The position numbers and the translations under genes are program-made. A stretch of DNA of 64,000 nt, from NCBI GenBank assembly GCA_965235115.1, contig OZ249438.1:37262001-37326000 (forward strand), written 5' to 3'. Within the stretch, counting starts at the first letter, position 1, and each line of letters opens with the position of its first letter. This document shows, in pieces, positions 1 to 64,000 of the stretch. A model generated the notes under the pieces. The model ran no database searches. It had not been told where the DNA came from and saw only the letters and a program-made list of their open reading frames with translations. The DNA comes from Laetmonice hystrix (Eukaryota).

Positions 1-1670
1 AGACCCGCTGAAGACCACCCACAGTGCTGCCATCTATCGGAGTAGGAGGTACGCATGCGTGAATTACGATTGCGGGTGACCAGTGATTGAGACGGCGCGA
101 GAAAGTCGTGAAATACCGGCAGTTGCCAATGACGGTCGAGTCAGGAGTAAGCTGGGGATCGGACAGAATGTGCTAACATGTGCCAATGACCCTCTAGTAT
201 CACAGTCAGGGATTACCTGATAATCCGCCTCCATCTATCCGTTCACCATAGGCAGGCATCATTCATCGGGAGGACTGACAACATCTGAAAGTGGAAGTCG
301 ACATATCTGACAGGATATGACCTCGTACGACAACAGCACTCTCCTGACCTTCTGCCGACAAAAAACAGGAGTATCTCGAAAGTCTTGGCAGTCTATAAAC
401 TGATTACATTGCGTGCCGTCCAGGCTCAGACGGAGTAATTAAAATGGTAACAGCAAGCGACCCGACCACGCTTTGAGGCTCCGTGCTTGAGGTCATAGTA
501 GGATATATCGGCCTCGTGTCTATCAAAACGACTTCCCATTATAAAATATACTCATAAAAGATCTCCGAGGACTTTCTCCAGCGTCTGATGTTTTAAGGTC
601 GTTATAAAAAACACTCCTAGCTCTCTTAATTCAACAAAAAAGAATATCATTGAGCTGTTTATACGGGATGGTTACCGTCAACCCTAGGTTTATTATAACG
701 AGGCCATATTCTCTGTAACCAGTTGCATGAACGAAGAGCTAAGATATTAACAATATTCAGCACGTATCGAAAATGTTTTTCTTTACCTGAATTTAGGAAA
801 AGTTTTGGTTAAGAGTTCTACTGACTCGACCTGAATACATGATCCCCCGCCAGAGACTCTCACTCACCTCTAAATCCCCGAGTCACCTTTTCAAATTGGA
901 GCTGTGCAGTATGTTATCTTTACGAGGGCCGTCTTGGGACTTACATGTGGAGTCCAGTGGACCCTCGAGAATTGACACGCATGCTGGGTTAGGCTGTCGT
1001 AAGTGTCGACGTCGTTTAGTGTTCGTCGTGTTTAATATCTCTGAAAGCCTTCCTAACTATAGATCTATGCATGAGGTCGGACTCAGGATATACAATGATT
1101 CATACACTGTGCTTTGCTTGCCTCATTTCTATAGCAGGTGACCGTCTTCAGTTGCTTCCTGCAGTGTGCTGTCTATAACGAAATATACAAAATCTATGTA
1201 CTTTGTTATATATCTATTGAACAACCTGTAAAACAACCGAAGTCCCAGTTGTACTTATCGTATGTATGGATCCGTGAGCATACGGATGTGCTGTAATAAT
1301 TGTCCCAAGCTTGAGAGAATAAGAATCTAACCTGTATAATCTGATCTGTATCAGTGCACATATAATCCGGTGTTATATTATATAGTCTTTTGGCTCTCTC
1401 CCTCCTTACATTTCGGAAAATTCAAGTCACTTTTCTCGGATTTGCAGTCAGCGATAGACCGAGAATATTTACCATCGTATCCCGCAAGATGAGATATACT
1501 AACTTAAGGCCCTTTTCGGTGTGTTTTGAGGGTTGTTGGTGGATATATTAATTTCATCCTATCAAAGTGAAGATGTCATGGCGTTGTCCATGAAAAACTT
1601 GACGGGTCGTGTTTAGGTGAGACATTAAAGCCGTGTACTAAGATTTGTCACCTGCTGACCTCCCCTCCAG

Positions 1671-1829
1671 GTGACTGTGGAGTTAGACGGTACGTACAGA
1701 CGGACGGGAACCACAGTCGGCGAGTTCACCATGCTCTCCAGTAACCTCCTCTTCATCGCCGGAAGCCCAGACGTCAGTGCACTTCCGGGGTCAAAGGTCA
1801 TTGACAACTTCCGTGGCTGTATGAAAAAG
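1671..1829 (+). CDS. NRXN: Alpha-neurexin internal exon, C-terminal part of laminin-G/LNS2 (53 codons, phase 0-0)
   Basis: Acceptor ...ctcccctccAG at 1669-1670 and donor GTaaac at 1830. It translates as VTVELDGTYRRTGTTVGEFTMLSSNLLFIAGSPDVSALPGSKVIDNFRGCMKK, which is colinear with vertebrate NRXN1 VTISVDG...[36 protein letters not shown] as I recall it. It splices in frame to the exon at 9740. Confidence 0.92.
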
Positions 1830-3056
1830 GTAAACGCCTCGTACACATTGTCTTTTCCGTTCTGACCGAATTTCGCTGACATTAAATGCTTTCAGTCATG
1901 TTTGTCCTATTTTTTGCAAATTATTGTTTTATGAAACTTAACACCCGTACAAAAATTAATCTTTTAATTGATTGAATTTGTGTTATGTTACTGGGATGTC
2001 ACAGTAGTGTTTACGTGGCTTGAAGCATATTGAAGTTGGGTTTACAACCGTTCGGCCGGGTTCGTTGACAGCCAGATCTGTGTCTGTGGGAGAAACTATG
2101 TCAGATTGTTTTATTTCAAATACGACCCCGCTTGTCGATATTTTTGTTATGTGACACGTCCAAGAGATACTAGTCTTCTCTGAGTTGTGTCATAATCTGA
2201 GTAATAAGGCACACTCGTTTGACACTTAGATCTAAGCGTACTCGGTGCCAGGGTGTCAAAACTCATATCAAAAGAGATACGTTAATTATAAACACTGTGT
2301 CTCAATACATGTGCACACCTTTTGGGACATGATCTTATGAAAATATCTCCAATCTGTGTGAGATACTCCGTACGTCAAGACTATAATATCGGAATCCGGG
2401 GGTTCCTTCACAGTGAGCGACATTCTGGCCAGACAATTGGAGACCTCCTACTCTGCTCAGTGTACGACCTATAAAAACAAAGAGATCAGAGATGGCCGCA
2501 GGCTGACATGTTTCTGCCTACCTTTAATCTAAGAGTCATTTTTAATGTGCAAGTTTTATGTAGTCGTATGCCTTTGGTGCCGTTCATTGATAGTTTCCCC
2601 TGGTTTGACATATACCCGTCCAGACGCCACTTCATCAGTGGGCTACAAAAGATGAGAAGGAAGACACTGGAGAAAAAACAGCTTTGATGTAGCTTTTACA
2701 TGACCTGCTATAATGAAATATGCATGTCCTACAAGAAAGTATTTCACGGGGGTTCATGTCGAGTTAGACACACTATTGCCGCCAGTCGTTTAAGGTAGAG
2801 ACACTTTGATGTACTTTCTTTTTAAGACAGATATATCTCCTGCAGCCCAAATAGCTTTTCATTGTGAATGTTAGTCTTGGTTCGTCCCGAAGCATTATTA
2901 AAATAGATACCATATCATATCATTTATGACAAGAAGAGCTCAAAAGATTACATTCCGTCACTGCCCGTGCGATTCCTACTGTATTATATTGATAGGTTCC
3001 CTGAGCAGTGAAGCCTCTAGATCTTGTGCTTTGAAATCGGATGGGACGCGAGTCAT

Positions 3057-3315
3057 CCCGACCTGGTTCCCTGAGCAAGTAGGTCCTCGCTCTTGTACTT
3101 GCAGGTCTGACGGGGTATAAGTCACCCGACCTGGTCCCCAGAGCAAGTAGGTCCTCGCTCTTGTACTTGCAGGTCTGACGAGGTATAAGTCACCCGACCT
3201 GGTTCTCTGAGCAAGTAGGTCCTTGCTCTTGTACTTGCAGGTCTGACGGGGTATAAGTCACCCGACCTGGTTCCCTGAGCAAGTAGGTCCTTGCTCTTGT
3301 ACTTGCAGGTCTGAC
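3057..3315. repeat. 68-bp tandem repeat, about 3.8 copies
   Basis: Unit CCCGACCTGGTTCCCTGAGCAAGTAGG... starts at 3057, 3125, 3193 and 3261. Confidence 0.9.
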
Positions 3316-3570
3316 TGCTGAGATACACAGCAGGTCGGTGAGTCCTGCCTCCCAGCAGGACTTGGACACAGCGGAGTGCTGAGATATACAGCAGGTCGGT
3401 GAGTCCCGTCTCCCAGCAGGACTTGGAGACAGCGGACTGCTGAGATATACAGCAGGTCGGTGAGTCCCGCCTCCCAGCAGGACTTGGAGACAGCAGACTG
3501 CTGAGATATACCTACAGCAGGTCGGTGAGTCCCGCCTCCCAGCAGGACTAGGAGACAGCGGACTGCTGAT
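3315..3570. repeat. 61-bp tandem repeat, about 4 copies, abutting the 68-bp array
   Basis: Unit CTGCTGAGATATACAGCAGGTCGGTGAGTCCCGCCTCCCAGCAGGACTTGGAGACAGCGGA. Confidence 0.88.
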
Positions 3571-3830
3571 TGACAACGATCCCAGAGGTGGTGGTAGACG
3601 ATCTGTTCTCACCACCTGGCGAGGCTCGGACCGATCCTAACCATACCTGGGATACCTGACACTCTCAGCTGAACCCGCCGGTAACATTATGATAGGCTGA
3701 GATCAAAGCCCGCCCGGCGTATCGCTGAGTGGAGTGGGGGTGGGGGTGGGACCTCTCGGACTGTGCCGAGAGTCCAGATTAAAACCATGAAGTTAAAACC
3801 GTCGAGCTGTAGTCACAGAACATAGAAATG

Positions 3831-3959
3831 NNNNNNNNNNNNNNNNNNNNNNNNNNNNNNNNNNNNNNNNNNNNNNNNNNNNNNNNNNNNNNNNNNNNNN
3901 NNNNNNNNNNNNNNNNNNNNNNNNNNNNNNNNNNNNNNNNNNNNNNNNNNNNNNNNNNN
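3831..3959. other. Assembly gap (N run)
   Basis: 129 consecutive N. Confidence 0.99.
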
Positions 3960-6900
3960 GGGTTAGCGTTCCCTGTTCAGTTGGACCCCAAGAGCTTTCC
4001 CGAAGGGACCTCCTCTGGGTTGCATTGGGAGACCGCTAGTTGGTTGCAGTGATAAATAACTGGCTGGTTATGTTGACACATATCTAGCTGGCCGTTGTGA
4101 CACAGACTCCTCGTTGTGTTGACACATTGCCGACTGATCATGTTGACACATAGCCTGCCGGCCGTTGTAGCCATCCAAGCGGCCTCACGTCCCCCTCCCC
4201 CAGGCCCCCTCCCGCAGACGGGGAGCCCCCTCGGTCTTTTTTACTCTGTGAGGTCCGATGTGGCCGCGGAGAAAGCAACATTCACTTGGACACGGATGCC
4301 TTTTGAAGTCTTGATGTGAAAACGTAGACTTGCTGTACGGCCGGGGGCGGAATCAAATGAAGCAGAGCGCTCTGTGTGGTGGAGAGGACACGTGGTGGAT
4401 TTGTCCACAGGCCAAACAGTCCTACCCACCATCGCTGTTCATGATCAAAAGGACACTGGGAAGTTATTATTGCCCTAATGGGGCAGATTCTCACGTCTGT
4501 GCAATGAGAACCCAATCGTCTTCACCATAAGGATCGTTGTCAGTTCTATGGGCGAGGCAAGCTGGCGTTCACTGGGCGGAGGCGGAAAACACAACCAGAG
4601 TCGGACTGCTGGTTAGCAAGGTTTACCTGGGGAGCGGTTCTTTGTCCAGTATGTTTTCATATCAGTGTTCATCTGCCTAACATACTATTTATAGGACGAC
4701 TTGTAGTACAGGCAGTGGCAAGATGATGTCCTGTCTGATGGGACAATGGTAGAGTAATAATGGAAAGCTAGATCAAATGTATGGGATACACTGCCAGACG
4801 ATCCAACATATAGCGGGCAAAAATGAGGACCCAAAGGGGAAACTGTGAACAGCGGGAGGCAGCCTATAAGCCAGGGAACCGTAATAGGAGAGAAAACACC
4901 CCTCTATTTGCTCATGAGTACCCAGAACCTGGCGTCAGATGTGGGCAGGATCAAATACCCACGATCATACCTATTGCCATGCCCTGTGCTGCTGGCGCTA
5001 GCATCACGCGTGAGTTACTGATGGAACTTAGTGCGATTCAACCAATCGCTGTATCCGGCCCTGAGAGTGTCCGCCAATCAGGAAGCTTCACAGAGATGCC
5101 AGATGTCTGATTGGTCCTCAAATTAAACATAGAAGATGACGCTGTTCTGTCTGTTTAGTTACAGAATTTTCCGGCCCCAAAAGGCAGCCTCTAACATTAC
5201 TCGTACATTCGGCCTAAAACACAACCAGTAAAGTTTGCGTCTATACTCCCAAGTATCACCGGCCGCCAACCAAGGAGAACCTCTTAAGCCTACAAAATTT
5301 CCAAACAAGCCTGATTGCTGTAATCATTTGCTTCCCATTTCTCCGCCACAAAGGTCACGTGTCGTTAGGGACGTCTTTATTTGGAATCCTCCAATCGGAA
5401 CAAACTAGTCACTGATAACGAGGCTGCCATTGTCTGCTGGGGGTCTCGGTGACGGTGGCGCCATGCAGCGGGAAGGTTCCCGGTCAAGGTCGCGAAATGT
5501 TGGCCGAGTTTATTGAGAGGGAGAGAGAGAGCAACAAGCCACTAAATCACATACCGTCACCACTGGCTCCTGGCTCAGCGAGTTGTCAGCGAGGAAATTG
5601 TAAGCTTTGCTCTGATTTGGAATGAGTGTGGTGGGATTCCAACACGCCCTGTTGTGCCATGAGTGTGTCCATGTGACCTGAAGGGGGGGCTGGGGGGAGG
5701 GGTGTCCTCCCTAACCGACTTCATTGACCGACTTGATCTCAGACAGTGATCGCGACGGAGCAGTTCGGATACAACAGTTGATAATAGTTGTAGGTCAAAT
5801 AGGAACAGCTGATAGTTTCGCGTAGGCGATGAAGTCTCGCCATCTTTTGAGGAAGGATAATCGCTATAATGTTTTTTTTTATACAAAAATAGAAGAAATT
5901 AAGTGGTAATGGTTCTCTGTTTATTTCTCTTTATCATTGTTATGAAGCAATTAAAACCTACCTGACTCAAGTATATCGTATAATAATATCGCGTGTACTG
6001 GTTTGCATTGAAAAACGTGTCGAATGTATCTACCAGGATAAATAAATCATTAAAAAAAGGGGGGGGGAGGTTGGCTGGAGCAGTTCGAGGTGCAGGCTGA
6101 AGGCCTGTATTACGGTCTCTTGTCCTCTACCCTTGTCCAGTGCTCTCGACTTGGTCATCAAAGGCCGGGCGTATAACGCTATATCAGCAATATCGACAGT
6201 GTTAGATGTTAAATATCCCTTGACACTTATCGAAAAGGGTAGAACGTTGTCCCGGTGTGAGAGGTTTCATATTCGCCTTAAATGGACGGAATAAATGTGA
6301 AAGACTTGCTGCATAGCTCTTATTGTTACCCAGGAAACCTGGAACGCCATTAGTAAACTCTTGGAACTAAGACGTTAACAAAAACTATTATCTTGTTTAC
6401 AGCTTAGAGAAATTTCAACCATACGCAACGTACGCAATATGAAACCTGTGAGAAAGAAATTATGTTATCTAAGTAAGATTTCATATAAAGTTGACTTCTA
6501 TGACAGTATTGATAGGCACTGTTCGTTTACGAAAGCTCACTGTGCTAATATTGCCCTTGTTCATCCACCACTTCCAGACGAAAACGTTCAGTTGATGGTA
6601 TATACTAACATGGAACATGTCACCGTGATATGGGCATGTAAAATAGACCCGTTCTCTAGCATGTTTGAAGATTAATTCTACATTGAATGGCTTCTTGAAT
6701 GCAGAACGATCAACACGATTGTCAAACCGAAATCCATTAGGCCCACTTGGTTCACGACGGTAATCTGTTTCTATGTGTGCCCTTTTTACCTCAATTTACT
6801 TTCCGTTTTCACAGCAAATTGGATAAACTGAAATGTTGTACCGGTTAATGGTGGCTATGAAACCTCTCTACCCCCTAATTCATGGGAAGATTGAAGCAAC

Positions 6901-7066
6901 CAGTCCGCTTGGTATTATCTGCGATTACGAGCGATTAATGAGCCAATATGGGTCCGTGAAGAGGATAATATATAAACACCCCAACCATGGGTTTCTATGG
7001 CACTACAATCATTGGACTTGCAATCGATAGGAGCGATCCGACAGTAGGTTCTCAGAGCGCCAGTCT

Positions 7067-7561
7067 GCGCTGATTGGTTGTTGGTACTAGGCTCGGGTTG
7101 TTGGTACTCGGCGCTGATTGGTTGTTGGTACTAGGCTCGGGTTGTTGGTACTCGGCGCTGATTGGTTGTTGGTACTAGGCTCGGGTTGTTGGTACTCGGC
7201 GCTGATTGGTTGTTGGTGATAGGCTCGGGGCTTATTGGTTGTTGGTACTAGGCTCGGGCTGTTGGTACTCGGCGCTGATTGGTTGTCGGTACTAGGCTCG
7301 GGTTGTTGGTACTCGGCGCTGATTGGTTGTTGGTACTAGGCTCGGGCTGTTGGTACTCGGCGCTGATTGGTTGTCGGTACTAGGCTCGGGTTGTTGGTAC
7401 TCGACGCTGATTGGTTGTTGGTACTAGGCTCGGGTTGGTTCTCGGTTCTCGGTTCAGATTGGTTGGTAGCACTCGGCGCTGATTGGTTGTTGGTACTAGG
7501 CTCGGGCTGTTGGTACTCGGCGCGGATTGGTTGTCGGTACTAGGCTCGGGTTGTTGGTACT
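7067..7561. repeat. 44-bp minisatellite, about 11 copies
   Basis: Unit CTGATTGGTTGTTGGTACTAGGCTCGGGTTGTTGGTACTCGGCG. Confidence 0.9.
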
Positions 7562-9289
7562 CCCCCCCCCCCCACTAATAACTGTTGACATGTTAACCGT
7601 CAATGTTCCGCACCTTGGTAGTAGTATGTGCCCACGAGTATCACTAATGCACCAAATGGGATCCCTCTTCACAAATTCAGTTTTTTTCCGACCAGTACAA
7701 TGCAGGTCTGACTTTTTAAAATCGTTTGTGGATCCGTTACCTCATAATGGATTCCATTATACTTATTCACATTTCAGTGATGTAAACCTGTAAACCAAAA
7801 CAGTTTGCAGTGGAAACATCAAGTTCAGACCAACAGATAAAGGGGGTTTCATGAAATGTATTAGTAAAAAAGTAAAAATTCGAGGTGAATTAGACATTGA
7901 AACTTGTGTTTTGTACACTCCGTTACACCAGCCTTACAAACAGATGATGCTATTGTTGACAGACTCAGAGGTATATGTATGTGTGATAAGAAAGCTGGAG
8001 ACGCTCTGAACGTACATTGTCCAGTATTGATCATTGGTTGAAATGGCTCCACGCTGGACCTATCAATGGTTACGATCTGACCCAATCAGCTGTACCAACA
8101 ATGTTGATATTATCTGATGTGAACGGGATGTAGTTCGGGGGAGGATGTAGATTGCTGGTAGAACTGCACCAATCTCCGGCATGTGCGTGTGTTATATACA
8201 TCGACCCTTGGCCATCAATGACAGCCACGTTTTTATATAGACACGGACAATGTCTCCGTCCCATCGGATCCTTCACCGCTGGCGAGCTCCAAGAGTCCCT
8301 CATCAGGGCCATGCCTTGATGGCGGCGTGGCCTTTAGAAGGTATTCCCATTCCAAACATAGAACTTCATAGGATTATAACAAAGCCGGAGGCTGCGCGGC
8401 CTCTTATAGGATTGCCTCCTGCGGTCCGCCTCCTGCCGACGCTGGGTACCATCCACAGCCAGTTAGCCGGCCCGGTTTGCCGGCAAAAAAGATACAGCGT
8501 TGGTGACAGTAATGAAGTCGGTTAAGTTCACACTTGTCAATTGGGCACCGGCGTCCAAGCTCGTCACCATGCCAACCTAATAACGCATGCTCAATGGCCG
8601 CATCTAATGGTATTTGACACTGTGTGGCTGCGACGTGGGCCGGGCTGGTGGCCATGGCTGGCCCAGACATAAGGAATGGGTAAACAGCGGTATTTTTACC
8701 TGACAGGATTTGTAGCCAGGGCAATGCATGTAAATGATGACTAAGTAGAATGCTGAATTTAGAAGGTCTATCATCAGATTGACCTGGTATGTTTTAAATA
8801 TCCTGCTGGGCATGGTTTCATTTTTAAAACGTTTCTAACATTTATTAGATTGCTCACTTATAATCTTGAATTTGTAGAGATATACACATATCTACAGTGG
8901 TGGCCAAAATTATTAGAACACCTAGCAAATTTAGGAAGTTTCAGGTGTTGTCCTTAAATTGACCATTAAAATAAATATAGAATGATTGGAATATCTACAA
9001 AAGTCATCATTATGCTTAAAAAAACCATGGAATAGAGTCATCATAGGAAATTTAGGCCAATTTCCTTTAAAAAAAACAAGCCAAGCCTATTTCACTGGCG
9101 ATGTCACAGAATCATTCTCTTTTACAGAAGAAGTCAAATGTCCCATGTAATCATTGTCAAGTGTGACCATAGTTAAAGTGATGGTAATGCAAGACTCTTA
9201 GAATACAGCTGTGTGATTTCGTTTGAATGTACAAGGCCCATCCCACTCGTTAAGTGTTACGTAACATGAGGGTTTTGTCACTGAAGCCA

Positions 9290-9453
9290 AAGGCTCGCCT
9301 TGAATGTACACGAGATCTGTCCAGTTTATTGTCCAACTCGCCCCAAATTTGTTCGATGGGGTTGAGGTGGACTTTGAGGGGGGCAGTCCATCATTTTCAA
9401 TATTCCAGCAGATTCCTTCTGTCGCAAGTAGTTCCGGCAATAGTTGGGGTCGT
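9290..9453 (-). pseudogene. Tc1 transposase C-terminal fragment, inverted
   Basis: The minus strand reads NYCRNYLRQKESAGILKMMDCPPQSP/LNPIEQIWGELDNKLDRSRVHS, the degenerate WPPQSPDLNPIE..W motif. Confidence 0.85.
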
Positions 9454-9704
9454 GTACGTCCGGCGGAGGGAGGGGGTTGAGGTATAAAAATGTGTGTCTC
9501 TTGCCAACAGTGAAACACGGAGGGGGTAGTATCATGGTGTGAGGTGGCATTTCAGCCTCAGGAACAGGAGACTTAATAAAAAATTGATGGTATCATGGAC
9601 AAGAAAGTGTACCACACCATTCTGGTGAGGCAGGGGTACCATCTGGGAGTCGTCTAATTGGGCCTGGATTTATTTTCCAAGAGGACAACGACCCCAAACA
9701 TTCT
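9451..9704 (+). pseudogene. Tc1 transposase fragment (central DDE region) with a stop and frameshifts
   Basis: YVRRREG..CLLPTVKHGGGSIMV*GGISASGTGDLIK/IDGIMDKKVYHTILVRQG/VPSGSRLIGPGFIFQEDNDPKHS contains the Tc1 motifs PTVKHGGGSIMVWG and FQ.DNDPKH. Confidence 0.9.
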
Positions 9705-9739
9705 TATTTCTGATATTTCCTGTTTGTCACTTGTTGCAG

Positions 9740-10526
9740 GTGGTGTACAAGGCGGATAGTATCAACCTTGACCTGACGGACCTCGCCCGGAACAATCATA
9801 ACCTGCTCACAATCCACGGGGACGTCCTCTTTAACAAGTGTGACGATCTCATCCAGTCTCAACCCATCACCTTCACCACGGTCGATTCGTTCGTTAAGGT
9901 CCCCACCTGGAAGGCCGTCCACAGCGGAGCTATCGAGTTCCAGTTCCGTACGAGCGAGCCTAACGGTTTACTCATGTATAACGCCGGCCCAGCTACTACC
10001 TCCGACTTCTTCGGCCTGGAGATCCTTGACGGTTACGTCTACATGCTGCTTGACCTGGGGTCAGGAGTTGTGAAGGTGAAGGCCACAGACTGGCCGGTGA
10101 CGGATGGTCTCCCACACAAGGTGATGTTAGATCACAGCAGTGGTGCAGGGACAATCTCTGTGGACGGGCACCTGTCATCATACAAGGTACCAGGAGCGAA
10201 TGATCAGCTCGACCTGGAGGGGTCCCTGTATGTGGGTGGGGTGAGCAGCCAGGACTCGCACCGACTACCTGGCGAGTTGTGGTCGGCCATGCTCGGGTAT
10301 GGTTACGTCGGGTGTCTCCAAGACCTTGTCATCAATGGTGAGAAGGTCGACCTGGCGGGGCTGGCTGCCGCCCAGGAGGTGATGAGTGTCGTCAAGTATT
10401 GCCGGGTCATGGAGCTCCAGTGTACGAGTCAGCCGTGCATGCACCGTGGGGACTGCTCCGAGGGCTGGAACCGTTACATCTGTGACTGTACTGATACTGG
10501 TTACATCGGTCCCAACTGTAACGAAG
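9740..10526 (+). CDS. NRXN: Alpha-neurexin internal exon: LNS3 domain plus EGF2 (787 nt, phase 0-1)
   Basis: Acceptor ttgttgcAG ends at 9739 and donor GTGAGT is at 10527. It translates as VVYKADSINLDL...PITFTTVDSF...FQFRTSEPNGLL...DFFGLEILDGYVYMLLDLGSG...LDLEGSLYVGG...WSAMLGYGYVGCLQDL...CTSQPCMHRGDCSEGWNRYICDCTDTGYIGPNCNE. This matches the neurexin LNS3-EGF2 signatures (FRT.EPNGL, LLD.GSG, W.A.L.YGYVGC, GWNRY.CDC..TGY.G). Confidence 0.95.
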
Positions 10527-10554
10527 GTGAGTCAATCTCCTTACTCTGTCTGTG

Positions 10555-10880
10555 TGAGCACGGCCCTGGGCCTGACTCAGGGTCAGTCACCCAGCCATTC
10601 TGACATACTCTAAAAGTTTCCCTGAGCACGGCCCTGGGCCTGACTCAGGGTCAGTCACCCAGCCATTCTGACATACTCTAAAAGTTTCCCTGAGCACGGC
10701 CCTGGGCCTGACTCAGGGTCAGTCACCCAGCCATTCTGACATACTCTAAAAGTTTCCCTGAGCACGGCCCTGGGCCTGACTCAGGGTCAGTCACCCAGCC
10801 ATTCTGACATACTCTAAAAGTTTCCCTGAGCACGGCCCTGGGCCTGACTCAAGCTCAGTCACCCAGCCTCTCTGAGCACG
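10555..10880. repeat. 68-bp tandem repeat, about 4.7 copies, starting 28 nt after the exon donor
   Basis: Unit TGAGCACGGCCCTGGGCCTGACTCAGGGTCAGTCACC... starts at 10555, 10623, 10691, 10759 and 10827. Confidence 0.92.
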
Positions 10881-10897
10881 GCTCATGTGGCCGTTAA

Positions 10898-11128
10898 AGG
10901 GGCACCGTATAGACTTTCCTCAACCGTTAACTTGTCCGATAATCGATTTCTGTGTGTTATCGAATATATTTTACCTTGAAGTAGACCTTGACTGTGGTGA
11001 AATATAGTAAAACTGCAATGCTGGGGGCTTCCTGCTGCTTCTTGGAGACAGACAACACCCGTTTCATAATAGTTGTCTAAGTATCCACTAGGCGGTTCAT
11101 GATGTGGGCAAGCCTATCCATAGCCCCT
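10898..11128. mobile_element. TTAA-flanked MITE (Kolobok-like, AG termini)
   Basis: TTAA|AGGGGC...GCCCCT|TTAA. Confidence 0.55.
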
Positions 11129-11540
11129 TTAAAGTTCGGTCGGTGGCCCGAATCCTGACATATGTCACAGACCCTCAAGGAAGACCTTCAAGGACGCCTA
11201 TTGTATTATAACCAACCAGAATGATCAGAGCTGTGATCTCGATCATGATCCCTGATCAGGGGTACAGAACGTTTGTAATCAGAGCTGTGGGAGGTTCACG
11301 TGACTGGTTGACCGTTACAGCTTTAGTCAGCGGCTGGGATCAGGGAGATATACATGTACAGTGTTGCAAAAACTATATATCTTGTGCAGTACGATACACG
11401 GTTATGAAGTGCCCTTATCATGTTTCAGTTTGTTCGTGTTTAATTATTGGTGTGTTGTCTTACAGTGCACGACACTAACTTTACACGCTTTTCTCATTAA
11501 TTCAGATTTTACATGACCCATTTTGTTGCAGATATGTTAA

Positions 11541-12015
11541 AGGAATAATGTCAATTTTTTTATATAGCTTTTACAAATTGGCGAAAACCGCTTGTATATA
11601 GTGTGGTAATTATGTTCCATAGCACTGCCTACTTGCCTGATTAGATTTAAATATTTAAAAAGCAGCAAATTTGGAATGACGCGCGTCTTTTTAGCGACAG
11701 AGTTTTAGCCGGGCGACTTTACACCCTTTTTACAGAACGCGAGACTATAGCCGGAATCACGTGATCATCTCACCCGTTGCAACGCTATGTCTGCAGGTCA
11801 GACATTTCCGATGGCGGAAAGCAACGTTGTTTTTGAGTGTTCCCGACAAGAAATGTGGAATGTGAAGGTGACAGCGCATTTCCCTGCTGTCTGTTTACAA
11901 TACATATTAAACCTAGGAAGTATCCTAGAAAATCCTGCATAGATTTTGACGAGGTAAGCGTGAAACCAGGCTGAACTGGCTTCCCGGAACGCTCAACCAG
12001 GGTGGCATGATTCCT
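11541..12015. mobile_element. TTAA-flanked MITE (Kolobok-like)
   Basis: TTAA|AGGAATAATG...CATGATTCCT|TTAA. Confidence 0.6.
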
Positions 12016-12158
12016 TTAAGAAGTGAATCGATTTTTAATTGTTTGACCCTGTTCGTGTTTATGATATCGATGGGTGTGTGGTCCGGGGTGGCGCATTGGT
12101 CAGAGCGCGGGATCGTTATCTTCATCCAAACGTTCTGTGTTTGAGCGATGGGATAGAT

Positions 12159-14903
12159 TACCCAGGGGGCCAGAGGGGTCAAGCAGACATGGTCTGCTGT
12201 AAAAGGTTGTTGTATATGGTTGGATTCCTTAGACCCTCAGTAATAACTTCTAGGTGGACAACCTTTGCAACAAGCTACTGTAACTCCGCAATTCAAGATG
12301 GCGTCCAAGATGGCCGCCATATCTTAAACTCTCCACAATGTCGTCAATTTTTATTGAATTTTCATGTGCAATACCTCGTTTCTATGGTTTTCAGGGTCGG
12401 GAAATCCATTTATGATGGTTTCAGAGTGATAAAGATTGCAATTCAAGATGGCGTCCAAGATGGCCGCCATATCTTATAGTCTCCATAATGTCGTGAATTT
12501 TTATTGAATTTTCATGTGCAATACCTCGTTTCTATGGTTTTCAGGGTCGGGGAATCCATTTATGATGGTTTCAGAGTGATAAATACTGCAATTCAAGATG
12601 GCGTCCAAGATGGCCGCCATATAGTATGAAATCTCCATAATGTCGTCAATTTTCATTTCATTTTCATGTGTAATAGCTGGTTTCTATGGTACTCAGGGTC
12701 AGGGAATCCATTTATGATGGTTTCAGAGTGATAAAGACTGCAATTCAAGATGGCGTCCAAGATGGCCGCCATATATCATGAAATCTCCATAATGTCGTCA
12801 ATTTTCATTTCATTTTCATGTGTAATACCTTGTTTTTGTGGTTTTCAGGGTTGTGGAATCTATTTATGATGGTTTTTAAAGTGATATGATGTGCTTTATA
12901 CCATGTAAATGAAAAACAAACATTAAGGCATAGCCTAAGTACCAATTACTACGTTCGACTTTGACTTAAATCAGTTATAGTCCCGTGACAAAAGCGGCCC
13001 ACCTAAAATCATTGAGGGAATTCCGGAACAAGTGTACTCTTGCTTGTCTGTGGTATAGATGGCTTGCTCTCTCGCTCAATCACTCATTCACTCACCCTGC
13101 CTCAGTCACTCAATCACTTACTCATGCATGTAGTATAGTGGAATATTGCTTGTCTGTTGTGTTGGCTTCTAAGAACTGGTGATGGTATTGGCATTGCAAG
13201 TGTGTGAACCAAGATGACTAGCCAGACAGGGAAGAGAGTTGTTGAAGGAGTTGTGTCATTGGAGCGACCAAAGCAAAGGCGACAGGATCTACTGACTGTT
13301 GACTACAAGAAGTGTGTCATTTGCCAGGCAGAATCACAAAAGGGACCTGTACATGTTACATCAGTAACAAAGCTTATGCGGCCATGACTGCTCGGCAGGA
13401 TGATACTTACAGAAAACTACATGAGCACATAGCCAACGACACGTGGATCACAGACAAATCCCCCAAATGGCATGCAAAATGCAGGAACCTCTACCTCAAT
13501 GAAAAGAGCTATACTGACAGAAAGGAAGCGTCTTGGAACACCAGATAAGGCTGATCAACCCTCAAACAGTACACTTCCCAGGTCACCTATTGCCACCACG
13601 CGAAGCTTTGTTACTGATGTAACATGTACAAGTCCCTTTTGTGATTCTGCCTGGCAAATGACAACTTCTTGTAGTCAACAGTCAGTGGATCCTCTCGCCT
13701 TTTCTTTGGTCGCCCCAATGACACAACTCCTTCAACAACTCTCTTTCCTGTTTGGCTAGTCATCTTGGTTCACACACCTCCAATGCCAATACCATCACCA
13801 GTTCTTAGAAGCCAGCACCACAGACAAGGTGAGTAAATGAGTGATTGACGAGGGAGCGAGCCATCTACCACAGACAAGCAAGAGTACACTTAATCCGGGA
13901 TTCCCTCAAAGATTTTAGGTGGGCCATTTTTGTCAAGGGACTATAACTGATTCAAGTCACAGTCGAACATAGTAATTGGTACTTAATGTTTGTTTTTCAT
14001 TTACATGGTATAAAGCACATCATATCACTTTGAAACCATCATAAATAGATTCCACAACCCTGAAAAACAAGGTATTACACATGAAAATGAAATGAAAATT
14101 GACGACCTTATGGAGATTTCATTATATATGGCGGCCATCTTGGACGCCATCTTGAATTGCAGTCTTTATCACTCTGAAACCATCATAAATGGATTCCCCG
14201 ACCCTGAAAACCATAGAAACGAGGTATTGCACATGAAAATTCAATAAAAATTGACGACATTATGAAGACTTTAATATGTGGTGGCCATCTTGGACGCCAT
14301 CTTGAATTGCAGTCTTTATCACTCTGAAAACCATCATAAATGGATTCCCCGACCCTGAGAACCATAGAAACGAGGTATTACACATGAAAATGAAATGAAA
14401 ATTGATACATTATGGAGATTTCATGTGATATATGGCGGCCATCTTGGACGCCATCTTGAATTGCAGTCTTTATCACTCTGAAACCATCATAAATGGATTC
14501 CCCGACCCTGAAAACCATAGAAACGAGGTATTGCACATGAAAATTCAATAAAAATTGATGACATTATGGAGACTTTAAGATATGGTGGCCATCTTGGACG
14601 CCATCTTGAATTGCAGTCTTTATCACTCTGAAACCATCATAAATGGATTCCTCGACCCTGAAAACCATAGAAACGAGGTATTGCACATGAAAATTCAATA
14701 AAAATTGACGACATTATGGAGACTTTAAGATATGGTGGCCATCTTGGACGCCATCTTGAATTGCGGAGTTACAGTAGCTTGTTGCAAAGGTTGTCCACCT
14801 AGAAGTTATTACTGATGGTCTAAGGAATCCAACCATATCCAACAACCTTTTACAGCAGACCGTGTCTGTTTTCACAAAAAAAGCGTGGCTGGCCCCCTGG
14901 GTA
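12159..14903. mobile_element. Palindromic non-autonomous DNA transposon, Academ-like (TA...TA termini, GAT 3-bp target-site duplication)
   Basis: gat|TACCCAGGGGGCCAG ... CTGGCCCCCTGGGTA|gat. Inverted arms span 12159-13375 and 13603-14903 around a 227-bp spacer. The arms contain ~150-bp subrepeats. Confidence 0.8.
13214..13611 (+). pseudogene. Frameshifted N-terminal remnant of a Cys/His-rich transposon ORF
   Basis: MTSQTGKRVVEG...DYKKCVICQAESQ.../AMTARQDDTYRKLHEH...PKWHAKCRNLYLNEKSY/RKRLG...TRSF. The CxxC plus WHxxC motif resembles the N-termini of large invertebrate transposon proteins (from memory, not searched). Confidence 0.55.
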
Positions 14904-16072
14904 GATCGCTGAAATCGTTCGTCCTTCTACCATCTAAAGCTATACAACGTACGTCGCCGCACTGGTTGGTAGTCCCAGCAACCAGTCGGCGTCAACTTGG
15001 CAGTCGGTGACTGGCCAATGAGCAAAATGGCCGTATCCGGCGGCAACTTGCTTTTTTTATTTTCTTTTATTTTCATTTTTTTTTGGCAAAGCGTAGACAA
15101 CTCAGTGAATACAAACACTGCTTTTCACTGCCACTGTAATACACTGCGGTATATATATGCTCACATTTAAGAATAAGATTTATGTCTACACTCATGGGAA
15201 TCGGGCCAACCATACTCGTGTATTTTCGGAATCGGCTGCCCGGACTCGGATGGACGTAGGGGCCTATTCCAGGCACATGCCATCAGAGGTCGTCCGTCCG
15301 TCGTACGTCCGTACATCCGCCGTCCTACCGGGGTCCGGGGCTGGTGAGATCATACGGCGGTCATCTAGTGACACTGTCGGGAGGTGCCGCCAGGGGTTGC
15401 CGGTAGTTACCTGGGGTGCCGGGCGGGCATCATGACCAGCATCCCTCCTCCCCACACCCACCTCCGTACCCACCAATGATCTCCGTCACGAACCTCCTCC
15501 AGGACCTCGCTAATCACATCACGCTACGCTGGCGTGTACCACCTGCCTACTGGAGGACGCCGCCTAATTTACCCCAGACTGGACGGTCCTCGAGCATCGA
15601 CTGACTCCTACCTCCGGTTGGCGTCAAGTCAGCTGCACTTGACTGTAGTAATCGACTCGTCCCCTAGAGGGCAGCAGCTCATCGTGAGGCCATCACCTCA
15701 TACATGACCTGATGACAAAGTCGACAGGAACCATTGGTTGTCATTTCACGATCCGCCTCCATGGTCGCATATAGATGGAGGCCAGAGTGGGAAACACTTT
15801 CAAACAATGTGTTTGGTGGTCGCACAGTGTTCCATGCTTGCCTTCAGTCACACTTCAAAGCCCTGAGAAAATTAGCTTAGGTCCCGAAGGTTATTGGGCG
15901 GCCATCGTGCCCTTTTTCCATGATCAAATGGATAGCGTTCCTTTCGCTGTTGAGACGCAAGTAAGCGGGCAAGTGTCGCGTTTATTTAACGTTTGTGGTA
16001 CGTGCATGCGGATCTTTTACAGTGTTACTATGTTCCGAGTGAACTTCACTAGTAGTGAACGAAGTGTTTATG

Positions 16073-16280
16073 CTTTAATTTAGTGAATGGAGGATATATG
16101 GTTAATTTAGTGAAGGGAGGATGGTAGTTTAGTGAAGGGAGGATCTATGGTTAATTTAGTGAACAGATGATATATGGTTAATTTAGTGAACGGAAGATCT
16201 ATGGTTTAGTGAAGGGAAGATCTATGGTTTAGTTAACGGGAGATCTATGGTTAATTTAGTGAACGGAGGATATGTTTAAT
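16073..16280. repeat. Degenerate ~20-27-bp repeat
   Basis: Recurrent TTTAGTGAA(G/C)GGAGGATATATGGTTAA. Confidence 0.75.
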
Positions 16281-16479
16281 GAAATCGTTATTAGCCAGTA
16301 GCCTCTTATTGATTTCTATACAAGTGAACGTCCTGCCCTGGTCCCCGTGTTAAACAGTTGTTGGGATAACATCAAACGGAATGTCGTGAACTTCACAATT
16401 GCCAGCTCAAAACTTAAACCCAAACCTCGGGGTTCACACCTCACTCACAACCTACCTCTAACCCTAACACCTATACACC

Positions 16480-17262
16480 CCTGACTGCACAACCCTGCCA
16501 TGGGCGGGAGGAGGAGGATGCCCCGGGCGGACCCCCTGACTGCACAAACCCTGCCGTGGGCGGGAGGAGGAGGAGGACGCCCCGGGCGGACCCCCTGACT
16601 GCACAAACCCTGCCATGGGCGGGAGGAGGACGCCCCGGGCGGACCCACTGACTGCATAAACCCTGCCGTGGGCGGGAGGAGGAGGAGGACGCCCCGGGCG
16701 GACCCCCTGACTGCACAAACCCTGCCGTGGGCGGGAGCAGGAGCACGCCCCGGGCGGGCCCCCTGACTGCACAAACCCTGCCATGGGCGGGAGAAGCACG
16801 CCCCGGGCGGACCCCCTGACTGCACAAACCCTGCCGTGGGCGGGAGGAGGAGGAGGACGCCCCGGGCGGACCCCCTGACTGCACAAACCCTGCCGTGGGC
16901 GGGAGGAGGACGCCCCGGGCGGACCCCCTGACTTCACAAACCCTGCCGTGGGCGGGAGGAGGAGGAGGACGCCCCGGGCGGACCCCCTGACTGCACAAAC
17001 CATGCCGTGGGCGGGAGGAGGACGCCCCGGGCGGACCCACTGACTGCACAACCCTACCGTGGGCGGGAGGAGGAGGACGCCCTGGGCGGACCCACTGACT
17101 GCACAAACCCTGCCGTGGGCGGGAGGAGGAGGAGGACGCCCCGGGCGGACCCACTGACTGCACAAACCCTGCCGTGGGCGGGAGGAGGAGGACGCCCCGG
17201 GCGGACCCGCTGACTGCACAAACCCTGCCGTGGGCGGGAGGAGGACGCCCCGGGCGGACCCA
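16480..17262. repeat. GC-rich 53-59-bp minisatellite, about 14 copies, with a variable GGA tract
   Basis: Unit CCCCTGACTGCACAAACCCTGCCGTGGGCG(GGA)nCGCCCCGGGCGGA. Confidence 0.92.
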
Positions 17263-18503
17263 TTGCCTGATCTCCCCGAAGTTCTCACTCAACCCACTAG
17301 GTGTCGCTGCCCAGCTAAATCAATCACCATTCGACACGGCTGATCGATGCCGATCAATTAGCCATCGGTCTTATCGTGTCTGTCAAACATTTGCTCTCCA
17401 AATACCTGCGAACTCATGCAGTGGAATTGCATTAGACACAGCTTTGTTGTTATAAGAGTAAGTGGATTAAATGAAGGCAGATATAAGGGCGTGGACGGGT
17501 CGGCTCACAAACTACTAGTCTAATTCATTATGGTTGGGATGGCGAGTCGGGAGAACGAGAGTTTGTGCCATGCTTGGTCAGCTTTCAATGTGTGGGTGTG
17601 GGTGTGGGGAAGGGAGGGGGTCCGTAACGGGCCATGTTCATGGGGTCACTATGGGAGCTTCACGTTGGTCTACTTCAGGTAAATATTTCAATGCCGCAAG
17701 GCGGAGGAAATTAACTTGTGAACCCAATGATGCTCGGACATGCTGTAACTTGATGTCGTTGTGGCTGTGAGGATGACATGGCCAGACACCAAGAGTGACA
17801 AACGATATGAAGTCGTCCCAGATACCGCCGAGTGATGAGCCCGTCTTTGAAGGAGGTTTGAGTGCAGATCGATACGAGGTTATATCTCCATTTAGATAGG
17901 GGTGTCATGCGATGAGCACTGAGGGTTGACTGGCTGTGCACGACGCGGGGGATTTCCCGGTAACACACTACGCCCGAGTTACGGATGCACTGCCTTGGTC
18001 TGACATCCGGGCACGTGAGGGACGCAACCTCCCGCCCGTATTTAAACGGCCCGTAAGGGGCCCGAACGTTACCAGTGGGAACCAGCAATGACTCATTGAT
18101 TAAAGGCCACATTTCATTCGTTAACCTCAAACTACGTAAAGCTCTCTGTGATTGGCTAACACCCTTTAAACGACTCTCATTGTAGATGCGTCAAACACTT
18201 TGTCCTGTTATCAGCCTGGCGATGGTGGAGACGAAAGGTCATGAGTTCACGGGATCCTCCCATCATTCATAGCGTCCCCACGTGACATATTGTGGTCCGG
18301 ACGGAATTCTTTCATTTCTCACCGTGATTCCCACAGCTGCCTTGCTCTCCTCTCGCCGGGTGCGAGATAGTGCGTGAATATAACCGTGAACTCTCGGGAG
18401 ATCCCTCAACCTGCGGGATTTCCCGAGACTGTCTCGCTCACCGCAGCCGTCGACCCTCACCACTCCGTGTGAGCCGTGCAATCCGTAGCCTCAATGCATC
18501 ACA

Positions 18504-18592
18504 ATCTCTCTCTGTCTGTCTCTCTGTCTGTCTCTCTCTGTCTGTCTGCCCATGTCTCTGTCTGTCTCTCTCTGTCTGTCTGTCTCTCTCTC
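18504..18592. repeat. (TC)/(TCTG) microsatellite
   Basis: tctctctgtctgtc... run. Confidence 0.9.
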
Positions 18593-20044
18593 CCACCCGA
18601 CAAAATCTCTCAAAGATGGTTGTCTGAATCTCGATTCAATAACTCGGTCCCTCACCATGAATACAAACAATGCCATATCAGAATGAGCTGATGTTTTGTG
18701 GTAAGGTTTGCATTCCCATGCTTGGCGCATTTTTTTGCCCTGGCTTCCATAGATACGGTAAAAATACCATGTTTCTGGTAAAGATAGAGAATTTAATTCA
18801 TGCTACCGTGTGTGCGTACTTAACATAGGGGTATATTCAGACAATGTTACACAAGATGCATTATGTCATTATATCACATATAGCAATTGTTATTTATCGC
18901 AACGTTTGGACCACGCCGAACGGGCCATCTCTATGTCCCTTGACATTTTTATCAAATGGAGCAGGAGTTGCGATTTATAGTTTCTGTAATTACCCAACTC
19001 CAGATTGGGAGCTCGCCTATACATTCACCGTGATGAGCTAACCGAGTTGTATATTACTCGGCGGTGTAGTGAATAGTTGATATCTAATATCGATAGAGAA
19101 GGTTATCACTCTCAGCACAGATCATTCTACAGAGGAAAGATAGTCAGAATATTGAGTATGTGACCAATCTCCTTAGTCTGAAACCACATGAGGAGAAATA
19201 GCTTCATAAGTTAGCCAGTTTATAATTGGTACAATAGATAAATCGATTTCCTCTTATAGCCTTGTTTTGATAATCGATACAATGGGGTATTATGTGTGTC
19301 GGTATTTTTCTCCAAGACTCTAGTAACGTGGCCAGCTATTGTTGTAAGCATGTTCAATGAGGGTAGAATTTGAGGGTTACTATCTTCGATTGGATCCCAA
19401 TAATGTTGGACCCAGGAGACGACATTATCGAGCCAGGAATGAGTCGAGTTGACAATGACTCCCTGGGGTTCTCCGGGGCAGATTACTGCCCGGGGTTCTG
19501 GTGGGGACGGGAGGGGTTGTAGGCATATCGGGTTGGGGTGGGGGCGTGGGGCGTCAGCCAAACAGTCTCCATCCCACACTCACATGGACCCCAGGGGGAG
19601 GTGGACTCAAGATGAAAAGACCGACGTCGTATATATATAAAATAACCCCCATTCACAGTCAGTGTTCTGAAACATGCTAACATTGTTTTATAGAACTGCG
19701 AGGGACGTTCAGGTTATTTGTAAAACGTTCACCTGGAACATTTTGTACGTTAAACACCACTTAACTTAGGTAGGACGACCGTGATCCACCAGCACATGGC
19801 AGCATTGATCTCACGTTATGCGAGTTATGTTAATATTCATGATTGAAAAAAAAAATCATTTATTTAGGCCTATTATTATTTATTTTTGGAGCAAATTTAC
19901 TCAGGATATCCACCTCGGCTATCACAAATGTCGGATCCTGTTTTATTGCCAACGAATAAAAATTAAGGTAAAACGTATGATACAGTCCACACGTCCCCAT
20001 CTCCAAATAACATTAACTTGTTTCTACATTCATCAATATACGTA

Positions 20045-20234
20045 AAGTGCTAAACCCACCAAGGCGATTCCCCTTGCGACGGCCATGCGGTTTTTGATTT
20101 AATGGTGGAATTTCACTCTGAAATTTTTCCTGGCTGGCCTTCTCCATTTCAGGAAATGGGTTCCATCCTTTAATCTCAAAATTACTGTAAAATAAAAGGG
20201 TGATGTCAAAATCGCCTTGGTGGGTTCAGCACTT
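20045..20234. mobile_element. 190-bp MITE with 25-bp terminal inverted repeats (1 mismatch)
   Basis: AAGTGCTAAACCCACCAAGGCGATT ... AATCGCCTTGGTGGGTTCAGCACTT. Confidence 0.7.
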
Positions 20235-20904
20235 ATCTACCAATAATTGTCACTAAATCATTGTTCGGTTATTGTCAGCCAGAAACATTTGTGGTAACGT
20301 TCTCTACATAGTTCTTGTATTGTGCCCATCGACCTAGAGAAAAGCATGGCCCCTACGGCCGGGTTAGGTATTCGTTTGTTGGGAGACTTCCCAACAATAG
20401 TCCAGTTGAAATTTCAGGAACCTAGAAATGTTCTTTCCTATGAAATTTTTTTGTTGATTCATACTCTAATGGGGTCCTAGAACAAATTCAACTTGGTTGC
20501 CCAAAGGGCAACTTTGGGCAAATCTCGTAATCTGCATAAATCCAAGATGGCCGCCCAACGCCACCTTGAAAATTTAACTTTTGAACCACTTGCCTTAGAA
20601 TGATGTATAATACATCATTTTAGGGGTTTTTGGGTATGAAGAATCCATTTCTGATGTTATTTTTTCAATTGAAGGTCAAGGTCAGGTCAAATTCAAGATG
20701 GCCGCCCAGCACTACCTTGAAAATTTAACTTTTGAACCACTTGCCTTAGAATGATGTATAATACGTCATTTTAGGGGTTTTTGGGTATGTAGAATCCATT
20801 TCTGATGTTATTTTTTCAATTGAAGGTCAAGGTCAGGTCAAATTCAAGATGGCCGCCCAAAGCCACCTTGAAATAATACGTCTTTTTAGGGGTTTTAGGA
20901 GTTG

Positions 20905-22235
20905 ACACCAACCTGCCCAGAGTGATTAGGACCCTACGCCAACTGCCTGTAGCGATTAGGTCCCAATATACCCCACCTGGCTGTAGTGAGTGAGTGAGTA
21001 GTTGGTGTTTAATGCCCAGTCAGCCACCTGTAGAGATTAGGGCCCTATATACCCCAGCTGACTGTAGTGAATAAGAACCTATATACACCACCTGCCTGTA
21101 TTTTTCTTTTGAAATGCACGGGCGTCAGGGGTAACCCAATTACTTTGACAATGTCCCTAAAGAGAAAAGTTGTATAGTCCTCTACAGGAATCGAACCCCG
21201 GCCCCAAGATTACTGCACCCATTCGCATAGCATAAGGTGTCGACACCCATGCCTACTCGGCCACCGCCACTCCCCTAATAAAGGAGCTTTGGTGGTCGAG
21301 CAGGACAATGGACCCTCCCCCTACACACATCTTCCGAAATGAGACGGAATCCTAGATAGAGCTACACATGATTTCTACCGAACATTGACTGTTAAGGTAA
21401 TCCTGGCACTGGCGTAGACTGTATTTTTCTTTTGAAATGCACGGGCATCAGGGGTAACCCAATTACTTTGACAATGTCCCTAAAGAGAAAAGTTGTATAG
21501 TGTGATTAGGAACCTATATATCCCACCTGACTCTAGTGGTTAGGGCCCTATATACCAACCTGACTGTAGTGATTAGGAACCTATACGCCACCTGACTGTA
21601 GTCATTAGGGCCCTATATACCCCACCTGACTGTAGTGATTGCGCCGCTATATACCCCACCTGACTGTAGTGATTACGTCCATATATACCCCACCTGACTG
21701 TAGTGATGACGTCCCTATGGCCACCTGACTGTTGTGATTAGGCAGCTATATACCCCACCTGACTGTATTTTTCCTTTTGAAATGCACGGGCATCAGGCGT
21801 AACCCAATTACTTTGACAATGTCCCTAAAGAGAAAAATCGTAAAGTCCTCTACAGGAATCGAACCCCGGCCCCAAGATTACTGCACCCATTCGCATAGCA
21901 TAAGGTATCGACACCCATGCCCACTCGGCCACCGCCACTTCCCTAAAAAAGGAAGCTTTGGTTTATTATGTCCCTATATACCCCACCTGGCTCTTGTGAT
22001 TAGACCCCTATGTACCGCACCTGACTGTATTTTTCTTTTGAAATGCACGGGCATCAGGGGTAACCCAATTACTTTGACAATGTCCGTAAAGAGAAAAGTT
22101 GTATAGTCCTCTACAGAAATCGAACCCTGGCCCCAAGATTACTGCACCCATTCGCATAGCATAAGGTGTCGACGCCCATGCCCACTCGGCCGCCGCCACC
22201 TCCCTATATGATTAGGGCCCTATATACCCCACTAA
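20905..22235. repeat. ~37-bp minisatellite interleaved with the SINE copies
   Basis: Unit TATATACCCCACCTGACTGTAGTGATTAGGGCCC. Confidence 0.8.
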
Positions 22236-22450
22236 ACAGTAAAGTGAGGCCAAACAATACAGTGAGGGCAAAAGGTACAGTGAGGCCAAACAGTGCACGG
22301 AGGCCCAACAGTATGCTATGCGAATGGGTGCAGTAATCTTAGGGCCAGGGTTCGATTCCTGTAGAGGACTATACAACTTTTCTCTTTAGGGACATTGTCA
22401 AAGTAATTGGGTTACCCCTGATGCCCGTGCATTTCAAAAGAAAAATACAG
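21099..22450 (-). mobile_element. Cluster of tRNA-derived SINE copies: 21099-21276, 21422-21500 (partial), 21766-21944 and 22028-22205 on minus; 22312-22450 (partial) on plus
   Basis: On the minus strand, an A-box (GGTGGCCGAGT.GG) and B-box (GGTTCGATTCC) are followed by a shared 3' tail ending TTCAAAAGAAAAATA. Confidence 0.75.
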
Positions 22451-23436
22451 TGAGAAGTCATGGTACTAGCTGGCCTGTTTCCTGTGGGTTTACAAGGGAG
22501 CCTCCTGTTTGTTACCAGCCGTTTATTGCCATTCTAAGACCCTAACCTGACCTTGACCTTCAATTGAAAAAATAACATCAGAATTGGATTGATTCTACAC
22601 ACCCAAAACCCCCTAAAAAGACGTATTATACATCATTCTAATGCAAGTGGTTCAAAAGTTAAATTTTCAAGGTGGTGTTGGGCGGCCACCTTGAATTTGA
22701 AATGACCTTGACCTTCAATTGAAAAGATAACATCAAAAATGGATTCTACATGCCCAAAAACCCCTAAAAAGACGTACCGTATTATACATCATTCTAAGGC
22801 AAGTGGTTCAAAAGTTAAATTTTCAAGGTGGCGTTGGGCGGCCATCTTGAATTTGACCTGACCTTGACCTTAAATTGAAAAAATAACATCAGAAATGGAT
22901 TCTACATACCCAAAAACCCCTAAAATGACGTATTATACATCATTCTAAAGCAGGTGGTTCAAAGGTTAAATTTTCAAGGTAGCGTTGGGCGGCCATCTTG
23001 AATTTGACCTGACCTTGACCTTCAATTGAAAAAATAACATCAGAAATGGATTCTACATACCCAAAAACCCCTAAAATGACGTATTATACATCATTCTAAG
23101 GCAAGTGGTTCAAAAGTTAAATTTTCAAGGTGGCGTTGGGCGGCCATCTTGGATTTATGCAGATTACGAGATTTGCCCAAAGTTGCCCTTTGGGCAACCA
23201 AGTTGAATTTGTTCTAGGACCCCATTAGAGTATAAATCAACAAAAAAAATTCATAGGAAAGAACATTTCTAGGTTGGTGTATTGAACACATAGGACTGTC
23301 AAATGGACTACAAACACACCTCCTCACTTTACAATCATCCTTTTACTTCACTTCCGGTTTAAGGTGTCGCCATGGTAAATGAAATAACCACTCAGTGCAT
23401 ACTATGTCCAGGTGTACTTTGGAAAGTTCACTCCCT

Positions 23437-24852
23437 GTCCATACTTGACGGGTTCGGTCCATACCTGGCGGGGTCGGTCCATACCTGGCGGGGTCGGTCC
23501 ATACCTGACGGGTTGGGTCCATACCTGACGGGTTGGGTCCATACCTGACGGGTTCCGTCCATACCTGACGGGGTCGGTCCATACCTGACGGGTTGGGTCC
23601 ATACCTGACGGGTTGGGTCCATACCTGACGGGTTGGGTCCATACCTGACGGGTTGGGTCCATACCTGACGGGTTGGGTCCATACCTGACGGGTTGGGTCC
23701 ATACCTGACGGGTTGGGTCCATACCTGACGGGTTGGGTCCATACCTGACGGGGTCGGTCCATACCTGACGGGTTGGGTCCATACCTGACGGGTTGGGTCC
23801 ATACCTGACGGGTTGGGTCCATACCTGACGGGTTGGGTCCATACCTGACGAGTTGGGTCCATACCTGACGGGTTCCGTCCATACCTGACGGTTTCCGTCC
23901 ATACCTGACGGGTTCCGACCATACCTGACGGGTTCCGACCATACCTGACGGGTTCCGTCCATACTTGACGGGTTCCCTCCATACCTGACGGGTTCCGACC
24001 ATACCTGACGGGTTCCGACCATACCTGACGGGTTCCGACCATACCTGACGGACCTGACGGGTTCCGACCATACTTGACGGGTTCCGACCATACCTGACGG
24101 GTTCCGTCCATACCTGACGGGTTCCGACCATACCTGACGGGTTCCGACCATACCTGACGGGTTCCGACCATACCTGACGGGTTCCGTCCATACCTGACGG
24201 GTTCCGACCATACCTGACGGGTTCCGTCCATACCTGACGGGTGCCGTCCATACCTGACGGGTTGGGCACATACCTGACGGGTTCCGTCCATACCTGACGG
24301 GTTCCGTCCATACCTGACGGGTTCCCACCATACCTGACGGGTTCCGACCATACCTGACGGGTTCCGTCCATACCTGACGGGTTCCGACCATACCTGACGG
24401 GTTCCGTCCATACCTGACGGGTTCCGACCATACCTGACGGGTTGGATCCATACCTGACGGGTTGGGTCCATACCTGACGGGTTGGGTCCATACCTGACGG
24501 GTTCCGCCCATACCTGACAGGTTCCGTCCATACCTGACGGGTTCCGTCCATACCTGACGGGTTCCGTCCATACCTGACGGGTTCCGTCCATACCTGACGG
24601 GTTCCGACCATACCTGACGGGTTCCGTCCATACCTGACGGGTTCCGACCATACCTGACGGGTTCCGTCCATACCTGACGGGTTCCGACCATACCTGACGG
24701 ACCTGACGGGTTCCGACCATACCTGACGGGTTCCGACCATACTTGACGGGTTCCGTCCATACCTGACGGGTTCCGTCCATACCTGACGGGTTCCGACCAT
24801 ACCTGACGGACCTGACGGGTTCCGACCATACTTGACGGGTTCCGTCCATACC
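23437..24852. repeat. 20-bp minisatellite, about 70 copies
   Basis: Unit CCATACCTGACGGGTT(GGGT/CCGT/CCGA). Confidence 0.97.
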
Positions 24853-25609
24853 TTACAGACCCTGACCTATCCTACTTGACGTTGCGGTTGTCATGACGTT
24901 CTGTTACCCATTTATCACTATTGTCGTCGTGTTGCTTTCATTAACCCAAGCCGGCAACCATCAATTGATTACGACCAGTCCAATTACTTTCCCTCATTGG
25001 CCCCACGGGTTGAGCATATTAAAATGAGTTCTCGCGCTCGCCGAGACTAGGGGGTGGGTAGCGCGAGATACGTCCATCATCACCTTGACAATAAGCTCCA
25101 ACTGATGGAGTGTCTGAATGCCCGTGACAGACCCGGATTTATATCCAATTGACCCCTTGGTGATCTTACAGGGTTGGCCAGATCCGATGGGACTAGGGAG
25201 GGAGGGAGGAATATGTTAGATCGACAGATGGATGCCGAGTAAGGATTCCGAGCTGTGTGTGGGGCTGACTTGAATCTTAATTTACGGATTGAACCAAGCG
25301 GGTCTCGGGAAAGAGATTAAAGATATACCTGGAGGATATATTCCTTGAGGAAAATGAAATGTGTATGGCCATAGTCTGCGGTATCCCTGGCCACCATCAC
25401 CATCCTGGATGAGTCGCTCAACGCCTTGGGCGCATGTATCCATGGTGTGTCCATGGTGTGTCCATGGTGTCATTTGTGTACAGGACCTATAGGTTTGTAA
25501 CGTGGTCGCATATTGAGCTGAATACATTTTACATTCATTTCGACCTACCGTTCCTCTGCTCGTGTCAGCTATAAAACAAACAATGAGTGCACGTCATCAT
25601 CTTTCATTT

Positions 25610-25875
25610 TTATATACACTATGATACCTAATACTGTTTGATAACATATATTGATATTATATTTCAATATACACTATGATACATGATATTGTTTGATAAC
25701 ATAATGTTGATACACTATGGTACATGATACTGTTTGATAACATGTGTTGATATTATATTTCAGTATACACTATGATACATGATACTGTTTGATAACATGT
25801 GTTGATATCGTATTTTAATATACACTATGATACCTGATAATGTTTGATAACATAATGTTGATATTATTTCAATAA
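25610..25875. repeat. AT-rich ~53-bp repeat, about 5 copies
   Basis: Recurrent ATACACTATGATACATGATACTGTTTGATAACAT. Confidence 0.8.
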
Positions 25876-27518
25876 ACGACATGGCTCAGTATCCGTGGTA
25901 TCCCTGGAAGCTATTAATGCACTTCCACGAATGATTCAGAGTAGAATTTCATGGCATTTCTTTCAAATTTAACGATAGCTGCAAAAGCATCTGTTATGAC
26001 ATTTCGTGGTGAGGCAAGATTATTTCTAAGCAAATTGTAGTGAATCTTTCATGGAATTTCAGGTCTTCCAGGTCTAGACTCACTAAGTATAGTAGTCGAG
26101 CGGGAGCTTTTGTTCCTGTTGGTGTATGGTTTGGGACAGATCAATAAGAACATGTTTCCTGACGATCAGAAACGTCGAGGTGGAGGTAGGGAAGAAGGTG
26201 ACGTTTTGAAACAGTAGGATAATCTCAGAAATTATTGTTGATGAACCGGAAGGTTGTTTGCATTATCAGTGATGGGGTGTAATGATACGAATGTATTTTT
26301 CACCCCCCCCCCCCCGCAAGAGTTGGGGCGGAGACGAGTTCGGGGTAGGTGGGCTACCCCCAAGCTCAATGAAATTTAGAATTTGTACCTAGGGGGCCTA
26401 ACTCCCCTGGCGCTCCGCCAACCCTCCCCCCTCCCGAATGTCGGCAGTGGTGCCCCCTCCAACCCCTACGACATGGCCCGTGTAGCGCAGTAACCAGCCA
26501 CCCAAAGTTGCATCTTGTCTGCAGCACTCGTCGTGAACCACCAGACCTGCGCACTTCGATCGGGTTTTTGTGTCAGAAGTTGATTACGGCTAGATAATGG
26601 TGAGCCGGTGGAGGACGGTCATCATCTCGGTTTGAAGGGATGGTCAGACTGCAACTACAGTACGCCACGTGGACTTCTTGGAAAATTACTTCTGGCTTTA
26701 TTACCCAATAAAAGGCCGCGTTCTCAGAAAACTCAAATAAAATCAAATTGGTTGTCATTATACATAGTATATAGGGGCGTAACTAGATAAGTATAAAAGA
26801 GGATCTATACATAGTCTAAGTCATTTTGATTCATGGTTGTGGAAGGATAATCCATATCTCATGTCTACATTTACAGCTTACATTTTACACGACGTATAGC
26901 GCAGCTGGTTCGAATGGCTTTAGTCGTTGTAATAGGACCTGCTTTGTCTACATGAATGCGTGGATTTAGTGGATAATAATGGGATAATAATGGTCCACCT
27001 GTACACCTTTCGTATTAAACACTCAAGAACTGAATAAGATATTCTCGTGAAACATTCAGATTCAAGGGTTATTGGAGTCTTCGGACAAGTTCAAAAAGGT
27101 TTCTCTGCTTCAAGATCTCGGACCTAATCCTAAGCCTGTAACAATAATATCTGATCTGATTCGTCAGCTCCACTCTCCGGTTATTGAGGAGATAACTTCA
27201 GCGAATTTCTCTACAGTCAAGTTTTCTTGTGAGCATTTCATATTTGTACCTCTTATACACTCGGAAAATGAACTTGGGGGAAGGAATGGTTTGTTTGTTG
27301 TAGGAGGTTCAGACCTCCGTACGTGTTCATCTGACACTGGCTGTGTACGGGTAATAGGAAACATGAACCTGTCATCAACATATGTAATGATCGGGCGGTA
27401 TGTCAGAGGGAAGGCGCGGGTCGTGAGACCATTCCCCGACCCACCGCCCAGCCGACGGCATTACAAACAGTTAGCGTGTTCTTCTCGGAACATATCGGCC
27501 AATATTGGCATCGGTAAG

Positions 27519-28120
27519 AAACGGCACAATGCACCCATGTCGGGTTCGGTCCGGGTTTGGGCCAAGCTCAGTCTGCAGCCGGATTGGTGGTAGGAAACGG
27601 CACAATGGACCCATGTCGGGTTCGGTCCGGGTTTGGGCCAAGCTCAGTCTGCAGCCGGATTGGTGGTAGGAAACGGCACAATGGACCCATGTCGGGTTTG
27701 GTCCAAGTTCAGTCTGCAGCCGGATTGGTGGCAGGAAACGTCACAATGGACCCATGTCGGGTTCGGTCCGGGTTTGGTTCAAGCTCAGTCTGCGGCCGGA
27801 TTGGTGGCAGGAAACGGCACAATGGACCCATGTCGGGTTCGGCCCGGGTTTGGTTCAAGTTAAGTCTGCAGCCGGATTGGTGGCAGGAAACGGCACAATG
27901 GACCCATGTCGGGTTCGGTCCGGGTTTGGTTCAAGTTCAGTCTGCAGCCGGATTGGTGGCAGGAAACAGCACAATGGACCCATGTCGGGTTCGGTCCGGG
28001 TTTGGTTCAAGCTCAGTCTGCAGCCGGATTGGTGGCAGGAAACGGTACAATGGACCCATGTCGGGTTCGGTCCGGGTTTTGGTCCAAGCTCAGTCTGCAG
28101 CCGGATTGGTGGCAGGAAAT
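27519..28120. repeat. 76-bp tandem repeat, about 8 copies (one internally deleted)
   Basis: AAACGGCACAATGGACCCATGTCGGGTTCGG... at 27519, 27595 and onward. Confidence 0.92.
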
Positions 28121-28206
28121 GCAGAGTGCGTGCGGTCTGTTGTAATGATCAAGACGGCTACTGTTGGTGGTGTCAGGGGGGTGGGTCTCTCCCAAGAAAT
28201 CAATCA

Positions 28207-28368
28207 CGGGGGTCGGGACGGGGGTCGGGCAGGGGTCCGGAACGGGGTCCGGGACGGGGTCTGGTCTGGGCAGGGGTCCGGGACGGGGTCCGGGCCGGGG
28301 TTCAGGACGGGGTCCAGGACGGGGTCCGGGACGGGGTCTGGTCTGGGCAGGGGTCCGGGACGGGGGCC
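28207..28368. repeat. G-rich ~12-bp repeat
   Basis: GGGGTCCGGGAC variants. Confidence 0.8.
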
Positions 28369-28499
28369 CGCCGACAAGTCCATGTTAGTTTATCATTGGA
28401 ACCTGACCAAGAAACAACCGAACTGAAATTGTTGGAATAAAAACCAGCATCAACATGTTTTGCACATACACGGAATCCTCGACTTCATTTACTGATGTT

Positions 28500-28951
28500 T
28501 TTATCTCGGCGGAGGTCGTATACGGAGAGGTTTATCTCGACACAGGTCGCTTATCTCGGCGGAGGTCGTATACGGAGAGGTTTATCTCGACACAGGTCGC
28601 TTATCTCGGCGGAGGTCGTATACGGAGAGGTTTATCTCGACACAGGTCGTTTATCTCGGCGGAGGTCGTATACGGAGAGGTTTATCTCGACACAGGTCGT
28701 TTATCTCGGCGGAGGTCGTATACGGAGAGGTTTATCTCGACACAGGTCGTTTATCTCGGCGGAGGTCGTATACGGAGAGGTTTATCTCGACACAGGTCGT
28801 TTATCTCGGCGGAGGTCGTATACGGAGAGGTTTATCTCGACACAGGTCGTTTATCTCGGCGGAGGTCGTATACGGAGAGGTTTATCTCGACACAGGTCGT
28901 TTATCTCGGCGGAGGTCGTATACGGAGAGGTTTATCTCGACACAGGTCGTT
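28500..28951. repeat. 50-bp tandem repeat, 9 near-identical copies
   Basis: TTATCTCGGCGGAGGTCGTATACGGAGAGGTTTATCTCGACACAGGTCG(C/T). Confidence 0.95.
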
Positions 28952-30588
28952 TAATGATGGTTTTATCTTGGCATGAGGATCAGACTAATTAGGAGGCCCG
29001 GAGTTGAAGTTTGACCTTTCTTGACAGCCAAGACAGGTGGGGTCCTCAAACAGAGACAGTAGAGCAGTTAGATGACGGTTCTGTCAGGGATAGCGGATAT
29101 GCTGAGTAGATCACCAGGCCTGGTCTGGCGGACAGTCGACTTGATCCAGCCTCACCAAGCGTAACCAGCTCCAATCAGCCTAGGCCGGCGAGACAATGGA
29201 GGTGACAGATGAGGGGCTTGGCCTCGCAATCCGTGGGGTTACGGTGTGGGGAGGACTTGATGGTGGAGTTTACGGAGGATTGGGGCAATCCGGTGAGTGG
29301 CAGCAGCGGCCAGGGCCGTGCCGACGGACGGCCGACCCGCCTGGCCTCGCCTGGCCTCGCCTGGCCTCACCGACACAGATATATAGCAAGAGGTCATCGG
29401 TATGCCGCCGACGGGATGGCCCGTCACAGCAACTAGCGCCTAGATTAGCCCCTACTGGAGCGTCAGGGCAAAGGGTAACTGGTAGGGCAATCAACAATAA
29501 TCCTGCAACAGCAGGACTACCGATGCTAGCTACGCCCTGCATCGTAACGTAAGCTACTTACGGTATGGCGGTGGAGGGTGACGGCCGTCATGTGGTAGTG
29601 AGTAGGTTGGTAATATTATGAACCCCACCCGTTGTTTGTCAAACTGTTCTGGGCATAGCATGATGGAGTAGGAAAACACTTTACAGGTTCTTGTGCGTGG
29701 CCCAATACTTTTCTTTAAGGTCCTGCACTCTTTGAGCTGTATAAGAGGTTTTTATTGTAGACGCCTAATGATATTCCATCACAAACTTTAACCAATATAA
29801 ATCTTCATTTTATTTTGTCTGAGTTTGGTTGCCACTAAGCCCCCGCGCTGCATGGCACGGATGACGTCAGCAGTGTGTTTGCCGGGGCGCTGTCAGATTC
29901 CTTTAGTCTGATGATACCGTAATGTAATCCGTAAAGAAAGTACGGCAGGGGTAATAAGGTTCTACGGTAACCCAGCTAATCCTCCCTTGGAACAATAGGA
30001 TTCGACAGCTGGATGCCCCGCTCCAGCAACGTAATTACTCTCAAAGAAATACATATTTGACATCAATGATTTATTAAGTGTTTCCAATTAAGATCTAAAA
30101 ACCCCATCTGTGTTTGAATATTGATGACTGTTTGTCGATCTTGGATACGAAAGTGAATGAAAACAACAAAGCTAGAAGTAGAATGCGAGCCAAACTGTAA
30201 ATTTACTGGCTTTGTTAATCTACAGTATTGTAAATGTATGCATCACCCGGGGAAATTTGGAGACTCATTAGCCAAATAGATTCTACAGCAATGACAATTT
30301 TTCATGGGCTTGAAGATCACCATTAACCTTATTGAATTTCGTGATTCATCAAATTCTCATGCTGATAAACGAATTGATCAATCATAATTATTTGGAGATT
30401 CATTATCAGTAATGAACATTACTGGTGGCCAATACATTACCGGGTAGATGTGGCAGAAGGAGGACAGATGTGGTAAAGACTAAGACTCTCAGTTTCCTTC
30501 ATAGGACCTCCATAACCTTATCTCCGAGGACAGATTATGGCCAGGATGGTGCCAAGGTACTCTTTCACACTCGTATTACAACATTGAG

Positions 30589-31767
30589 ATAGGAAGTCCA
30601 TATGTCCGTTCTGCCATGGCAATGAGTTATCTCGAGTAACTTGACGTTATATAGGAAGTCCATATGTCCGTTCTGCCATGGCAATGAGTTATCTCGAGTA
30701 ACTTGACGTTATATAGGAAGTCCATATGTCCGTTCTGCCATGGCAATGAGTTATCTCGAGTAACTTGACGTTATATAGGAAGTCCATATGTCCGTTCTGC
30801 CATGGCAATGAGTTATCTCGAGTAACTTGACGTTATATAGGAAGTCCATATGTCCGTTCTGCCATGGCAATGAGTTATCTCGAGTAACTTGACGTTATAT
30901 AGGAAGTCCATATGTCCGTTCTGCCATGGCAGTGAGTTATCTCGAGTAACTTGACGTTATATAGGAAGTCCATATGTCCGCTCTGCCATGGCAATGGGTT
31001 ATCTCGAGTAACTTGACGTTATATAGGAAGTCCATATGTCCGCTCTGCCATGGCAGTGAGTTATCTCGAGTAACTTGACGTTATATAGGAAGTCCATATG
31101 TCCGCTCTGCCATGGCAATGGGTTATCTCGAGTAACTTGACGTTATATAGGAAGTCCATATGTCCGCTCTGCCATGGCAGTGAGTTATCTCGAGTAACTT
31201 GACGTTATATAGGAAGTCCATATGTCCGCTCTGCCATGGCAATGGGTTATCTCGAGTAACTTGACGTTATATAGGAAGTCCATATGTCCGCTCTGCCATG
31301 GCAGTGAGTTATCTCGAGTAACTTGACGTTATATAGGAAGTCCATATGTCCGCTCTGCCATGGCAATGAGTTATCTCGAGTAACTTGACGTTATATAGGA
31401 AGTCCATATGTCCGCTCTGCCATGGCAGTGAGTTATCTCGAGTAACTTGACGTTATATAGGAAGTCCATATGTCCGTTCTGCCATGGCAGTGAGTTATCT
31501 CGAGTAACTTGACGTTATATAGGAAGTCCATATGTCCGTTCTGCCATGGCAATGGGTTATCTCGAGTAACTTGACGTTATATAGGAAGTCCATATGTCCG
31601 CTCTGCCATGGCAGTGAGTTATCTCGAGTAACTTGACGTTATATAGGAAGTCCATATGTCCGCTCTGCCATGGCAATGGGTTATCTCGAGTAACTTGACG
31701 TTATATAGGAAGTCCATATGTCCGTTCTGCCATGGCAATGAGTTATCTCGAGTAACTTGACGTTATC
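30589..31767. repeat. 62-bp tandem repeat, 19 copies
   Basis: ATAGGAAGTCCATATGTCCG(T/C)TCTGCCATGGCA(A/G)TG(A/G)GTTATCTCGAGTAACTTGACGTTAT. Confidence 0.97.
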
Positions 31768-32353
31768 CAATTAACAGCTAGATTAACCATTCCGTGCATC
31801 TCCCCTACCGGAAGTGACCATAGATGGCGCCACCTAACTCTTTAAGATGGAGACCAGATATGATAAGAATCCAGTATCCTGTTATCATACCCATGGCTAC
31901 CACTGGGGAGTACACGAATTTGGGGCGGTTTATAACTCAAAATAAAACCTAGATTATTCTCATCAAGTGAGAAAAAAATACCCCGTGGTGGTCCCTCTGG
32001 TGGTCTTGGTTGAAACTAAACCCGTATCGCCACCTAGTGGTGAATATTGCGGTACGCCTGTGATCAGTGCCGGGGATTAGGTACAAATGAGGCGGCGGTG
32101 TGGTTACATACAGTCGGCCAAAGTCGGCTTAATTAGGTACGTGTTGATGGCTTCCTTATGTAAGCTTCCAGTGACCCTTGTGTCAAGGTGGAAGCGTTAC
32201 TCGAGACGTACTGCCTTCAGTAATACGTGTGGCCAACTGAAAGATGGATCAAATAGATAAATAGAGAGTCAACGTGGAACGTTCTGGTATTCTGAAAACC
32301 GTAATATCCACGTTTGATCAAATGGACAGATTTTAAACTATAATTATCAATTC

Positions 32354-32993
32354 AACATCGGTCAGTTTGCCTGATAACCTGTGGTGTGGTAACCAACCCA
32401 GCGGGTTGAAATGTCAGCTGGTCACGGCTCCCGTCACTGCAGGGAGAATGACAGAACCCGACTATTGGTGACCTTGAAAACATCGGTCAGTTTGCCTGAT
32501 AACCTGTGGTGTGGTAACCAACCCAGAGGATTGAAATGTCAGCTGGTCATGGCTCCCGTCACTGCAGGGAGAATGACAGAACCCGACTATTGGTGACCTT
32601 GAAAACATCGGTCAGTTTGCCTGATAACCTGTGGTGTGGTAACCAGTCCAGAGGATTGAAATGTCAGCTGGTCACGGCTCCCGTCACTGCAGGGAGAATG
32701 ACAGAACCCGACTATTGGTGACCTTGAAAACATCGGTCAGTTTGCCTGATAACCTGTGGTGTGGTAACCAACCCAGAGGATTGAAATGTCAGCTGGTCAC
32801 GGCTCCCGTCACTGCAGGGAGAATGACAGAACCCGACTATTGGTGACCTTGAAACCATCGGTCAGTTTGCCTGATAACCTGTGGTGTGGTAACCAACCCA
32901 GAGGATTGAAATATCAGCTGGTCACGGCTCCCGTCACTGCAGGGAGAATGACAGAACCCGACTATTGGCGACCTTGAAAACATCGGTCAGTTT
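32354..32993. repeat. 125-bp tandem repeat, about 5 copies
   Basis: The period is visible in the sequence and in the repeated spurious ORFs at 32411, 32536, 32661 and 32786. Confidence 0.95.
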
Positions 32994-33198
32994 CGGGTAT
33001 ACCGTCGGATGCAGTGGATTTCTCCCACGATAACCCATTCGGAAAACCTCGGCTGTTTCCGGAATGCCTATCTAGCCTTGGATGTAGCCTATGTGGCCGC
33101 CACCACACGCCAATAAAGGTGGACTTCCGGTCGTGAACAGGCCGTGCATGAATATGAGCGAACGTAAGTAGGCGGCTATATTGTGACGCCCTGTTTAA

Positions 33199-33770
33199 AG
33201 GGAAATGTGAGTGCTCGACGGAATTTGATTGACCGCTAGAATTTTCAAAATATTTTTATAGGGGATAGCCTTTGTCCTTAGGAGTACAAAGAAACAAAAA
33301 AAAATCATATGTCACCGAATTTGATTTTTTTTTATACAGGCCTCCGTAAAAATGGGTCTTTACTAAAGGTTTCAATGGGAAAACGGGATTTTTTGACTAA
33401 TAGTTAAAAAACGACCACAGATTTTCTCCTGAAATTCGGTGACAAGATAAAGTGGATCAGGACTAATAGTTTAAAACAAAAAAATATGGGGGTCACGGAA
33501 TTAAAAAAAAGTTACAGCCTGCCAAACAGTCAGTGCCTTGGTAAAACACGGGTCTTAACTATAGCATTCAATGGAGTAGACAGGTTCTGGCACACAGTTT
33601 GGTTCATGGTTTAAAAAATACTACTGATTTCCACATCAAACTAATTGACTGCATAAATACGCCAAACATTTTTCTGTTAAAGCTCACTACGCGGCGCTTT
33701 GAACACTCGCATTTCCCCAGTAGTACCAACGCGACTCACTACGCGGCGCTTTGAACACTCACATTTCCCT
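33199..33770. mobile_element. TTAA-flanked MITE (Kolobok-like), 572 bp
   Basis: TTAA|AGGGAAATGTGAGTG...CACTCACATTTCCCT|TTAA. Confidence 0.8.
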
Positions 33771-33967
33771 TTAAATAGTCCCCAATGCGGCAGTGATTAC
33801 TGTACATTTCTGCGCATAGTTTTCTTTAGCAGCCTTATTATTGTCCAGTCAACGCCTTCTTTTGCTTACTGTTAAGCAAAGAAGAAATCTGTCCACGACT
33901 CTGACGTTCCTAACAACTGTGAGATTGGTGTCCGAGCTGTTTCCTCCATGTTTGCGGTCACCTTCTC

Positions 33968-34256
33968 CAGGGTTTCCGCCAGAGGGTAAAATGGGTAAAA
34001 TTCCGTACCCTAAATTTCTTTCCAGAGTACGGATCCGTACCCTAAAAATCGCTGGGTAACCATTTTTCCACGAAGTGATAAAAAACCCAGATGATGCCTT
34101 GAGCAACTTGGAGGAATCGAACAGTATAATGCAGTCTTTATTTGATTAATTCACATATTTGTAACAGCAGTCAGGGTTAGGGTTATGCTAATCCTAACCC
34201 TAACCCTAGCCCCTCTTCTGGTCCGTACCCTAATTTTTTTTCTGGCGGAAACCCTG
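33968..34256. mobile_element. 289-bp MITE with 16-bp terminal inverted repeats (hAT-like CAGGG ends)
   Basis: CAGGGTTTCCGCCAGA...TCTGGCGGAAACCCTG, flanked by the direct repeat CTTCTC. Confidence 0.75.
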
Positions 34257-35073
34257 CTTCTCCTTCCAGGTCACTGACCCCACCCACCCACTGCACTACT
34301 CGTCACATGGCGGATCACATGATACGGCCGAGGTATGATGGAATCGGCCGACTGTCAGCCGAGTGATGATAGAAGTCATACCGATTCTATACTTCAGTGC
34401 ATGTCTCGTGTTTCACGCTGTGAATTCTTACATTGGACCATGATTGTGGAGAGCTTTAACCCAATTTGGAGTCAGAGAATGGAGTTAGTTGAAACCGAGA
34501 GAGCAAAAAAGTGGGGGGGGGGGATTCCATTATTTGAAGGATAGATATGGGCCGCGAAAGTAATTTCAGATAGCTGTGGTATTTATCGCCAACCGGTGTC
34601 ATTTATTGAATGAGTTGTCAGGGAGGTGCACATCACATGGGACCAATGGCAGCCCCGCTCAGGGTCACGTGACAACAGTGTCAGCTGACGTCATAATCTG
34701 AGGCGTTATTCATCCGTAATGGAGACAAGTCGGCTACGAACGTTCACGACTGGGCGAGATCCCTGCGCGCAGAAAAAAGTACCGTTCTGGTCGGCGGCGG
34801 AGCCCGTCATTAGGCTGACACAGGAGGTGACACTCGGGCACAAATTATGACCGACATCATTATCGTTCATTAATTTGATTATTGTTGTGATTATCTCCCT
34901 CAATCTAATACAAAGAGCGATCGTGACGACACAAAATACAACCTGACCGCTCCAAACATTGTTTTCCCAGTGTCAGGTCAGCCCAGAATTGATGTTGGAA
35001 ACCATGTCCGCCTCATCGGATGTTAATAGAAGGGACAGCAGCATGGATTACTGATTACTGGGATTGTCAGAAT

Positions 35074-35508
35074 GTGGTATGACCTGTTACTGTGGTATGA
35101 CATGTTACTGTGGAATGACTTGTTACTGTGGTATGACATGTTACTGTGGTGTGACCTGTTACTGTGGTATGACCTGTTACTGTGGTGTGACCTGTTGATG
35201 TGGTATGACCTGTTACTGTGGTATGACCTGTTACTGTGGTATGACCTGTTACTGTGTTATAACCTGTTACTGTGGTATGACCTGTTACTGTGGAATGACT
35301 TGTTACTCTGGTATGACCTGTTGATGTGGTATGACCTGTTACGGTGGTATGACCTGTTACTGTGGTATGACCTGTTACTGTGGTATGACCTGTTACTGTG
35401 GTATGACCTGTTACTGTGGAATGACTTGTTACTGTGGTATGACCTGTTACTGTGATGTGACCTGTTGATGTGGTATGACCTGTTACTGTGGTATGACATG
35501 TTACTGTG
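35074..35508. repeat. 18-bp minisatellite, about 24 copies
   Basis: GTGGTATGACCTGTTACT. Confidence 0.95.
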
Positions 35509-38013
35509 TGTGACGGAGCATGGCATCTACTGGTTCTATCTACAACCGTCCACATTCAATGCACACAATGACTGTTTCTCTGCAAACTGAAGAACTAAAT
35601 AAACAATGGAGTATCGGTTTTCAAGTCAGGAAACCGACGTAGGTTTTTCAGCGGCTAAACTTGGCCAATGTTGCGGGACTAGGTAATTCAGTTGGTGGTC
35701 GTCAGGTCGTGAGAATCCACACCAAACAGACGCCGACACGTCCTTTATCCTGCCCACATTATAATGACGACCCGGGGCTGCATGGCCGCGGACCGGGGCG
35801 CTCGGACCCACCGAGACCCGGACTAACTTAGCCAGAGCACGCCGAGCCAATTAGGCCCGGGGCAGACGGAGGATCAGCTGCTCTCCCATCTATACAGTGG
35901 ACTCCACCGACAACATCTTCACTAAACCCCACCCCGCCTCACTTGTCCTTACCAAGCCTTCCTTAAGGGGAGAGAAAAGTGGACCGCTTGACCGTGAAGG
36001 AGGAGTTTCGATTGATGTTGGTAAAACACGGAAAGCTTCTTGGAGAGAATGATTAACCTGATGAAGGTGATACCCTCAATTTACAAACTCATACATATAT
36101 TTCTCATTTCACAGTCGATGTGGACAATTGAAGACATGCACTTAAACAAACACCGAGGGCGGTGAAAATCATTAGTCTTACAGTGTTGCTTGCACCATCG
36201 AGTGGCTGACACACTTCCTGAAGCCATGCTATATTTGCGGAAACATATGCCATACCCCCTTTACATGTTTAATTAATGTGTTTGTTTTTAGAGTTTCTCT
36301 CCATCTCTATCTATATTATATAATATGCAGACATTTTGTCACTGCGTCAATTGTTAAATTTCCATACATATACGTTGTTGATCTAGCCTGAAATGGTGTG
36401 TGCTCTATTAATCGGATTTAGTAGAGAATGGCGCCGCCAATAGTTCCTTTATACTCAAATAATGTAACTTTTATTGGCCACTTGCAGCATTTACTGCATT
36501 TATCGCTGGTGTGCGTACATCAATTAAGCTCTCTACAAAGTCATTAGTTTTTAGGGTACAAAGCATTGAAGCGTTTCCTCCACCATGCAGTACCCCCGAA
36601 ATAACAGTTTACTGAGTAAAGACAGCTGTCAATGGAGACACTCTACAAGAACAATACATCAATGATAATAAAGTACTTCCGATTCGTCGCAAATCTTGCG
36701 TTTCGATATTTATTTACTGAATGACAGAGTTGTCTACGAAATTGGATTGTTCACTTTGAGTAACGTGTTTGAGTCAGTGATGAAGAGAAAGACGGAAGTT
36801 GACAAAGAGAGCGGGAGATGTATTAGGTCTGGTACTAAGGTGGAGTTGAAGTGTTTCTAACAAAGATTTGGTATCATGGTCAACATGATGGATATCCAGC
36901 CATGATTAATGACATTGCCAAGTAAAGAGGAACGGCTTCAGGTTCCTCTGTGTATGACTGATGGGCCTCCAGAGAACACAAGATTTCACTTTGATGTATG
37001 TTGGTGCCGATATATTGGCAGCTGGAGTAATTAATTTCTCAGAAAAATGTCCAAGTTGGTTTTTATTGTTGAATTTTCACGAGGAGATCTGTTCTTGGAT
37101 AGGAGTTGCTCAGCCGGGAAAATGACGAGATAGACCATTGGGTCTAGTTGGGCTGATTGATTGGTGAGGGACAGTTTGCTGTATTTATAGACTGATTGGT
37201 TTCTAAGTGAAACAAAAGATTTCTGTTTTAACCTTGCGATACTGTAACTTTGTTCTCGCCGTGGAGATGGTCTTACACGGTATAAAACTGCCACCACTCA
37301 TTCACTCAGTATGGCCGATTTATGACTGCAATTGACCATTTATTCGGGGTGAAGAGATTATATACCTATGCTGTCAGGTCTTTGTATATCCATTTCTACA
37401 GCTTGACGCTGGATAAAAGGGAAAGTGGGAATTATTGATGGCAGCTCCAAACTTAACGGACCTCCTCCCCCCATACCAAGTCAAACAGGGTTTCTGGAGG
37501 GGATATTATCATCATGGTTCACTCACTCGTCACAAGGGGGCTGTGGTTGTCAAAAAGCAGTTCTTCACAAAAAGCGTTATACCCTCCCCCCCCCCCCCCA
37601 CACACACCACCAAAAAGAACCCTACCCCTAAAGAGGTAAAATAATAAGCTTCTTTTATACATGTAGTATTACATATAGGTGAATGTCTTGTGATTAATTT
37701 TTCCTTTTAAAATTCTATTCGTAAACACGTATTTCCACACGGGGAGTTCAAAGATGTCGACACAGCAGAGCGTCCTATTTGGCCTTTCTATAGACAGGTA
37801 GTGTTTATTTCAGCGCGTGATTCAGCCTCAGATAATGTCATATCAAGTATTGAAAAGACGTCCTCATGTTGAGTTTATTCCCGGTGCCGTCGGCCAGTCG
37901 GACTGGCCTTGTTACCGGCCTGGAGGAGCGGACATCGCCGCCGCTTACACTGCCACCACCTCGGGATGGTGCTTCCTCCGTGCTGACAACATGCGCAGCA
38001 ATTTCCTGTGAGA

Positions 38014-38027
38014 CCACCAGGGGGCGC
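38014..38027 (+). promoter_or_regulatory. CTCF consensus match
   Basis: CCACCAGGGGGCGC; motif match only. Confidence 0.4.
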
Positions 38028-38814
38028 GCGTCAATCCGGCCGAGGACGGACGAGGACGGCGACAGGAGGCGGCCCAGGGGTCAGTCCCCGGGTCAGGCCC
38101 AGGGCTGACCCGGGACAGTGGATGGAGGGCGGCAATTTGTAGGGAACAGGGCGCACCTTGATCACACCGACCAGTGCCGGGATGGACTGGACGACAGGCG
38201 AGTGGCGTCCTCACAGAACGTACACAGTCCGGTTGATCACACCAAGGGTGGCCATCGTGTAGGCCCGTCAGACCAGGAGAACACTTACCTCACGACCCGC
38301 CTGGTTTCACACAGATACCCATATGAAGGGGGGACTCGTCCAGCCTCAGACTGACGAGACCAGGGGTCAGCAGGTTGACAGGGGTCGGGGCCGCTATGAC
38401 CGTGGAAGGATATTGGGGATGAGCAATGGCTGAGTGTCAAGGGGGTGTTAGCCGTGAGGGGGTGGGGTGGGGTGGGATGGAGTGAGGTGGGGTGGGGTGG
38501 GATGGAGTGAGGTGGGGTGGGGGAGCGGGCTTGTGGAGACGGGGATTTGACATGCCGGCGGTGTCCAAGGATTGCTACTCGATTCGGCAACCACGAGTCA
38601 CGTGACTCCGATGATGGCCGTAAGGGGGCAGCACCTCCCAGGTCGCCTGTCACCACCGTCACCTGGCGGACAGAGAACCCGTGAACACGAGCCTCGAGAT
38701 CTGGACCAGAGGTCTGTGTGAGAAATGGTAAAACACATAACACTATTATCAAAAGTCATCTTCCTTCAAGAAGGAGCTCCCCGACAGCGTCCAGTTCAAT
38801 TAGGAGGGTAGGCC

Positions 38815-39992
38815 TACAGTCGATATCGACCGACCCCCTGCCCCGGTTCCAATATCTGTAGGTACAGTCGATATCGACCGACCCCCTGCCCCGGTTCCAA
38901 TATCTGTAGGTACAGTCGATATCGACCGACCACCTGCCCCGGTTCCAATATCTGTAGGTACAGTCGATATCGACCGACCCCCTGCCCCGGTTCCAATATC
39001 TGTAGGTACAGTCGATATCGACCGACCCCCTGCCCCGGTTCCAATATCTGTAGGTACAGTCGATATCGACCGACCCCCTGCCCCGGTTCCAGTATCTGTA
39101 GGTACAGTTGATATCGACCGACCACCTGCCTCGGTTCCAATATCTGTAGGTACAGTCGATATCGACCGACCCCCTGACCCGGTTCCAGTATCTGTAGGTA
39201 GGCTACAGTCGATATCGACCGACCACCTGCCCCGGTTCCAATATCTGTAGGTACAGTCGATATCGACCGACCACCTGCCCCGGTTCCAATATCTGTAGGT
39301 ACAGTCGATATCGACCGACCCCCTGCCCCGGTTCCAATATCTGTAGGTACAGTCGATATCGACCGACCACCTGCCCCGGTTCCAATATCTGTAGGTACAG
39401 TCGATATCGACCGACCCCCTGCCCCGGTTCCAATATCTGTAGGTACAGTCGATATCGACCGACCCCCTGCCCCGGTTCCAATATCTGTAGGTACAGTCGA
39501 TATCGACCGACCCCCTGCCCCGGTTCCAGTATCTGTAGGTACAGTTGATATCGACCGACCACCTGCCTCGGTTCCAATATCTGTAGGTACAGTCGATATC
39601 GACCGACCCCCTGACCCGGTTCCAGTATCTGTAGGTAGGCTACAGTCGATATCGACCGACCACCTGCCCCGGTTCCAATATCTGTAGGTACAGTCGATAT
39701 CGACCGACCACCTGCCCCGGTTCCAATATCTGTAGGTACAGTCGATATCGACCGACCCCCTGCCCCGGTCATCTGTAGGTACAGTCGATATCGACCGACC
39801 ACCTGCCCCGGTTCCAATATCTGTAGGTACAGTCGATATCGACCGACCCCCTGCCCCGGTTCCAATATCTGTAGGTACAGTCGATATCGACCGACCCCCT
39901 GGCCCGGTTCCAATATCTGTATAGGTACAGTCGGTATCGACCGACCACCTGCCCCGGTTCCAATATCTGTAGGTAGGCCTACAGTCGATATC
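38815..39992. repeat. 48-bp minisatellite, about 24 copies
   Basis: TACAGTCGATATCGACCGACCCCCTGCCCCGGTTCCAATATCTGTAGG. Confidence 0.95.
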
Positions 39993-40365
39993 AAAAGGTA
40001 AGATAAATGACTTTCTACAGGGGCTAGGAAAACTCGACTATAAATACAGAAAATATTCTCACCCAGAAGGCGATACAACACGGATCCGGAGGAGACAAAG
40101 GGAGGAAGAAAAAAAAACACATCTAGCTATAAATATTTCTCGGAAAACATGGGTAGTATAGAGGCTCTCCCCCACTCCCTTCCCGGCAAGCTCTGACGTC
40201 GGTCTCTATAATAATATCTGTCATACCGGGAGAAACCACACAAGTGGCACGTTCCTTATTCCCTTGGCGAGGTAATTACGATACTTTCTGACCACGAGGT
40301 GACGACTTGTGTGCACTGCCGGACAGAGTACGCTCGGGCCGTCTCCGACACACCGCCTGGGTCAA

Positions 40366-40406
40366 ACACCAGGGGGCAGCAGTGAGCGGGTGCTGCCACC
40401 TGGTGT
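40366..40406. promoter_or_regulatory. Inverted pair of CTCF-like motifs
   Basis: ACACCAGGGGGCAGCA, then 9 nt, then TGCTGCCACCTGGTGT. Confidence 0.4.
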
Positions 40407-41927
40407 AGCTGTGAAGAGGGACTGACAATTACCATCTCCAATTATAAATCATGCTGTTTGAAATCTTAAGTTCTCATCTCTCCAGGGTGGATCCCAGAGT
40501 GCCCAATCAGGGGGGGGGGGCTTCTATGATAACATGTGGGATACCGTTTTATTATCCCGAGTCCCGCTGTCCGTGTGTGCGGTTTAACAAGAATGCAATA
40601 GGCGGCCGTCAGCTATGTCAGTTCAGAGACAAAACACTAGGTGGCGCCACCTGAATGTATGGTGGTACCATGAACTGCCTGCAGTGACCGCTTCCCCCGT
40701 GTACCAAGCGACCCCGTGTGTCAAGAGCAGACATTAGAATTATTCCCTGTCTGTCCGTGGTTTTATGCGGATAACCAAAGCAAGGAATCCACCTTCACTA
40801 TCTTTTTATATAGTATATACAAACTCTTACATTTTTATACTTTATATTTGAATGACTTCGGGGGGGGGGGGGTATGGCCGGTCCGCATAGGACGAGCTGA
40901 GATGATTTGGCCATGAGCAAGAGGACCCTTTCTTGTCTTTGCAGGAAAAAAAAATCTCCAGGATGGCTCCAATCAGGGGGTTCCCGTATGATAACATTCC
41001 CATGAAGTTATAATAAGGGGCAAGGGTTAGGTGTTAGGATAAGAATAATGATGGACTTCAAACAATTGGAGGTGTGAGAATAGGGGTGTCATCTCATCAG
41101 ACTCACTCCCCTCAGTCCTCGGAGGGGTTGAAGTGACCTTGACCTATATTTGTGTACTCAGTGACGCTGTCGGTGACTGACCCTCTTCACGAGGGTTTGT
41201 GTGGATGGGGTTTAGTTCCTGGCTCCTTCCCTAGGGGGCGTACCAAAGTAACCAATCTTGAGAAGGTAATTATTCGTACAACCCTGAGATCCATCTGGCC
41301 AACGGTCCCATCCATCTGGCCTTAGACCCTATCCATTTAAGGTCATTGATGGACTGCTCTGCCCTTCTGTAGACATACATCAACAGCATGTTTGCCCAAG
41401 GGACAAGTAGCTTCATTAGTTGCCGATAAACTATGGCAGAATTATGGAGAGAGTGGTGAGGAAAGCATTAACAGATACGGCCAGGTTTGATTGTAGGTAC
41501 CGCTAAGTATGTGGTGTCACTTAGCCGCGCAGCGCTTGTAATATGTCACAAATAGATGGCATGAAATGGAGGATATTTAAGATTTGCGTGGCGGGGATGA
41601 GGATGGGATAAAGGTGGTCAGGGGTCCCTGATAGTTTGGTGAGTAGGGAGGTTTTAAATCTGTAACCTCCTCAGCTCCTGGGTCTGACAAACTGGGTCTT
41701 GTTTAACTTTCGTTCTGACCCCAGAGATTGGCTGACTTTGAAGAACTGGGCCCCTTTTCGACTCGGGCCCTGGGATTCTTTAAGAAAGTTGCGTTTGTAA
41801 TTAATATAGAAAAAGTCGCAATATGAACAGCTGATTACAACAACCCGATGACTGATAATCCTGCCGTTAAATCAAGTACAACAAACACGCGCCAAAGGAC
41901 AAGTTCATCGCCAAAACAACCTGCCCC

Positions 41928-42440
41928 GATTCCCGACCTACAACCTCCGGGCGACGCTTTCCTACCCCGACCTACAACCTCCGGGCGACGCTTTCCTACC
42001 CCGACCTACAACCTCCGGGCGACGCTTTCCTACCCCGACCTGCAACCTCCGGGCGACGCTTTCCTACCCCGACCTACAACCTCCGGGCGACGCTTTCCTA
42101 CCCCGACCTACAACCTCCGGGCGACGCTTTCCTACCCCGACCTACAACCTCAGGGCGACGCTTTCCTACCCCGACCTACAACCTCCGGGCGACGCTTTCC
42201 TACCCCGACCTGCAACCTCCGGGCGACGCTTTCCTACCCCGACCTACAACCTCCGGCGACGCTTTCCTACCCCGACCTACAACCTCCGGGCGACGCTTTC
42301 CTACCCCGACCTACAACCTCCGGGCGACGCTTTCCTACCCCGACCTACAACCTCCGGCGACGCTTTCCTACCCTGACCTACAACCTCAGGGCGACGCTTT
42401 CCTACCCCGAACTACAACCTCCGGGCGACGCTTTCCTACC
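41928..42440. repeat. 34-bp minisatellite, about 15 copies
   Basis: CCCCGACCTACAACCTCCGGGCGACGCTTTCCTA. Confidence 0.95.
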
Positions 42441-43610
42441 ACATGATGGGTTTCACCCAGTGATTATCTCTTTCATCCACCAAGGCCTGTAGCCGCGGGG
42501 TGCGTCTCTTTGGCTAGGCCGCAGAGATTTGTTCCAAGGGTTCTTGGTACTTTACCGGGCAGATCTGGGCCCAAGAACCTGTCAGATCTATCAGGGTTGT
42601 TGGATCCCTCAAGAGCAGTGAGTTGGGAGGGGGTGTTCAGTGAAGATGGCCCGAGTTTATCAGGTATTACTCGATATATTCTGTCTTGTAGTCCCTCGTG
42701 CCCTCTAGATTCTCCCCCCCCCATGCCCTCCAGTTAAATCGCCCTTCAAGGCAGCGTGTCTGTTAATGGCAACTCCCATAGATTTTGGCTTCATTTCAAT
42801 TCCAACTTTGAAGGGTATCTCGTAGTACTTTTATTGACGTGAATTTCATTTCACAGCCTTTGAATCTCGCGGCACAGAAGGGGGTCTGGTTTTGCTGGTC
42901 GCTCCTCACTCCTGACTTGTGTAGCATGTGATGTCTGCACTGAAAGCCGCTCAATGATAGTTTTTACACTGACATTTTAGCACGTCAACACTTGGTTAAT
43001 GAGCAGTCGACTGGTATGAACATGGCACTGTTCCAAGCGAACGTCCCCCGTCCATGGCAGCAGTTGGTATTTCACAATGTCGATCTGTCAGTACTGCCAA
43101 TATCCCAGACACCGCTTACATAGAGTGACTGGATGAACCAGTATAATGGGATGGACGGGTCCAACATCATTGTCTCTTGTCGCAGCTAATTTTCCATTTC
43201 CCATATCCCTTTTACTAAATTAACAAAAGAAAAACAACCAAAAAATCCTCTTGGAACGGTGGAATTCGTGGACATGCAGCTCCTTCACTGTAAGTCTCAT
43301 GTCGTGATTTTCGGCCTGCATTCTACTGAGTAATAATTATATTTTGTCATTTGTCTGTTGTTATACCTCTCGACGTTTAACATATAGTAGGGGTCTGTTT
43401 CAGCCCCTTTTCATTTTTTTTTATTCTCCCAATGAGTGGTCTGCGTATATTAAAGGAAAGGATTCCCAATAAACTGGGACACGAGAACGCCGGAGTTGGG
43501 GAAGCAGGTGACACCAGCGGGGTATCGGTCAGTGTGGAAAGATTACCTTTAGAATGGTCCGGAAATGAAACTGAAGTAGGAAAACCAATAAGATTGGGAG
43601 CAGTGTACTA

Positions 43611-43995
43611 CAGCAGTGGGCGCGTTGACCACAGCAGTGGCCGGGTTGACCAGAGCAGTGGCCGGGTGGACCACAGCAGTGTGTGGGTTGTCTACAGCAG
43701 TGTGTGGGTTGACCACAGCAGTGGGCGCGTTGACCACAGCAGTGACCGGGTGGACCAGAGCAGTGTGTGGGTTGACCACAGCAGTGTGTGGGTTGACCAG
43801 AGCAGTGGGCGCGTTGACCAGAGCAGTGTGCGGGTTGCCCAGAGCAGTGGGCGCGTTGACCACAGCAGTGTGTGGGTTGACCACAGCAGTGTGCGGGTTG
43901 ACCACAGCAGTGTGCGGGTTGACCACAGCAGTGTGCGGGTTGACCACAGCAGTGTGCGGGTTGCCCAGAGCAGTGTGCGGGTTGACCAAAGCAGT
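43611..43995. repeat. 21-bp minisatellite, about 18 copies
   Basis: GACCACAGCAGTGTGCGGGTT variants. Confidence 0.93.
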
Positions 43996-44331
43996 AGGTA
44001 TATTGCTGCCTCCAGGTTTTTATTACGTCCCGTGTGATCATTTTTATCGATGTGTTAGATCGATGGTAGACAGGAAGTCTCGGAGACAGAAATACTGTGG
44101 TTAAGATGTAACTATAGATTACATATGGCGTACATTCCCACATCCCTACCTCACCGGTGGTATGGCATTGTACGCAAGGCAAGTAGGTCGATGTGTTTTT
44201 CTGACTTCTACAAGAGAAACTGACAAGCATTCTAAAAAAAAGTTTTGATTGTTCCTTAAAATTCCATAGTGAACTTTCTCTCTCATGGCCTTGACCCATC
44301 CACACATTGCCAGCGCTGAAACCGCACATCT

Positions 44332-44468
44332 NNNNNNNNNNNNNNNNNNNNNNNNNNNNNNNNNNNNNNNNNNNNNNNNNNNNNNNNNNNNNNNNNNNNN
44401 NNNNNNNNNNNNNNNNNNNNNNNNNNNNNNNNNNNNNNNNNNNNNNNNNNNNNNNNNNNNNNNNNNNN
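44332..44468. other. Assembly gap (N run)
   Basis: 137 consecutive N. Confidence 0.99.
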
Positions 44469-45009
44469 TGGTGCGTTGTGTTCTGAGTTGGGCTGCTGGC
44501 ATTACCACTCAATAAACAACCTGATGCACCGGCCGCATGCAATATTCACAGCTACCTGAGCTACTTTTGTTCTCGGCCCTCTACCAACCAATTCCCCGGC
44601 CACACACATAGAAAGAGAAAAGTTTACTGACGTGGTCTGGAGCATGAAAGTCTGGCTCGATTATGGCGGCAACTTTACTTGACCAAAATTATTCAGTAGA
44701 TCCACGCTGTAAAGAGGTTGACACCGTTCAGTCAGTTTTCTCATTGTACAAACCATCATAAGATATTTGATACAATTCTCGCAGAAGTATTCTTGGTTGA
44801 ATATACTTAGAGTGATACATACTGCCCATATTTAGTGTACACAAGTGTTAAGATGAGATGAGTTCATCAGTGGCAGTCCACCACTAAATCATTTCTCCAC
44901 ACCATTCTTTACCCCATTCATCGCCTCTTACAAACACCGGAACACCTTTGATCCCCAAGAGGGCTGTTGATATAAAAACACAGATAATCCAATATTCATT
45001 AAGCAGCAC

Positions 45010-45365
45010 CGGGACATCGTGACGGTCGTGTTGATCATGAGACAGCGGTACACGTCCGTATGAAAGGATAACGTGACGGTAGTGTGGATCATGAGACAGC
45101 GGTACACGTTGTCCGTATGGAAGGATAACGTGACGGTCGTGTGGATCATGAGACAGCGGTGGATCATGAGACAGCGGTACACGTTGTCCGTATGGACGGA
45201 TAACGTGACGGTAGTGTAGATCATGAGACAGCGGTACACGTTGTCCGTATGAACGGATAACGTGACGGTCGTGTGGATCATGAGACAGCGGTACACGTTG
45301 TCTGTATGAACGGATAACGTGACGGTCGTGTGGATCATGAGACAGCGGTACACGTTGTCCACATG
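45010..45365. repeat. 57-bp tandem repeat, about 6 copies
   Basis: GGATCATGAGACAGCGGTACACGTTGTCCGTATGAACGGATAACGTGACGGTCGTGT. Confidence 0.9.
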
Positions 45366-46877
45366 AAAGGGGAACTGTACCCTTTGTGAGTAACACCGGT
45401 CAATATGGGGGTCCACCCCTGGGGTCACCAGGGGTCACGACCACGGCTTCCGTCGATCTGGAAACATAAGGCACCGCCACACGTTTCCAGGATGGTCTTT
45501 TGTCAGGAGGGAGGCAGGGAAAAGTTGGCGTAAATCAAGAAAACATCGCTGCAGCAAGGCGGATTATAGTTTGATGATGGTGCGTGCTTCACGCATAGAA
45601 ACATCTTTTAGCAATCGTCCATGAAACGTAGTCTTGACATTTATATAATATATTGTAGCCTTATGTTTGAATGTGTTGAGCAGAGCTTTGAACCCTCAGA
45701 GCCCCTATGTGCCTCCATGTTGCCTCTGGTCGACTCCCTGGTTTACTGTGACTGGAAGAACACAGTTTTGTTCAGGACGGCCTGGGCTCCTTGGACCCGG
45801 GAATGGTTGGGGATTACAGGCGTTCCATCATGGCCGACTGGTCGACCAATCACGTACACCGGAAGTAGCTATCCATGCACGGAGAGTTGTGCCAAATCTC
45901 CACCGCTGGCTACTCGAGCAAACTAAAGCTGATCGTGAACAACGAAAACGTCACTAATGGGTCGCACTGCCGGTAGATGGGGTTAGTAGTACTGTAGTCT
46001 GGCTGCTTGGAACATCGACAGGCAAAGTGAATGATTCTTCGAGTAAAATAATCGCTTTAACCCCGGTAGGCCCAATGACAGATATAATGCTGTAAGCGAT
46101 GTCACGTTGAATTGGGGCAGATAATTCCCATCCCTGATTTTTCGTACATATTATAGCGTCACGAAACCCGCAGTGACGCGTTTCCACATTATTATCCAGG
46201 CTTCTCAGACTCCTCGAAAGTCATGGGAAATCAGGTTTCCATTTTCCAGTACTTGAAAGTTCTCGAAAAACACAAAAGTTCCTGGAAACTCATAGGGTAG
46301 TGGAAAACTTTAAAAAATGGATTATAAAAACGTGTATTGGATGTTCATGTATGCTCGAACCATTTCATTTTTTGGTGATTTTCCGACAAGAGATCTCAGT
46401 TTATCGCTCGGCTCGTGTCCATGCAAGCTGCACTTTTATCCTGAAAATCACTTTTCGTCTCCTCTAGTTCTACTAACCGTGGGATCAGTAACGTGATCTC
46501 GTTGCACAGGTCACAAAAATGACCGTTGTTTTCCCAACACAGAGTGTCACATAAAACGACCAGTGTCATCAAGTCATCAGTGAATTCAACGCCACCATAC
46601 CCGTTATTTGGCTGAAACATTTCAGCATGATGAGGATGAATGAATTTCTGTCACGACTTTCTCTCATTGCGTTTGTTTCATTTTTTTATTGTATCCACAG
46701 GAGTCGGGAGAATCAGTTCTTCAGTAATGTATTGCAAAGCTTATATCGGTGTGATTTCAGTGAATTTACTGTAGTAGACTGGACACACTGGAGGCAGCTA
46801 TTATGATATATTAGCCTGCCGACCGAAAGCCGGTTCACTGTGATTTTTTTTTATTTCACTTATGTCTCCGCGTAAAC

Positions 46878-47132
46878 GGGGGCCTCGGGTGGCCGAGTGG
46901 CCTAAGGTGTTGGCTCATGACACTGAGGACCATTGTCTCACACCACTGCGGTCCTGGTTCGATCCCCGGCCAGGGCTGCATGTGTGAAAGGTTTGTCAGT
47001 CAGTTCCTTCCCGATGGTCGGTGGTTTCCTCCGGGTACTCCAGTTTCCTCCACCAAGAAAAACTGACTTTCATCATCATCTTCACCGCCGTGATAAATGA
47101 CCCTGGCTGTTGCAAGGCATAAAACCTCAAAC
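46878..47132 (+). mobile_element. tRNA-derived SINE with a V-domain-type central core
   Basis: A-box GGTGGCCGAGTGG (46888), B-box GGTTCGATCCC (46956) and core GGTGGTTTCCTCCGGGTACTCCAGTTTCCTCCACC (47020-47054). Confidence 0.85.
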
Positions 47133-49783
47133 ACCCACCCCTCTCCGCGCAAACTCCCAGCACACTCCTACCACAGTTGTCAATAGACCTGGAAGTAAAT
47201 CTGGAATAGGAGATACCTTATTATATTTTATTGAAGTTAGAATGAGCTGTCGGTGTACAATGGGATGCGTCAGATAAATGTTGGTGAAAATTGAAGCAAT
47301 TTCTCTCAGCGTTCTTGTCAGACTTTTCCAGCTTAGCGAGTCGTTATACTTTGTTAACCCGGCCACCACGCTGCCAGGGTGCTGTCATTGGAACAGCGTG
47401 ACGGTCAAAATGTTATAAAGTCAACATAACCCAGCATTTATTTACAACACCAATGACTGGATGGGGTTCAGTTTAGCAAATCTTCCTCCCAGTGAGACTG
47501 AGAGTGCAATCATATTTTCATGCATTCAATGACATTCTGATTTGTTGGCCTGTGAACTGCTCGTCTATACTTTGGTGGCAGTTGGACATAATTTCCATGT
47601 TAGAAAGTTCCAGCGTTAACATTGATCACTGAACGATGTTATCAAGTACCATACGATTAAGTTGTAGATGTTTAAAGAATGAAATATTTGAGATTACTGA
47701 TGAGATGTGTAATCGCTGTCCGAGTTTTTTTTCTCCTGGTAGAACTAAATGAAGTTAGGATCTGGCGCTGTATTGGCAATCACAGTCTCGATTAGAACCA
47801 GCATCAATTAAACTGGGACAGTCTCCTGTTGCAGAGTGATTAGCCTGCCTCCCGTCCCTATAACCAGTCAGTACATTCCGTGGTAGATGAAAGTGTAGAG
47901 TCACGGGAATTACAGCTTGTTTCAAGGTGCCACGCCCCGCAAACGGGGACAGGGGTATGCTCCAAAAAAATCGGAATTTTATATTTAAAATGATGAGTTC
48001 AGTTGTTTCATTTACAAACCATATTTTTTTCTATGCAAGGGGGTTATCCCCTAGTTACGCCCCCAGTGAACCACCCAGATCCCAGACTGCCGAACAGGGA
48101 GCGTGAAGAGCGAGGGTTGAGAGGACATTCATCAGAATCAGCCCACCCTGCGGACGGAACCCACAACAATAGACGGATGTATCTCAAAGGGAATCCCTGA
48201 GACATTCTTCATCTCGGACCTGATCGATGTGAGGTGTCTTTACTGCTATCTTTGAGGAGATACGACGCGCCACATTTTGCTGGAGCATGGCCCCCGTAGA
48301 CATCGCCCTGTGCCTAGTGTCACCATCCATCCAGTGGTTGACTTCGTCTGTCCATTGTTACCTCCTCCATCAACCAGCACGACACCTGCTCAAGTCTGTA
48401 GGTTTCTATTCCATAGATGAAGCAGACATTACATGATCGTTGTGTTCTCATTTTCTCTCCAAGTCGCCGGAGTAAATCCAATAGGAAACGTTTTCTTGAC
48501 GTCTGGAAGCAGACATGTCTCAAAGAGTTGTAGTAGTCTGTGCCATGCCCCCTGACCTGCTTCAGATAACTCCAGAACAAACTGGACGGCCTTGAGACAG
48601 ATAGCAAATTAATAGAGCGAACGGGTCAGTTCCACCTGGGCGGAATCCATGGCCCAACTTTTAAAATGTTCACTTCTTGCTTGAGCTCAAGTTCTTCCAA
48701 ACTCGTGCCAGGGATTTTTAAGTTTCACCCTCAGTGAGATTCCCGGGTAAGTACGCTGCTGACTCCCAACAGACACAATCCTGGGTCCCGTTTTCCCAAA
48801 CTTACGTTCTTGCTTAAGCTTAAGCTTAAAGCTACAAGCTTCTGATTGGGTGTTCAGAGTTTGACTGTGTCTTCCAGGGTATTTTTCAGCTAAAGAATGG
48901 ATAATCATATTATGACTGCAATAGTATCATTTTGCTTCATGTAGATGTGAAATACTTGTTCGGTTAGAAGCAGACTTTGACAGATTTCCACCTCAGAAAA
49001 ACACTGCCTAATAAATGATTCTCGGAGGAATCGATTTACTGGCTAGGAAACTCTCATCTACACAAATGTTTCTGTTTTACAAAAGCATGAATAAAATATG
49101 TAATCAATGCCTATTCTCAACCAGTCCAAAATAAAAACAAAACTCTCCCGTCGCATCACATGAGCTAAATTGATGATATAAAACATTGTAGCTTGGAAAC
49201 GCCAAGCATTCAGAGTATTTCCCTCGATAACGGCATACAACATTGGATCTAGCCATAATGTCGTATCTTGCCTGTTCTGATATCGGTAAATAATAAAAGA
49301 AAAATTCAAGGCGAACGTTTCTAACTATGCAGATATGTTGACACTGTCTAACAGTGTCTAAGTGTTTGCGCCTCTTGACGATATTTCCGTTGAAGAATGA
49401 CGGATTTAGGTTAACTGAAAACGTTTGTGACAAAGGCCACCAGTATTCCCAAGCTATACGGGATGATGTAGTGTGTTGGCGAGATCACAACACGTATGGC
49501 ATAATAAGAATCAAAGCGGGCGCCATCAAGAGAGCCCAGAGGACATTAGTTGGAGTCAGCAGTTGTTTTCATCGTCTGATTTCAAACGCGGACTGAGTTT
49601 AGTTGAGGGCAGACAGTCGTCTAAATGAGCCCCAGAGCACAGTGTTTTCATCGACATTGCAGTGTGATGGGCATTGTTTGAATTCCACTTGGCGGTAGCT
49701 TTATCAGGAGATCCAGCAATACAATCGGTACAATTCATTGCTGTGGGTGAGGCTGCCGGGAGAACCGGAAACAGGATGTTCTT

Positions 49784-50997
49784 CATCGAGCAGGGCGGGC
49801 TGGACACGGCAGGGGTGGGGGAGACAGAGGGGATACTGGGTCTGTAGGAGGGTGTACGTCGAGCAGGGCGGGCTGGACACGGCAGGGGCGGGGGAGACAG
49901 AGGGGATACTGGGTCTGTAGGAGGGTGTACGCATCGAGCAGGGCGGGCTGGACACGGCAGGGGTGGGGGAGACAGAGGGGATACTGGGTCTGTAGGAGGG
50001 TGTACGTATCGAGCAGGGCGGGCTGGACACGGCAGGGGTGGGGGAGACAGAGGGGATACTGGGCCTGTAGGAGGGTGTACGCATCGAGCAGGGCGGGCTG
50101 GACACGGCAGGGGCGGGGCAGACAGAGGGGGGATACTGGGTCTGTAGGAGGGTGTACGCATCGAGCAGGGCGGGCTGGACACGGCAGGGGCGGGGGAGAC
50201 AGAGAGGATCCTGGGTCTGTAGGAGGGTGTACGCATCGAGCAGGGCGGACTGGACACGGCAGGGGCGGGGCAGACAGAGGGGGATACTGGGTCTGTATAT
50301 AGGAGGGTGTACGCATCGAGCAGGGCGGGCTGGACACGGCAGGGGTGGGGGAGACAGAGGGGATACTGGGTCTGTAGGAGGGTGTACGCATCGAGCAGGG
50401 CGGGCTGGACACGGCAGGGGCGGGGGAGACAGAGGGGATACTGGGTCTGTAGGAGGGTGTACGCATCGAGCAGGGCGGGCTGGACACGGCAGGGGCGGGG
50501 GAGACAGAGGGGATACTGGGTCTGTAGGAGGGTGTACGCATCGAGCAGGGCGGGCTGGACACGGCAGGGGCGGGGCAGACAGAGGGGACAGAGAGGATAC
50601 TGGGTCTGTAGGAGGGTGTACGCATCGAGCAGGGCGGGCTGGACACGGCAGGGGCGGGGCAGACAGAGGGGGATACTGGGCCTGTAGGAGGGTGTACGCA
50701 TCGAGCAGGGCGGGCTGGACACGGCAGGGGCGGGGCAGACAGAGGGGATACTGGGTCTGTAGGAGGGTGTACGCATCGAGCAGGGCGGGATGGACACGGC
50801 AGGGGCGGGGGAGACAGAGGGGGATACTGGGTCTGTAGGAGGGTGTACGGGAGCCTGTCGGGGGGGGGGTGGTCTGGAGTCTGTAGGAGGGTGTACGGGA
50901 GCCTGTCGGGGGGTGGGGGGGGGGTGGGGTGGGGGGGGGGGTCTGGAGTCTGTAGGAGGGTGTACGGGAGCCTGTCGGGGGGGGGGGGGGGGGTCTG
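49784..50997. repeat. G-rich ~75-bp minisatellite (about 14 copies), then derived G-run repeats
   Basis: TCGAGCAGGGCGGGCTGGACACGGCAGGGG... at 49785, 49859, 49934, 50009 and onward. Confidence 0.93.
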
Positions 50998-53117
50998 TAT
51001 CAAGTGATTTTTAAAGAATCATATGTGAACTAGAAGTTGACTTTGTTTTGACACCTTATTAGTTCCACATTGATACACATTCCAACTTGAATAAGAACCC
51101 ACATTTTGATGTTCCGTTTCTCATGATCGTGGTATGGTTACTGCCAGAATGCGGTAAAGCTGAGCTGATGTCTGGCGACAGACAGCATCCGTGACTGGTG
51201 ACTGTCAAACAGAGGCGACAGTCGTACGCCTCATGTATGCCTCTGTGACACATCAAAGTCTACAAGTGAATACCTTCACTAGTGGGAGAGAATTGAAAGG
51301 CATGTATTGAGGAGGCGTACAAAAACTAAAAGACGTGCTGTCAGGATGGTACTGGGCTTTCATCTGTCCGCGAGGCAACATCTGAGGCATGCCGGGAGGA
51401 CGGTCGCCATGGTGACCAGCGGCGTGAATCGGCTCCAGCTGACATGTTTCTGTCCGCCGTGAACGTGCCATACAGCACAGATGTCAGTTTTTATATCAAG
51501 TCTCTCTCCTCTCGGTCTTACAGCTCCTACCTCACGGCTGACGGAGCAACTAACACCAGACGAACGCTCAGAAAGCCCCTAATCCCATCACTGAGCCCTT
51601 CTCAGGTAGAAGAAATCTCTATCTGGTAGGATAAAGGCTAATCTTACAAAGACACAGGAATTCAGTGGATGTTGCACTTACGTAATTCCTTTAGTGTCAT
51701 AAAGATAGGACAAATTTATCTTGAGGTTTAAGTGTTTTTATTTAACAAGTCAACCCGGCACATTATACAGATAGAGATGAAGCAGCTCTTTCAAACAAGG
51801 TGATGTATATTTCTTTATCTACATGCACTGATTATATTTTTTCCACAAGCCGCTGACGCGACAAAATGAATGTTATAGGTGATGACCGTGTCTGTTATTT
51901 GATTTTACCTATTAGATTATACATTGATATCCGAGGATAAAATTGGCATGCCTTTGAGACTCAGGTGGACGGCCTTCCCAACCCGCTTTAAAAACGTCTC
52001 TAAACTCCAGACGATAACCTGATCGGAGGCCTGTCACATTGCAAGTATTTTACCACGGAAACTGATACGTTCGGCGTAAATAGTCGGTCTTGGCTGGAAA
52101 GTAAAGGTCAGGTCAGAAGTGAGCTCATTCTATAAATGGTCCCTCCTCAGCACCGAGTGGCAGGTGTCGTCATTCATCAGAAGGGGCTCCGACCGACGCC
52201 TGCGCTCTCGCGGTTTCCGGTCAGTCCTCAAGCGAGGCGGATCGATGTAGACATTAAAATTGTAAGTTATTCAAAAACTCTGAATCCTGAATGATACAGG
52301 CAGGCGTGGCGGTACGTAGTGTCGACACAGATAGTCCAGTTTGACGACAGGATCCCGTCATTGACATCTTCCGGCATCTGGCCCTTTTATATAATAACCG
52401 AGCCTTGAACATAGGTGACAGAAGTGAGGATACAGGGAGACAGAACCCCCTATTCTTACGGCCTTTGTTGGGGGGGGGGTGGAATATTATTAAGTAGGCC
52501 TTATCTTTGATAATGATAAACTACTTCACGCAAAGTAACCCCCCCCCCCCCGCCTCCATACACATGTATTACCTGCTCTGTCGCAGTTGTTGAATTAAGT
52601 GCTGAACCATGGTAGACGTGATGGTGACGTCACTGAATGGTTTTTGGCGTGCCAGGCGCATGCTTTGATCTTTACCGCTCTGGTTCAGGCCAGGCCCTTA
52701 CACAAACGGAAGCAGCCACTGGCCAAAGTGAAAACTTAAGTGCTGCACCCTGGCGGAGAATGAGCACCGAATGTATGTGCTCTCAGGACTTGGGGTCACA
52801 GCGTGGCATGCATCAAACCTTTGACAAATTCAGGTATAGTAAAATCCTACATTAAACGAAGGCGTTAAGATTATGGTGGGGGGCCCAGGGTTTGGGACAA
52901 GGGTTTTGTAGGAGTCGTTTGGGACTGGGGATAGGGAATAGGATTATGTCCGGGGCTAGGAATGGTGAAAGAGGTTCTACTCCTCCCATAGAGGGTTTAT
53001 TTGCAAAAATGAAAAACAAAAAACCTGTATTATCAAATATACAGTGTGGAAAGTGTACTGTGACCCTTTTATAGCTAGCTAGCTTTTATAGCTGAACCTG
53101 CCCGATGACACCAATAT

Positions 53118-53413
53118 CATTAATCGTGCTGGTATGGCCTGTTATGGTGTAGATCATTAATCGTGCTGGTATGGCCTGTTATGGTGTAGATCATTAATCG
53201 TGCTGGTATGGCCTGTTATGGTGTAGATCATTAATCGTGCTGGTATGGCCTGTTATGGTGTAGATCATTGATCGTGCTGGTATGGCCTGTTATGGTGTAG
53301 ATCATTAATCGTGCTGGTATGGCCTGTTATGGTGTAGATCATTAATCGTGCTGGTATGGCCTGTTATGGTGTAGATCATTAATCGTGCTGGTATGGCCTG
53401 TTATGGTGTAGAT
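53118..53413. repeat. 37-bp tandem repeat, 8 copies
   Basis: CATTAATCGTGCTGGTATGGCCTGTTATGGTGTAGAT. Confidence 0.95.
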
Positions 53414-54087
53414 ACAGTAGGGGCTGAACGCTTGCGAGCTCCACGGTAATAGGCTGAGTAATCGGTCAGACACGTCAACCCAGCCGTCAACATCAGCTTA
53501 TCTTCACGTCATTGTCAGAGTTCAACCCGGAGGTGGAAGTCAGAGAATGGTTTTATTATAACTCCAGGCAAGTATTCAATAGGAACAATAGGAGCAATAT
53601 GGAGAGAGTGCGCCCTCAGCACCCAAGTGATGCATTGGTTCTACAGCATAACGCTACCAACCCCCTACCCTCCCTCGTCGCCCTAACCCACCACCACGAC
53701 TAACTCTCACCGAGGGGTGTGACCAGAGTGGTGGTCACCCTGTCTGCCAGCTTCACCAGTCTCCATGGTAACGACATGTAGTGAAGGGGGAAGGGTCAGC
53801 GGCTGACGTCTTTGCCATTATGGCAGCTTTGAGGAAGATTTAGCCCGATGACATTATAAGTAGGTGATGGTGGCGTGGCGGGTGGCGGCCGTGCCGGTCG
53901 GCCCTCGTTAATGGGTAAACACGTTGAGATGGCCACCCTCTCTCAATGGCTTGTCAACCTTCATGTCATTTGTCAGCAGAGTTACTGCGCCAATGGCGGC
54001 AGGAGAATCGGGGGCCAAGTATACTTACACAACACAACTCCATGTTGAGCAGATTATCAGGACCTGACAGGCGGTGTCTGGGGCTAC

Positions 54088-54560
54088 TTTTACAGGGAGA
54101 ACGGCCTGGTACTGTCCATAGACTCCCCAACATCCGGCGGTAGAGGTCAGGGAGACGTTTTACAGGGAGAACGGCCTGGTACTGTCCATAGACTCCCCAA
54201 CATCCGGCGGTAGCGGCCAGGGAGACGTTTTACAGGGAGAACGGCCTGGTACTGTCCATAGACTCCCCAACATCCAGCGGTAGCGGCCAGGGAGACGTTT
54301 TACAGGGAGAACGGCCTGGTACTGTCCATAGACTCCCCAACATCCAGCGGTAGCGGTCAGGGAGACGTTTTACAGGGAGAACGGCCTGGTACTGTCCATA
54401 GACTCCCCAACATCCAGCGGTAGCGGTCAGGGAGACGTTTTACAGGGAGAACGGCCTGGTACTGTCCATAGACTCCCCAACATCCAGCGGTAGCGGTCAG
54501 GGAGACGTTTTACAGGGAGAACGGCCTGGTACTGTCCATAGACTCCCCAAGCCAGGGAGA
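54088..54560. repeat. 70-bp tandem repeat, about 6.7 copies
   Basis: TTTTACAGGGAGAACGGCCTGGTACTGTCCATAGACTCCCCAACATCC...; period 70 (54091, 54161). Confidence 0.93.
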
Positions 54561-55915
54561 CGTCCCAACAAGTGATGGGCGCCTTTGCTTTTTGCGTTAT
54601 CAGTACAGACCACAAACAAAGAGGGCATTGGCAAAGAAGATGAACTTGTATAATGTACTTAATGAACAGGGGAAGGTCCTTCATGGCAGTGACCCCTCCA
54701 GGGGAATGCCCTTCATGGCAGTAGCTCCCTCCAGGGGAAGGCCCTCCCGTGGCCCCTCGAGGGGAAAGCCCTATATGGCAGTGGTCCCCACCAAACTGGT
54801 TACCACCCTATATTAATTAACCATAACGGCTGCGAGAATCCAGGTATAGCAAGGAGGAAGTCCTGTGTTCCCTGGCTGGGTTCACACCTCTGAGGTCATT
54901 AGGGTCAAACTTCAAGAGTTCATTAACCGTGTGAAGCCGGTTTTACTGTCATTAATAGGAGCTTTGAGTTGTACCTTCATGCTGAGAGTGTTACCATGGA
55001 AATCATCGCTGCGTCGTGTGATGCTGAAACAGGCGTGAAGACTAATATCTAGATAGAATTCTGTAAATCTGTTATTTATTTTTGTGATGTATTTATTTCT
55101 GTCTTACTGTTTCGTTGGTGGTTACGTTTTCTACTTACAAAGTTATGAGGGTGTTACTATTCACCCTCTATCAGGGTCTATAGGCTGTGATTGGGGTGAA
55201 CGTCTGAGACCAAGTGGTCACCAGGGTGCCTTGATTGTGTGTTTAGATCAGATATCTGGCAGTTTCACAAGTTCAGGGGGCCAAGCCTCCCTCTCTCTGT
55301 GTGTATGTGGAGGAAGGTGGGGAGGGGGACCGTTTCACAAGTTGACGATGTAACAGTGTTACCAGGAACGTATATAAACTTTGTCCAGCTAGTATCGGAA
55401 TGTAATTCAAGGTGTCAACATGACCAGACAAAATGCTTATCGAAAGGGTTGCACAGTTTTGCGACGTAAAGACCTGACATATAGATCTACACGTAAAGAA
55501 GGTTAGTCACAGCGGGAGAACCTTTCTGCACATGTACGCTGTCTCAGTACCACTGATGTAAAGAGACCAAAAAGAAAAACAAAAAGTAAAAATAACGAAA
55601 TAAAGAAAAAAGCCTTCCACGTGAGGGGAGAGATGATGTAGATGTTAAGATTGGATGTCGCCATGCACTGACTGCCAACCTCTCGCTCCATGTACGAAGG
55701 TGACGTTTCCTTTCATTCACGCAGCCAAGTTACAGGTGTTGGTGGAGCTCGGTGTATTGTGTTTGCCTGAAGAACCGTCATGTTCTCTTGGCAGAACACG
55801 TGTGTGTCTGCCGTGCTAAAGTCTCAGTGGTTTGATGAATGGAGTGTGGTGGGGTTCTCTGAACGCTCTGACTACATATCCGTGTGAAGACTGGGGCGGG
55901 AGTGTCGTGGAGTGC

Positions 55916-56314
55916 AGTAGAGAGTAATGGAGGGGAGTGGAGGTGGATTGGAGGGAAGTGGAGGGGAGGTGGATTGGAGAGGAGTGGAGGTGGATTGGAG
56001 GGAAGTGGAGGGGAGGTGGATTGGTGGGAAGTGGAGGGGAGGTTGATTGGTGGGAAGTGGAGGGGAGGTGGATTGGAGAGGAGTGGAGGTGGATTGGTGG
56101 GAAGTGGAGTGGAGGTGGATTGGAGAGGAGTGGAGTAGAGGTGGATTGGAGAGGAGTGGAGGTGGATTGGTGGGAAGTGGAGTGGAGGTGGATTGGAGAG
56201 GAGTGGAGTAGAGGTGGATTGGAGAGGAGTGGCGTGGAGGTGGATTGGAGAGTAATGGAGTGGAGAGTAATGGAGTGTAGATGGATTGGAGAGGAGTGGA
56301 GTATAATGGAGTGT
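55916..56314. repeat. G/A-rich low-complexity repeat
   Basis: GGAGGTGGATTGGAGAGGAGT variants. Confidence 0.9.
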
Positions 56315-57282
56315 CCCGTGGCAGACAGACAGACGCTCTGGTCCAGAAGTCAGTCTACCTGTTGATCATGTCCGTGATCACACTTCCACCCATACCTGGG
56401 TGGTGTTTACTGTAGCAGCGTCTCAGTTATCTCACCGCCTTCCCTCCGTGCGACTGGAGCTCCCCCTACCGACCTGACATTAAACGTACCGGAAGTCGAG
56501 GTACTAGGCGTGGTCCCCACTGACGGTGCTCGTCTGCTAACTACAGCCTACATATTCTATGTATACGTCCAATAGCTGGTGTTACATCTAATAGAGACCC
56601 CTATATAATAACTACCCCGAGCATTATTATCTAGATACAAAAACCCCAAGCGGTCAGACCTGATGGGGGTATAACCGGGACTACCTTCGCGTCTGTAACA
56701 CTCCCTGACAGATGTTCATCGTGGTTTGTAGGAGTAAAATAGTTGTACCAAAACTTGAAGAAAGTTTCAGATTATGTTCTTTGGACCTCACAGTAGACAG
56801 GCGAGTAAGTTAAAGATCAGATCAACTTCAATACGAGACAGAGCGCCAAACAACTACAGTCTGTATAGCTATAGTCTTGTAATAACGATGAGAATTCACT
56901 TTTTCTAGTGAATATACAAAACGCGTTAATATAATGGATTTGTCCAAATATGGCCTGGGTTTTTGTTCTTTGTCATTATCTGTTTTCCTCCACGACAAGC
57001 CCATCGTCAAGCCCAACACATCTTACACAGACAGTGAAAGATTTGTTGAATTCAGTGTCATATTGCTTATAATCTAGACGTGTTTTCTTCTTTAAAAAAT
57101 AACATATAAAGGGCGCGAAACATGAGAGATCCTTCCGCATATGTATATATTTCGTTCAGGCTTCAGTTGAGACTGAGTAAAATGGATTGAAGTTAGATTG
57201 TTAGCTGCCAGAATAAACCCTGTTAAATTCCTCCCCTTGGTTGTGAAGGCCCACAGCTGGGGCCGAACCTTGGCAGTGATTG

Positions 57283-57300
57283 GACGCCACCTGGCGGCCA
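57283..57300 (-). promoter_or_regulatory. CTCF-like motif
   Basis: The minus strand reads TGGCCGCCAGGTGGCGTC. Confidence 0.35.
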
Positions 57301-58900
57301 GTGTGGTGTTCACATGGCGACGTTACACGTGACCCAGCCGTGGTGTCCGCACATAGTGAGCCCTTGGCATGCGAACACCCACTGTATCACCCAGAGTGTC
57401 CAGCTTACACAGCTTAGCCAGCCATACTGGCCAGCGTACAGTCACAAAGGTTTTGCTCTCAGCGACTCAACAAGGCTTTATGGGTTTAAATTACCTATAA
57501 TGTTTCACACCAGAGTGCCGTTTTCAGTTACAGAGCTGCATGTCCTTCAAACGCGCAGTGTGTGCCTTTCATCCATCGTGAGAGTGAACAAACTGTTTAT
57601 CGTACATTCCTCAATAATTGCCTCCGTGAGATGATGTGTATGAGAGTCGCCAATGATGGCTTCACCCCGCGTTGAGCTGCGTTGAGCTGCGTTGAGCCGT
57701 GTTGGGTGAGCCTCCGGAAGCGGTTGCATACGGTCCACCACCAGGGGATCTAGACTACCCGGCCCATGCAGCCCGAGGCCGAGATATGCAGCAGGTGTTA
57801 GATTGGCTGCAGTACTCTCTCATATACCATCTATAGAGGCAGGTTGTGTGGGTAAGTGGCCAATTGTCTCCCAATGGGCAATAACCGTGTATCAGCGAGC
57901 TGATACGGCACTCATTCACATTGCCATAAAGAATATCAATTAACTGGTAAATAGATATTGTCTTCCCTTTTATAGGTCATAGCTATAAATATCACAATGA
58001 TTAGGCATCAATTTTCATGGTTCCCCCATCATCATCCAGTGTGCGAAACGCCGGAAAATTTTAAGTCGGCACTTACATATCGTGTTCACGTCTTCAGCCC
58101 TCGATAGCTTTATAATTACAGTCAAACCTCATTAGACCGTGCTTCTTTAGCCCCAACACCTCTCAGTCCGAACACGCTCTCTCCTGACCTCCTCGACATC
58201 GCTCTACCGTTATTTAAGATGATCAGTGAGGCGTAAGTCCATACTTTCAATGGTACCGAGCTCTTACAATAAAACCAACTCGTCATGTCCGCGGCGCCAC
58301 CTATCGGTGGAGGAGTGAACAAGTCAGGCTCAGCCTGCCATTTGCGATGCGGGGCGGGCCACCTCCCACAGGTGTGACGGGCCTTCGTAACCACCAGTCA
58401 TAGATATATTTATTAGTAGCTTAAAGGCTTGGCCTCACATTGAGAACCCGCGGTCTACGGGGTAATAAAGTCTTCAAGATGCCAGGAGATCGAGTAGGCG
58501 TAGTAGGCTACAACCACCCAGCTTGGGGTGAACTGACGGGCTCAAATCCATGCAGTATTCGACCAGTACAACAGCTGAGTTAAACAATAAAAACAGAGAC
58601 CTGGTTTGTCTCGGTCTGTGTGTAATTGGAGTCTGTCTGGTCAGCGTTGTCTCCCATAATTTATAGTCGGGGTGGACTGTCGAACTGAGATGTTTAAAAT
58701 CAAATCTGTACACTGCGAAAGACATTGTGTGAGCATTGTAGATTCCCCCGAAACCTAAATTTGTCTGTTTAAAATGACAAAAGTTAACAGTTGTATTGGT
58801 GGTGCATTTGGGTTTTATCCTGCATGTCCCTCCCATCATTCTGAGGGAGGCCCCCACATACCCCCATACCACCCACACTCACACATACCCAGATTAGGAT

Positions 58901-59297
58901 AACACCCCTGACTGGAGTTGTTAACACCCCTGACTGGAGTTGTTAACACCCCTGACTGGAGTTGTTAACACCCCTGACTGGAGTTGTTAACACCCCTGAC
59001 TGGAGTTGTTAACACCCCTGACTGGAGTTGTTAACACCCCTGACTGGAGTTGTTAACACCCCTGACTGGAGTTGTTAACACCCCTGACTGGAGTTCTTAA
59101 CACCCCTGACTGGAGTTCTTAACACCCCTGACTGGAGTTCTTAACACCCCTGACTGGAGTTGTTAACACCCCTGACTGGAGTTGTTAACACCCCTGACTG
59201 GAGTTGTTAACACCCCTGACTGGAGTTGTTAACACCCCTGACTGGAGTTGTTAACACCCATGACTGGAGTTGTTAACACCCATGACTGGAGTTGTTC
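58901..59297. repeat. 22-bp minisatellite, about 18 copies
   Basis: ACACCCCTGACTGGAGTTGTTA. Confidence 0.96.
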
Positions 59298-59466
59298 ACA
59301 CTGAGAGAGTATTTTTGTTTACCATAACCATTGGCTAGAAGAACGCACCCCCTAACCCCCCCCCCCCACCACCCCACCGCAACCCAACCCACCCCAACCC
59401 ATGCCAACACGACCTGGCAGCGTGACGGCGTGCCACGGGAGCTCGCCTGCTGTGTGTGTACACAGC

Positions 59467-60356
59467 GTGTACGTAGGTAATCCATCTCTGGGAACATGAT
59501 TCCCATACACACGATCTATACAACTCGTTTTAGTCGGGTGAATGTGTCCGTATAACGGTTACACCGATTACAAAAACCGTCTCCGTGTGTACGTGTACGT
59601 GTACGTGTACGTGTACGTGTACGTGTACGTAGGTGATCCATCTCTGAGAACACTATTCTCATACACACGATCTATACAACTCGTTGTAGTCGGGTGAATG
59701 TGTCGGTATAACGGTTACACCGATTACAAAAACCGTCTCCGTGTGTACGTGTACGTGTACGTGTACGTGTACGTGTACGTGTACGTAGGTAATCCATCTC
59801 TGAGAACATGATCCTCATACACACGATCTATACAACTCGTTTTAGTCGAGTGAATGTGTCCGTATAACGGTTACACCGATTACAAAAACCGTCTCCGTGT
59901 GTACGTGTACGTGTACGTGTACGTGTACGTGTACGTAGGTAATCCATCTCTGAGAACATGATTCTCATACACACGATCTATACAACTCGTTATAGTCGAG
60001 TGAATGTGTCCGTATAACGGTTACACCGATTACAAAAACCGTCTCCGTGTGTACGTGTACGTGTACGTGTACGTGTACGTGTACGTGTACGTAGGTGATC
60101 CATCTCTGAGAACACGATCCTCATACACACGATCTATACAACTCGTTTTAGTCGGGTGAATGTGTCCGTAAACGGTTACACCGATTACAAAAACGGTCTC
60201 CGTGTGTACGTGTACGTGTACGTGTACGTGTACGTGTACGTGTACGTAGGTAATCCATCTCTGAGAACATGATCCTCATACACACGATCTATACAACTCG
60301 TTTTACGGGTGACTGTGTCCGTATAACGGTTACACCGATTATAAAAACCGTCTCCG
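59467..60356. repeat. Composite 150-156-bp tandem repeat, about 6 units, each containing (GTGTAC)6-7
   Basis: AGGT(A/G)ATCC starts at 59475, 59631, 59787, 59937, 60093 and 60248. Confidence 0.93.
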
Positions 60357-61328
60357 GAATGATCAATCTCATGAATATCCATCCTTCCAGAATTATCAAT
60401 CTCATGAATATCCATCCTTCCAGACGGTATGCGGTTCGTTAACCGCTCTTTATAACCCTGACTTAATCTAATTAGTATACTATAATATGTGGAATTCGTT
60501 ATTGCATTACTGCGCCTGTTATGTATAGCTATATTCCTCGCCAGTCTAAATTCCGTACGAATTCTTTAGTCAGAGAGCGTGTCTGGCTGTGCTGACATCA
60601 CGGAGAATTCAAATATGGATATGGAACCACCACCGTTTCATCCCATTCAGACAGGCACCGCGGCGCCGTCTACCGGTCCCCATGGGAATCATGTGAGGAG
60701 GCCGTTGGTAGACGATGGTGATACTTTGATCGTGGGACGTGCCGCCGAGTTCTGTCAGCTTTGTGTTAACCTACCGTCACAGTCGTCATGGACGAGAAAC
60801 CTTACTCGGAGTCGGGGGGCGAGAAACCCGAGGCCGAGTCGCTTCAGTCTTGGCTGACATTTAATCCTCTTTCAGGATTAATTAGCAGCCCTTGCTATTC
60901 GTTCACAATTATTTTTCCCCATGATATTGCTTGATGATTCTATGGCCCCTTTCATTAAGAGATAATGTTGAAATAGAATAGCCGTTGTCATTCGTTTAGT
61001 GGAATCTATAATTAAATCACTATGGTAACAGTGAAATAAAACACCTGGCGTTATCAGTGAGTTTTTAAGAATGAAGCTAAACATTGATAAATGTCAACAA
61101 TATCGCTAAATATCTCGGGGGGATGTATTCTAGATTTGATGACGGAATAGTTTTTAAGCGATTGAGGTGAAGCTAGTGCAGAAGTTAGTCAGTGACTTTG
61201 ACAGGTGGTTGTTTACTACCTGTAGTATCTACGTGACATATCCGTATGTGCTTAACTAATCCTACTTTTTACATCGAACAAACGCCAAGCTTTTAATATG
61301 TTTATAGGAAATATCTTCATATAAATTA

Positions 61329-62520
61329 TGAATGTCAATATGATAGGTGGCGTCAATATAAAATTCTGAATGACAATATGATAGGTGGCGTCAATATAAA
61401 ACTCTGAATGTCAATATGATAGGTGGCGTCAGTATAAAACTCTGAATGTCAATATGATAGGTGGCGTCATTATAAAACTCTGAATGTCAATATGATAGGT
61501 GGCGTCAATATAAAACTCTGAATGTCAATATGATAGGTGGCGTCAGTATAAAACTCTGAATGTCAATATGATAGGTGGCGTCATTATAAAACTCTGAATG
61601 TCAATATGATAGGTGGCGTCAATATAAAACTCTGAATGACAATATGATAGGTGGCGTCAATATAAAACTTTGAATGTCAATATGATAGGTGGCGTCAATA
61701 TAAAACTCTGAATGTCAACATAATACTCTGAATGTCAATATGATAGGTGTCGTCAATATAAAACTCTGAATGTCAATATGATAGGTGGCGTCAATATAAA
61801 ACTTTGAATGTCAATATGATAGGTGGCGTCAATATAAAACTCTGAATGTCAATATGATAGGTGGCGTCAATATAAAACTCTGAATGTCAATATGATAGGT
61901 GGCGTCAATATAAAACTCTGAATGTCAATATGATAGGTGGCGTCAATATAAAACTCTGAATGTCAATATGATAGGTGGCGTCAATATAAAACTCTGAATG
62001 ACAATATGATAGGTGGCGTCAATATAAAACTTTGAATGTCAATATGATAGGTGGCGTCAATATAAAACTCTGAATGTCAACATAATACTCTGAATGTCAA
62101 TATGATAGGTGTCGTCAATATAAAACTCTGAATGTCAATATGATAGGTGGCGTCAATATAAAACTTTGAATGTCAATATGATAGGTGGCGTCAATATAAA
62201 ACTCTGAATGTCAATATGATAGGTGGCGTCAATATAAAACTCTCAATGTCAATATGATAGGTGGCGTCAATATAAAACTCTGAATGTCAATATGATAGGT
62301 GGCGTCAATATAAAACTCTGAATGTCAATATGATAGGTGGCGTCAATATAAAACTCTGAATGTCAATATGATAGGTGGCGTCAATATAAAACTGAATGTC
62401 AATATGATAGGTGGCGTCAATATAAAACTCTGAATGTCAATATGATAGGTGGCGTCAATATAAAACTCTGAATGTCAATATGATAGGTGGCGTCAATATA
62501 AAACTCTGAATGTCAATATG
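61329..62520. repeat. 38-bp minisatellite, about 31 copies
   Basis: TGAATGTCAATATGATAGGTGGCGTCAATATAAAACTC. Confidence 0.96.
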
Positions 62521-64000
62521 TGGCGTTAATGTAAAACTCTAAATACCAGGGCCAACAGGAGTCAGGGAATATGTTACGGCTTGGCCAGCTGCTGAGAATG
62601 GAAACGTTGGCTCATACAGAAACGAAGAGGAATGAAGGCAATCGATACAGCTCTGAGAAAAAATGGGTTTTGTGCGGAGTATGGCTAGGAAGATTATGGG
62701 ATGTTCTTTAATTCAGTACCTTTAGATGATATTATAACATTAGGTTGACACTGGATCACACCCCTAATCTCTGCTGTATTACAGTAATTATATTGGTCAA
62801 TACGAGCTGACAGAGGTAATCTTATGGTACTTACTAAAACACGATCCTTGCACAGTCCACAACTGGGTTTGTCAGGAAGCACAGTACCTTTGGGGGTTGC
62901 ATCAATAATGGTATGTCTCTTCTGTCAGATTCAATTTCCAGCAGCTTAGACATATGTAATATCCATAGGGTATCAACAGCAGTGCCTAGCATGGCAGCAT
63001 CTGGAACGGAAGTAAAACAATGCGGTATACGTATGTCACAGGGGAGGCAGGTCGAGTTGGGGAGGGCGGGAGTCCGGCGGCGACCGCCACTGGCTGCCCG
63101 CCACCACCACCGGCCGGGACTTGGACTCCTATCCCGGGAGGCGAGCACTCCCTTTGATTAAGCCCTACCTAATTCCCCTCCCAAGCTACTCCCATTTCTT
63201 CGTTTTACATGCCGTTTGCTGGCTTGAGAACTGTTTCCCTACTCCTGATAACTCCTTAGTGAATTGTAACTCCCAGCTGTTTGGGAGCCCGTCAGTGAAT
63301 AGCATCTACCATCTCCTTAGTGATTAGGACCGCAGGATATGGCATTACTGACAGAGTTGGCTTCCTGAGGGCCTTTCAGCAGAGGAAGCCATCAAATTGA
63401 CTGCAAGGTTTTCTCAACTTGCTTCATCCCTGTTGAAACAAATTGTGCCTGGAATTTGCGTTCCACCTTCGCAATAATATAACGGTACATAGTGCTAACA
63501 CTTCCAGGTATGTTCAGGCATTTATATTTTACCTGGCATCTCAGGTAATGTGACTAGGCAAGCACTGATGAAAGTAAGAAGTGCACAAGGATAAAATGGA
63601 CTGGGTGTATGTATAGTACATTCTCCATCAGATACGGTAATCTATAAGAGTAGGTCTATGGAGCTCGAGCTCTATGTACCTGTAGAGCTATGCAAGTACT
63701 TGAAATCGTCGTTTCACCAGTAAACGGTACACAAGGGCATTCTGTTCAAACATAACAGTAACGGTAAGACGCAACAACGACTGGGTCCTAGAATCGCTTC
63801 AATATTGAGAAGCTGAGGCCTGGTTATGCCATGATACGTGCAAAGATTTAGTTTAAACCTAACAATGACTCGCATAATGGTATACCTTTAGTGCATGCTC
63901 CAAGAAACATTGGCCTTCATAGTAGTATATGGAAAGGGGCCGACGCGTCAGGATTGTTGGTATATGGAAATGGAGGTATGCATCAGGATTGTTGGTGAGT

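What the first reader, a model, noticed from the sequence alone, without database searches (positions are those of the whole stretch)
12159..14903. Academ-like element made of two inverted copies of its own 5' end, including the start of its ORF
Seen: the ends are TACCCAGGGGGCCAG and its reverse complement, both flanked by GAT. The inverted arms run inward about 1.2-1.3 kb and include the ATG and first ~54 codons (CVICQ) of an ORF remnant. Symmetry breaks at the self-complementary hexamer AAGCTT (13370-13375 and 13603-13608), leaving a 227-bp spacer that continues the ORF (KWHAKC...TRSF). Established: YR termini with 3-bp target-site duplications characterise AcademX elements. Inference: a template switch at AAGCTT replaced the 3' end with a second 5' end. 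The intact GAT duplication suggests the two-headed product then transposed as a unit. The arms have diverged (4 versus 5 subrepeats), so the event is not recent, or two related copies were fused.
Basis: partly seen in the sequence, partly recalled or inferred. Interest (0 to 1): 0.7.

Follow-up and report, generated by a model that had tools for sequence, protein, structure and literature searches.

The report
Two-headed non-autonomous Academ-type DNA transposon
This is one copy of a mobile, non-coding derivative of a large cut-and-paste DNA transposon, in which the start of the transposase gene was duplicated in inverted orientation; it has spread to at least 25 sites and this insertion is still polymorphic, so the family is probably active, but the kind of element is known.

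Summary
Window 12159-14903 is a 2745-bp element with 15-nt terminal inverted repeats, a GAT duplication on both sides, about 1.2-kb inverted arms (3.9 versus 5.0 subrepeats of about 150 bp) and a 227-bp spacer. It is not an assembly artefact. The same internal junction occurs at 29 loci, at least 25 of them independent insertions. In 13 of 13 copies with both ends readable, a 3-bp duplication lies outside TA...TA termini. Contigs from public runs contain the empty allele with a single GAT.

The genome holds one autonomous relative (6737 bp, intact 1593-aa ORF). Its protein models as a DDE transposase followed by a FEN/XPG-type nuclease, which together with the 3-bp duplication fits AcademX. 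Its natural inverted repeats are only about 470 bp.

- The junction is not at AAGCTT. It lies 7 nt further in, at a 3-nt CCA microhomology (13596-13598).
- The 3' terminus was not replaced. Both native, slightly different termini are kept.

The most likely origin is one aberrant repair or replication event with a template switch, followed by mobilisation in trans. I rate it a new member of a known kind, of moderate interest.

The parts
12156..12158 (.). left copy of the 3-bp target-site duplication (GAT)
   Evidence: the empty allele has a single GAT
12159..12173 (+). 15-nt terminal inverted repeat, left end (starts TA)
12174..12181 (+). A-type subterminal patch (8 nt). In the autonomous copy this type sits at the 3' end
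12288..12875 (+). left-arm array of 3.9 subrepeats (152 bp), each with an ATGGCnGCCAT palindrome
12876..13214 (+). left-arm copy of the region upstream of the transposase ORF (5' leader)
13215..13598 (+). remnant of transposase codons 1 to about 133, broken by two frameshifts. The first part (to 13375) lies in the left arm and the rest forms the spacer
13376..13381 (+). mutated patch in the left arm, shared by all copies, that makes the symmetry appear to stop at AAGCTT (13370-13375)
13596..13598 (.). founding junction: 3-nt microhomology CCA between codon ~133 (forward) and codon ~58 (reverse complement)
13596..13763 (-). right-arm remnant of transposase codons 1 to about 58 (ATG is the complement of 13761-13763), with a 1-nt deletion
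13764..14022 (-). right-arm copy of the 5' leader, with deletions relative to the left arm
14023..14764 (-). right-arm array of 5.0 subrepeats (150 bp)
14870..14888 (-). B-type subterminal patch (19 nt). In the autonomous copy this type sits at the 5' end next to the ORF
14889..14903 (-). 15-nt terminal inverted repeat, right end (ends TA)
14904..14906 (.). right copy of the 3-bp target-site duplication (GAT)

Best explanation
The element is a non-autonomous derivative of an AcademX-type cut-and-paste DNA transposon.

Parent element. The parent type is represented by one 6737-bp copy on another chromosome. It has inverted repeats of about 470 bp (a 15-nt terminus plus 150-bp subrepeats) and a single 1593-aa ORF. 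The ORF encodes N-terminal Cys/His motifs, a DDE transposase with an inserted helical domain, a FEN/XPG-type nuclease and a C-terminal Cys-rich module.

Founding event (inferred). One aberrant DNA-synthesis event, most simply gap repair after excision or a stalled fork, copied the 5' part of the element twice in opposite orientation. One nascent strand ran from the B-type end to about codon 58. The other started at the A-type end, slipped within the homologous inverted subrepeats onto the 5' region, and ran to about codon 133. The two were joined at a 3-nt CCA/TGG microhomology.

Product. It keeps both native termini and all subterminal repeats but no coding capacity. It is therefore cut out and inserted as a unit by transposase supplied in trans, making 3-bp duplications.

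Shown here: the structure, the single shared junction, the unit duplications, the copy number, the empty allele and the protein folds. Inferred: the repair pathway, the order of the strand switches, and which transposase mobilises the element.
For: - Same junction at 29 loci, with the adjacent inverted hit.
- At least 25 independent insertion sites with distinct flanks.
- 3-bp duplication outside the TA...TA termini in 13/13 end pairs, including the autonomous copy and a 759-bp mini derivative.
- Empty allele skipping 2748 bp (element plus one GAT) at about half the local depth in two runs.
- Autonomous copy L061:1065-7801 with an intact ORF of 1593 aa. It is the only close full-length copy in the genome, and its homologues of 1582-1600 aa align over 99-100% of its length.
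- Its inverted repeats stop at about 470 bp, and its 3' end lacks the leader and ORF start.
- The right arm matches the autonomous sequence 7 nt past AAGCTT and the spacer matches it up to codon ~133, overlapping by CCA.
- Every element with both ends readable has one A-type and one B-type end.
- No fixed A-arm versus B-arm differences.
- Nuclease-domain model (pLDDT 85): Foldseek hits at E<=0.001 are all XRN2/Rat1, XRN1 or FEN1; EXO1, T5 FEN and XPG/Rad2 follow at E 2e-3 to 7e-3.
- Transposase-domain model (pLDDT 83): matches ISCth4, Hermes, Transib and RAG1 at Z 6.4-10.2, against at most 4.4 for non-transposase chains.
- Invariant acidic residues lie at the expected positions.
- AcademX is described as making 3-4-bp duplications and encoding a nuclease (PMC10045372; PMC5199201).
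- Microhomology-guided template switching in TIR transposons is documented (PMC8277862).
Against: - No reference Academ transposase could be compared by sequence. Pfam finds no XPG_N/XPG_I and, in the query itself, no family at all; homologues hit only DUF6589, weakly.
- The extant autonomous copy is about 10% diverged from the family consensus in the shared region. It also carries an unrelated 454-bp segment where the two-headed family has 183 bp, so it is not the direct parent.
- Both arms of the window copy resemble the autonomous 3' repeat more than its 5' repeat. The position of the second switch therefore cannot be mapped.
- A 3-nt microhomology is weak statistical evidence on its own.
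- The read evidence comes from short assembled contigs of one sample, not from long reads.
Confidence: 0.8

Rival explanations
1. A simple fold-back. One template switch produced a fully symmetrical element with two identical 5' (B-type) ends. One end later acquired the A-type terminus by gene conversion or recombination with another family member.
For: The arms are 97% alike over the outer 443 nt apart from the 8/19-nt patch. Both arms resemble the same autonomous repeat. Repetitive TIRs recombine readily (PMC8277862).
Against: It needs an extra event. No copy with two B-type or two A-type ends was seen among 13 elements with both ends readable.
Confidence: 0.15
2. Assembly artefact: a palindromic chimera created by the assembler or by fold-back reads.
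For: Long palindromes are a known artefact class, and no long read spanning the centre was available.
Against: The same junction occurs at 29 loci on many chromosomes, each with its own mutations. Independent short-read contigs cover 13533-13631. Unit-flanking duplications are present in 13/13 copies. The filled and empty alleles are both assembled.
Confidence: 0.01
3. Two separate elements inserted head to head, or one inserted into the other, rather than one rearranged element.
For: The arms differ in subrepeat number and by a few percent.
Against: There is no terminus and no duplication at the internal junction. The junction joins codon ~133 to codon ~58 of the same ORF. The junction is identical in all copies. 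The duplication flanks the whole unit, and the empty allele loses the whole unit at once.
Confidence: 0.01
4. The element belongs to another superfamily: a TA-duplicating Tc1/mariner-like element with CCCAGG ends, or a 3-bp-duplicating PIF/Harbinger, CMC or Zator element.
For: TA precedes CCCAGG at nearly every end. Several superfamilies make 3-bp duplications (PMC2213677 abstract for PIF/Harbinger; the others from my own knowledge).
Against: The three bases outside TA are duplicated in 13/13 copies, so TA belongs to the element. The protein is 1593 aa with a FEN/XPG-type nuclease after the DDE domain. It has no Pfam hit to Tc1/mariner, PIF or CMC transposase families.
Confidence: 0.04

Closest known systems
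AcademX lineage of the Academ superfamily (Kapitonov & Jurka 2010; Kojima 2020, cited through PMC10045372)
   Same: 3-bp target-site duplications, terminal inverted repeats, a long element (6.7 kb; bivalve Academ elements average 5.6 kb, PMC10294476), and one large protein combining a DDE transposase with an XPG/FEN-type nuclease.
   Different: Membership rests on architecture, folds and duplication length only; no sequence comparison with a named Academ transposase was possible. The window copy is a non-coding derivative. I found no description of an Academ derivative with an inverted duplication of the 5' region in the papers I could search.
Mu killer of maize (PMC3440606)
   Same: [quoted passage not shown]
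   Different: Mu killer, as far as I recall, is a single locus not known to amplify; its silencing activity is documented in PMC3440606. Here the structure keeps two functional-looking ends, transposes and has at least 25 copies. No silencing activity was tested.
Foldback-type elements and long-TIR non-autonomous derivatives formed by abortive gap repair or template switching (FB4 and Pack-TIRs, PMC8277862)
   Same: Long inverted arms built of tandem subrepeats, variable subrepeat number between copies, microhomology at the rearrangement breakpoint, and mobilisation in trans.
   Different: From my own knowledge, FB elements of Drosophila make 9-bp duplications and belong to another superfamily. 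Here no foreign sequence was captured; the element's own 5' region was duplicated.

Membership tests
AcademX (Academ superfamily) | 3- or 4-bp target-site duplications | tested here: met
   A 3-bp duplication is present in 13/13 end pairs, and the 4th base does not match in the window copy. The empty allele has one GAT. The criterion is taken from PMC10045372 and PMC5199201.
AcademX (Academ superfamily) | RNase H-like DDE transposase | tested here: met
   Model of aa 400-1010 (pLDDT 83) aligns to ISCth4, Hermes, Transib and RAG1 at Z 6.4-10.2, against at most 4.4 for non-transposase chains. Invariant D493, D673 and E928 fall on strand 1, after strand 4, and after the helical insertion. This shows the fold only, not superfamily assignment.
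AcademX (Academ superfamily) | XPG-type nuclease domain in the same protein as the transposase | tested here: met
   Model of aa 1130-1540 (pLDDT 85): Foldseek hits at E<=0.001 are all XRN2/Rat1, XRN1 or FEN1; EXO1, T5 FEN and XPG/Rad2 follow at E 2e-3 to 7e-3. Seven conserved acidic residues have FEN1-like spacing (D1162, D1205, E1309, D1311, D1336, D1338, D1394). Caveat: Pfam XPG_N and XPG_I are not detected by sequence.
AcademX (Academ superfamily) | sequence clustering with reference Academ transposases (Repbase; Yuan & Wessler profile) | not testable with these tools
   No Academ reference sequence or profile is available. Pfam has no Academ model (PMC5751038). Kojima 2020 and Yuan & Wessler 2011 are not held.
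Tc1/mariner | TA target-site duplication and a DDE_1/Tc1-type transposase | tested here: not met
   TA is part of the element, and the duplicated bases lie outside it. No Pfam transposase hit.
PIF/Harbinger | 3-bp duplication plus a PIF-type DDE transposase of a few hundred aa | tested here: not met
   The duplication length fits, but the protein is a single 1593-aa ORF with no Pfam hit to that family and with a nuclease domain.
Foldback (FB) elements | long arms of tandem subrepeats with 9-bp duplications | tested here: not met
   Arms of subrepeats are present, but the duplication is 3 bp. The 9-bp figure is from my own knowledge.
Mu killer-like hairpin silencer | inverted duplication of the transposase 5' region that yields hairpin RNA and small RNAs silencing the autonomous element | not tested
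   The structure is analogous (PMC3440606).

The most novel reading that the evidence does not exclude
The two-headed derivative is more than a passive hitch-hiker. Both arms carry the transposase leader and first 58 codons facing each other, so read-through or convergent transcription would give a hairpin RNA of about 1.2 kb. That would make each of the 25 or more copies a mobile Mu killer-like source of small RNAs against the single autonomous element, a self-spreading brake on an Academ family. A weaker variant is that the palindromic architecture itself favours end synapsis, which would explain why this derivative outnumbers the autonomous (1 copy) and mini (1 copy) forms.
Probability: 0.12. 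Interest if true: 0.6.

Novelty: new member of a known kind. Interest (0 to 1): 0.35.

Why it matters
To my knowledge no Academ transposase has been studied experimentally, and the role of its nuclease domain in making 3-bp duplications is unknown. This genome offers a compact candidate system: one intact 1593-aa ORF, a successful non-autonomous partner with at least 25 insertions, a 759-bp mini derivative, and at least one insertion still segregating. The element also preserves a clean record of how a long-armed palindromic derivative arose. It shows one breakpoint with 3-nt microhomology and one switch inside the natural inverted repeats, which bears on how foldback-like and long-TIR elements originate. 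Beyond that it is an ordinary transposon copy with no sign of a host function.

Tried and rejected
- Pfam on the 1593-aa ORF gave nothing at E<=1.
- A profile search of solved-structure sequences gave nothing.
- Foldseek alone was inconclusive for the DDE domain, so I used the VIA second look.
The second end of about half the copies, and the distant relative on C4, were therefore not examined.
- Kojima 2020 and Yuan & Wessler 2011 are not in the library. A literature search for Academ in echinoderms returned only 'Academy' noise.
- I considered a switch at AAGCTT and rejected it: 7 further nt of the right arm match the autonomous sequence exactly in most copies.
- I considered a 5-bp TAGAT duplication, because the empty-site joint has 5 ambiguous letters. 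I rejected it because other copies do not show it.
- I looked for arm-specific fixed differences that would indicate fusion of two diverged copies and found none. The alignment is noisy in the CTCA-rich, indel-prone stretch.
- Earlier notes of this scan for this place: none.

Full report
**1. The observation**

- A 15-nt terminus beginning TA lies at 12159-12173, with its reverse complement at 14889-14903.
- GAT lies directly outside both ends (12156-12158 and 14904-14906).
- The repeat finder gives a nested series of inverted pairs from the termini inward: 443 nt at 97%, 120 nt at 92%, 165 nt at 94% and 61 nt at 98%. They end at 13375 and 13603 with 227 nt between.
- Tandem Repeats Finder gives 3.9 copies of a 152-bp unit in the left arm and 5.0 copies of a 150-bp unit in the right arm.
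- One detail was missed. After the shared 15 nt the two ends differ: 8 nt on the left (here 'A-type') against 19 nt on the right ('B-type'). The arms become alike again after that.

**2. It is a multicopy mobile element, not an artefact**

- A search of the window's own 627-Mb assembly with the terminal 132 nt gave 40 scored matches.
- A search with 13200-13620, which crosses the inner junction, gave full-length or near-full-length matches at 29 two-headed loci. They are 91-99% identical, and an inverted hit of the first 176 nt lies directly adjacent in most of them.
- An alignment of the junction from these loci shows the same join in all two-headed copies. L054 in that alignment is the autonomous copy; L051 and L055 are only partly covered.
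- Reading the flanks of every terminus in the fetched loci gives at least 25 different insertion sites.
- In every case where both ends could be read, the three bases outside the TA...TA termini are duplicated. That is 11 elements within single loci plus the pairs L002/L045 and L009/L055. The duplications are GAT, GTT, TAA, AAA, TAT, ATC, TTA, GAT, CTA, AGA, AAA, TTA and CTC. In the window copy the fourth base does not match, so the duplication is 3 bp and TA belongs to the element.
- Element lengths range from 2544 to 3528 bp. I attribute this mostly to differences in subrepeat number.

**3. Empty site**

Contigs of three public runs from one sample were laid on 11700-15400.
- In two runs a contig joins 12153 to 14902. 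It skips 2748 bp, which is the 2745-bp element plus one GAT. Five letters are ambiguous because the left flank happens to read TA before GAT.
- This contig carries its own nearby variants: two substitutions and two small deletions at 12118-12135. It has about half of the local depth (33.9 of 60, and 43.5 of 83).
- The insertion is therefore polymorphic, probably heterozygous in the sequenced animal, and the unoccupied allele has exactly one GAT.
- Other contigs cover 13533-13631 across the inner junction.
- These are assembled short contigs from one sample. They show presence, but they are not long-read proof.

**4. The autonomous relative**

- One pair of ends lies 6.7 kb apart (L061:1065-7801, 6737 bp, duplication CTA). 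It contains one ORF of 1593 aa whose first residues are those of the window remnant.
- A search with its 4.7-kb interior found only itself and one distant relative of 65-69% identity on another chromosome.
- The inverted repeats of this copy run for about 470 bp (36-470 against 6712-6287, 92.7%). Its 3' part has no copy of the leader or of the ORF start. The 1.2-kb arms of the window element are therefore a derived feature.
- In the autonomous copy the B-type end lies next to the ORF start and the A-type end lies at the 3' end.

**5. The protein**

- Pfam finds nothing in the ORF.
- The word-based protein search found 16 close full-length or partial homologues, best 59% identity to a Strongylocentrotus purpuratus protein. 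Several are 1582-1600 aa and align over 99-100% of the ORF, so the ORF is intact. Some carry a weak DUF6589 match. The host is thus probably an echinoderm, though I did not establish this.
- A model of aa 1130-1540 (pLDDT 85) matches only 5'-nuclease family members among its Foldseek hits at E<=0.001: XRN2/Rat1, XRN1 and FEN1. EXO1, T5 flap endonuclease and XPG/Rad2 follow at E 2e-3 to 7e-3. The alignment has conserved acidic residues with FEN1-like order and spacing.
- A model of aa 400-1010 (pLDDT 83) aligns to ISCth4, Hermes, Transib and RAG1 at Z 6.4-10.2, with non-transposase chains at 4.4 or below. Invariant D493, D673 and E928 lie on strand 1, after strand 4 and after a long helical insertion, which is the layout of these DDE transposases.
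- The C-terminus is a Cys-rich module, and the N-terminus has CxxC...HxxC motifs.

**6. Superfamily**

AcademX elements are described as making 3- or 4-bp duplications and as encoding a nuclease, in contrast to the helicase-encoding AcademH lineage (PMC10045372; 3 bp also in PMC5199201). From my own recollection of Kojima 2020, AcademX encodes one protein with a transposase and an XPG nuclease. The architecture, folds and duplication length found here fit. A direct sequence comparison with a named Academ transposase was not possible: there is no Pfam model (PMC5751038) and the key papers are not held. A TA-duplicating element is excluded by the flanks. PIF/Harbinger and the other 3-bp families are not supported by the protein.

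**7. How the two-headed form arose**

Aligning the autonomous 5' region with the left arm plus spacer, and with the reverse complement of the right arm, shows three things.
- The spacer follows the ORF up to about codon 133.
- The right arm follows it up to about codon 58. That is 7 nt beyond AAGCTT, and these 7 nt are identical to the autonomous sequence in most copies. In the window copy, 13600 carries a private A-to-G change, which the read contigs also flag.
- The two segments overlap by CCA at 13596-13598.

Symmetry seems to end at AAGCTT only because the left arm has a 1-nt deletion and substitutions at 13376-13381, shared by all copies. The palindromic hexamer is therefore incidental, and the join is a 3-nt microhomology.

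All 13 elements with both ends readable have one A-type and one B-type end: the two-headed copies, the autonomous copy and a 759-bp mini derivative. The arm that continues into the spacer carries the A-type end, which in the autonomous copy is the 3' end. That arm is therefore a chimera of the native 3' terminus and an inverted copy of the 5' region. The change-over must lie inside the natural inverted repeats, where it cannot be mapped, because both arms resemble the autonomous 3' repeat more than its 5' repeat.

The simplest mechanism, which I infer and have not shown, is repair synthesis after excision or at a stalled fork.
- One nascent strand copies from the B end to codon 58.
- The other copies the A end, re-anneals within the inverted subrepeats to the 5' side, and copies to codon 133.
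- The two 3' ends pair through CCA/TGG.

Microhomology-guided template switching of this kind is documented for TIR transposons (PMC8277862). A fully symmetrical fold-back followed by conversion of one end is a weaker alternative.

**8. Age and the 'two fused copies' idea**

In the 300 nt next to the spacer there is no column that separates A arms from B arms. Arms of one copy are no more alike than arms of different copies (median 94.7% against 95.5%). The alignment is noisy in a CTCA-rich, indel-prone stretch. This fits arms that were identical at the founding event and diverged along a star-like amplification, not a fusion of two diverged copies. Copies differ from each other by 1-9%, so the founder is old relative to this still-polymorphic insertion.

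The extant autonomous copy is about 10% diverged from the family consensus in the shared region. It also carries 454 unrelated bp where the family has 183 bp. It is therefore a relative of the parent, not the parent itself. Whether it supplies the transposase is an inference.

**9. Function**

The element has no coding capacity: its ORF remnants are frameshifted. It most likely behaves as a trans-mobilised parasite of the autonomous element.

Its structure is the same in outline as maize Mu killer, an inverted duplication of the 5' part of a transposase gene with two copies of the adjacent terminal repeat that silences the autonomous element through a hairpin RNA (PMC3440606). Whether these copies produce such RNA was not tested.

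**10. Verdict**

This is a new family member and derivative within a known superfamily. Its moderate interest lies in being an apparently active Academ system with a well-preserved origin of a palindromic derivative.

Noticed in passing
L036, L037, L038, L040, L044, L056, L059, L060 (eight loci on seven chromosomes): A truncated two-headed copy (A arm cut inside the subrepeats, B end intact) lies in the same context at all eight loci. The flanks are 92-98% alike for about 660-710 bp on the A-arm side and about 570-585 bp on the B-end side. The copy therefore rides as a passenger inside another, larger repeat that has itself spread.
   Followed up: partly
L021:874-1632: A 759-bp mini derivative of the same family, made only of a B-type end, subrepeats and an A-type end, flanked by AAA.
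   Followed up: partly
window 11700-12071, especially 11936-12020: Contig depth is 100 to 1000 times that of the unique flank, with many loose ends at 11936 and 12019/12020. A very high-copy short repeat sits just upstream of the insertion.
   Followed up: no
window 12310-12320, 12460-12470, 12610-12620, 12762-12772, 14128-14138, 14432-14442: Each well-preserved subrepeat carries an ATGGCnGCCAT palindrome next to a doubled AAGATGGC motif: 6 exact matches in the window against 0.04 expected. This is a candidate binding site for the transposase or a host factor. An earlier first-reader note of this scan (s1-330590) mentions periodic palindromes in an Academ end elsewhere in this genome.
   Followed up: partly
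G000:C4:33615749-33621283: A second, distant relative of the autonomous element (65-69% nucleotide identity over four pieces).
   Followed up: no
L062:5925-5974 and 6826-6877: Two pieces of about 50 nt, 100% and 96% identical to adjacent parts of the transposase N-terminal coding region (codons ~87-120), lie 850 bp apart with nothing else of the family nearby. This could be a fragment split by an insertion or small captured pieces.
   Followed up: partly
L012 and L013 (G000:C11, 16.4 kb apart): Two copies with the same flank apart from a 1-nt offset, suggesting a local segmental duplication that includes the element.
   Followed up: no
L061:6824-7063: A tandem repeat with a period of about 90 bp (95-97% identity between copies) overlaps the end of the transposase ORF and the start of the 3' untranslated part of the autonomous copy.
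   Followed up: no
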